Source: Paragordius varius
Taxonomy: Eukaryota; Animalia; Nematomorpha
Direction: 5' to 3'
Assembly (NCBI GenBank): GCA_964247055.1
Contig: OZ176050.1
Location: 1,798,001 to 1,862,000, forward strand
DNA: 64,000 nucleotides
Position numbers and translations under genes: made by a program. Shown piece after piece: positions 1-64,000 of this stretch (position 1 is the stretch's first letter; every line of letters starts with the position of its first letter). The notes beneath the pieces were generated by a model that saw only the letters and a list, made by a program, of their open reading frames with translations, did no database searches and was not told the origin of the DNA.

Positions 1-1369
1 TTTTAGAACGATACTTTAAAAATTAATGTATAAAACTAGTCGTATCAATAAATCGCATCAATACTCAAGTTAAACTTTGTGCTTAAAAATCGGATATTGG
101 TCACCGGTGAACAAAATTATTTTTTATACATTCTCTTAGTAGGACTACATCAAAATATAGAGATAGTTTGGCAAACTCTTTCATATCCGATTTTTACAAC
201 GATACTTTAAAAATTATGGTATTAAACCAGTCGCATCAATACTCAAGTTAAACTTTGTCCTTAAAAATCGGATATTGGTCACCGGTGAACAAAATTATTT
301 TTTATACATTCTATTAGTAAGACTACATCAAAATATAGAGATAGTTTGACAAATTCATTCATATCCGATTTTTACAACTATATTTTAAAAATTATTAAAA
401 CTAGTCGCATCAATACTCAAGTTAAACTTTGTCCTTAAAAATCGGATATTGGTCACCGGTGAACAAAATTATTTTTTATACATTCTCTTAGTAGGACTAC
501 ATCAAAATATAGAGATAGTTTGACAAACTCTTTCATATCCGATTTTTATAACGATACTTTAAAAATTAATGTATTAAACTAGTCGCATCAATACTCAAGT
601 TCAACTTTGTCCTTAAAAATCGGATATTGGTCACCTGTGAACAAAATTATTTTTTATACATTCTCTTAGCAAGACTACATCAAAATTTAGAGATAGTTTG
701 ACAAACTCTTTCATATCCGTTTTTACAACGATACTTTAAAAATTAATGTATAAAACTAGTCGCATCAATACTCAAGTTAAATTTTGTCCTTAAAAATGGG
801 ATATTAATCACCGGTGAACAAAACTATTTTTTATACATTCTCTTAGTAAGACTACATCAAAATTTAGAGATAGTTTGACAAACTCTTTCATATCCGATTT
901 TTACAACGATACTTTAAAAATTAATGTATAAAAGTAGTCGCATCAATACTCAAGTCAAATTTTGTCCTTAAAAATGGGATATTGATCATCGGTGAACAAA
1001 ACTATTTTTTATACATTCTCTTAGCAAGACTACATCAAAATATTGAGATAGTTTGATTGACAAACTCTTTCATATCCGATTTTTACAACGATACTTTAAA
1101 AATTAATGTATTAAAATAGTCGCATCAATACTCAAGTTAAACTTTGTCCTTAAAAATCCGATATTGGTCACCGGTGAACAAAATTATTTTTTATACATTC
1201 TCTTAGCAAGACTACATCAAAATATAGAGATAGTTTGATTGACAAACTCTTTCATATCCGATTTTTACAACGATACTTTAAATGTATAAAACTAGTCGTA
1301 TAAATAAATCGCATCAATACTCAAGTTCAACTTTGTCCTTAAAAATCGGATATTGGTTACGGGTGAATA

Positions 1370-4300
1370 AAATTATTTTTTATACATTCTCTTAGCAAGA
1401 CTACATGAAAATATAGAGATAGTTTGACAAACTCTTTCATATCCGATTTTTAGAACGATACTTTAAAAATTAATGTATAAAAGTAGTCGCATCAATACTC
1501 AAGTCAAATTTGTCCTTAAAAATGGGATATTGGTCACCGGTGAACAAAATTATTTTTTATACATTCTCTTAGTAAGACTACATCAAAATATAGAAATAGT
1601 TTGACAAACTCTTTCATATCCGATTTTTACAACGATACTTTAAAAATTAATGTATTAAAATAGTCGCATCAATACTCAAGTTAAACTTTGTCCTTAAAAA
1701 TCGGATATTGGTCACCGGTGAACAAAATTATTTTTTATACATTCTCTTAGCAAGACTACATCAAAATATAGAGATAGTTTGATTGACAAACTCTTTCATA
1801 TCCGATTTTTACAACGATACTTTAAAAATTAATGTATAAAACTAGTCGTATAAATAAATCGCATCAATACTCAAGTTAAACTTTGTCCTTAAAAATCGGA
1901 TATTGGTCACCGGTGAACAAAATTATTTTTTATACATTCTCTTAGTAGGACTACATCAAAATATAGAGATAGTTTGGCAAACTCTTTCATATCCGATTTT
2001 TACAACGATACTTTAAAAATTAATGTATAAAACTAGTCGCATCAATACTCAAGTTAAACTTTGTCCTTAAAAATCGAATATTGGTCACCGGTGAACAAAA
2101 TAATTTTTTATACATTCTCTTAGTAGGACTACATCGAAATATAGAGATAGTTTGGCAAACTCTTTCATATCCGATTTTTACAACGACACTTTAAAAATTA
2201 ATGTATAAAACTAGTCGCATGAATACTCAAGTTAAACTTTGTCCTTAAAAATCGGATATTGGTCACCGGTGATCAAAATTATTTTTTATATATTCTCTTA
2301 GCAAGACTACATCAAAATATAGAGATAGTTTGACAAACTCTTTCATATCCGATTTTTACAACGATACTTTCAAAATTAATGTATAATTTAGCATACGACA
2401 ATAAGCAACTTAAACTTTGTCTATAAAAATCGGATATTGGTCGCCGGTAAAAAAAATAATGTTTTATACATTCTCTTAGTATGACTACATCAAAATATAG
2501 AGATAGTTTGACAAACTCTTTCATATCCGATTTTTACAACGATACTTTAAAAATTAATGTATAAAACTAGTCGTATCAATACTCAAGTTTAACTTTGTCC
2601 TTAAAAATCGGATTTTGGTCACCGTTGAACAAAATTAATTTTTATACATTCTCTTAGTAAGACTATATCAAAATATAGAGATAGTTTGACAAACTCTTTA
2701 ATATCTGATTTTTACAGCGATACTTTAAAAATTAATGTATAATTTAGCATACGACAATAAGCAACTTAAACTTTGTCCTTAAAAATCGGATATTGGTCGC
2801 CGGTAAAGAAAATTATTTTATATACATTCTCTTAGTAGGACTACATCAAAATATAGAGATAGTTTGGCAAACTCTTTCATATCCGATTTTTACAACGATA
2901 CTTTAAAAATTGATGTATAAAACTTATCGCATCAATACTCAAGTTAAACTTTGTCCTTAAAAATCGGATATTGGTCACCGGTGAACAAATTTTTTATACA
3001 TTCTCTTAGTAACACTACATCAAAATATAGAGATAGTTTGACAAACTCTTTCATATCCGATTTTTACAATGATACTCTAAAAATTAATGTATAAAACTAG
3101 TCGCATCAATACTCAAGTTAAACTTTGTCCTTAAAAATCGGATATTGGTCACCGGTGAACAAAACTATTTTTTATACATTCTCTTAGTAAGACTACATCA
3201 AAATATAGAGATAGTTTGACAAACTCTTTAATCTGATTTTTACAGCGATACTTTCAAAATTATGTATAATTTAGCATACGACAATGAGCAAGTTAAACTT
3301 TGTCCTTAAAAATCGGATATTGGTCGCCGGTAAAGAAAATTATTTTTTATATCTCTTAGTAAGACTACATCAAAATATAGAGATAGTTTGACAAAATATT
3401 TCGTATTCAATTTTTAAAATGATACTTTAAAAATTAATGTATTAAACTAGTCGCATCTATACTCAAGTTAAACTTTGTCCTTAAAAATCGGATTTTGGTC
3501 ACCAGTGAACAAAATTATTTTTTATACATTCTCTTAGTAAAACTACATCAAAATGTTGAGATAGTTTGACAAACTCTATCATATCCGATTTTTACAACGA
3601 TACTTTAAAAATTAATGTATTGAACTAGTCGCATCAATACTCAAGTTAAACTTTGTCCTTAAAAATCGGATATTGGTCACCGGTGAACAAAACTAACTTC
3701 ATATATTCTCTTAGTAAGACTATATTAAAATATAGAGATAGTTTGACAAACTCTTTCATATCCGATATTTACAATACTTTAAATATTAATGTAAACTAAC
3801 TAGTCGCATCAATACTCAAGTTAAACTTTATCCTTAAAAATCGGATATTGGTCACCGGTGAACAAAATTATTTTTTATACATTCTCTTAGTATGACTACA
3901 TCAAAATATAGAGATAGTTTGACAAACTCTTTCATATCCGATTTTTACAACGATACTTTAAAAATTAATGTATAAAACTAGTCGTATCAATACTCAAGTT
4001 TAACTTTGTCCTTAAAAATCGGATTTTGGTCACCGGTGAACAAAATTAATTTTTATACATTCTCTTAGTAAGACTATATCAAAATATAGAGATAGTTTGA
4101 CAAACTCTTTAATATCTGATTTTTACAGCGATACTTTAAAATTAATGTATAATTTAGCATACGACAATAAGCAACTTAAACTTTGTCCTTAAAAATCGGA
4201 TATTGGTCGCCGGTAAAGAAAATTATTTTTTATACATTCTCTTATTAGGACTACATCAAAATATAGAGATAGTTTGGCAAACTCTTTCATATCCGATTTT

Positions 4301-7300
4301 TACAACGATACTTTAAAAATTGATGTATAAAACTAATTGCATCAATACTCAAGTTAAACTTTGTCCTTAAAAATCGGATATTGGTCACCGGTGAACAAAT
4401 TATTTTTTATACATTCTCTTAGTAACACTACATCAAAATATAGAGATAGTTTGACAAACTCTTTCATATCCGATTTTTACAATGATACTCTAAAAATTAA
4501 TGTATAAAACTAGTCGCATCAATACTCAAGTTAAACTTTGTCCTTAAAAATCGGATATTGGTCACCGGTGAACAAAACTATTTTTTATACATTCTCTTAG
4601 TAAGACTACATCAAAATATAGAGATAGTTTGACAAACTCTTTAATCTGATTTTTACAGCGATACTTTCAAAATTATGTATAATTTAGCATACGACATTGA
4701 GCAAGTTAAACTTTGTCCTTAAAAATCGGATATTGGTCGCCGGTAAAGAAAATTATTTTTTATATCTCTTAGTAAGACTACATCAAAATATAGAGATAGT
4801 TTGACAAAATCTTTCGTATTCGATTTTTAAAATGATACTTTAAAAATTAATGTATTAAACTAGTCGCATCTATACTCAAGTTAAACTTTGTCCTTAAAAA
4901 TCGGATTTTGGTCACCAGTGAACAAAATTATTTTTTATACATTCTCTTAGTAAGACTACATCAAAATGTTGAGATAGTTTGACAAACTCTATCATATCCG
5001 ATTTTTACAACGATACTTTAAAAATTAATGTATTGAACTAGTCGCATCAATACTCAAGTTAAACTTTGTCCTTAAAAATCGGATATTGGTCACCGGTGAA
5101 CAAAACTAACTTCATACATTCTCTTAGTAAGACTATATTAAAATATAGAGATAGTTTGACAAACTCTTTCATATCCGATATTTACAATACTTTAAATATT
5201 AATGTAAACTAACTAGTCGCATCAATACTCAAGTTAAACTTTGTCCTTAAAAATCGGATATTGGTCACCGGTGAACAAATTATTTTTTATACATTCTCTT
5301 AGTAACACTACATCAAAATATAGAGATAGTTTGACAAACTCTTTCATATCCGATTTTTACAATGATACTCTAAAAATTAATGTATAAAACTAGTCGCATC
5401 AATACTCAAGTTAAACTTTGTCCTTAAAAATCGGATATTGGTCACCGCTGAACAAAACTATTTTTTATACATTTTCTTAGTAAGACTACATCAAAATATA
5501 GAGATAGTTTGACAAACTCTTTAATCTGATTTTTACAGCGATACTTTCAAAATTATGTATAATTTAGCATACGACAATGAGCAAGTTAAACTTTGTCCTT
5601 AAAAATCGGATATTGGTCGCCGGTAAAGAAAATTATTTTTTATATCTCTTAGTAAGACTACATCAAAATATAGAGATAGTTTGACAAAATCTTTCGTATT
5701 CGATTTTTAAAATGATACTTTAAAAATTAATGTATTAAACTAGTCGCATCTATACTCAAGTTAAACTTTGTCCTTAAAAATCGGATTTTGGTCACCAGTG
5801 AACAAAATTATTTTTTATACATTCTCTTAGTAAGACTACATCAAAATGTTGAGATAGTTTGACAAACTCTATCATATCCGATTTTTACAACGATACTTTA
5901 AAAATTAATGTATTGAACTAGTCGCATCAATACTCAAGTTAAACTTTGTCCTTAAAAATCGGATATTGGTCACCGGTGAACAAAACTAACTTCATACATT
6001 CTCTTAGTAAGACTATATTAAAATATAGAGATAGTTTGACAAACTCTTTCATATCCGATATTTACAATACTTTAAATATTAATGTAAACTAACTAGTCGC
6101 ATCAATACTCAAGTTAAACTTTATCCTTAAAAATCGGATATTGGTCACCGGTGAACAAAATTATTTTTTATACATTCTCTTAGTATGACTACATCAAAAT
6201 ATAGAGATAGTTTGACAAACTCTTTCATATCCGATTTTTACAACGATACTTTAAAAATTAATGTATAAAACTAGTCGTATCAATACTCAAGTTTAACTTT
6301 GTCCTTAAAAATCGGATTTTGGTCACCGGTGAACAAAATTAATTTTTATACATTCTCTTAGTAAGACTATATCAAAATATAGAGATAGTTTGACAAACTC
6401 TTTAATATCTGATTTTTACAGCGATACTTTAAAAATTAATGTATAATTTAGCATACGACAATAAGCAACTTAAACTTTGTCCTTAAAAATCGGATATTGG
6501 TCGCCGGTAAAGAAAATTATTTTTTATACATTCTCTTAGTAGGACTACATCAAAATATAGAGATAGTTTGGCAAACTCTTTCATATCCGATTTTTACAAC
6601 GATACTTTAAAAATTGATGTATAAAACTAATCGCATCAATACTCAAGTTAAACTTTGTCCTTAAAAATCGGATATTGGTCACCGGTGAACAAATTATTTT
6701 TTATACATTCTCTTAGTAACACTACATCAAAATATAGAGATAGTTTGACAAACTCTTTCATATCCGATTTTTACAATGATACTCTAAAAATTAATGTATA
6801 AAACTAGTCGCATCAATACTCAAGTTAAACTTTGTCCTTAAAAATCGGATATTGGTCACCGGTGAACAAAATTATTTTTTATACATTCTCTTAGTAAGAC
6901 TACATCAAAATATAGAGATAGTTTGACAAACTCTTTAATCTGATTTTTACAGCGATACTTTCAAAATTATGTATAATTTAGCATACGACAATGAGCAAGT
7001 TAAACTTTGTCCTTAAAAATCGGATATTGGTCGCCGGTAAAGAAAATTATTTTTTATATCTCTTAGTAAGACTACATCAAAATATAGAGATAGTTTGACA
7101 AAATCTTTCGTATTCAATTTTTAAAATGATACTTTAAAAATTAATGTATTAAACTAGTCGCATCTATACTCAAGTTAAACTTTGTCCTTAAAAATCGGAT
7201 TTTGGTCACCAGTGAACAAAATTATTTTTTATACATTCTCTTAGTAAGACTACATCAAAATGTTGAGATAGTTTGACAAACTCTATCATATCCGATTTTT

Positions 7301-10300
7301 ACAACGATACTTTAAAAATTAATGTATTGAACTAGTCGCATCAATACTCAAGTTAAACTTTGTCCTTAAAAATCGGATATTGGTCACCGGTGAACAAAAC
7401 TAACTTCATATATTCTCTTAGTAAGACTATATTAAAATATAGAGATAGTTTGACAAACTCTTTCATATCCGATATTTACAATACTTTAAATATTAATGTA
7501 AACTAACTAGTCGCATCAATACTCAAGTTAAACTTTATCCTTAAAAATCGGATATTGGTCACCGGTGAACAAAATTATTTTTTATACATTCTCTTAGTAT
7601 GACTACATCAAAATATAGAGATAGTTTGACAAACTCTTTCATATCCGATTTTTACAACGATACTTTAAAAATTAATGTATAAAACTAGTCGTATCAATAC
7701 TCAAGTTTAACTTTGTCCTTAAAAATCGGATTTTGGTCACCGGTGAACAAAATTAATTTTTATACATTCTCTTAGTAAGACTATATCAAAATATAGAGAT
7801 AGTTTGACAAACTCTTTAATATCTGATTTTTACAGCGATACTTTAAAAATTAATGTATAATTTAGCATACGACAATAAGCAACTTAAACTTTGTCCTTAA
7901 AAATCGGATATTGGTCGCCAGGAAAGAAAATTATTTTTTATACATTCTCTTAGTAGGACTACATCAAAATATAGAGATAGTTTGGCAAACTCTTTCATAT
8001 CCGATTTTTACAACGATACTTTAAAAATTGATGTATAAAACTAATCGCATCAATACTCAAGTTAAACTTTGTCCTTAAAAATCGGATATTGGTCACCGGT
8101 GAACAAATTATTTTTTATACATTCTCTTAGTAACACTACATCAAAATATAGAGATAGTTTGACAAACTCTTTCATATCCGATTTTTACAATGATACTCTA
8201 AAAATTAATGTATAAAACTAGTCGCATCAATACTCAAGTTAAACTTTGTCCTTAAAAATCGGATATTGGTCACCGGTGAACAAAACTATTTTTTATACAT
8301 TCTCTTAGTAAGACTACATCAAAATATAGAGATAGTTTGACAAACTCTTTATCTGATTTTTACAGCGATACTTTCAAAATTATGTATAATTTAGCATACG
8401 ACAATAAGCAAGTTAAACTTTGTCCTTAAAAATCGGATATTAATCGCCGGTAAAGAAAATTATTTTTTATACATTCTCTTAGCAAGACTACATGAAAATA
8501 TAGAGATAGTTTGACAAACTCTTTCATATCCGATTTTTAGAACGATACTTTAAAAATTAATGTATAAAAGTAGTCGCATCAATACTCAAGTCAAATTTTG
8601 TCCTTAAAAATGGGATATTGGTCACCGGTGAACAAAATTATTTTTTATACATTCTCTTAGCAAGACTACATCAAAATATAGAAATAGTTTGACAAACTCT
8701 TTCATATCCGATTTTTACAACGATACTTTAAAAATTAATGTATTAAAATAGTCGCATCAATACTCAAGTTAAACTTTGTCCTTAAAAATCGGATATTGGT
8801 CACCGGTGAACAAAATTATTTTTTATACATTCTCTTAGCAAGACTACATCAAAATATAGAGATAGTTTGATTGACAAACTCTTTCATATCCGATTTTTAC
8901 AACGATACTTTAAAAATTAATGTATAAAACTAGTCGTATAAATAAATCGCATCAATACTCAAGTTAAACTTTGTCCTTAAAAATCGGATATTGGTCACCG
9001 GTGAACAAAATTATTTTTTATACATTCTCTTAGTAGGACTACATCAAAATATAGAGATAGTTTGGCAAACTCTTTCATATCCGATTTTTACAACGATACT
9101 TTAAAAATTAATGTATAAAACTAGTCGCATCAATACTCAAGTTAAACTTTGTCCTTAAAAATCGAATATTGATCACCGGTGAACAAAATAATTTTTTATA
9201 CATTCTCTTAGTAGGACTACATCGAAATATAGAGATAGTTTGGCAAACTCTTTCATATCCGATTTTTACAACGACACTTTAAAAATTAATGTATAAAACT
9301 AGTCGCATGAATACTCAAGTTAAACTTTGTCCTTAAAAATCGGATATTGGTCACCGGTGATCAAAATTATTTTTTATATATTCTCTTAGCAAGACTACAT
9401 CAAAATATAGAGATAGTTTGACAAACTCTTTCATATCCGATTTTTACAACGATACTTTCAAAATTAATGTATAATTTAGCATACGACAATAAGCAACTTA
9501 AACTTTGTCTATAAAAATCGGATATTGGTCGCCGGTAAAAAAAATAATGTTTTATACATTCTCTTAGTATGACTACATCAAAATATAGAGATAGTTTGAC
9601 AAACTCTTTCATATCCGATTTTTACAACGATACTTTAAAAATTAATGTATAAAACTAGTCGTATCAATAATCAAGTTTAACTTTGTCCTTAAAAATCGGA
9701 TTTTGGTCACCGTTGAACAAAATTAATTTTTATACATTCTCTTAGTAAGACTATATCAAAATATAGAGATAGTTTGACAAACTCTTTAATATCTGATTTT
9801 TACAGCGATACTTTAAAAATTAATGTATAATTTAGCATACGACAATAAGCAACTTAAACTTTGTCCTTAAAAATCGGATATTGGTCGCCGGTAAAGAAAA
9901 TTATTTTATATACATTCTCTTAGTAGGACTACATCAAAATATAGAGATAGTTTGGCAAACTCTTTCATATCCGATTTTTACAACGATACTTTAAAAATTG
10001 ATGTATAAAACTTATCGCATCAATACTCAAGTTAAACTTTGTCCTTAAAAATCGGATATTGGTCACCGGTGAACAAATTTTTTATACATTCTCTTAGTAA
10101 CACTACATCAAAATATAGAGATAGTTTGACAAACTCTTTCATATCCGATTTTTACAATGATACTCTAAAAATTAATGTATAAAACTAGTCGCATCAATAC
10201 TCAAGTTAAACTTTGTCCTTAAAAATCGGATATTGGTCACCGGTGAACAAAACTATTTTTTATACATTCTCTTAGTAAGACTACATCAAAATATAGAGAT

Positions 10301-12240
10301 AGTTTGACAAACTCTTTAATCTGATTTTTACAGCGATACTTTCAAAATTATGTATAATTTAGCATACGACAATGAGCAAGTTAAACTTTGTCCTTAAAAA
10401 TCGGATATTGGTCGCCGGTAAAGAAAATTATTTTTTATATCTCTTAGTAAGACTACATCAAAATATAGAGATAGTTTGACAAAATCTTTCGTATTCGATT
10501 TTTAAAATGATACTTTAAAAATTAATGTATTAAACTAGTCGCATCTATACTCAAGTTAAACTTTGTCCTTAAAAATCGGATTTTGGTCACCAGTGAACAA
10601 AATTATTTTTTATACATTCTCTTAGTTAGACTACATCAAAATGTTGAGATAGTTTGACAAACTCTATCATATCCGATTTTTACAACGATACTTTAAAAAT
10701 TAATGTATTGAACTAGTCGCATCAATACTCAAGTTAAACTTTGTCCTTAAAAATCGGATATTGGTCACCGGTGAACAAAACTAACTTCATACATTCTCTT
10801 AGTAAGACTATATTAAAATATAGAGATAGTTTGACAAACTCTTTCATATCCGATATTTACAATACTTTAAATATTAATGTAAACTAACTAGTCGCATCAA
10901 TACTCAAGTTAAACTTTATCCTTAAAAATCGGATATTGGTCACCGGTGAACAAAATTATTTTTTATACATTCTCTTAGTATGACTACATCAAAATATAGA
11001 GATAGTTTGACAAACTCTTTCATATCCGATTTTTACAACGATACTTTAAAAATTAATGTATAAAACTAGTCGTATCAATACTCAAGTTTAACTTTGTCCT
11101 TAAAAATCGGATTTTGGTCACCGGTGAACAAAATTAATTTTTATACATTCTCTTAGTAAGACTATATCAAAATATAGAGATAGTTTGACAAACTCTTTAA
11201 TATCTGATTTTTACAGCGATACTTTAAAAATTAATGTATAATTTAGCATACGACAATAAGCAACTTAAACTTTGTCCTTAAAAATCGGATATTGGTCGCC
11301 GGTAAAGAAAATTATTTTTTATACATTCTCTTAGTAGGACTACATCAAAATATAGAGATAGTTTGGCAAACTCTTTCATATCCGATTTTTACAACGATAC
11401 TTTAAAAATTGATGTATAAAACTAATTGCATCAATACTCAAGTTAAACTTTGTCCTTAAAAATCGGATATTGGTCACCGGTGAACAAATTATTTTTTATA
11501 CATTCTCTTAGTAACACTACATCAAAATATAGAGATAGTTTGACAAACTCTTTCATATCCGATTTTTACAATGATACTCTAAAAATTAATGTATAAAACT
11601 AGTCGCATCAATACTCAAGTTAAACTTTGTCCTTAAAAATCGGATATTGGTCACCGGTGAACAAAACTATTTTTTATACATTCTCTTAGTAAGACTACAT
11701 CAAAATATAGAGATAGTTTGACAAACTCTTTAATCTGATTTTTACAGCGATACTTTCAAAATTATGTATAATTTAGCATACGACAATGAGCAAGTTAAAC
11801 TTTGTCCTTAAAAATCTTGGTCGCCGGTAAAGAAAATTATTTTTTATATCTCTTAGTAAGACTACATCAAAATATAGAGATAGTTTGACAAAATCTTTCG
11901 TATTCAATTTTTAAAATGATACTTTAAAAATTAATGTATTAAACTAGTCGCATCTATACTCAAGTTAAACTTTGTCCTTAAAAATCGGATTTTGGTCACC
12001 AGTGAACAAAATTATTTTTTATACATTCTCTTAGTAAAACTACATCAAAATGTTGAGATAGTTTGACAAACTCTATCATATCCGATTTTTACAACGATAC
12101 TTTAAAAATTAATGTATTGAACTAGTCGCATCAATACTCAAGTTAAACTTTGTCCTTAAAAATCGGATATTGGTCACCGGTGAACAAAACTAACTTCATA
12201 TATTCTCTTAGTAAGACTATATTAAAATATAGAGATAGTT
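1370..12240. repeat. 7088-bp (40-monomer) duplication: ~1370-5150 repeated at ~8460-12240
   Basis: Private variants are offset by 7088 bp: GATTGACAAA 1781/8869, ORFs 2312/9400 with identical translation, AACACT 3011/10099, GTTGAG 3555/10643. End points approximate. Confidence 0.85.
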
Positions 12241-14050
12241 TGACAAACTCTTTCATATCCGATATTTACAATACTTTAAATATTAATGTAAACTAACTAG
12301 TCGCATCAATACTCAAGTTAAACTTTATCCTTAAAAATCGGATATTGGTCACCGGTGAACAAAATTATTTTTTATACATTCTCTTAGTATGACTACATCA
12401 AAATATAGAGATAGTTTGACAAACTCTTTAATCTGATTTTTACAGCGATACTTTCAAAATTATGTATAATTTAGCATACGACAATGAGCAAGTTAAACTT
12501 TGTCCTTAAAAATCTTGGTCGCCGGTAAAGAAAATTATTTTTTATATCTCTTAGTAAGACTACATCAAAATATAGAGATAGTTTGACAAAATCTTTCGTA
12601 TTCAATTTTTAAAATGATACTTTAAAAATTAATGTATTAAACTAGTCGCATCTATACTCAAGTTAAACTTTGTCCTTAAAAATCGGATTTTGGTCACCAG
12701 TGAACAAAATTATTTTTTATACATTCTCTTAGTAAAACTACATCAAAATGTTGAGATAGTTTGACAAACTCTATCATATCCGATTTTTACAACGATACTT
12801 TAAAAATTAATGTATTGAACTAGTCGCATCAATACTCAAGTTAAACTTTGTCCTTAAAAATCGGATATTGGTCACCGGTGAACAAAACTAACTTCATATA
12901 TTCTCTTAGTAAGACTATATTAAAATATAGAGATAGTTTGACAAACTCTTTCATATCCGATATTTACAATACTTTAAATATTAATGTAAACTAACTAGTC
13001 GCATCAATACTCAAGTTAAACTTTATCCTTAAAAATCGGATATTGGTCACCGGTGAACAAAATTATTTTTTATACATTCTCTTAGTATGACTACATCAAA
13101 ATATAGAGATAGTTTGACAAACTCTTTCATATCCGATTTTTACAACGATACTTTAAAAATTAATGTATAAAACTAGTCGTATCAATACTCAAGTTTAACT
13201 TTGTCCTTAAAAATCGGATTTTGGTCACCGGTGAACAAAATTAATTTTTATACATTCTCTTAGTAAGACTATATCAAAATATAGAGATAGTTTGACAAAC
13301 TCTTTAATATCTGATTTTTACAGCGATACTTTAAAAATTAATGTATAATTTAGCATACGACAATAAGCAACTTAAACTTTGTCCTTAAAAATCGGATATT
13401 GGTCGCCGGTAAAGAAAATTATTTTTTATACATTCTCTTAGTAGGACTACATCAAAATATAGAGATAGTTTGGCAAACTCTTTCATATCCGATTTTTACA
13501 ACGATACTTTAAAAATTGATGTATAAAACTAATCGCATCAATACTCAAGTTAAACTTTGTCCTTAAAAATCGGATATTGGTCACCGGTGAACAAATTATT
13601 TTTTATACATTCTCTTAGTAACACTACATCAAAATATAGAGATAGTTTGACAAACTCTTTCATATCCGATTTTTACAATGATACTCTAAAAATTAATGTA
13701 TAAAACTAGTCGCATCAATACTCAAGTTAAACTTTGTCCTTAAAAATCGGATATTGGTCACCGGTGAACAAAACTATTTTTTATACATTCTCTTAGTAAG
13801 ACTACATCAAAATATAGAGATAGTTTGACAAACTCTTTATCTGATTTTTACAGCGATACTTTCAAAATTATGTATAATTTAGCATACGACAATAAGCAAG
13901 TTAAACTTTGTCCTTAAAAATCGGATATTAATCGCCGGTAAAGAAAATTATTTTTTATACATTCTCTTAGTAGGACTACATCAAAATATAGAGATAGTTT
14001 GGCAAACTCTTTCATATCCGATTTTTACAACGATACTTTAAAAATTGATG
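2500..14050. repeat. 8-monomer higher-order repeat (~1413 bp) with 5-mer and 4-mer truncated units
   Basis: Variant AATGTTGAG at 3555, 4968, 5848, 7262, 10643, 12052, 12750 (steps 1413, 880, 1414, 3381, 1409, 698). Variant GTAACACTAC at 3011, 4424, 5304, 6718, 8132, 10099, 11513, 13620 (steps 1413, 880, 1414, 1414, 1967, 1414, 2107). Confidence 0.9.
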
Positions 14051-17000
14051 TATAAAACTAATCGCATCAATACTCAAGTTAAACTTTGTCCTTAAAAATC
14101 GAAAATTGGTCACCGGTGAACAAAACTATTTTTTATACATTCTCTTAGTAAGACTACACTAAAATATAGAAATAGTTTGACAAACTCTTTCATTTCCGAT
14201 TTTTACAACGATACTTTAAAAAATAATGTATAAAACTAGTCGCATCAATACTCAAGTTGAACTTGGTCCTCGAAAATCGGATATTGGTCGCCGGTAAAGA
14301 AAATTATTTTTTATACATTCTCTTAGTAAGACTACATCAAAATATAGAGATAGTTTCACAAAATCTTTCGTATTCGATTTTTACAACGATACTTTAAAAA
14401 TTAATGTATTAAACTAGTCGCGTCAATACTCAAGTTAAACTATCGGATTTTGGTGACCGGTGAACAAAATTATTTTTTATACATTCTCTTAGTAAGACTA
14501 CATCAAAATATAGAGATAGTTTGACAAACTCTTTCTTATCCGATTTTTACAACGATACTTTAAAAATTAATGTATAAAACTAGTCATATCAATACTCAAG
14601 TTAAACTTTGTCCTTAAAAATCGGATATTGGTCACCGGTGAACAAAACTAATTTTATACATTCTCTTAGTAAGACTACATTAAAATATAGAGAGAGTTTG
14701 ACAAACTCTTTCATATCCGATTTTTACAACGATACTTTAAAATTAATGTATAAAACTATCGTATCAATACTCAAGTTAAACTTTGTCCTTAATCGGATAT
14801 TTATCCCCGGTGAACAAATCTATTTTTTATACATTTTCTTAGTAAGACTACATCAAAATATAGAGATAGTTTGACAAACTCTTTAATATCTGATTTTTAC
14901 AGCGATACTTTCAAAATTAATGTATAATTGCATACGACAATATGCAATTTAAACTTTGTCCTTAAAAATCGGATATTGGTCGCCGGTAAAGAAAATAATT
15001 TTTTATACATTATCTTAGTATGACTACATCAAAATATAGAGATAGTTTGGCAAACTCTTTCATATCCGATTTTTACAACGATACTTTAAAAATTAATGTG
15101 TAAAACTAGTCGCATCAATACTCAAGTTAAACTTTGTCCTTAATCGGATATTGGTCCCCGGTGAACAAAACTATTTTATATACATTCTCTTAGTAAGACT
15201 ACATCAAAATATAGAGATAGTTTGACAAACTCTTTCATATGCGATTTTTACAACGATACTTTAAAAAAGAATGTATAAAACAAGTCGCATCAATACTCAA
15301 GTTAAACTTTGTCCATATCGGATTTTGGTGACCGGCAAACAAAATTATTTTTTATACATTCTCTTAGTAAGACTACATCAAAATATAGAGATAGTTTGAC
15401 AAACTCTTTCATATCCGATTTTTACAACGATACTTTAAAAATTAATGTATAAAACTAGTCGCATCAATACTCAAGTTAAACTTTGTCCTTAATCGGATAT
15501 TGGTCCCCGGTGAACAAAACTATTTTTTATACATTTTCTCAGTAAGACTACATCAAAATATAGAGATAGTTTGACAAACTCTTTCATATCCGATTTTTAC
15601 AACGATACTTTAAAAATTAATGTATAAAACTAGTCGCATCAATACTCAAGTTAAACTTTGTCCTTAATCGGATATTGGTCCCCGGTGAACAAAACTATTT
15701 TTTATACATTTTCTCAGTAAGACTACATCAAAATATAGAGATAGTTTGACAAACTCTTTAATATCTGATTTTTACAGCGATACTTTCAAAATTAATGTAT
15801 AATTGCATACGACAATATGCAATTGAAACTTTGTCCTTAAAAATCGGATATTGGTCGCCGGTAAAGAAATTATATTTTTTATACATTTTCTTTAAAGACT
15901 ACATCAAAATATAGAGATAGTTTGACAAACTCTTTAATATCTGATTTTTACAGCGATACTTTCAAAATTAATGTATAATTGCATACGACAATATGCAATT
16001 TAAACTTTGTCCTTAAAAATCGATTTTGGTGACCGCTGAACAAAATTATTTTTTATACATTCTCTTAGTTAGACTACATCAAAATATAGAGATAGTTTGA
16101 CAAACTCTTTAATATCTGATTTTTAAAGCGATACTTTCAAAATTAATGTATAAAACTAGTCGTATCAATACTCAAGTTAAACTTTGTCCTTAAAAATCGG
16201 ATATTGGTCACCGGTAAACAAAACTATCTTTATACATTCTCTTAGTAAGACTACATTAAAATATAGAGATAGTTTGACACACTCTTTCATATCCGATTTT
16301 TACAACGATACTTTAAAAATTAATGTATAAAACTAATCGCATCAATACTCAAGTTAAACTTTGTCCTTAAAAATCGGATATTGGTCACCGGTGATCAAAA
16401 TTATTTTTTATACATTCTCTTAGTAAGACTACATCAAAATATAGAGATAGTTTGACAAACTCTTTCATATCCGATTTTTACAACGATACTTTAAAAATTA
16501 ATGTATAAAACTAATCGCATCAATACTCAAGTTAAACTTTGTCCTTAAAAATCGGATATTGGTCACCGGTGAATAAAACTATTTTTTATACATTTTCTTA
16601 GTAAGACTACATCAAAATATAGAGATTGTTTGACAAACTCTTTAATATTTGATTTTTACAGCGATACTTTCAAAATTAATGTATAATTGCATACGACAAT
16701 ATGCAATTAAAACTTTGTCCTTAAAAATCGGATATTGGTCACCGGTGATCAAAATTATTTTTTATACATTCTCTTAGTAAGACTACATCAAAATATAGAG
16801 ATAGTTTGACAAACTCTTTCATATCCGATTTTTACAACGATACTTTAAAAATTAATGTATAAAACTAGTCGTATCAATACTCAAGTTAAACTTTGTCCTT
16901 AAAAATCGGATATTGGTCACCGGTGAACAAAACTAATTTTATACATTCTCTTAGTAAGACTACATTAAAATATAGAGATAGTTTGACAACCTCTTTCATA

Positions 17001-20000
17001 TCCGATTTTTACAACGATACTTTAAAAATTAATGTATAAAACTATCGTATCAATACTCAAGTTAAACTTTGTCCTTAATCGGATATTTATCCCCGGTGAA
17101 CAAAACTATTTTTTATACATTTTCTTAGTAAGACTACATCAAAATATAGAGATAGTTTGACAAACTCTTTAATATCTGATTTTTACAGCGATACTTTCAA
17201 AATTAATGTATAATTGCATACGACAATATGCAATTTAAACTTTGTCCTTAAAAATCGGATATTGGTCGCCGGTAAAGAAAATAATTTTTTATACATTATC
17301 TTAGTATGACTACATCAAAATATAGAGATAGTTTGGCAAACTCTTTCATATCCGATTTTTACAACGATACTTTAAAAATTAATGTGTAAAACTAGTCGCA
17401 TCAATACTCAAGTTAAACTTTGTCCTTAATCGGATATTGGTCTATGGTGAACAAAACTATTTTTTATACATTCTTTTAGTAAGACTTCATCAAAATATAG
17501 AGATAGTTTGACAAACTCTTTCATATGCGATTTTTACAACGATACTTTAAAAAATAATGTATAAAACAAGTCGCATCAATACTCAAGTTAAACTTTGTCC
17601 TTATCGGATTTTGGTGACCGGTAAACAAAATTATTTTTTATACATTCTCTTAGTAAGACTACATCAAAATATAGAGATAGTTTTACAAACTCTTTCATAT
17701 CCGATTTTTACAACGATACTTTAAAAATTAATGTATAAAACTAGTCGCATCAATACTCAAGTTAAACTTTGTCCTTAATCTGATATTGGTCCCCGGTGAA
17801 CAAAACTATTTTTTATACATTTTCTTAGTAAGACTACATCAAAATATAGAGATAGTTTGACAAATCTTTAATATCTGATTTTTACAGCGATACTTTCAAA
17901 ATTAATGTATAATTGCATACGACAATATGCAATTTAAACTTTGTCCTTAATCGGATATTGGTCTACGGTGAACAAAACTATTTTTTATACATTCTTTTAG
18001 TAAGACTTCATCAAAATATAGAGATAGTTTGACAAACTCTTTCATATGCGATTTTTACAACGATACTTTAAAAAATAATGTATAAAACAAGTCGCATCAA
18101 TACTCAAGTTAAACTTTGTCCTTATCGGATTTTGGTGACCGGTAAACAAAATTATTTTTTATACATTCTCTTAGTAAGACTACATCAAAATATAGAGATA
18201 GTTTTACAAACTCTTTCATATCCGATTTTTACAACGATACTTTAAAAATTAATGTATAAAACTAGTCGCATCAATACTCAAGTTAAACTTTGTCCTTAAT
18301 CTGATATTGGTCCCCGGTGAACAAAACTATTTTTTATACATTTTCTTAGTAAGACTACATCAAAACATAGAGATAGTTTGACAAACTCTTTCATATCCGA
18401 TTTTTACAATACTTTAAAAATTAATGTATAAAACTAGTCCCATCAATACTCAAGTTAAACTTTGTCCTTAAAAATCGGATATTGGTCACCGGTGAACAAA
18501 GTTATTTTTTATACATTCTCTTAGTAAGACTACATTTCAAATATAGAGATAGTTTGACAAACTCTTTCATATCCGATTTTTACAATACTTTAAAAATTAA
18601 TGTATAAAACTAGTCGCATCAATACTCAAGTTTAACTTTGTCCTTAAAAATCGAATATTGGTCACCGGTGAACAAAACTATTTTTTATACATTATCTTAG
18701 TAAGACTACACTTAAATATAGAGATAGTTTGACAAACTCTTTCATATCCGATTTTTACAACGATACTTTAAAAAATAATGTATAAAACTAGTATCATCAA
18801 TACTCAAGCTAAACTTGGTCCTCAAAAATCGGATATTGGTCGCCGGTATTATTTTTTATACATTCTCTTAGTAAGACTACATCAAAATATAGAGATAGTT
18901 TGACAAAATCTTTCATATCCGATTTTTACAACGATACTTTAAAAATTAATGTATTAACTAGTCGCATCAATACTCAAGTTAAACTTTGTCCTTTTACGGA
19001 TTTCGGTGACCGGTGAACAAAATTATTTTTAATACATTCTCTTAATAAGACAACATCAAAATATAGAGATAGTTTGACAAACTCTTTCATATCCGATTTT
19101 TACAACGATACTTTAAAAATTAATGTATAAAACTAGTCGCATCAATACTCAAGTTAAACTTTGTCCTAAAAAATCGGATATTGGTCACCGGTGAACAAAA
19201 CTAATTTTATACATTCTCTTAGTAAGACTACATTAAAATATAGAGATAGTTTGACAAACTCTTTCATATCCGATTTTTACAACGATACTTTTGAAATTAA
19301 TGTATAAAACTAGTCGCATCAATACTCAAAAACTTTGTACATAATCGGATATTAGTCCCCGGTGAACAAAACTATTTTTTATACATTTTCTTATAGGACT
19401 ACATCAAAATATAGAGATAGTTTGACAAACTTTTTAATATCTGATTTTTAAGCGATACTTTCAAAATTAATGCATAAAACTAATCGCATCAATACTCAAG
19501 TTAAACTTTGTCCTTAAAAATCGGATATTGGTCACCGGTGAACAAAACTATTTTTTATACATTCTCTTAGTAAGACTACATCAAAATATAGAGATAGTTA
19601 GACAAACTTTTTAATATCTGATTTTTACAGCGATACTTTCAAAATTAATGTATAATTTAGCATACGACAATAAGCAACTTAAACTTTGTCTTTAAAAATC
19701 GGATATTGGTCGCCGGTAGTTTTATACATTCTCTTAGTATGACTACATCAAAATATAGAGATAGTTTGACAAACTCTTTCATATCCGATTTTTACAACGA
19801 TACTCTAAAAATTAATGTATAAAACTAGTCGTATCAATACTCAAGTTAAACTTTGTCCTTAAAAATCGGATATTGGTCACCGGTGAACAAATTATTTTTT
19901 ATACATTCTCTTAGTTAGACTACATCAAAATATAGAGATAGTTTGACAAACTCTTTCATATACGATTTTTACAATGATACTCTAAAAATTAATGTATAAA

Positions 20001-23000
20001 ACTAATCGCATCAATACTCAAGTTAAACTTTGTCCTTAATCTGATATTGGTCCCCGGTGAACAAAACTATTTTTTATACATTTTCTTAGTAAGACTACAT
20101 CAAAATATAGAGATAGTTTGACAAACTCTTTAATATCTGATTTTTACAGCGATACTTTCAAAATTAATGTATAATTGCATACGACAATATGCAATTTAAA
20201 CTTTGTCCTTAAAAATCGATTTTGGTGACCGCTGAACAAAATTATTTTTTATACATTCTCTTAGTAAGACTACATCAAAATATAGAGATAGTTTGACAAA
20301 CTCTTTCATATCCGATTTTTACTACGATACTTTAAAAATTAATGTATAAAACTAGTCGTATCAATACTCAAGTTAAACTTTGTCCTTAAAAATCGGATAT
20401 TGGTCACCGGTGAACTTAACTAACTTTATACATTCTCTTTGTAAGACTTAATTAAAACATAGAGATAGTTTGACAAACTCTTTCATATCCGATTTTTACA
20501 ATACTTTAAAAATTAATGTATAAAACTAGTCGCATCAATACTCAAGTTAAACTTTGTCCTTAAAAATCGGATATTGGTCACCGGTGAACAAAATTATTTT
20601 TTATACATTCTCTTAGTAAGACTACATTTCAAATATAGAGATAGTTTGACAAACTCTTTCATATCCGATTTTTACAATACTTTAAAAATTAATGTATAAA
20701 ACTAGTCGCATCAATACTCAAGTTAAACTTTGTCCTTAAAAATCGAATATTGGTCACCGGTGAACAAAACTATTTTTTATACATTATCTTAGTAAGACTA
20801 CACTAAAATATAGAGATAGTTTGACAAACTCTTTCATATCCGATTTTTACAACGATACTTTAAAAAATAATGTATAAAACTAGTATCATCAATACTCAAG
20901 TTAAACTTGGTCCTCAAAAATCGGATATTGGTCGCCGGTATTATTTTTTATACATTCTCTTAGTAAGACTACATCAAAATATAGAGATAGTTTGACAAAA
21001 TCTTTCATATCCGATTTTTACAACGATACTTTAAAAATTAATGTATTAAACTAGTCGCATCAATACTCAAGTTAAACTTTGTCCTTATCGGATTTCGGTG
21101 ACCGGTGAACAAAATTATTTTTAATACATTCTCTTAATAAGACTACATCAAAATATAGAGATAGTTTGACAAACTCTTTCATATCCGATTTTTACAACGA
21201 TACTTTAAAAATTAATGTATAAAACTAGTCGCATCAATACTCAAGTTAAACTTTGTCCTAAAAAATCGGATATTGGTCACCGGTGAACAAAACTAATTTT
21301 ATACATTCTCTTAGTAAGACTACATTAAAATATAGAGATAGTTTGACAAACTCTTTCATATCCGATTTTTACAACGATACTTTTGAAATTAATGTATAAA
21401 ACTAGTCGCATCAATACTCAAAAACTTTGTACTTAATCGGATATTAGTCCCCGGTGAACAAAACTATTTTTTATACATTTTCTTAGTAAGACTACATCAA
21501 AATATAGAGATAGTTTGACAAACTTTTTAATATCTGATTTTTAAGCGATACTTTCAAAATTAATGTATAAAACTAATCGCATCAATACTCAAGTTAAACT
21601 TTGTCCTTAAAAATCGGATATTGGTCACCGGTGAACAAAACTATTTTTTATACATTCTCTTAGTAAGACTACATCAAAATATAGAGATAGTTAGACAAAC
21701 TTTTTAATATCTGATTTTTTCAGCGATACTTTCAAAATTAATGTATAATTTAGCATACGACAATAAGCAACTTAAACTTGGTCGTCAAAAATCGGATATT
21801 GGTCACCGGTGAACAAATTATTTTTTATACATTCTCTTAGTAAGAATACACTAAAATATAGAGATAGTTTGACAAATTCTTTCATATCCGATTTTTACAA
21901 CGATACTTTAAAAAATAAAACTAGTCGCATCAATACTCAAGTTAAACTTGGTCGTCAAAAATCGGATATTGGTCGCCGGTAAAGAAAATTATTTTTTATA
22001 CATTCTCTTAGTAAGACTACATCAAAATATAGAGATAGTTTGACAAAATCTTTCGTATTCGATTTTTACAACGATACTTTAAAAATTAATGTATTAAACT
22101 AGTCGCATCAATACTCAAGTTAAACTTTGTCCTTATCGGATTTTGGTGACCGGTGAACAAAATTATTTTTTATACATTCTCTTAGTAAGACTACATCAAA
22201 ATATAGAGATAGTTTGGCAAACTCTTTCATATCCGATTTTTACAACGATACTTTAAAAAATAATGTATAAAACTAGTCGCATCAATACTCAAGTTAAATT
22301 TGGTCGTCAAAAATCGGATATTGGTCACCGGTGAACAAATTATTTTTTATACATTCTCTTAGTAAGAATACACTAAAATATAGAGATAGTTTGACAAATT
22401 CTTTCATATCCGATTTTTACAACGTTACTTTAAAAATTAATGTATAAAACTAGTCGTATCATCACTCAAGTTAAACTTTGTCCTTATCGGATTTTGGTGA
22501 CCGGTAAACAAAATTATTTTTTATACATTCTCTTAGTAAGACTACATCAAAATATAGAGATAGTTTGACAAACTCTTTCATATCCGATTTTTACAACGAT
22601 ACTTTAAAAATTAATGTATAAAACTAGTCGTATCATTACTCAAGTTAAACTTTGTCCTCAAAAATCGGATATTGGTCACCGGTGATCAAAATTATTTTTT
22701 TTTCATTCTCTTAGTAGGACTACATCAAAATATAGAGATAGTTTGGCAAACTCTTTCATATCCGATTTTTACAACGTTACTTTAAAAATTAATGTATAAA
22801 ACTAGTCGTATCATCACTCAAGTTAAACTTTGTCCTTATCGGATTTTGGTGACCGGTGAACAAAATTATTTTTTATACATTCTCTTAGTAAGACTACATC
22901 AAAATATAGAGATAGTTTGACAAACTCTTTCATACCCCGATTTTTACAACGATACTTTAAAAATTAATGTATAAAACTAGTCGTATCATTACTCAAGTTA

Positions 23001-26000
23001 AACTTTGTCCTTAAAAATCGGATATTGGTCACCGGTGAACAAAACTATTTTTTATACATTCTCTTAGTAAGACTACATCAAAATATAGAGATAGTTAGAC
23101 AAACTTTTTAATATCTGATTTTTTCAGCGATACTTTCAAAATTAATGTATAATTTAGCATACGACAATAAGCAACTTAAACTTTGTCTTTAAAAATCGGA
23201 TATTGGTCGCCGGTAGTTTTATACATTCTCTTAGTATGACTACATCAAAATATAGAGATAGTTTGACAAACTCTTTCATATCCGATTTTTACAATGATAC
23301 TCTAAAAATTAATGTATAAAACTAGTCGCATCAATACTCAAGTTAAACTTTGTCCTAAAAAATCGGATATTGGTCACCGGTGAACAAAACTATTTTTTAT
23401 ACATTCTCTTAGTAAGACTACATCAAAATATAGAGATAGTTTGACAAACTCTTTCATATCCGATTTTTACAACGATACTTCAAAAATTAATGTATAATAC
23501 TAATCGCATCAATACTCAAGTTAAACTTTGTCCTTAAAAATCGAATATTGGTCACCGGTGAACAAAATATTTTTTATACATTCTCTTAGTAAGAATACAC
23601 TAAAATATAGAGATAGTTTGACAAATTCTTTCATACCCGATTTTTACAACGATACTTTAAAAAATAATGTATAAAACTAGTCGCATCAATACTCAAGTTA
23701 AACTTGGTCGTCAAAAATCGGATATTGGTCAGTAAGAATACACTAAAATATAGAGATAGTTTGACAAATTCTTTCATATCCGATTTTTACAACGATACTT
23801 TAAAAAATAAAACTAGTCGCATCAATACTCAAGTTAAACTTGGTCGTCAAAAATCGGATATTGGTCGCCGGTAAAGAAAATTATTTTTTATACATTCTCT
23901 TAGTAAGACTACATCAAAATATAGAGATAGTTTGACAAAATCTTTCGTATTCGATTTTTACAACGATACTTTAAAAATTAATGTATTAAACTAGTCGCAT
24001 CAATACTCAAGTTAAACTTTGTCCTTATCGGATTTTGGTGACCGGTGATCAAAATTATTTTTTTTACATTCTCTTAGTAGGACTACATCAAAATATAGAG
24101 ATAGTTTGGCAAACTCTTTCATATCCGATTTTTACAACGTTACTTTAAAAATTAATGTATAAAACTAGTCGTATCATTACTCAAGTTAAACTTTGTCCTT
24201 ATCGGATTTTGGTGACCGGTGAACAAAAATTTTTTATACATTCTCTTAGTAAGATTACATCAAAATATAGAGATAGTTTGACAAACTCTTTCATACCCCG
24301 ATTTTTACAACGATACTTTAAAAATTAATGTATAAAACTAGTCGTATCATTACTCAAGTTAAACTTTGTCCTTAAAAATCGGATATTGGTCACCGGTGAT
24401 CAAAATTATTTTTTTTACATTCTCTTAGTAAGACTACATCAAAATATAGAGATAGTTTGACAAACTCTTTCATATCCGATTTTTACAACGATACTTTAAA
24501 AATTAATGTATAAAACTAATCGCATCAATACTCAAGTTAAACTTTGTCCTTAAAAATCGGATATTGGTCACCGGTGAACAAAACTATTTTTTATACATTC
24601 TCTTAGTAAGACTACATCAAAATATAGATAGTTGGACAAACTTTTTAATATCTGATTTTTTCAGCGATACTTTCAAAATTAATGTATTATTTAGCATACG
24701 ACAATAAGCAACTTAAACTTTGTCTTTAAAAATCGGATATTGGTCGCCGGTAAAGAAAATAATGTTTTATACATTCTCTTAGTATGACTACATCAAAATA
24801 TAGAGATAGTTTGACAAACTCTTTCATATCCGATTTTTACAACGATACTTTAAAAATTAATGTATAAAACTAGTCGTATCAATTTTCAAGTTAAACTTTG
24901 TCCTTAAAAATCGGATATTGGTCACCGGTGAACAAAACTAATTTTATATATTCTCTTAGTAAGACTACATTAAAATATAGAGATAGTTTGACAAACTCTT
25001 TCATATCCGATTTTTACAACGATACTTTATAAATTAATGTATAAAACTAGTCGCATCAATACTCAAGTTAAACTTGGTCCTCAAAAATCGGATATTGGTC
25101 GCCGGTAAAGAAAATTATTTTTTATACATTCTCTTAGTAAGACTACATCAATATATAGAGATAGTTTGACAAAATCTTTCGTATTCGATTTTTACAACGA
25201 TACTTTAAAATTTATGTATTAAACTAGTCGCATCAATACTCAAGTTAAACTTTGTCCTTATCGGATTTTGGTGACCGGTGAACAAAATTATTTTTTATAC
25301 ATTCTCTTAGTAAGACTACATCAAAATATAGAGATAGTTTGACAAACTCTTTCATATCCGATTTTTACAACGATACTTTAAAAATTAATGTATAAAACTA
25401 GTCGTATCAATACTCAAGTTAAACTTTGTCCTTAAAAATCGGATATTGCTCACCGGTGAACAAAACTAATTTTATACATTCTCTTAGTAAGACTACATTA
25501 AAATATAGAGATAGTTTGACAAACTCTTTCATATCCGATTTTTACAACGATACTTAAAAATTAATGTATAAAACTAGTCGCATCAATACTCAAGTTAAAC
25601 TTTGTCCTTAAAAATCGGATATTGGTCACCGGTGAACAAAATTATTTTTTATACATTCTCTTAGTAAGACTACATCAAAATATAGAGATAGTTTGACAAA
25701 CTCTTTCATATCCGATTTTTACAACGATACTTTAAAAATTAATGTATAAAACTAGTCGTATCAATTTTCAAGTTAAACTTTGTCCTTAAAAATCGGATAT
25801 TGGTCACCGGTGAACAAAACTAATTTTATACATTCTCTTAGTAAGACTACATTAAAATATAGAGATAGTTTGACAAACTCTTTCATATCCGATTTTTACA
25901 ACGATACTTTAAAAATTAATGTATAAAACTAGTCGTATCAATACTCAAGTTAAACTTTGTCCTTAAAAATCGGATTTTGGTCACCGGTGAACAAAATTAA

Positions 26001-29000
26001 TTTTTATACATTCTCTTAGTAAGACTACATCAAAATATAGCTATAGTTTGACAAACTCTTTCATATCCGATTTTTACAACGATACTTTAAAAATTAATTT
26101 AAACTAATCGCATCAATACTCAAGTTAAACTTTGTCCTTAAAAATCGGATATTGGTCACCGGTGATCAAAATTATTTTTTATACATTCTCTTAATAAGAC
26201 TACATCAAAATATAGAGATAGTTTTACAATCTCTTTCATATCCGATTTTTACAACGATACTTTAAAAATTAATGTATAAAACTAATCGCATCAACTCAAG
26301 TTAAACTTTCTCCTTAAAAATCGGATTTTGGCCACCGTTGAACAAAATTAATTTTTATACATTCTCTTAGTAAGACTACATCAAAATATAGAGATAGTTT
26401 GACAAACTCTTTAATATCTGATTTCTACAGCGATACTTTAAAAATTTATGTATAATTTAGCATACGACAATAAGCAACTTAAACTTTGTCCTTAAAAATC
26501 GGATATTAGTCCCCGGTGAACAAAACTATTTTTTATACATTTTCTTAGTAAGACTACATCAAAATATAGAGATAGTTTGACAAACTTTTTAATATCTGAT
26601 TTTTAAGCGATACTTTCAAAATTAATGTATAAAACTAATCGCATCAATACTCAAGTTAAACTTTGTCCTTAAAAATCGGATATTGGTCACCGGTGAACAA
26701 AACTATTTTTTATACATTCTCTTAGTAAGACTACATCAAAATATAGAGATAGTTAGACAAACTTTTTAATATCTGATTTTTCCAGCGATACTTTCAAAAT
26801 TAATGTATAATTTAGCATACGACAATAAGCAACTTAAACTTTGTCTTTAAAAATCGGATATTGGTTGCCGGTAGTTTTATACATTCTCTTAGTAAGACTA
26901 CATCAAAATATAGAGATAGTTTGACAAACTCTTTAATATCTGATTTTTACAGCGATACTTTCAAAATTAATGTATAAAACTAGTCGCATCAATACTCAAA
27001 TTAAACTTTGTCCTTAAAATTCGGATATTGGTCACCGGTGAACACAACCATTTTATATACATTCTCTTAGTAAGACTACATCGAAATATAGAGATAGTTT
27101 GACAAACTCTTTCATATCCGATTTTTACAACGATGCTTTAAAAATTAATGTATAAAACTAATCGCATCAATACTCAAGTTAAACTTTGTCCTTAAAAATC
27201 GGATATTTGTCACCGGTGAACAAATTATTTTTTATACATTCTCTTAGTAAGACTACATCAAAATATAGAGATAGTTTGACAAACTCTTTTATATCCGATT
27301 TTTACAACGATACTTTAAAAATTAATGTATAAAACTAGTCGCATCAATACTCAGGTTAAACTTTGTCTTTAAAATTCTGATATTGGTCACCGGTGAACAA
27401 AATTATTTTTTATACATCATCTTAGTAGGACTACATCAAAATATAGAGATAGTTTGACAAACTCTTTCACATCCGATTTTTACAACGATATAAAAATTAA
27501 TGTATAAAACTAGTCGCATAAATACTCAAGTTAAACTTTCTTCTTAAAATTCGATATTGGTCACGAGTGAACAAAAATATTTTTTATACATTCTCTTAGT
27601 AAGACTACATGAAAATATAGAGATAGTTGACAAACTCTTTAATATCTGTTTTTACAGCGATACTTTAAAAATTAATGTTTTAGCATATGACAATAATCAA
27701 GTTAATCTTTGTCCTTAAAAATCGGATATTGGTCACCGGTGAACAAACTATTTTTTATACATTCTCTTAGTAGGACTACATCAAAATATAGAGATAGTTT
27801 GGCAAACTCTTTCATATCCTATTTTTACAACGATACTTTAAAAATTAATGTATAAAACTAATCGCATCAATACTCAAGTTAAACTTTGTCCTTAAAAATC
27901 GGATATTGGTCACCGGTGAACAAATTTTTTATACATCATCTTAGTAGGACTACATCAAAATATTGAGATAGTTTGACAAACTCTTTCATATCCATTTTTA
28001 CAACGATACTTTAAAAATTAATGTATAAAACTAATCGCATCAATACTCAAGTTAAACTTTGTCCTTAATAATCGGATATTGGTCACCGGTGAACAAATTA
28101 TTTTTTATTTCTCTTAGTAAGACTACATCAAAATATAGAGATAGTTTGACAAACTTTTTAATATCTGATTTATACAGCGATACTTTAAAAATTAATGTAT
28201 AAATTAGCATACGACAATAAGTAACTTAAACTTTGTCCTTAAAAATCGGATATTGGTCGCCGGTAAAGAAAATAATGTTTTATACATTCTCTTAGTATGA
28301 CTACATCAAAATATAGAGATAGTTTGACAAACTCTTTCATATCCGATTTTTACAACGATACTTTAAAAATTAAATAAAACTAGTCGCATCAATACTCAAA
28401 TTAAACTTTGTCCTTAAAATTCGGATATTGGTCACCGGTGAACACAACCATTTTTTATACATTCTCTTAGTAAGACTACATCAAAATATAGAGATAGTTT
28501 GACATACTCTTTCATATCCGATTTTTACAACGATACTCTAAAAATTAATGTATAAAACTAGTCGCATCAATACTCAAGTTAAACTTTGTCCTTAAAAATC
28601 GGAAATTGGTCACCGGTGAACAAAACTATTTTTTATACATTCTCTTAGTAAGACTACATCAAAATATAGAGATAGTTTGACAAACTTTTTAATTTCTGAT
28701 TTTTTCAGCGATACTTTCAAAATTAATGTATAATTTAGCATACGACAATAAGCAACTTAAACTTTGTCCTTAAAAATCGGATATTGGTCGCCGGTAAAGA
28801 AAATAATGTTTTATACATTCTCTTAGTATGACTACATCAAAATATAGAGATAGTTTGACAAACTCTTTCATATCCGATTTTTACAACGATACTTAAAAAT
28901 TTAATGTATAAAACTAGTCGCATCAATACTCAAATTAAACTTTGTCCTTAAAATTCGGATATTGATCACCGGTGAACAAAACTATTTTTTATACATTCTC

Positions 29001-32000
29001 TTAGTAAGACTACATCAAAATATAGAGATAGTTTGACAAACTCTTTCATATCCGATTTTTACAACGATACTCTAAAAATTAATGTATAAAACTAGTCGCA
29101 TCAATACTCAAGTTAAACTTTGTCCTTAAAAATCGGATATTGGTCACCGGTGAACAAAACTATTTTTATACATTCTCTTAGTAAGACTACATCAAAATAT
29201 AGAGATAGTTTGACAAACTCTTTAATATCTGATTTTTACAACGATACTTTAAATAATGTATAATTTAGCATACGACAATAAGCAACTTAAACTTTGTCCT
29301 TAAAAATCGGATATTGGTCGCCGGTATGATAAATTAATTTTTATACATTCTCTTAGTAGGACTACATCAAAATATAGAGATAGTTTGGCAAACTCTTTCA
29401 TATCCGATTTTTACAACGATACTTTAAAAATTAATGTATAAAACTAATCGCATCAATACTCAAGTTAAACTTTGTCCTTAAAAATCGGATATTGGTCACC
29501 GGTGAACAAATTATTTTTTATACATTCTCTTAGTAAGACTACATCAAAATATAGAGATAGTTTGACAAACTTTTTAATATCTGATTTATACAGCGATACT
29601 TTAAAAATTAATGTATAAATTAGCATACGACAATAAGCAACTTAAACTTTGTCCTTAAAAATCGGATATTGGTCGCCGGTAAAGAAAATAATGTTTTATA
29701 CATTCTCTTAGTATGACTACATCAAAATATAGAGATAGTTTGACAAACTCTTTCATATCCGATTTTTACAACGATACTTTAAAAATTAATGTATAAAACT
29801 AATCGCATCAATACTCAAGTTAAACTTTGTCCTTAAAAATCGGATATTGGTCACCGGTGAACAAATTATTTTTTATACATTCTCTTAGTAAGACTACATC
29901 AAATATAGGGATAGTTTGGCAAACTCTTTCATATCCGATTTTTACAACGATACTTTAAAAATTAATGTATAAAACTAATCGCATCAATACTCAAGTTAAA
30001 CTTTGTCCTTAAAAATCGGATATTGGTCACCGGTGAACAAATTATTTTTTATACATTCTCTTGGTAAGACTACACAAAATATAGAGATAGTTTGACATAC
30101 TCTTTCATATCCGATTTTTACAACGATACTCTAAAAATTAATGTATAAAACTAGTCGCAACAATACTCAAGTTAAAGTTTATCCTTAAAAATCGGATATT
30201 GGTCACCGGTGAACAAAACTATTTTTTATACATTCTCTTAGTATGACTACATCAAAATATAGAGATAGTTTGACAAACTTTTTAATATCTGATTTTTTCA
30301 GCGATACTTTCAAAATTAATGTATAATTTAGCATACGACAATAAGCAACTTAAACTTTGTCCTTAAAAATCGGATATTGGTCGCCGGTAAAGAAAATAAT
30401 GTTTTATACATTCTCTTAGTATGACTACATCATAATATAGAGATAGTTTGACAAACTCTTTCATATCCGATTTTTACAACGATACTTTAAAAATTAATGT
30501 ATAAAATTAATCGCATCAATACTCAAGTTAAACTTTGTCCTTAAAAATCGGATATTGGTCACCGGTGAACAAATTATTTTTTATACATTCTCTTAGTATG
30601 ACTACATCAAAATATAGAGATAGTTTGACAAACTTTTTAATATCTGATTTTTTCAGCGATACTTTCAAAATTAATGTATAATTTAGCATACGACAATAAG
30701 CAACTTAAACTTTGTCCTTAAAAATCGGATATTGGTCGCCGGTAAAGAAAATAATGTTTTATACATTCTCTTAGTATGACTACATCAATATATAGAGATA
30801 GTTTGACAAACTCTTTCACATCCGATTTTTACAACGATACTTTAAAAATTAATGTATAATTGCATACGACAATAAGCAAGTTAAACTTTGTCCTTAAAAA
30901 TCGGATATTGGTCGCCGGTAAAAAAAATAATTTTTTATACATTCTCTTAATATGACTACATCAATATATAGAGATAGTTTGACAAACTCTTTCACATCCG
31001 ATTTTTACAACGATACTTTAAAAATTTATGTATAAAACTAGTCGCATCAATACTCAAATTAAATTTTGTCCTTAAAATTCGGATATTGGTCACCGGTGAA
31101 CACAACCATTTTTTATACATTCTCTTAGTAAGACTACATCAAAATATAGAGATAGTTTGACAAACTCTTTAATATCTGATTTTTACAGCGATACTTTAAA
31201 AATTAATGTATAATTTAGCATACGACAATAAGCAACTTAAACTTTGTTCTTAAAAATCGGATATTGGTCGTCGGTAAAGAAAATTATTTTTTATACATTC
31301 TCTTAGTAGGACTACATCAAATATAGAGATAGTTTGACAAACTTTTTAATATCTGATTTATACAGCGATACTTTAAAAATTAATGTATAAACCTATTCGT
31401 ATCAATACTCAAGTTAAACTTTGTCTTTAAAAATCGGCTATTGGTCGTCGATGAACAAAATTATTTTTTCTCATAGTAAACTACATCAAAATATAGGGAT
31501 AGTTTGACAAACTCTTTCATATCTGATTTTTACAACGATACTCTAAAAATTAATGTAAAAAATTAGTCGAATCAATACTGAAGTTAAACTTTGTCCTTAA
31601 AAATCGTATATTGGTGGCCGGTGAACAAAATTGTTACTTATACTTTCTCTTAATAAGACTACATCAAATTATAAAGATAGTTTAACAAACTCTTTCATAT
31701 CTGATTTTTACAACGTTTCTTGAAAAATTAATGTATAATTTAGGATGCGACAATACTCAAGTTAAACTTTGTCCTGAAAAATCGGATATTATTCGCCTTA
31801 TTTTTTATAGATTCTCTTAGATACATATAGTTTAACAAACCTTTTCATATCAGATTTTTACAACGATACTTTAAAAATTAATGTGTAAAACTAGTCGCAT
31901 CAATACTTAAGTTAAACTTTGTCCTTAAAAATCGGATATTGGTCGTCGGTGAACAAAATTATTTTTTATAGATTCTCTTAGTAAAACTACATCAAAATAT

Positions 32001-32064
32001 AGAGATAGCTTGACAAACTCTTTCATATCTGATTTTTAAAACGATACTTTAAAAATTAATGTAT

Positions 32065-33345
32065 CTAAAAAATAAAAAAAATTATAACATAATCTTTTCG
32101 TCCTTGTCGTGGATTTATCAGATCTTCTAAATTTCTGTTTTATAAGGCCTCTCCTTGATTACTATGAACCCTTATTCAATTGTAGACTAATGTAACGATC
32201 TCCATATGTTGCTGTTATAAATAATAATTAGTCCCAAAGAAGCTATTCATCATTGAATATATTTAATTTTTTTATTTTTTAGATGATTTGCGTATTATTC
32301 CCAGGAAGAATTACAAAGAGCCGGCCATTGAATTATTATTCTTATACAAATATTAATATTATTTACTATTATATAACATAATTTTTAAATGTCAAACATT
32401 AATATGAAATTATATTTATATTCACTTAAAAACATTAGTCTTTTCATTATCTGCCTATCTTATTTGATACACCTGATATAGTAAAAAAGCACAAATGGAA
32501 ATAGATTAAATATATATGGATTTATTTAGCCTATTATAATTTTTAAATTGATGACGAATTTATTTATGTTTATTCTCTCTATCACTAATAATTATAGAAA
32601 AATTGGTATGTTAGAAAATTATTTATGTTTAATAAAAATAATATAATATTTATTTGTAAACTAGCTTGAATCTCGTGCTGCTACGCAGCCCGAATAATGT
32701 TTTAATATCCATATATCTTTTAACATGCTATACATATGATAGATACTCCACTCAGCATCTATCATCAAAGAAACGCTTGACTAAAATTTTTGCCTTTTAA
32801 CAGGCAATACGAAAAATCTTTCTTGAATTTTTACGGTCTCATACCTAGGGCGAAAAATCGATTTAAAAAATTATTTTTGTGGACTTTGTAGAAAAAGGTG
32901 GCATTTTACGGGGGGAGCGGGTAAAAAGAGGGCCTAAATCAAAAAAGTGGCTCGGCTATGTTCGGCGCAATCGAAAATAAGTAAACAAAAATCATATTTG
33001 AAATTGAATGGTCCAACACGTTCTCCGGAAAATTGTCTCAAAGACACGATTTTTGTGGACTTGTGTTTTCAAAAAAAACCCGTTTTTCATACGGGGTGGG
33101 CCCGAACTGGGGGCCTATTTCAAAAAAGGGCGAAGCTATTGTCGGGGCATTCATTAATGATTATATTTTTTCAATGTTTGGATTTTAATGGGTCTACCGG
33201 TTTTCCTGTACCAGATCACAAAGCCAGCGTTTTCCATTTTTATAAATATATAGATTAATGTATTTATAATTTGTTAATTATTGCACAATGCAAATTAGGT
33301 GCGACGTAACACTTGGATGAAAACATTCAATTTCTTTTAAAAAAA
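32065..33345 (+). repeat. Dispersed ~690-bp backbone repeat, copy 1 (interrupted by a Helitron)
   Basis: Colinear with 38362-43219 once insertions are removed (shared ATAATCTTTTCGTCCTTGTCGT, TTCCCAGGAAGA-TTACAAAGAGCCGGCCAT, GACGTAACACTTGG); roughly 80-85% identity by eye. Confidence 0.85.
32661..33254 (-). mobile_element. Non-autonomous Helitron (~594 bp)
   Basis: Minus strand starts A|TC (33255/33254) and ends CTAG|T (32661/32660); GCTGC-N3-GCAGC hairpin ~12 nt from the 3' end; paralogous empty site TATTTGTAAA|TTAATGTA at ~43125-43142 shows insertion between A and T with no TSD. Confidence 0.85.
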
Positions 33346-33518
33346 CTTATCACTTCTATATAAATAAACTAAATTTAGTCAACAAGACATCAAAGGTTCA
33401 TGAATATAAGAGTTTTAACAATAAACCGTCAAATGCTATTCACCTCTTGAATAAACGAAATAAAGAATAACATCATATGTTGGTTTGATTTAGACATGAT
33501 ATCAAGAAGCGGGCTTAA

Positions 33519-34051
33519 CACTTCGATTCAAATTGGGATATCTAAATACCCAGACTAAATTTGATGTAGGAGTAAAAAATTATTGAAGGAAACGGTCCCA
33601 AATTAAATTTATGCTTCTATCCTTATATAAATTAAATATATATAGCAAAATATCTAACTAAAATTATTATTTGAAAAAAAAGTTCCGCGTCAAACTACTT
33701 CGACGCCATTTTTATTTTACAAAATTTTTGCAAAATATCGTCTTTATTTAATATTAAGGGTAAAATTAAAGCGAATTTTCATTTAATTACTTCTAGCATT
33801 GATTGAAATGGAAAAAGCAGTTTATTTTGTCTTATTTTTCAATTTTACCATTGCAAGCATGTCTTGACGAAATTTTTATTTCTCGGTTTTAGCTCAAAAT
33901 AAGTAATATCACGTATTTTTAAATAAAATTTTTTATATATTTTAGTTTATTAATCTTATATAAGTGCACTTCGATTCCTTCCATATTTTAAATAGGCCTG
34001 GGGTATTTAACACCCCAATTTGAATCGACAAAATGAATGTGTTGCATCGTG
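33519..34051 (+). mobile_element. piggyBac-like MITE, copy 1
   Basis: TTAA|CAC...GTG|TTAA ends; internal inverted repeat GATTCAAATTGGG..TAAATACCC; reverse complement of 42541-43110. Confidence 0.75.
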
Positions 34052-34434
34052 TTAAAAAGATTGAAAGATTAGTAAATTATTGCCATATGAAGATTCTCGT
34101 ATTTTAAATTTCAATTTACCATCCATATATTAAACATTCATTAACAATATAATTGGAAGCAAATAATATATAAAAAATACGTGTTATTCCCTCACATCAT
34201 ATTGTTGGCCCGATGGGGCGATCTTTTTCTAAAATTATAAAAATGTTTATAATATTATTGATACCACATTGCACAAATAAAGATTGATTTTTAATAAAAT
34301 ATATATATCATCATGTATGTCCTTTTGTATTAGGCAATAAAGTGACCACTTTTATGGTATTAACCTCATATTAAAATATGATTTATGAATAATTTACATT
34401 TTTAGGGGAAAATAAATTTTCCAAAATATATCAT

Positions 34435-34709
34435 TGTTAAAAGGGTTATCATCATACGCAAATTATCCTTCTCTTTTTTAGTGCATAATACACTTTGGTC
34501 CTTGTTACGTTAAAAATATATATTACCTTGGTTGTGAATGCAAATTATTTTATTTATACTTATTATCTTTAACAACGTTTAAACCATTATCCTTGTGAAT
34601 GCAATAACCAAATTTCCTAATGTATATAAGGAATCATTGTAACACACAGAACACATTATATTATATTATTCAGTTTTGATGTTATACTAAATAAATAAAT
34701 ATATCCTTT
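34435..34709 (+). mobile_element. LTR, U3-R part (~275 bp), followed by poly(A)
   Basis: First 114 bp identical to the sequence directly after the PPT of the minus-strand pol; TATATAA at 34623-34629; TCAGT Inr-like motif at ~34670; overlapping AATAAA at 34690-34699; A-run at 34710-34731. Confidence 0.85.
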
Positions 34710-34730
34710 AAAAAAAAAAAAAAAAAAAAA

Positions 34731-34844
34731 ATAATTTGCATTCACAACCAAGGTAATATATATTTTTAACGTAACAAGGACCAAAGTGTATTATGCACTA
34801 AAAAAGAGAAGGATAATTTGCGTATGATGATAACCCTTTTAACA
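34731..34844 (-). mobile_element. 3' LTR stub (first 114 bp) of the minus-strand gypsy element
   Basis: Starts TGTTAAAAGGG immediately after the PPT; exact reverse complement of 34435-34548. Confidence 0.9.
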
Positions 34845-34858
34845 TACCTTCTTCCTTA
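34845..34858 (-). promoter_or_regulatory. Polypurine tract (plus-strand primer site)
   Basis: Minus strand reads TAAGGAAGAAGGTA|TGTT, overlapping the pol stop codon and abutting the LTR TG. Confidence 0.85.
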
Positions 34859-37261
34859 AGCTTGATATCGGTCGGGTGGCTTTCGGGATCTAATCGGGTA
34901 CCGGCGAGTTGTGGTAGGAGAAGTGTCACTTGTTTGCACAGGAGTATTCTCACTTGAAGGCGCACTTTCTGATTCCGGATTCTCCTGGATGTTTTCAGGG
35001 GTTCTTATTTCATGTTCCGTGGGATGTTTTCGGAGGTTATTATCATTGTTGTTTAAGTTGTTGGTTAAGTTTTTAGTCTTTTCCTCACTGTTATTATCAT
35101 TGTTGTTTAAGTTGTTGTTTAAGTTTTTAGTCTTTTCCTCACTTCTCCCTTCTTCTCCTTCGGCCGACCAATCCATGCGATTCCTTAATTGATCAGCATG
35201 TTTGCGGATGATTTTGCCATTGTCGTTGACATTGTACGATAACCATCCCGTTCTGTCGACGATTTGTCCCTCCCTCCAACCAGAACACAATTCATTCTTG
35301 ATATATACTTTTTGCCCCTTTTCAAACTCCTGCGGAATGTCGGGAGTATCCATGAACTCGTTGGGTTTCGTTTTCATCCATGTTAATGGGCTTTGCATAG
35401 TTCTTTTTAAAAACAAATGCGCGGGAGTCTCCTTCGTAGAACTGTGATGCGTGTTTCGGTAAGCCCATAAGATTTGGTTTAATCTTCGTACTGGGTCTGC
35501 GGAAAGGTCTGCGGAAAGTGGGGTTGACATTGAATAATGATTTTTTAGAGTGTAAATTACCCTCTCTACCAACCCATTTGTTCGGGGGTGGTAGGGAGCT
35601 GATGTTACGTGTTTTATATTAGAGGAAGCTAAAGTTCTCTCAAACTCCCCCGATTTAAAATATGAGCCGTTATCAGTAACCACCATTTTTGGGTACCCAT
35701 ACCGGCAAAAACAGGTTTCCAAAAACTTAAGGATATTACCGGTATTCACAGAACGTAACGTTTCTACCTCCACCCAGCGGGTGCAATGATCAATTAGTAC
35801 CACCCAGTATAAATTGTCAATGGGTCCAGCGATATCTAGGTGGAGCCGTTCCCATAAGGTTGTATTCTCGTTCCATTGATAGGTGGGATTTTCGGGTATA
35901 TTTGGGCGCAGCCTTTGACAATTTTGGCAACTACGCACCCATTTATCGATATCTTGGCTCAACCCGGGCCAATAAACCTTTTCACGGCTTAATAGTTTCA
36001 TGGCTTGTATTCCCGGATGGCCACTATGCAGGTACCTTAAAATATCTGGCTTAATTTTGTTCGGGATTATTACCCGATCTCCCACAAATAATAGACCGTA
36101 TGCATCCTCAATTTCATTTTTTATTGCTATGAAAGGCTTGACCAGGGGGTCCGTCCAATTATTAGACCTTAGGGCTACTTTTAACTTTGCTATAGTAGGA
36201 TCCTTCATAGACTCTTGATAGATAATTTCTCTATTTAAATTTAATTCGTTGGACCAAATCAAATGAACATTGCTACTTTCATCATCTTTCTCAAACGCCA
36301 TCGGCTCCTGGTTTTCAATGGGGAGTCTCGATAGGCAGTCAGCTATGTTTTCTGTACCAGGGTGATATTCTATGTTGAAATCGAATACCGATGTTCTAGT
36401 TATCCAGCGTACTAGTTTACAATTATTAATTTTACTTAGATCTCTTTGAGGCCCAAATAGTTTCACTAGAGGTTTGTGGTCCGTTTGTATTATAAATTTC
36501 CTGCCATACAAAAAGGTTTTAAACTTCTCTAACGCTATTAGGATAGATTTTGCTTCTCGCTCAATTACTGAATAGTTTCCTTCAGCCTGAGAGCATTTTT
36601 TTGACGTGTAGGCGATCGGGCGATTACCCGCTGTTGTTCTATGTGATAAAATAGCACCGTATCCCGACATTGACGCGTCGGTTTCCAAGACTATAGGTAG
36701 TTTGGGATTATACGGATGCAAGGAACTACTCTGGCAGATCAAGTCTTTAGCTTTTTTGAATATCGAATCATGCGTTAGCGTCCAACACCACTTTTGTTTG
36801 TTACCTGCTAATTTATGTAGTTCTCCCATTAAAATGCTTAGGGAAGGGATGAATTTTGCATGAAAATTAAGTAAACCCAAAAATGATCTAAGAGTGGTTT
36901 TGTTGGTCGGGGTCGGGCACTCTTGGATGGCTTTAATTTTGTTTGGGGAGGGCTTAATGCAATTTTCAGAAATAATGTGACCAAGATATTCTACAGATGG
37001 TTGAAAAAGTTTTATTTTATCTTTGCGCAATTTTAATCCCATTGTCTCCAATTTGGTAAATACCTTTATTAGGTTGTCCTTGTGCTTTGTCTCGGTTTCT
37101 CCTGTCACGATAACGTCATCTAAATAAACGGCTGTACCTGCGCAATCTTTTAATAACTCGTCCATTATTTGTTGAAAGAAACTGGGGGCGCAATTTAACC
37201 CGAAAGGCAATCGTTTATACTTATAAAACCCCTTATGTGTCGAAATTGTTAGTAAGTGCTG
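34856..37261 (-). CDS. pol: Ty3/gypsy Pol, 5'-truncated: RT C-terminal half, RNase H, integrase
   Basis: Uninterrupted frame: QHLLTISTHKGFYKYKRLPFG (upstream of the track's TTG start), YLDD, LETDAS (RNase H), HSGH...CQNC zinc finger, LHLDIAGP / VTDNGSYF / NGLVER (DDE). RT-IN order is gypsy-type. No gag, protease, PBS or 5' LTR. Confidence 0.93.
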   Translation of the reverse strand, partial: QHLLTISTHKGFYKYKRLPFGLNCAPSFFQQIMDELLKDCAGTAVYLDDVIVTGETETKHKDNLIKVFTKLETMGLKLRKDKIKLFQPSVEYLGHIISENCIKPSPNKIKAIQECPTPTNKTTLRSFLGLLNFHAKFIPSLSILMGELHKLAGNKQKWCWTLTHDSIFKKAKDLICQSSSLHPYNPKLPIVLETDASMSGYGAILSHRTTAGNRPIAYTSKKCSQAEGNYSVIEREAKSILIALEKFKTFLYGRKFIIQTDHKPLVKLFGPQRDLSKINNCKLVRWITRTSVFDFNIEYHPGTENIADCLSRLPIENQEPMAFEKDDESSNVHLIWSNELNLNREIIYQESMKDPTIAKLKVALRSNNWTDPLVKPFIAIKNEIEDAYGLLFVGDRVIIPNKIKPDILRYLHSGHPGIQAMKLLSREKVYWPGLSQDIDKWVRSCQNCQRLRPNIPENPTYQWNENTTLWERLHLDIAGPIDNLYWVVLIDHCTRWVEVETLRSVNTGNILKFLETCFCRYGYPKMVVTDNGSYFKSGEFERTLASSNIKHVTSAPYHPRTNGLVERVIYTLKNHYSMSTPLSADLSADPVRRLNQILWAYRNTHHSSTKETPAHLFLKRTMQSPLTWMKTKPNEFMDTPDIPQEFEKGQKVYIKNELCSGWREGQIVDRTGWLSYNVNDNGKIIRKHADQLRNRMDWSAEGEEGRSEEKTKNLNNNLNNNDNNSEEKTKNLTNNLNNNDNNLRKHPTEHEIRTPENIQENPESESAPSSENTPVQTSDTSPTTTRRYPIRSRKPPDRYQA
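35037..35143. repeat. 54-bp in-frame tandem duplication in the integrase C-terminal tail
   Basis: Encodes EEKTKNL(N/T)NNLNNNDNN twice; units start at 35037 and 35091. Confidence 0.9.
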
Positions 37262-38662
37262 AATATTAACTATTTGTCAATCATTTATGTCATAAACTAT
37301 AATAAGAATTTTTTGATAAAAATTAAATGTTTAGATTGGTCTTCCACAATAACCGAGACTGCGCTAAGAATAATTATTATATATTAAATTGTATAAAAAA
37401 GATTATTTCTAAATAAAACTTTCCTCACAAATTGTATCATGTGAGATTTATTGTAGTGATATAAGGTAGTTAGACGTTTTTTAATAAATTCAAAATTTAT
37501 TAATACAGAAGGTGGATTCATTATTAAATAAATTTTAATGTGCGAAAAGTCTAGGAAATTGCTGAATGCATGTTATGATATTAAAATGAAAATGTAACAA
37601 AACCTATATAATTCAATTTTTTCCCAGGATTTTTACACAAATATATGTCTTTTCGATAATATTCTCAACGAATTTTGCGAATTTTCATCCGTGAACCTCG
37701 CTCTATATTTTGATTTTATTATACCAATAAATCAAAAATTGACATCTATAATAGTGAAACATGGTTGTCAATTTAAGCACGTTTATGTATTATCCCTATT
37801 CTCAACATAAACTTATATCCCTAGTTTTTACATTGTTGCATATTTCACTCAGCTATTTACGAATTTCACTTCATTTCATTCCATACAATAACTTTATTAC
37901 GATTAAATAATCATTTATTATTGATCTTTAACAAAAGAAATTTTTTGATATTCTTGGTCATATCTTAGGCCACGTCGAGATAAATTTTCGCCAACTTTTA
38001 TACAATTTTGATCTTAACTACTTCGGGCACACTGTTATATGATCTACTAATTTTATAATATTTTTACCTCGCTTCTTGTTAGTTATTACGTCTAAAGCAA
38101 ACCATTATGAGCTTATTCTTTATTTTGTTAATTAAGAGATGAATAGTATTTGACTGGTTTATTTTTAAATGAACCTTTAGGGCAGTGATGATCTATACCA
38201 TTTATATCTGTTTTTAATCATATATTCATGTTTTACCATTAATGTTTGGCTTTTATAAATTATGTTATATTTTGAATAAAATTAATATGTACAAGAATAA
38301 TAACTCGTTAATGGCGGGCTCCTTGTAATTTTTCGAGGAAATAATACGCAAATTACCTAAAGAATAAAAAAAATTGTAACATAATCTTTTCGTCCTTGTC
38401 GTAATCAGATATTCTAAATTTCTGTTTTATTAGGCACCTCCTTGATTACTAAGAACCCTTATTCAATCGTAGGCTAATGTAACGATCTCCATATTTTGCT
38501 GTTATAACATAATTAGTCCCAAAAATTATATTCATCTTTGAATATATTTAATTTTATTTTTATGTGATTTGCGTATTATTCCCAGGAAGAGTTACAAAGA
38601 GCCGGCCATCGAGTTATTATTCTAATATTAATATTATTTACTATTTTATAACATAATTTTTA

Positions 38663-41600
38663 CAGTATGCATTTTAATGTATGTTAAGTAATTTTATTGC
38701 CTGGCAAAAAACATAAATGGTTTATCAAATGCGTAAAATACTGACCCACAAAATTATTTCGCAGTACACATATGAAAGTTGACGTGAGAATTAACATAGG
38801 CTTTAATTTGATGGATATTTTGTAATGTTAAATTTTGAGAATATTATAGGAATTTATGTTAACATTTGAAATATTGTTGATACGCATTTAGATGCGGAAT
38901 TTTGTGGGATTTTATCTTTGATAAATTAATAAATAGTAAAATACGTATTTTAAGATTTTTATATTTCCTAAATTTAATATTATATATTTTTCAACATGCT
39001 AAATATCTGTATTAAATAATATTGGTATTATAATTTAAAAACACAGGTAAATACATATTTGTGAAAAAATTAGATAGTATTTAGATATTTATGTCTTTTA
39101 TGTTTTGCATTGTTAATTATTGATAATTTTTAAGCATTTCAACATTTTAATAAGGTAAAAATTTCGGTTTTTAAATTTAGTCAAATTTATTTTTTTTTTG
39201 TTTTTTTATTTAATATTGTTATTTGTAATTAACTACTACATATTTTGGACGTTTTAATAATTACAGGTAAAAATTGCAGTTTTTAAGAAATATTGTAAAA
39301 TTTTAGTTTATTTTGTTTTTTTAGGTTTTTCATTGTTAATTGTAATTAAATACTACATATTTTGGACATTTGAATAAATACAGGTAAAAATTGTGGTTTT
39401 TAACAAATTTAGTTAAAATTTAGTTTTTTTTGTTTTTTTAGGTTTTTCATTGTTAATTGTAATTAATTACTATATATTTTGGACATTATGATAAATACAG
39501 GTAAAAATTACGGTTTTTAACAAATTTCAAATGTAACATTTTTTGTATTTTGTATCATTGTTATTTAATTAATTACTAAATATTTTGGACATTTAAAAAA
39601 CTGGTGTAAATTGCGGTTTTTAATAAATTAGTAAAATTTTAAATTTTTTGTTCAACCTTGCTAATTTATTTTGTCACTATATATTTGTGATACATTGAAG
39701 GTAAAAATTACTATGATTTGCGGTTTTTTACATTTTTTAAAATATTATTTATTGTTTTACATTCATAACTAATATATTAAATATAGTTAACATATCTGAG
39801 CAGGTAAAAATGCATGTTACGGTTTTATGTTTGACATTTTATTCCAAATCAACTATTTATATTTTAATAAACACCTTATGTCATTAAAGATTAAAAAGAT
39901 CAAAATATATATAACATCTTTTAAAATATCTGAATATCGCCAAATATAAATAAATTTATTTAAATTATAAATGTATAATTATACAAAATATTCATAATAT
40001 TATGTTTGAAATTAACATTCTTCTTATTGATATTAATACAGGTAATTTATTTATATATTGATCTACGATGCGGTGTGCGTTCATGATGATCATATAGATT
40101 GAATAATAGTCTGAGATGCAATAATTAAATGCAGATAATCCTGAAAATTTACCATAATTTTCTAGGTGGATTCTATCAACTAAAATATAAGATAATTAAT
40201 ATATTAGAAAATTGATACCTGGATTCTAGAAGTATTTTCAACATAATTTTAAATTTTGGGTAAACATTCAAAGTTTGAAAAGGGAACAAAAAAATATTTT
40301 CTTCATGATAAAAAATTCAAAAATGATTCTTTATTTTTTTTTATTATCCTAAACTATAAATATGAAAATGCTTATACGATTTTACCATACCAATGACGTC
40401 AAATAGAAAATAGAAACAAATATTTATTTTTAAAAGCTTTGAATTCAACAGCACTCCAAAAACTAAGCAAGGCAACACTAACATATAGTTTTTTATATTT
40501 ATAGTTTAGGATGGTAGAACGAAAAAAACATAAAGTATCATTTTTGAATTTTTTAATATGAAGAAAATATTTTTTTGCAAATTTAGTTGTTAAAAAGCCA
40601 AGTCAAGCTTATTGAGTTTCCTTTCAAACTTTGAATGTTTTAGCCCCCAATATTTAAAATTATGTTGAAAATATTTCTAGAATCCAGGTATCAATTTTCT
40701 AATATATTAATTATCTTATATTTTAGTTGATAGAATCCACCTAGAAAATTATGGTAAATTTTCAGGATTATCTGCATTTAATTATTGCATCTCAGACTAT
40801 TATTCAATCTATATGATCATCATGAACGCACACCGCATCGTAGATCAATATATAAATAAATTACCTTTATTAATATCAATAAGAAGAATGTTAATTTCAA
40901 ACATAATATTATGAATATTTTGTATAATTATACATTTATAATTTAAATAAATTTATTTATATTTGGCGATATTCAGATATTTTAAAAGATGTTTTATATA
41001 TTTTGATCTTTTTAATCTTTAATGACATAAGGTGTTTATTAAAATATAAATAGTTGATTTGGAATAAAATGTCAAACATAAAACCGTAACATGCATTTTT
41101 ACCTGCTCAGATATGTTAACTATATTTAATATATTAGTTATGAATGTAAAACAATAAATAATATTTTAAAAAATGTAAAAACCGCAAATCATAGTAATTT
41201 TTACCTTCAATGTATCACAAATATATAGTGACAAAATAAATTAGCAAGGTTGAACAAAAAATTTAAAATTTTACTAATTTATTAAAAACCGCAATTTACA
41301 CCAGTTTTTTAAATGTCCAAAATATTTAGTAATTAATTAAATAACAATGATACAAAATACAAAAAATGTTACATTTGAAATTTGTTAAAAACCGTAATTT
41401 TTTCCTGTATTTATCATAATGTCCAAAATATATAGTAATTAATTACAATTAACAATGAAAAACCTAAAAAAACAAAAAAAACTAAATTTTAACTAAATTT
41501 GTTAAAAACCACAATTTTTACCTGTATTTATTCAAATGTCCAAAATATGTAGTATTTAATTACAATTAACAATGAAAAACCTAAAAAAACAAAATAAACT

Positions 41601-42260
41601 AAAATTTTACAATATTTCTTAAAAACTGCAATTTTTACCTGTAATTATTAAAATGTCCAAAATATGTAGTAGTTAATTACAAATAACAATATTAAATAAA
41701 AAAACAAAAAAAAAATAAATTTGACTAAATTTAAAAACCGCAATTTTTACCTTATTTAAATGTTGAAATGCTTAAAAATTATCAATAATTAACAATGCAA
41801 AACATAAAAGACATAAATATCTAAATACTATCTAATTTTTTCACAAATATGTATTTACCTGTGTTTTTTTAATTAGTAATAACAACTAAATAAAATTATG
41901 ATACCAATATTAATTAATACAGATATTTAGCATGTTGAAAAATATATAATATTAAATTTAGGAAATATAAAAATCTTAAAATACGTATTTTACTATTTAT
42001 TAATTTATCAAAGATAAAATCCCACAAAACGCATCTAAATGCGTATCAACAATATTTCAAATGTTAACATAAATTCCTATAATATTCTCAAAATTTAACA
42101 TTACAAAATATCCATCAAATTAAAGCCTATATAATTCTCACGTCAATCCTCTTTCATATGTGTACTGCGAAATAATTTTGTGGGTCAGTATTTTACGCAT
42201 TTGATAAACCATTTATGTTTAGGCAATAAAATTACTTAACACACATTAAAATGCATACTG
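38663..42260. mobile_element. 3598-bp non-autonomous foldback DNA transposon (Tc1/mariner/pogo-like ends), ~1.7-kb inverted arms
   Basis: TA|CAGTATGCATTTTAATGT...ACATTAAAATGCATACTG|TA; the paralogous empty site at ~32380-32395 (TTTTTAAATGTCAAAC) has one TA; arms pair to ~40368/~40485; no ORF. Confidence 0.92.
39040..39830 (+). repeat. Degenerate ~100-117-bp tandem modules in the foldback arm (mirrored at ~41090-41860)
   Basis: Core CAGGTAAAAATT(G/A)(C/T)GGTTTTT recurs near 39150, 39263, 39380, 39497, 39601, 39698 and 39801. Confidence 0.8.
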
Positions 42261-42540
42261 TAAATGCCAAACATTAATATTGAAGTTATATTTATACTCT
42301 ATTGAAAATAACATTAATCTTTTTATTCTCTTCCTATCTTGTTTGATAATTACACCTCATATAGTAAAAAAACACAAATAGAAAATAGATTTCAATATAT
42401 ATTTATGGATTTATTTGGCCCATCATAATTTTCTAAATTGGTGACGAATTTAGATTATGGTTATTCTGTCTATCACTAATAATTTTTATAAAAAATTGGT
42501 AAATGATAGAAAATTATTTATGTTTAATATATAAAATTAA

Positions 42541-43110
42541 CACTTGGATACAACACATTCATTTTAGTCCTTTGATTCAAATTGGGGTAGTTTACCACAG
42601 GCCTGTTTAAAATAATTCTTTACAAAATATGGAACGAATCGAAACCATGGCAATATTTTGCACTTATATAACATTAATAAACCAAAATATATAAAAAAAT
42701 TTATTCAAAAATACTTGATATTACTTAGTTTAAGCTAAAACCAAAATATAAAAATTTAGTGAGCGTGACATGTCTGCAATGGTAAAATTGAAAAATAATA
42801 TAAAATAAACCGCTTTTTCTATTTCTATCCATGTTAGATGTAAAATAAAAAATTAGCTTTAATTTTACCCTTAAAATTAAATGGGACGATATTTTGCAAA
42901 AATTTTGTAAAATAAAAATGGCGTCGAAGTAGTTTGATGTGAAACTTTTTTTCGAAACCAAATTTTATTTAAATATTTTTGCTTATTTATATAATTTTTA
43001 TTAGGATAGACTCATAAATATAAATAGGGACCGTTTCTTTCAGTAGTTTTTTATAAATCCTGACTTAAATTTAGTCTGGGTATTTGGATACCCCAATTTG
43101 AATCTAAGTG
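42541..43110 (-). mobile_element. piggyBac-like MITE, copy 2
   Basis: TTAA at 42537-42540 and 43111-43114; CAC/GTG ends; inverse of 33519-34051; absent from backbone copy 1. Confidence 0.78.
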
Positions 43111-43959
43111 TTAATATAAAACTTATTTGTAAATTAATGTACCTATAATTTGATAAATATTGCACATTGCAAATTGGGCACGACGTAACACTTGGCTATC
43201 TATTTTGCTCTTTTAAAAATATAGTGCAGGCCTTTACTTAACACTGTTTGAAATTTGCAATTTGATTAGACTGAAATAAATAATCATAATTAGCTCAAAA
43301 GTTTCGAAAATTTTTTTTGATGTTTATCAACAACTATATATAGCATAATTTTGCCCTCTGTGTTAAAATTGTGTTTGGATAATTAGAGATATAAACTTCT
43401 TATAGGCTACTCTATGTAACCTTTAACCTAAAACAAATGGCTTCGCGGGCCGTATTTGAAATATATATATATATATATATATATGGACATCATTAATATT
43501 TATACCTAAAACCGCAAATATCAAACATATAATAATTTTTTCTAGTTCTTGCAAATTGAAAAGACTTATTAGGCAGTGTTGGACACCCCAGTTTAAATTA
43601 TTTTGCATTGTGAAAAAACATTTTGTTTTTTATTAACAATAATTTTTACACACCTTATGGTATTGTTAATTTTTAATGATATTTACCTTTTGGACATCTC
43701 GTTTCGTTGAAGTTCGGTTGTATTAACAAAAATAGGGAATGTTAAGGATTATTCTTGGTTATCTGCGCCAAATGTGGCCCATGTAAGCATATACACAATC
43801 CCTAAAAAATAAAATATATATTAAAATCTTTCAGGGTTTTCAGGTACTTTTGGTTTCGGGCCTACAAGTGATATTATAAAGTTATTAAAATTTTGTGGTA
43901 AGAGAACTATATAATAAATGGCGAATTCTGAGCCCTATTTTGTAATAAATTTTTAATCT

Positions 43960-44520
43960 ATAAAAAGCCAAATGTTTTTAAAAAATTATTAGATGTGGGC
44001 TCCAAGAGTGGCAAAATTTTGTTCTCTAAAATAGGCTAGTTTTCTGAAAATAAACGCGGAAATGCCGATATTGCGCAATAAAAAAATAAAATAAAACTAA
44101 ATTTTGTCAACTATAAATATCTATAAAATGAATATGTTTTTTTATAAAATTTTTAGCAAAATTTGGTTGAAGCGTATTTTATACTATTTTGAGGCAAAAC
44201 GGTTTCAGAACAGAATATTTTAACCTTTATTGAAGTAATAGTGTTCATCATTAGCAAATTATGTGGAAAAATTTTTTCTTAAAGCGTTTTATACCGTTTT
44301 CAGTAAGTCTCAAACTAGTATAAAGTAGGCTTCAACAAAATAAATTTGAAAGTTTACATTTTTATATTCAACTGAGTTGATATCAAAATTTAGCAAAAAA
44401 AACTTTTAGCGCGCAATCCCCGCATTTTTGCATTTATATTAAAATGACCAGCCCTTATTTGAGGAAAAAATAATTTTTGCTTTTGTAATTTAATTTTACC
44501 CAAAAAAAACATTTATTACA
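43960..44520. repeat. Old degenerate palindromic element, arms ~250 bp, centre ~44250
   Basis: TTGAAGCGTATTTTTATACTATTTTGAGGCAAAACGG (~44168) pairs with CCGTTTT..CTCAAACTAGTATAAAGTAGGCTTCAAC (~44294); CGCGGAAATGCCGATATTGCGC pairs with GCGCAATCCCCGCATTTTTGC; ~70% identity; ends uncertain. Confidence 0.55.
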
Positions 44521-44604
44521 GTAGTATTACTCTAAACTCTGGAGTCAAAGTCTATTCCAATCGAAATCTCGGACAAAAAAGACAAACCAAGTGAAGTGAA
44601 TTAA

Positions 44605-44915
44605 AAAGAAGTATTTAACCTGAGTTCCTGATATTTCATGTGGTGGATCTAATAAGCAATGTTAATTTTAAATTATAATGTTTACATTGACGTTTGTATT
44701 TTTTGTTCGCGATTATATTGTGGGTTAGATTTTGACCCCAGAGCTTACAATAAAATTAAATTATTTAACCCTCATAAATTAATTTTTTACAGCTTAAGTT
44801 ATAGATTCAGAAATTCAGATAGCAAACAGCTATATTATGATCTAAATTTTATATTTATTTTTAGATCCACTTAATGAACTGTCGGGAAGTCTAGGTGATA
44901 TTAAATACATCTTTG
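44605..44915. mobile_element. Degenerate MITE with ~50-bp TIRs
   Basis: GTGGATCTAA (~44644) and TTAGATCCAC (~44861), with flanking partial complementarity out to AAGAAGTATTTAACC / GATATTAAATACATCTT. Confidence 0.5.
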
Positions 44916-47053
44916 TATAGTTAGCAAAATTATATAAATAATAAAATGATTACTTCATTTTTCGTTATCAACATTTTTTTGAGGGCAAAAATATAGTATC
45001 TAACAATTTGAAAATTAAATCGATTTTCGATCAAGCATTATAAAATTTTGTTTGGAATTAATTATGAAACAATAAATTTTAAAACTATTATTACCTTTTG
45101 GGCAACGACATATCGTATAGGTTTGTATCGTTCCAAATATGAAAAAGAATTATAAATATAGATGAGTTTGGGTTTCGTTTTTCTTTTAAAGAATAAGAAG
45201 TCTAATTATATCAGAAAAAAATGAAAATTTGTATTTTATCAGAACTTTGAAAGCCTGACACTCGCTTGGCAAGGGCTGACATCGACATTTATATTATCTC
45301 AAAAATATAAAATTTATTATTTTCATCATTAAAATATGAAAAAATATATTTTTACAATATAAACCCGAAAATTGCATATATACCTGCTTTTAGTACTCAT
45401 ATCAAATATTTTAACATTAAAAACTAATTTGATACAAATCGTAGATAAAATTATTAATGTAGGAAAACACCTGTTACCTTTTCGATAAAACAAAATTATT
45501 ATATGATAAACATTTAAAATAAATTCAAACAAAAAGATAGGATTTTGAATTAAAGTGACCACCACTAGATGACATTAGCATCTAAGTTATCAAAAAATAT
45601 ATATAAAAATTAATAATAATGTACTGAACATAAATGTCAATAACTGCATATGCCAAATTTTAAATACATTCATTATAAAATCAAATGATTTTTATAAACT
45701 AATTTACAAAAAAATAACCAATTTTACAAAAAAGAACAAAAAATGCAAAGTACATTTATTATTTAATTAAACATTAAGATTAATATTACTGGAATAAAAA
45801 AAGCTTAGAGCAAATATAAAAAACCAAAATGATCCAAATATTATTATCATCCTTAAAATGGCGCAAAAATTATATAGCGAGGTAGACTAAAATCTATGGT
45901 TATTCAAATGAACTTGCTCCTTTCTGTGTACTTTAAAATAATAATATTGGCCGGTTTCTTTCATTTGCATTTTTACCATTAGGCCACAATAATATGAGTA
46001 ATTATATAGCAATTATAAAAAAAATCTATATTCTGATTTTCAAGACGATTTTTAGTAATTAGTGTTAATTTTCCCACAGAATCAACATTTTTAATATAAC
46101 ATATTTATATTTATTACATTCAATTGGACAAACCTATGGATTTTTTCACTTATAAAATGAATTATAAGCTTATCTCAGGACTAAATTTGTTTTTATAATT
46201 TTAATTATAATAAATAACTTCTTTTGGCCAATATGCCTTTTGTATTATTATCATATATTAAAACCATCTTATTATAATGCTTATACCATATTTAAATTAA
46301 TTATTTATTTTCCTTAGGCGCTTACCATTTATCCGTTTAATAACAAATTTGAATTAAACATTAAAATTATATGAAAGTGACATCCATTAGTTAATTTCAA
46401 ATAAAGTATTGAAAAGAATGATAAATATTTCAAAATGTAATAGAGGCGTTAAAGGTTAAGTATTCTGAAAATTTCAAAAACATTTAAATTGTATTAATAT
46501 GAATTGCTATAGGTAGGACACAAATTTAAAAAGTTTTAATATCTACATTTTGTTATAGAAGCGATGTAGCCTTCATTTATAAAGGAAAGGTTTTAAAAAA
46601 TCTTGTTTGGTTGGAGGATATATTGAAAATCATGTTAAAATGATAAAAAATGGCATGTGCATATAGTCACTTAAGGATTACGAAATATGATATGATGATG
46701 TCTTAAAAGATACCTAAATCATTAAAACAAATTGGAGAACGCAAAAACGTTTCTTTTTTACAAAATTATAAATTTTATGCCAATAAAATTAATGCTAATA
46801 TATATCTATGATATAATCATTTACTAAAATCCATCACAAAAAGGATTTGACAGTTATAAAAATATTTGATTTAGAGTTCCAAAATTACAAATCACTATGT
46901 AACAGAATACGAACAATAATTTAATAATTTGAATTTAAACGTTTTATACATAATAATACAATTCAAATATATGATAGTATATAATGAGATAATACACTAA
47001 CATTATTGTTTACTAGTATATTGATACAGTTAAAAACAGAAACAATATTTAAA

Positions 47054-47541
47054 CGCTTGGATACAACCACATTCATTTCAGTATTTTGATTCGAATTGCG
47101 TCCTGGTACACTAGGTATAAAAGTATGTAACTTAAAACCGTTACGAAAATTCGCTCTCATATAAGATTGACAAACCGAAACATAAAATCAGAATTATTTT
47201 AAACTTTATATTATGTATTTTATAGAAAAATCTGGAATTAAAAATTTAGCCAAAATAACATATGTGCCATAGCGTGATAAAAAAAATAATAAAAAAATCA
47301 TGTCTTAGAGGTGTTGATAAAATAGCTTTATTTTTAGCGTTATAATAAAAAATATATTAAAAATACTGTGAAATAAAATGGGAAGTTTGAGGAGCTTTTT
47401 TTAAACTAAATTTTTATTTTAGATTATTTATTTAATAGTTACAATAAATTTATATTAAAACCGCTCCTATCAGTGGGATTTTTTTAAAAAAATTAATCTT
47501 GATTAGGCCGGTCACTAGTACCACAATTTGAATCAAAGTTG
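47054..47541 (-). mobile_element. piggyBac-like MITE, older diverged copy
   Basis: CTTGGATACAACCACATTCATTTCAGTATTTTGATTCGAATTG matches the long end of 42541; CCACAATTTGAATCAAAGT matches the short end; interior blocks colinear. Confidence 0.55.
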
Positions 47542-48439
47542 TAAGACTGTCTGCCACTGATGGAGCCATCTTACTAATTAGTGACGGTTTCTCTTGAAAT
47601 ATTTTCTAATTATGCGTTTTTAATGAATGATATGGCACGTAGAGAATAAAATATTTATAAATAAATTTCATCGTTTGAACACTTAAAAACCATCGTCAAG
47701 CATCCTTGTTAGTACATAATACCATAGCAATACTCCACTTTAAAATATTCTTTGCCCCAAAACCTAAATCGTCAATTAAAATAGCATTGTAACCAAAATA
47801 TTTTTTTAATAAAATCTTGATACCAGTTATAAAGTATTAGCCATATTTTTGAGTTTTTGCAAAATCGCTTATCAAACTAATAAATTATTTATAAAATTCA
47901 GATACCAAAGTCAAGTTCATTATATTGTTTTTTGAAAAATGGTTCAATATAAATTAAAGGTTTGACATTTAGAGAGGAAAAAACCAAAAGAATTATTTAT
48001 ATATAAGTTAAATCATTGGCCTTTAGATAAAGCTAATTAATTAATCTCCATTAAAATTATCAGGTGAAATCCATTTAAGAATATATAAATATATATTAAT
48101 TTTACGAATATCAACCGAAAATCATATAAATATTACACAGGTGTTTGGGCAGTCATCATTTATACATTCAAAATTTTAATTCAATACCTTATCTGCATGA
48201 TAAATGCAAAGACAGTGTCAAATTATGGAAATAATTTAGCCACTTTAAATTAACGATAGAGAGATGTCATTTAGTTACAACATTATTATTTTGTTAATGG
48301 AATTAACATTTTTAATATATTATAGGGCAACCAATGTTATATTGAAGTTTTTAAAACTTGCAATAAAAATATTACTAAAAAAAGGATTTATTACCAAATT
48401 GGTCGTGTAGAAATTTAATGAATGATATAATTCTTTTAA

Positions 48440-48780
48440 GATTTAGGAATTAAAAACAACTATTCAAAGGGAAAAATAATATAAAGCGATGAAAAAAATT
48501 CATGTTCAAAACTAGTCACGTAAAGAATGGCGTGTTATTTATAAACCAAACTAATTTGTATGTTACGAAAATGTACGGCTTCAAAATTAAAGAGAATTCA
48601 AAAAACTTCTTAGTAATTTACATGTCCGTTTTATATATGATTTATTGGAGGTCAACAAAATTTATATAAAAAACGATTTAACATTTATAATACATCACAT
48701 ATATGTTTGAAATTTATTAATTAACTATTTATCTTATCAACAATAATAAAAAAATTATAAAATAGATTTTTTTAGTATCA
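48440..48780 (+). repeat. Dispersed repeat, paralogue at ~63395-63785
   Basis: Shared AAAAACAACTATTCAAA, AATATAAAGCGA, TTTATAAACCAAACTAATTTG-ATGTTA-GAAAAT-TACGGCTT and TTATCAACAA. Confidence 0.7.
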
Positions 48781-49025
48781 GACTTTAATTTTTATACAAA
48801 GCTTTTTATAATAAAAGGTTGGGTTTCTGTCATTCTTAGGTATATAAATTTAATCCAACACAGTTCTCGAAAATCGACTGTTGCGTATTCAGTTAACTTT
48901 ATTAAATAGCTTTTATAATTACATTCATTTAAGCATTTTAATGAAATTCTGATTGAATTTGAAACCATTGCCATATATTTATAAAAAGATTATCAAATGA
49001 TACTCTCATAGGCTTTAATGACTTA

Positions 49026-49358
49026 TAACAGTTGTTAAAATCCGTAAGATAACGATAAAGGAAAATTAAATAGAATTAAATGAAGTATAAATAGAAATTA
49101 TAAACGATATGTGAAACCCTTCGTCAATAGTAATCGCAGACTAGTTTCGTGCTTGTTAGCCTTCATCAGTACGACACAACTATTTGACTTGGGGTTTTCA
49201 CTATCGATTTCGTATATATATCCAACTTTGCAATTTTGGTATAAATGCAGTTGATTATACGAAAGGGTTTCACATATCGTTTATAATTTCTATTTATACT
49301 TCATTTAATTCTATTTAATTTTCCTTTATCGTTATCTTACGGATTTAAACAACTGTTA
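49026..49358. mobile_element. MITE with ~95-bp near-perfect TIRs
   Basis: TAACAGTTGTTAAAATCCGTAAGATAAC...GAAACCCTTCG mirrored by CGAAAGGGTTTC...GTTATCTTACGGATTTAAACAACTGTTA; TSD ambiguous (TTA or TA). Confidence 0.85.
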
Positions 49359-49695
49359 TTACAAAACATAACCAATCCGTTATTTACCATTTAAAGACTT
49401 ATGTTTGGACAAAATTTTTTAGGATAATTAGGACGTGTATTCCATGTGAACTTTAAGCAATAGGACTGATAGGCAAAGACCTTATTGTAAACCATCAAAA
49501 TGCATCATAACTTTAAAGGTTAATAACACTATAAACATCCTCCTTCAAATAACAATATCCCACATAATTCCTTTGACGAGGGTAGAACACAAAATTGATA
49601 AAATCACATACAATGTTGGGCAAAATTTTTACGATCCTGCCTTCTTTTTACAATTGACGTCTTTGCAAATCACTACTTTAGTTTTTCTTTTAACA

Positions 49696-49726
<31 letters not shown>

Positions 49727-49730
49727 TATC

Positions 49731-50112
49731 ATTTACAGTTCAAATTCACCCTTAAACAATTCAAATTCACTCTTTAACAATTCAAATTCACCTTTAAACA
49801 GCTCAAATTCACCCTCGAACAATTCAAATTCACCCTCAAATAAATAACATGTTTTTTAAGATTAAAAATTACCTATATTTTTATGTATTTTTTAAAAAAT
49901 ATAATTTTGTTTTAAATTATAATAATACTGAAAAAATTAAATTATGCCATAAACATATATTTTTTATAATTAATGAGTTATATTAGTTCGAAAACACATA
50001 ATTTATTTTTAGGGTGAATTTGAATTGTTCGAGGGTGAATTCGAATTGTTCAAGGGTGAATTTGAATTGTTCGAGAGTGAATTTGAATTGTTCAAGGGTG
50101 AATTTGAACTGT

Positions 50113-50116
<4 letters not shown>
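49731..50116. mobile_element. TIR element whose arms are 5 x 21-bp repeats, embedded in (TA)n
   Basis: ATTTACAGTTCAAATTCACCC... / ...GGGTGAATTTGAACTGTAAAT; unit CAAATTCACCCTTAAACAATT; (TA)n at ~49696-49729 and ~50117-50150. Confidence 0.8.
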
Positions 50117-50152
<36 letters not shown>

Positions 50153-50569
50153 AATTACAAATTTAATTATTAAACGTTGAATTTAAAATAGCAATTTTAA
50201 ATTAAGAGTCAAACATTACTTTATATTTACTTTGGAATTTTATTCCTATATTTTTTTTCCCTTTCAAGTTTCATATAATACTAGAAAGGCATAAAATTAA
50301 AATCAAATCTCCATTTTTTGCGTCGTCCAACTACCACCGATAAATAAATCATAATCTCATAATCACGGTTAAAAATTTCTGTTTATTTTGTTCTGTAGTT
50401 TGTTCTGTAGATATCTAATTTAGATATAGTTCATTAGCTTTTAATTATTAAGATATCTTTTAAGTTATTACTTAGTTTGTATTGGTTCCATACTGCCACA
50501 AGTATGGTGAATAAAATCCCGGCAAACTAGTTCATAAAAATATAGAAAATTTAGATGAAAAATACGTAT

Positions 50570-50740
50570 AGCAGGGTTGAAATGAAGAAAAAAAGATCTA
50601 ATAGTAAAGAACAATGCAAAGAATCCATTAGATATTTTGGGTATCAGTGAAATCCATTACAAGGGCAATGGTTTTTATGTAATAAAAAAATTGTTATTAT
50701 ATGTCGGGACAATGAAACAAGGGGGTGGGAGTTGGTGTAA
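50570..50740 (+). pseudogene. Decayed RTE-type LINE endonuclease fragment
   Basis: 50631-50672 translates DILGISEIHYKGNG, then a GVG-like motif at ~50721-50738; compare VLGLSETH...GCGF in 57976-58440. Confidence 0.65.
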
Positions 50741-51959
50741 ATAACACTAGTCGACAAATTTGGACATTTTTAAGCACCACCACTCAAACCTTTTAAATTA
50801 TGACTAATTTCAGTGTTTTAAAACCGAATTTGAAAAAAAATTTGATCCCGCCAAACAGAATTTTGAAATTTTATAGGTTTTTTAATTTTTCAAAAACAAG
50901 AGAAAATTAAATATAACTTTATAATATAATGTTATTATATTATAAACTTAATATCATTTAATAAAGCGTTCGTTTTAAACTCTATCTTTTGAATATAATT
51001 ATGTCATTTAAATATCAGAGAGAAAAAAATAGTACGGACTTAAACGTCAAAACTTAGTCTTTTTTCAAGTAAATTTTTAACACATATAAAAAATTTTAAA
51101 AAAATACTAAAAAAGGCATTATGTTTTAAACCTTCGGCTTTCAGATAGGCTATATTTTTTTGTTAAATTTCGTTCTTTCGAGTACCTATTAGACTTTTTC
51201 TCTTGAGTTGTTCTTATAAAAAATCCTTAATTTATACCTAGTGGATATACCTTATTTTCTTAAAATTATTGGTTGTTTTGTATTTTGAATTTCAGATGGA
51301 TGTTGTGTAGCCACTTTTAGTAGAATTTACTGTTATGGGGTTGGACCATTTGTATTTACCTAATTTATATTCAATTTAATTGTAGAATTTATCTAACTTT
51401 ATTCTGTGAATTGGTAAATTTGACATGTCAATTTGCATGAATTTTGCTTGAAAGTCTCTCTTATCAGGCTTTACGATGACTTAGTTATTTTTGCCATATC
51501 TGGCATAATTATAGGATCGCTTGGGGGATATGCAGAGCTTGTGCAGCCGCCCATATCTATCACACTATACATAAGCCCCTTTTAGATTTTTAATACTTTG
51601 GCTCTTAGCTTGTTTAGTATCTTATCTTTAATTTGTTTACACTCTAAAAAATTGTACGCTATAATTATGCGTTTAAGATTATCCTTACGGAATATATTAG
51701 TAATTAAATTTTGCGCGTTTTTTCCATTGTATTTAATTTTTGACCCAATGGACGACATGAATGCGATTTTTGATTACAGCAAATAATGGAAAATTTGATT
51801 TAAATTTTGAAGCCTTTAACTATCAAATACGATCCAAAAAATTTATATTTTTTGCTGCAGTCGTATTCCACAGCGCTCCTAATGTTTTTCATTGATCATT
51901 GATTAACCCAATTATATTTTCTATGTTTCTTATAAAATAAAATTAACTAAAAATCTCAC

Positions 51960-54900
51960 TTAAAATTGATACTTAATAATTAACTAAAAAACATTAAATA
52001 AAAATATATTACCTAAAAAATCCGGGTTAGATGGAGTATCCTTTCAAGATACAAAATTGTAATATATTTTTTATTAAATTTTTCACACCGGGTTGATTGT
52101 ATAGTTACACCAACTATACGTGAGTTCAAAAATTTTACGTGACTAGATTAAAATACAAATATTTAGTAATAAACAATTATTATTGCAAAAAAATTTTATT
52201 CAATACAATTTCTAGCTGCATATCTATTTAGTTTATTGTGTGATTTTTTTTTGAAAAAATTTATATACAAAAAATACCTGGAGTATATTGTATAAGAGGT
52301 TGAGAATATTTGCGTTTTGACTTTTGTTGATCTTGTTATTATAAAAATTTATTAAAGAATGATAGTATATTTAATAATTGGTCTTCACCTATGATTTTCT
52401 TTTAATAGGGTGGTTTATTGAAATTTTTTTTAACATAACATTCGAAATTTTTTGAAATTTAAAATTTTTGAACTAATATTCTATTTTTATGTTCCTTTGA
52501 TTCTATATTAAAATCTTTAAATGTTTATCGCACATGCTCGCCATTTTACATATAATTTAAAGGGCACCATTTGTAACCCTCCTATCTTAAAATAAATTTT
52601 ATTATATTGTTTTTTATATTTAATTTAAGATATAGGGAGAATACATTTAACCTAATAAATTGGAAAATATGTGGTAATATTGCCATTTTGATATAGAGCA
52701 GATTGTACATAACTTTAAATGACTTCCATAAATCAGTATAAGGGTTAAAACTAAAAGTATATAATTCTGATACATTTTTCATATATTACTTCACAGTTTA
52801 CACTATTAAGAGAAGGTTAGTTAAACATTGATCTAATTATAAAATAATTAACCGAAGTATAAAACCAAAATACATTACCTGAATGAATGGTTAATATTTT
52901 GGATGGTTCTAAAATATAGTTAAAATTATTATAAAATATTAGATTGTGTTCCTTAACACAGTCCAAATCAAAACTTTTAATATTTATATATATATATATA
53001 TATATATGCATACTAACTCTACCGACACTTTTCATTGTTACATCAATTATATTTAAGCCGATATCTAGAAATTAAGGTCACTAGAGAAGGGACCTTATTG
53101 ATTATTTAAGATTAAACAAAAAACTTTTTTTAAGCAGTATATTAACCTATCAAAATTACCCCAAAAATAAACGCAAAATTTAGCATCTTAAAATAAACTG
53201 ACATAAATAAAATTAAAAAAAAATTGCCATTGATATAATATTTTTAATTATGTAAAATAATGATGAAAAAGAATAGTGCAAAATAAAACATACCAGACAA
53301 ATCCAATAATTTGAGAGAATGCTCTATAGATATATTAGAAATTTATTTATATTAAGATATATATTATTTGTTTTAATGTGTAATGAATATTAAAAATAAA
53401 TATTTCTAAATAACTGGCGTTTTTTTTGTTTCTGGATTGGATTATCTAATAAGCAATATAATACATACAGCAATTTTTAAAACACCATAAGACCGGATAA
53501 AAACAATTACTATAATACATTTTGGGAAAAGCTATATTGGACATTTGATATGTTAGAGATGTTCTAGAATTGTTACATATTTCGGGATTTCTTCTTTTAA
53601 AATAGTTATCAGATAGATTTACCCCAATCCTGAGGAATTTTTTCCGAGTAAAAGATTTTTTGAAAAAAATGGTAAAGGATATCCAAGCGGGATATGTTTT
53701 ATGATTTCAGCTGGCGCACCTCTTCTTTACCATTGGCAGAATGTTTTACAGCCCATTCCACTTCTTTTTTAGCAGAGGAGCATCTTTTTCTTGGGTAGTT
53801 TCATTAAAAATTTTAGTGGTTTTTGTTTCATAGAGGTTGAATATGTGATCGTGCCATATTTTTAAGATATTGGCTTTATCCGTGACAATATAATTGTCAG
53901 CGTTTCTCAAGGGTCCGAGGTAGTTATAATTTTTGTTTTGTTTAATCCGTTTTGTGTGGGCAAAAAAGTTTTGATTGTTTTTGGCTCGGTTTCTGCCTTT
54001 TCACACAATGTATTATAGTAATTTGTTTTTATCGTCCTTATGCTTTTTGAAAATTGCATTGCATATATTTTACTTAATAGATGATCCAATACCAAAATAA
54101 AAAAACGCCAGGTAAACTTATTTTTAATTGCTACAAATTAAAACAAATAATATATACATTAAAATAAATAAATTTATTTTTATGAGCACTCTTTCAAGTT
54201 ATTGGATTTGTCTGGTATGTTTTATTTTACACTATTCTTTTTCATCATAATTTTTTTATATAATTAAAAATATTATATCATCGGCAAAACATTTTGTAAT
54301 TATCTCGGTTTATTCTTAGATTCTTAACACTTTTCACTTAATCACGCGATTATATTTTGTGGTAGTTTTTAACATGTTAAAATATTACTTAAAAAAAGTG
54401 TTTTGGTTAATATTACATAATCAATAAGGTCACTGCTCTAGTGACCTTAATTTCTAGATATCGGCTTAAATATAATTGATGTAACTATGAAAATAGTTTT
54501 GGTAGAGTTAGTATGCATATGTATATAAATATTTATAAAGTTTCGATTTGGACGGTATTAAGGAACACAATCTAATATTTAACAATAATTTTAACTATAT
54601 TTTAGAACCAAATTTACAATTCAATCGGGTAATGTATTTTGGTTTTATACTTCGGTTAATTATTTTATAATTAGTTTTCAATGTTTAGTTAACATTCTCT
54701 TAATAGTTTATAAACTATGAAGTAATATACTAAAAATGTATCAGAATCATATACTTTTGGTTTTGGCCCTTATACTGATTTATGAAAGTCATTTAAAAGT
54801 TATATGCAATCTGCTCTATATCAAAATGGCAATATTACAGCACATTTTCTTAAAATTTATTGAAGAAGGTTAATTGTCTCATTTTAAAAAATCTCCCTAT

Positions 54901-55620
54901 ATCATAAACTAAATATAAAAAACAATATTATAAAATTTATTTTAAGCTAGGATGGTTACAAATAAAATTATATGTAAAATTGTGAATATGTGCAATAAAC
55001 CTTTAAAGATTTAAATATAGAATCAAAGGAACATAAAAAACAATACTAGTTCATAATTTAAAATTGTAAAAAATTCCGAATGTTATGTTATCGCTAAAAA
55101 TTCAATAAACCCCATTAAAAGAAAAATATTAGGTGAGGCCCAAATTTTTTTATATATACTATCATTCTTAAATGAAATTTTTATAATAACAAGAACACTC
55201 AAAAAAGTCAAAACGTTCCAAGTATTGCCAACATCAATCCATTTACTCCAGGTATTTTTAGTCTATTAATTTAAAAATAAATTCACATAACTAAATGGAT
55301 ATGCAACTAGAAAATATATTCAATAAATTTTTTTTGCAATAATAATTCTTTATTGCTAAATATTTGTAATCCAATAATCTAAAAGTTTTAATTTCACATA
55401 AATTTAGTTAGTGTAACCAATAATAAACTCGGTATTGAGAATTTAATAGATAAGGAAAATATATTTGAAAAGTTTTATTTTAAAAGGTGTTTATAATTTC
55501 AGGATGTAAATGATAATAATACTTTTGATTATATTTTTAGATAGTTCATTCATTGACTTGTGTCCAGGTAATATATTTTAATATAAGTTGTTTAGTTAAT
55601 TAATTAAAAATTAATTTCGA
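51960..55620. repeat. Old ~3.6-kb palindrome, arms ~1.5 kb, spacer ~53533-53994
   Basis: CCGATATCTAGAAATTAAGGTCACTAGAG (~53059) mirrored at ~54435-54465; ATACCAGACAAATCCAATAA mirrored at ~54198; about 80% identity; outer ends fade and no TSD was found. Confidence 0.85.
53540..54090 (-). pseudogene. Decayed RTE LINE fragment (linker to RT N-terminus) at the palindrome centre
   Basis: Frameshifted KSIR..KTNYYNTLC, YLGPLRNADNYIVTDKANILKIWHDHIFNL, APLLKKEVEWAVKHSANGK and FQKIF..IPQDWGKS parallel the 55895-57976 protein. Confidence 0.8.
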
Positions 55621-55894
55621 ATATCTCATTTTTACTGAATATATTTTTGTTGAATTATGTGATAAAATGAGTTTATTTAAAATAAAATGCTTCTTATCTT
55701 TTTGCCATCTATACAAAGTTTGACCTATTTCATCCATTAGTTTTAAAAATATCTAAGAAAAAAGCTCTGCTTCGCGAGTTTGTCGCTTCCTATGTCAAAT
55801 ATTAACTAACGATGTAAATATTAGTATGCATTTTATAGAGTTTTTATTACTCTTTCGAACGATATATTGTTGTTGTTGTTGAGCTTGTAGTCGG

Positions 55895-57976
55895 TTATCG
55901 ACCATTAGCGATTATGTAGGAAAACTTCCTCCATTCGGTTCTGTCGTGAGCTTTTTGAGATAGTTTTTGCAGTGATAATTTGGAAAGTGATAAGATTTCG
56001 TCTACCCAGCGAATACGTCTGCGGCCTCTTCCTCTCTTACCATTTACTTTTCCTAACATAATATCCTTTTCCAAAGAATTGCCCCGAATAATGTGTCCAA
56101 AGTAACCGAATTTTTGTTTTATTATTTTACCCCGAAGCGTTGTTTGTGCGTTAATTTTATTTACAATGTCGATATTCTTTATTTTGTCCTTCCATGTTAT
56201 ACCAAGTATCTTTCTCCAGCAAAACATTTCAAACGCGTTTATTCTTTTTTCGTCTTCACTTTTGATAGTCCAGCTTTCACACCCGTATAACATGATAGGA
56301 AAGATTAATGCATTTACTAGTCGGATTTTTGTTTTAAGGGTTATGTCATGAGATTTCCATAACTTGTAGTGTGAGGATAGAGCGCATTTGGCGATAGCTA
56401 TGCGTCCTCTTATTTCTTGGGAACTGGAGCTTAAGTTGTTGATTATGCTTCCAAGGTATGTGTATTCGTTGACTACTTGAATTGTTTCGCCATTAATCCG
56501 AAGCGAGTCATAGGAATGAGGGGAGTTGATATGTAAAATTTTAGTTTTGTTGAGGTTTAATGTAAGATTGTATTTTTTGCACACATTTATAAAAGTTCGG
56601 AGACTGTTTTCGAGGTTTGTTAGTGAATTTGCTAAGATAACCGTGTCGTCTGCGTAGTGGAGAGTCGTCAGAGTGTGACCCCCTACTTTTATTCCTGGCA
56701 GATTTAGATCCCTCATGATACATTCCAAATATATGTTGAACAACATGGGGGATAAAATGCAGCCTTGACGCAGACCTATGTTCATTGGGCTCCAAGAGGT
56801 TGGGCCATGCGGGGTGTTAAGTGATAGGTAGGAGTTGGAGTATATGGATTTAATTAGTTTGATTAAGTGATCGGAAACTCCTATTTGTTTAAGGGCCTTC
56901 CAGAGAATGTCATGTTGAACGGTATCGAAGGCTTTAGAGAAATCCACGAAACATAGGTGTAGCTCATTTTGGAATTCACAGTTTTTTTCCATTATCCATC
57001 TAAGGTTTGAGTTCATGTCTCGGCATCCTCTTTTTTCTCTAAAGCCTGCCTGTGTCATTGATATTTCCGGTTTGACATATGGTTGTAGACGGTTTTGTAT
57101 TATTTTTAGGAAAACCTTTGAGGTTTGATTGATCAATGCTATTGTACGGTAATTTTCACATAGTTTAGGATCGCCCTTTTTGAATATAGGGACCACTAGT
57201 GATTTGTTCCAGTCCGTCGGGAATGTCGCCTCGTTGAAAATTTTTTGAAATAACGAAATAATTAATTTTATGGGAATGTGTCTTTGTAACTCGGTAGGGA
57301 TATCATTGAATCCTTCTGCTTTGCCGGTTGATGAATGCTTCAGGGCCCATTCAATTTCTTCTTTTAGTATAGGAGGGTCATAAGTTTGTTCAGAGTTCAT
57401 GGCAGTTATATTTGATTGTTTTGAGAATAAATTTTGGATGTATTCTTCCCAGAGTTTAATTACTCCTTTTTTATCGGTTAGAAGTTTTCCGTTTGAGTGA
57501 GACATAGGACCTTTGTATATTTGTTTTTTGCGCGGTTGAATGTCTTTAATATAAGAGAAATAGTTGTGATTAAATTTAGCAGCTTGCTCGAGGTTAGCGC
57601 AGATTGTATTATAATGAGATTCTTTGTCAAATCTTATGCTTTTTTGTAGTTCATTATTAATATTTTTGTACTCAAGGGGAGTGCCCTTGGATTTTGCTAC
57701 TCTTCTCTGTTCAATTAGGTCGATGCTTTGTTGTGATATGGTGAATTTTTTGTTTTTTGTTGTGGCGGGCGGTATATATTCTTTAGCTGTTTCGATGGTA
57801 ATTTTGTGAATAGTAGACCAAAGATCATCTGTGTTCAATGTTTCGTATTTTAGGGATTCAAATTTATTGTTAAGGATTGGAGTAAAATCGGCAGGTATAA
57901 GTTTGTAGTTCAATTTAGTTTTGGAAAAGTTTTTTTGCGGCTGAGGAAGTTGTAGCTTTATTTTGATCTTGGCCAT
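55895..57976 (-). CDS. LINE reverse transcriptase (RTE clade), 693 aa, N-terminus lost
   Basis: KKGDPKLCENYRTIAL, QAGFR, FVDFSKAFDTV, GLRQGCILSPMLFN, YADD, YTYLGS and C-terminal GKRGRGRRRIRW. Confidence 0.92.
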   Translation of the reverse strand: MAKIKIKLQLPQPQKNFSKTKLNYKLIPADFTPILNNKFESLKYETLNTDDLWSTIHKITIETAKEYIPPATTKNKKFTISQQSIDLIEQRRVAKSKGTPLEYKNINNELQKSIRFDKESHYNTICANLEQAAKFNHNYFSYIKDIQPRKKQIYKGPMSHSNGKLLTDKKGVIKLWEEYIQNLFSKQSNITAMNSEQTYDPPILKEEIEWALKHSSTGKAEGFNDIPTELQRHIPIKLIISLFQKIFNEATFPTDWNKSLVVPIFKKGDPKLCENYRTIALINQTSKVFLKIIQNRLQPYVKPEISMTQAGFREKRGCRDMNSNLRWIMEKNCEFQNELHLCFVDFSKAFDTVQHDILWKALKQIGVSDHLIKLIKSIYSNSYLSLNTPHGPTSWSPMNIGLRQGCILSPMLFNIYLECIMRDLNLPGIKVGGHTLTTLHYADDTVILANSLTNLENSLRTFINVCKKYNLTLNLNKTKILHINSPHSYDSLRINGETIQVVNEYTYLGSIINNLSSSSQEIRGRIAIAKCALSSHYKLWKSHDITLKTKIRLVNALIFPIMLYGCESWTIKSEDEKRINAFEMFCWRKILGITWKDKIKNIDIVNKINAQTTLRGKIIKQKFGYFGHIIRGNSLEKDIMLGKVNGKRGRGRRRIRWVDEILSLSKLSLQKLSQKAHDRTEWRKFSYIIANGR

Positions 57977-58440
57977 TAATAATCGCCGATGATGAAAGTT
58001 ATGTCTTTCTTGGATGTTTCACAGAGAGCCATTTGTAATTCATTATAGAACTTTTCACATTCGTCTTCGGGTGAAACACTCGTAGGGGCATAGATTTGAT
58101 ATATTGTTATAGCCTGGGGTCTGGTGTTGATTCGTAGGGATATAATACGATCGGAGATAGGTCTATATATAACAGTATGTTTGGCAAGATTATTCGATAT
58201 TAAGAAACCACATCCATTTCGTTTGAGTTCCCCGCCAGAGTTATAAAACGAGTAATTGTCGTATATTTTGTGTGAGTTATGTTGCATATGAGTCTCCGAC
58301 AGCCCTAACACATGGATGTTTAAACGTTTCATTTCGCGAATTATTATATCCAATTTGTTATCTGAAGTCCCACGGGTATTCCAGGTGGCCATATTTAATT
58401 CTAAATTACGGGAGCTTATTTTAGAATTATGGCTTTCCAT
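57976..58440 (-). CDS. N-terminal half of the APE-type endonuclease of the same LINE (truncated)
   Basis: MATWNTRG, VLGLSETH, GCGFLI, IYQIYAPT and IIGD, then an immediate stop where GDFN is expected. Confidence 0.88.
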   Translation of the reverse strand: MESHNSKISSRNLELNMATWNTRGTSDNKLDIIIREMKRLNIHVLGLSETHMQHNSHKIYDNYSFYNSGGELKRNGCGFLISNNLAKHTVIYRPISDRIISLRINTRPQAITIYQIYAPTSVSPEDECEKFYNELQMALCETSKKDITFIIGDY

Positions 58441-59209
58441 GTAGGAATTTATTTTAGTGGTGGTGTATTGAGATATAGAAATAAATAGAAAGAATCAGTA
58501 TGATATGTCCACTGATGTTTAGGAATGGTTTTTAGGGAATGAAATTGTCGATGAAAATTTTGGAGTTGTATGTTCTGTAGAAATAAATCATGTGAGATTA
58601 TAATTCTGAGCGATATAATTTCTTCCGGATAATAAAAGTGATAATAAATTGATGAAGATAATGAGATAAATTCTGTTTATCACCGAATGTGAACAAGATT
58701 TCCTATAAAATCAAAAGGTACGCGCATCTCGGGAGTGAACATACCAAGTTCTTCTCCACGCCTGTAGCCGATCATGAACGAATGGGCATTTGTTGCAAAT
58801 TAAATGAAACATTTATAAATAAAATTTTGATAAAAAATTAAGGTGTTTTAACTATTATATCAGATTTTTAAAATGTTAATTATCAAAAATGCAAAAAACT
58901 CGAGTGGCAAAATTTCTTGTCTAGTTTAATTAATCGTAATTATGCATAAATGTTTTATTTCTTTAAATACAAAATTTAAGTTTGTACAAAAAAACCAAAG
59001 TTATGAAGGGTCAACACATTATATACCAGTAATGTTAAATAGACTCTGTTATATATGCCAGAAATTAATCAAAAGGGTAGCACTAATAAAAAGCCTTGGT
59101 TCAATTAAAAGATGTGGGTGTTATCATTTTTGAGATTTAGTATTTTAATTTAACTAAATAAAAAATAGTAGCCTTTACCGACTTTTATTAATGCCTGTAA
59201 TAAAAAATA

Positions 59210-59380
59210 CCTTCTGATTTTGGCGATGGTGTTGGTTGTTTTCATAGCTAATCGGGATCGATTCGTCGCTATTTCGTAATAGTTACGCTAGCTTGTAAGG
59301 TTTGGTGTGTTGGATATCAACTGTTGCAATGTTATTTACTAAGAATCGAACCAATTCATTTTGCATCTACCACGTTTTTT
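59210..59380 (-). pseudogene. Decayed RTE LINE C-terminal fragment
   Basis: KKRGRCKMNWFDS**ITLQQL...IATNRSRL resembles GKRGRGRRRIRWVDE...AHDRTEWR of the intact RT ORF. Confidence 0.55.
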
Positions 59381-59519
59381 TGAGCGATAGAAACAGTTAA
59401 AAATGAACACGCTCTGTAACTATATAATTATAAATGCAAGTATGAACACAGAATATATTATGATACCATTTTCTATCGAATTGGAGTTACACGCAACATA
59501 CAAATGCAAAGACAGAAAA

Positions 59520-59857
59520 GGTTATCTTTTTGTCATTCATTGCCATGCACATAAAGTTTGAGCCATTTTCATCCATTAGTTTTAAAAATATATTAATTAA
59601 AAAAAACGCTCTCACTTCGGGTGTTTATCGCTTTCTTCCTATGTCCAATATTAACCGATGTACAGTATATAGATTTTTAATCTTTCGAATATAGCACAAA
59701 TGAAACTTGTTGTATATTTTCAAAAAACATTTTTAAATAATTTTGATAAAGAGGGCGCATAATCAAAAAAAATCTTAAATGGAATAATAATTAACTGTTA
59801 AAATGATAGTAAATAACTGAAATTGCAAAAATGTGTCGCAGGAAAAAATGTTGTCTA
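59520..59857 (+). repeat. Dispersed repeat (possibly a Helitron 3' part); its paralogue 55690-55866 + 58795-58925 is split by the LINE
   Basis: Shared AAAGTTTGA..ATTTCATCCATTAGTTTTAAAAATAT, CTTCCTATGTC-AATATTAAC, TCTTTCGAA, AAATGAAAC and TTGTCTAGT. Helitron call rests only on the CTAG|T end; no clear hairpin. Confidence 0.6.
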
Positions 59858-61862
59858 GTGTATATATAAAAAATTTATTTTTAACTAAAGTCTAAAATAA
59901 AAATTGATAATTTTATCAGTGGATTGCTCTCAAAATATTAATAAAATATTATTTCTTAGTTTTCAAATCAAAGCGCTATAATTATATATGTAACCCTATT
60001 CAATATTCTTTTATCAACAAAGAGACAACAATTGTAAAGTTATATTAACCAAATATAAGCCAAAACTAGCCGCTAGAAAACAATTTATCTAAAGCGTAAA
60101 ATAATTTTCCTGATTCAAAAATATTTATATTTACAGTAAATTTTATAATTGAGAGTTTTAGGTAGTTTTTTTAAAAAAAAATTTTACTTTATAAGCAATT
60201 ATACCTCAAGAACATTATAATTATATAAACCAACATTTATATAATCAGAATTTAAAGCCAAAAAGAGTTAATGACTGTTTTTTCAAAATATATTTCTCGG
60301 CCCACCAAAACTATACTGATTATGCATGCATAATATCAAATATTTAACTGATAATGCTTTTGTTTCAGTTGGCTATTTTTAATTAATCTAAGTTTTTCAA
60401 AGTAAATTGTCTTTTGGTGAGTGCATAATTTACGTAATAAATCCTAACGTTATAATACTTCACAGCTCAAACAGAGGATCAATCGATTCCATGCTGATAT
60501 CAATCACCTACCAACAAAGGAAGCGCAAATTCTATTTTGGATAATATGCGCGCAAGTTTTGCTATTTTTACCATAAAAGTTTTAGATTTTTATTGGTAAA
60601 GAGCAATTAAAACACCAAGAATAAAGATTGACATATCTATCTGGGTATATTTCAGGTTCCTATTTAGGCATAGTGTATATTGGTATATGCACATTATGAT
60701 GGCGCATATAATTATCGAATCTCCAATACATTGTGCAATTTACTATTTTGGTCGGTGATCAACATGACAAGCATGGATCGGATTGATTATCTCTTTGAGC
60801 TGTTCCAGGAGTATTATAAAGGTTTTTAAGATTTATTATAAAGAATGGCACTCACAAAAATACTAGATGGCTTTCACCAAGAACCTATAACATATAAAAT
60901 AAATATTTTTTGATACATTAGATATTAGGTAAAGCCTTATGCGGGTAAAACCGAAAACTGACATTACTTTATTTCGATAATTTATTTAATCATAGTTATC
61001 TAATGATAATACGAATGCGTTAGTAGCTCATAAAAAAGCAGACACTATTGTAATCCCCAATGGCCAAGGGAAACCGCTTTTTGGGGCGGATTATTTAATA
61101 CCAACTACCAACCCAATCATAGATTTTTTCCAGCTAATCAGATCGTAAAGCAAGGCGTGGATTTAATGAGTTATGTAAAGTCTTTGTAGGTAAAATTAAA
61201 GCACAGTATAAATTTATTATTAATATATCGATTGAAATATCCCCACTACTTCTTATGTACTTCTGGTAATTTTTTGCACATTCTTCAGAAAATTAAAAAA
61301 AAATTTATACTCTGAAAATATTAGGATAGATATAATCATTTTAAGCTTTTGATTGCAATTTACGGTAACGGCTAAAATAATAGCTTTCGGCTTTTGGTCT
61401 AACATAACCATAAGGCTGCCGGTTTATGGATGTTTGTGGATAAAACAATTTAATTAATTAAACAATACAAGTTTGTGAAATTTTTTACGGTGTGAGAACT
61501 GACATTACTATAATTTAAAAATAAGGCATTTTGCTTTGACCATTGTATTTGATTGTTTTATTTGTGGTATTTTTTATAAAAGTGAGATATTACTGCTAAA
61601 AACGTCAATTTTAATTTTTTGTTTCGTATGGGTATAGTAAAGCTGATTCCAATCATTGGGTAGTAATCAAAAAAAATACGCACAGGCCTTTTTACATAAA
61701 ATATTTGAGATTTTGCACACTTTTATAAACGATTTAAAGCTACTTTTATAAGCAACGTCAAATATTTTCATTACTTTAATATTATTGAGCTTTAACTAAA
61801 GACCAAACTTAATTTGAAAGTACATATTGTAATGGTAAACAACGGATTGGTTTGTTTTGTAA

Positions 61863-62012
61863 TAACAGTTGTTAAAATCCGTAATATAAGGATAAGGGAT
61901 AATTAACTAGAATTTAATGAAAGCATAAATAGAATAAACGATATGTGAAACCCTTCGTCAATAATCGCAGACTAGTATCCCTTATCCTTATAACGGATTT
62001 TAACAACTGTTA
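61863..62012. mobile_element. Internally deleted 150-bp derivative of the 49026-49358 MITE family
   Basis: Same TAACAGTTGTTAAAATCCG / CGGATTTTAACAACTGTTA ends; left ~115 bp colinear to GCAGACTAG, then a jump to the right TIR. Confidence 0.85.
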
Positions 62013-63789
62013 TTAATTTGAAGTAGACTATTTTAACAGTCAATTAAATATAAAACATATAAATTAATTTAATAATTAATTAATAAAAATATTTACAGAT
62101 TAGCGGCTATGATATTTATAGGAATGTTCAATTATGAAAAATGGCTATCAAATGATAGAATACGAACAAAACAATATAAATACTCGTGAACATTAACCAA
62201 AAACAATATTGATCAAAATTATTATTTAAAGTACAAAATCTATTTTTATAAGCAAACATTTATAATTTATACCCATAATTCTACTTTAAATTCCATAAAC
62301 ATAAAAGCCCAATTTAATTGTTTATCCGACAATTACGAGATTGTTAATTTCGATAAATTACTTAATTAGATTTATGATAAAAGGTCAACCATAAATAATT
62401 ATCAGATAATCTTTTTTAGCAGGGGTGTAAAACATATGACCCTCCATTTCTAGAGCCCGTGAAAAGTAAAACACAAAATTATACGAAATCTAGGTGTAAT
62501 ATAAATTTCCAATTATTAAATTAATTTTTCCGAACTCGGAAATGAACAAACAAAAATTAAAATAAATAGTAGATTTTACAGTATATTTGTAATATAATAT
62601 ATGTTAGTGCCCATTTGAGAAAATTTTAATCCTAAATATCTTGATAAGGCGAATATAAAGTTTATACAATTTCAAGCTATATTCAAAAATATTTTATAAA
62701 CTACAGCAAAATTAATATTTGTATATAGATTAGCGTTCGGTTTTTGAATCAAAATTAGATAAAATGAACATTATAAAAATAAGTAAAATTTATGTATAGA
62801 AATTGATTTCATTCAATTTATTATATAAACATTGTTAAAATACTATATCAAATAATATATTTAACTAAAAGGATTTGATCAGTAAAAAAATATTCGACTT
62901 TTCGGTCTGAATACTTCAAAATCAAAATAGCTATTAGACATCTCTTAACAATAAAATATTATAGATATACTCAATACTTAAAAATATAATTATTGCGATT
63001 TTATTGTCCTTTAAAAGCTAAATATGTTGTCCGAACATACATTCAAAAATATATTAAAAAAATCTACATTTCAAATCTTCAGCCAGGTTCTTAGGTTTTG
63101 CAAAATGGCCGAAAAGTCAATAACACTTATTTATATATATATACATATAAATAAAATGTCAGTAGCAAATCATGAAATTATTTTAGCTTCGAATTTACGT
63201 TTTAGCGAAATTTCATTTAGTTTACGAACAATATGTTATTTGAATTTTACTAATTGAATATAAAATTTATAAAAAAATTATGCTTGCAATAAAAATATTC
63301 TGCCTATATTTTATATAATATGCTTTTAAATTACCAATAGGCCCAAGAATTTGATAAAAAAGTTAGGAAATTTAAGAAATGATGAAATTCTATTAAAATA
63401 TAAAAAACAACTATTCAAATTAGGCAAATAATAATATAAAGCGAAAAAAAAATAAATGTTCAATGTTTATAAACCAAACTAATTTGCATGTTAAGAAAAT
63501 ATACGGCTTTAATAGTCAAGAGAGTTCATATCATTTTGGTTGTTAAACGGCTAAAAAATTATTTAATTTATAAGTCTATTACATCATGTACGATATTATT
63601 CATTTCTCATTTAATTAAATTTAAATTGTGGATAAAATGTACAAGAATTTAAAAATACATATAAACAATTCAGATTAAATTAATATCTAATATATACCAA
63701 GGATACATCTTTTAAATTTTATTAACATAACTATTTTTTATTTTATCAACAAGAATAAATAAATTATAAAAACTAATTTTTTCACTTAA

Positions 63790-63897
63790 CACTTCAATTC
63801 AATTTGGGGTATCTAAATACCCCAGATTAAATTTGAATTAATATTTTAAAAAAACTACTGAAGAAAACGGCCCCAATTTAAATTTATGCTTCTATAC
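63790..63897 (+). mobile_element. piggyBac-like MITE, partial copy (short end)
   Basis: TTAA (63786-63789)|CACTTCAATTCAATTTGGGGTATCTAAATACCCCAG...GCTTCTAT matches 33519-33625. Confidence 0.75.
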
Positions 63898-63917
63898 CAT
63901 TTTTCATGCAAAAACAT

Positions 63918-64000
63918 CATTTTTTCAACCAAATGCAACATTTTTTCAACCAAACTCAACATTTTTTCAAGCAAACGCAACATTTTTTCAAGCAAAGACA
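63918..64000 (+). repeat. 21-bp tandem repeat, 4 copies, runs off the window
   Basis: CATTTTTTCAA(C/G)CAAA(TG/CT/CG)CAA at 63918, 63939, 63960 and 63981. Confidence 0.85.

Follow-up and report, generated by a model that had tools for sequence, protein, structure and literature searches.

We describe in Paragordius varius (Nematomorpha) a recent, dead-on-arrival copy of a gypsy-type retrotransposon that carries its own poly(A) tail in its interior, joined there to the inverted 3′ half of the element. The copy lies in a window of 64,000 nucleotides (contig OZ176050.1, positions 1,798,001 to 1,862,000), which is the whole stretch of DNA analysed and to which all coordinates below refer. We think it probable, at roughly 80%, that the insert is genuine and very recent, and that it arose when integrase inserted an aberrant fold-back cDNA derived from a 4.6-kb Ty3/gypsy element. 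We infer that the strand switches behind it occurred during reverse transcription, as well as the order in which they took place.

Structure of the insertion

The insert spans 34435-37279, i.e. 2845 bp, or 2850 bp with one copy of its target site duplication (TSD). It opens with LTR 1-275 (U3-R) and a run of 22 A (A22). Then LTR 1-117, the PPT and 2.4 kb of pol follow in reverse complement, and a short U5 end closes the insert on the right. All the elements listed in a preliminary description of this DNA are present where it had placed them. The features are as follows.

34430-34434: left TSD copy, ATCAT (sequence; empty-allele contigs)
34435-34709, + strand: LTR 1-275, U3 and R up to the poly(A) cleavage site (identity to the reference LTRs)
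34690-34699, + strand: two overlapping AATAAA poly(A) signals, AATAAATAAA (sequence)
34710-34731, + strand: A22 run, read as the poly(A) tail of the transcript (without counterpart in any canonical LTR)
34728-34844, - strand: inverted LTR 1-117 (U3), exact over 117 nt; inverted repeat I1
34845-34857, - strand: two-base spacer (TA) and inverted PPT (AAGGAAGAAGG); the same sequence lies 5′ of every 3′ LTR of the family
34858-37262, - strand: inverted internal region, element position 4289 down to 1899 (BLAST to the coordinate-reference copy; Pfam)
35036-35143: two 54-bp tandem repeat units in the inverted internal region; the number of units differs among copies
37263-37279, + strand: last 17 nt of U5 (LTR 283-299), ATATTAACTATTTGTCA, ending in CA (match to the canonical 299-bp LTR)
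37280-37284: right TSD copy, ATCAT (sequence; empty-allele contigs)

The left LTR begins with TG, as TGTTAAAAGG, at 34435. The A22 stands in place of LTR positions 276-282 and the remaining U5, and its start is 10 and 14 nt downstream of the two AATAAA hexamers. At the junction of A22 with the inverted U3 (J1), the innermost four T/A bases are common to the A-run and the inverted LTR and represent a microhomology. The inverted LTR had been described as an exact copy of positions 1-114; the exactness holds, whereas the length must be corrected to 117 nt, of which the last four are those shared with the A-run. The reverse-complemented PPT reads CCTTCTTCCTT (34847-34857). An open frame of 784 codons on the minus strand (34856-37210) encodes the C-terminal portion of RT followed by RNase H and by the zinc finger and core of integrase, with Pfam matches in the order RVT_1, RT_RNaseH, Integrase_H2C2 and rve. 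The junction between pol and U5 (J2) shows an imperfect homology, ATA(T/G), at three of four positions. The U5 end at 37263-37279 forms the right integrase end in the same orientation as the left LTR, and both LTR termini of the insert adjoin host DNA and the TSD. Because gag, protease, part of RT and the PBS are missing, the copy is a dead end. It does not represent a new replication pathway.

The parent family

The parent is a 4.6-kb Ty3/gypsy element (Metaviridae) with 299-bp LTRs and 5-bp TSDs, the latter found at eight insertions of the family. Its domains follow the order PR-RT-RNase H-integrase, the protease being seen upstream in a full-length copy, and it has TG...CA LTRs, a PBS at the 5′ LTR, a PPT at the 3′ LTR and a short TSD of fixed length. 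The PBS, TGGCGCGG, has 8 nt and matches the 3′ end of tRNA-Ser(AGA). Elements of the DIRS/Ngaro type have a tyrosine recombinase and no TSD, whereas here the integrase has a DDE core (rve) and the TSD measures 5 bp. As coordinate reference we used a copy of 4601 bp with two LTRs. The LTR part of the window insert is 100% identical to both of them, and the internal part is 99.1-99.2% identical to that copy (6 mismatches and 2 gaps in BLAST). Given the identity of the LTR part and a site that is empty in three other samples, the insertion is young.

The empty site

Contigs from these three samples (four runs: X7, X3, X6 and X2) join 34429 to 37280 with a single ATCAT, skipping exactly 2850 bp, with six letters shared at the joint. 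The flanks of 34430 and 37284 are adjacent there, as in the empty allele that the preliminary description had proposed to look for. The 5-bp TSD and the empty allele with its single ATCAT show that the insertion is a true integrase event, as had been claimed.

The reads and contigs of the four runs, all from other individuals, contain neither J1 nor J2, the contigs break at 34699-34742, and the internal structure is known from the assembly alone. One might suspect a chimera of assembly or sequencing, produced by amplification or as a long-read inverted-repeat artefact, within a real or spurious insertion. Inverted chimeras are indeed a known artefact of long reads. But a chimera would not yield a 5-bp TSD at a site where the empty allele shows ATCAT only once, nor would it put a homopolymer at the mRNA cleavage site or stop at the exact U5 terminus. 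Moreover, an analogous structure with its own TSD stands on another contig (C10), in an older subfamily. We regard a chimera as very improbable.

The poly(A) tail

Our data support the earlier reading of the A-run as an added mRNA tail and not as LTR sequence, with predicted cleavage site and R boundaries, since canonical LTRs lack the run, since it starts 10-14 nt after AATAAA and since the copy on C10 has an A-run at the same site. The check for an A22 in the family's LTRs gave a clear answer: no canonical 299-bp LTR contains an A-run. At the cleavage point these LTRs read CCTTT-ATAATTTATATTAACTATTTGTCA, with 24 nt of U5 after CCTTT leading up to the PBS. The poly(A) tail is never copied in normal LTR replication.

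A poly(A) tract may also be left by LINE-type target-primed retrocopying of an mRNA, here into an existing solo LTR and possibly by twin priming. LINE-1 twin priming and LINE-mediated pseudogenes of LTR elements, such as the HERV-W retrocopies, have the tail at the end of the insert, next to a long and variable TSD. They resemble the window insert in that a polyadenylated element mRNA was copied and an inverted segment or a tail retained. Yet, the window insert lacks a terminal poly(A) and a TSD of variable length (7-20 bp): its A-run lies mid-insert, away from the TSD, and runs on directly from R of the outer LTR on the + strand, while the inner fragment, read in its own sense, ends in T22 and not in A22. 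The TSD has 5 bp, as elsewhere in the family, and the termini are U3 and U5, TG and CA, whereas LINE ends are not TG...CA. Finally, the empty allele has no LTR, which implies that the sampled haplotypes did not hold a solo LTR before the insertion. We find this origin hardly credible.

Switch points and mechanism

The switch was correctly placed at a T-rich patch of U3, where the tail finds 4 nt of exact A/T complementarity, or 7 of 8 when the next bases are counted. Few positions offer as much, only about 1% of those in the RNA (at least 4 nt of T complementarity to a tail is expected at 0.96% of element RNA positions, or 0.0096 per position). The RNA has a better site for an A-tail, the U6 run at U3 40-45. 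Folding of U3-R-A22 gave no stable helix between tail and U3 (z-score +0.54), and their pairing is thermodynamically negligible.

Taken in full, the preliminary description had the tail snapping back in cis onto U3 and priming the entire minus strand without tRNA, with RNase H setting the TG end and a cryptic CA of pol serving as the other. The tail does lie at the mRNA cleavage site and does meet a T-rich patch, a second tail-containing fold-back copy exists on C10, and RTs are known to self-prime on RNA in vitro (PMC1876213). But this scheme is at odds with the right end of the insert. Positions 37262-37279 had been considered as RT sequence or filler; 37263-37279 are the last 17 nt of the canonical LTR (283-299), a genuine U5 terminus cut exactly at the U5/PBS border. 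This refutes the cryptic CA and calls for a U5 template of minus polarity, i.e. tRNA-primed strong-stop DNA. An end at this very border corresponds to the 5′ terminus of minus-strand strong-stop DNA made from the tRNA and implies that tRNA priming took part, so that our data do not support a tRNA-independent route. The missing tail/U3 helix also speaks against this scheme, for which, in addition, 18-22 nt would need to be the entire tail. We consider the scheme as a whole improbable.

Under the reading that we favour, of a fold-back cDNA completed with strong-stop DNA, a transcript polyadenylated 10-14 nt past AATAAA would enter a strand switch within the virus-like particle, its A-tail pairing with U3 114-121, a U-rich patch. 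This would leave U3-R-A22 head-on to antisense U3(1-117)-PPT-pol. About 2.4 kb further on (element position 1899), this strand would switch again at a short homology and join a tRNA-primed minus-strand strong-stop DNA of 17 nt, the source of the genuine U5 terminus. The resulting molecule, which would end in U3 (TG) on one side and in U5 (CA) on the other, could then be inserted by integrase, duplicating the 5 bp ATCAT.

The tail may have acted as a primer, by snap-back or in trans, or as an acceptor for T-ended nascent plus-sense DNA. The two models are about equally likely and predict an identical junction. Both have awkward finishing steps, since one must replace an RNA segment and the other trim a long 3′ overhang. 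More tentatively, one might speculate that the 3′-OH of the tail primes minus-strand DNA in vivo, with strong-stop DNA as second-strand primer and donor of the LTR end, and with the fold-back cDNAs integrated in the germ line; we see this as possible, with the odds somewhat against it.

Aberrant relatives in the family

Genome-wide pattern searches for LTR-A(n) junctions, also suggested earlier, found a single one besides the window, on C10. This copy begins with the TSD CTTAT and LTR 1-274, followed by A8; then come the complete internal region in inverted orientation, as far as the PBS, and inverted U3 1-12 ahead of the second CTTAT. Its A8 lies at the same cleavage site as the A22 of the window and is followed by inverted PPT, pol and gag. 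It is older than the window copy and its tail junction has only 2 nt of complementarity.

About a third of the non-solo copies examined (10-11 of about 32) have strand-switch junctions, with overlaps of 3-14 nt across copies. Besides the window, six rearranged copies, five of them with strand switches, have verified 5-bp TSDs. One copy joins the U3 T-run (38-45) to an internal A6 run of pol, an internal analogue of the tail junction. Several aberrant copies hold bases copied from the primer tRNA beyond the 8-nt PBS, a signature of reverse transcription. In one of them there are 32 nt of tRNA-Ser(AGA)+CCA with a single mismatch, at A58, an m1A58-type miscopy. Sister copies include U3/U3 palindromes, and inverted U3 termini directly abut TSDs.

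These relatives bear on the idea that a normal full-length copy or a solo LTR inserted here was later inverted and partly deleted in the chromosome, through end joining or a template switch in replication, A22 being filler. The outer ends and TSD of the insert are those of one + oriented LTR, and DNA replication is known to produce fold-back inversions at short inverted homologies. But the filler must be pure A22 exactly at the poly(A) cleavage site, and the same coincidence is needed again in the copy on C10. The tRNA-derived bases of the sister copies, and their inverted U3 termini at TSDs, can arise only before integration. The youth of the insertion, with its LTR identical to the reference and its site empty in other samples, is also at odds with later rearrangement, to which we give very little credence.

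Relation to known processes

In retroviral autointegration, an LTR terminus becomes joined to an internal site, with duplication of internal bases and the formation of circles. Its products resemble the window insert in holding a stretch of the element's own internal DNA in inverted orientation. However, no LTR terminus of the insert lies at an internal cDNA site: both face host DNA and TSD, and the tail is at the inversion point. In elements of the Tf1/sushi type, the RNA 5′ end folded onto the PBS self-primes as the normal route. This is also a case of LTR retrotransposon RNA priming on itself, but the primer of our family is tRNA-Ser(AGA) and the tail junction is an accident.

Self-priming is documented in vitro for HIV-1 strong-stop DNA, in a TAR-dependent manner (PMC4668388), and for RNA, which RTs can turn into primer-independent cDNA (PMC1876213). 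In both cases, as in the window, an inverted duplication results when a 3′ end is extended after folding back or after pairing with a strand of like polarity. Yet, these products arise in the test tube or are dead ends, and nucleocapsid normally suppresses them, whereas the window product became a two-ended duplex integrated in the germ line.

Template switches that depend on microsimilarity occur in LTR-retrotransposon particles, as in 'LTR-mediated retroposition' and Ty1 pseudogene formation (Tan et al. 2016, PMC5131818). There as here, chimeric particle cDNA is made with short homology at each switch, keeps its LTR ends and is inserted by integrase with the TSD of the family. Those switches keep polarity, from RNA to RNA, and capture foreign mRNA, whereas both switches in the window reverse polarity. 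The element's own RNA serves as partner there, host sequence is absent, and the junction contains the poly(A) tail itself. A sister copy (L050) is a classical chimera that captured Argonaute (L1-PAZ-L2) and agrees with the definition of LTR-mediated retroposition. The window copy is a variant of known template-switch products.

Significance

Integrated copies that keep failed reverse-transcription intermediates are rare natural records of events in retrotransposon particles. The window copy tells us that a poly(A) tail can enter cDNA and that a product with two polarity switches can still acquire two integrase-competent ends. Together with the tail copy on C10, the U3/U3 palindromes, the tRNA-Ser read-through with its m1A58-type miscopy and the Argonaute capture, it forms a natural data set from which one can learn the pause sites of RT, the ends that it jumps to and the structures that integrase accepts.

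The window copy carries a 117-bp inverted repeat of U3. If transcribed, it is plausible that such fold-back copies could form hairpin RNA, a putative source of small RNAs against the family. If the tail's 3′-OH did prime minus-strand DNA, the window copy would be one product of a reverse transcription that is unusually promiscuous as to strands and that also makes U3-ended palindromic mini-elements, and these would be ready-made hairpin-RNA loci against the family.

Results

The insert and its empty allele

The insert (window 34435-37279), a fold-back copy of a Ty3/gypsy element, contains every element that the preliminary description had read from the sequence.

Features of the insert and its flanks (window coordinates)
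34430-34434: left copy of the target-site duplication (TSD), ATCAT
from 34435, + strand: LTR, starting TGTTAAAAGG
34690-34699: AATAAATAAA
34710-34731: A-run of exactly 22 A
up to 34844, inverted: exact reverse complement of the LTR start
beyond 34844: inverted polypurine tract (PPT)
34856-37210, minus strand: open frame of 784 codons
37263-37279, same orientation as the left LTR: U5 terminus ATATTAACTATTTGTCA, equal to LTR 283-299
37280-37284: right copy of the TSD, ATCAT, with the insert's CA end directly before it

The inverted match to the LTR start is exact, as described, and longer than first given: it measures 117 nt, the final four bases (TTTT/AAAA) being common to the A-run. The Pfam domains of the 784-codon frame run from the C-terminal part of the reverse transcriptase (RT) through RNase H and the integrase zinc finger to the integrase core, which is the Ty3/gypsy order. 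When mapped on a 4601-bp copy with two identical 299-bp LTRs and TSD TAAAT, used as coordinate reference only, the insert consists of 1-275, A22, antisense 4419-1899 (U3 1-117, PPT and pol) and 283-299. Its outer ends, one of U3 and one of U5, are both canonical. The right end had been taken for a cryptic CA; its terminal 17 nt are LTR 283-299, i.e. the true U5 end, which removes the cryptic CA and settles the nature of these bases. At the junction of inverted pol with U5 (37262/37263) the homology is imperfect (...ATAT in U5, ATAG in pol), and we rejected a SNP that would give perfect ATAT microhomology since nearly all copies examined have GATAG at this site. Elsewhere in the insert, at 35036-35143, two 54-bp units stand in tandem close to the 3' end of the internal region; the number of units varies among family copies.

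Twelve public sequencing runs contain much of the stretch. We compared four of these, as Logan contigs from three samples, one run being filed under a different organism label. All four have a contig joining 34429 to 37280, so that the flanks are adjacent with a single ATCAT, as the check proposed in the preliminary description had asked. This joint skips 2850 bp, i.e. the 2845-bp insert plus one ATCAT, and six letters are common to its two sides; one such contig, of 187 nt, has 99 nt on one side and 88 nt on the other. The empty allele proves a genuine insertion event that duplicated the target. The four runs carry many differences from the window in the flanks and hence represent other haplotypes. 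In their contigs we saw neither the junction of the A-run with inverted U3 nor that of inverted pol with U5, and it is accordingly from the assembly, backed by further arguments, that the internal structure is taken. One might suspect an assembly chimera, at least for the inner junctions, but a chimera can neither make a TSD around a site with one ATCAT in the empty allele nor end at the exact U5 terminus, and we regard it as very improbable.

Two side observations come from the public data. Runs X1-X9, spread over six or more organism codes, contain 60-70% of the words of the stretch, and in one run of a second organism label the empty site is present at low depth; this would fit a parasite sequenced along with its hosts, or close sister species. 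Besides, only two of the four runs compared, both of a single sample (X7 and X3, sample S1), contain a joint from 34557 to 36862, linking U3 position 123, just beyond the T-rich patch, to inverted pol. The 30-mer of this joint was not found in the assembly; the joint may come from a further, polymorphic copy of fold-back type or be an artefact of short matches.

The A-run derives from the poly(A) tail

We found at least 42 matches to the family LTR in the 110.6-Mb assembly. The canonical copies all have the order ...AATAAATAAATATATCCTTT, then ATAATTTATATTAACTATTTGTCA, then AC-TGGCGCGG..., and no canonical LTR contains the A-run, whose presence there would have counted against the preliminary description. 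Only the 25 exact matches to the R-end pattern are usable here, since with mismatches allowed chance dominates (5,400 matches, against ~3,950 for the control).

The preliminary description had suggested a genome search for other LTR-A(n)-inverted-LTR junctions at the T-rich site. Using the R end followed by at least 7 A, or at least 9 A within 2-14 nt, we found tail junctions genome-wide in the window and on contig C10 only, the remaining matches being unrelated. The second copy (L032) belongs to an older subfamily. In the orientation of the window it reads CTTAT, LTR 1-274, A8, an antisense segment, antisense U3 12-1 and CTTAT; the antisense segment takes in U3 1-2, PPT and the entire internal region and stops at the fifth base of the primer-binding site (PBS). 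Both of its integrase ends are U3, and two of the eight A may be U3 bases 3-4. Its cleavage site is identical to that of the window (CCTT/A), and its acceptor position is different. Two independent events sharing one donor position of ~4,600 possible leave the poly(A) tail as the only sensible source of the A-runs in both copies.

Two other origins of the structure can be weighed at this point. A rearrangement after integration is about as improbable as the chimera: it needs a filler of pure A22 placed precisely at the cleavage site, and such an A-run coincidence twice. A LINE-type retrocopy within a solo LTR is more improbable still: the outer R runs straight into the tail, the inner fragment in its own sense ends in T22, and the empty allele has no LTR.

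Strand switches and tRNA bases across the family

We compared the internal region with the genome by BLAST and inspected 20 fetched loci. Polarity-reversing junctions occur in 10-11 of ~32 non-solo copies.

Aberrant copies of the family (loci in assembly G000; C1, C2, C5 and C10 are its contigs)
L032; G000:C10:2578750-2582882; older subfamily, fold-back with tail; TSD CTTAT on both sides
L055; C5:4758798-4762899; one LTR plus 18-nt inverted U3 end, 7-nt overlap; TSD CAACC
L046; G000:C1:9459769-9461910; ends U3 1-45 and inverted U3 3-67; TSD GCCGT
L048; C2:10299752-10300396; 645-bp near-palindrome, U3 1-24 at both ends; TSD ACAAC
L005/L007; C1:14936004-14936623; tail-to-tail LTR palindrome through the PBS; TSD GACAC
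L059; G000:C1:8284787-8286283, locus positions 988-1036; left end at U5 position 284; TSD ACAGC
L045; G000:C5:11113870-11118623; after the 5' LTR and a 17-nt PBS/tRNA copy, inverted element 1022-1510, then 538 onwards
L050; G000:C2:12603447-12607260; gag, protease and first half of RT replaced by an Argonaute L1-PAZ-L2 fragment

Four further copies (L046, L055, L048 and L005/L007) combine polarity switches with perfect 5-bp TSDs, three of them having U3 at both ends, and their junctions overlap by 3-14 nt. L046 has three internal switches, which overlap by 8, 3 and 14 nt, and links the T-run at U3 38-45 with an A6 run inside pol. A/T pairing of this kind is also what the tail junction shows, so that the tail acts as the longest A-run of the RNA. 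L045 builds a hairpin of ~490 bp. We rejected an amplification of the 645-bp palindromic derivative (L048), which is single copy.

Several aberrant copies carry extra bases beyond the 8-nt PBS (TGGCGCGG) that are absent from native elements, whose PBS is complementary to the tRNA over 8 nt only. The extra bases correspond to the 3' end of tRNA-Ser(AGA) genes of the same genome. In L059 the U5 end is followed by 32 nt of tRNA-Ser(AGA) plus CCA, with a single mismatch, opposite A58; other aberrant copies have 2-7 tRNA-derived bases (TC, TCGAT). Position 58 of tRNAs is commonly 1-methyladenosine, which RTs miscopy, and the mismatch is direct evidence that the mature primer was reverse-transcribed. 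Since the tRNA-derived bases were copied from the mature primer, the rearrangements predate integration. A rearrangement after integration can account neither for these bases nor for the inverted U3 termini that lie right beside TSDs in sister copies. The U5 pieces start at 283 in the window and at 284 in L059, so a discrete minus-strand species of 16-17 nt has been seen twice.

The Argonaute fragment of L050, open over 261 codons, is joined to the element at two places, one following 10 nt of the PBS region, the other near element position 1885. Three independent breakpoints fall within a 15-nt stretch of the RT region (element 1885-1899): the window's pol/U5 junction (37262), this capture and the 5' truncation of another copy, L051 (G000:C2:8882794). 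The site may be a hot spot of RT pausing or RNA breakage; a rough estimate of chance is ~0.07.

Discussion

In the window copy, which is young and was integrated with the TSD of its family, the cDNA encloses the tail of a transcript that had been cleaved at LTR 275/276. We infer that polarity was switched at both of the copy's junctions, and that this took place in the particle. At the joint of tail and antisense U3 there are 4 nt of A/T complementarity, 7 of 8 counting the next bases; the chance of at least 4 nt of tail complementarity is about 1% per position.

Two readings lead to the same DNA. Under the first, the tail would be a primer: its 3'-OH would pair with UUUU at U3 114-117 of the same or a co-packaged RNA and prime 2.4 kb of minus-strand DNA. 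This strand and a 17-nt tRNA-primed strong-stop DNA would then pair at their 3' ends and each be extended on the other, providing the U5 end and the second strand, and the RNA segment would have to be replaced afterwards. Under the second, the tail would be a template: plus-sense DNA ending ...ATTATTTT at U3 117 would pair inside the tail of an uncopied RNA and copy T(n), R and U3 in antisense, after which a PPT-primed plus strand would copy the whole strand. The tail as primer needs early, abundant templates only, and accounts for segments ending at natural template ends in both tail copies; the tail as template accounts for tails as short as 22 and 6-8 nt and has its parallel in the T-run/A-run joint of L046. 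As a primer, the tail would have had to be very short to give a junction of 22 nt. RNA folding yielded no stable pairing in cis: in both the MFE and the centroid fold of U3-R-A22 the tail is unpaired. Duplex energies of A22 along the RNA are ~0, and 199 windows outscore the patch used. Hence we reject a snap-back in cis through stable RNA structure; local microhomology alone explains the site, and the two readings are about equally likely.

The earlier interpretation of the insert is partly supported, as a fold-back error involving poly(A), without its cryptic CA and its independence from tRNA: in either reading, tRNA priming follows from the exact U5 terminus. A transcription start at LTR 283/284 would make the 17-nt piece a complete strong-stop DNA; a TATA box near LTR position 188 counts for a start upstream of 283/284.

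Microsimilarity-dependent template switches occur in LTR particles (PMC5131818), and their classical form is also found in this family, in the Argonaute capture. Reverse transcriptases are also able to self-prime (PMC4668388, PMC1876213). The window copy differs from both in having a polarity reversal with the tail at the junction, and in that its product was completed and integrated in the germ line. In the literature searched in full text, where older retrovirology is thinly covered, we found no description of an LTR-element cDNA that had been integrated with a tail inside it where the polarity switches. We regard the copy as a variation on documented processes and no new category.

The insertion is real, polymorphic and a dead end, in a family unusually rich in fold-back errors of reverse transcription. 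It stands as the record of one such error, in which the poly(A) tail was involved.
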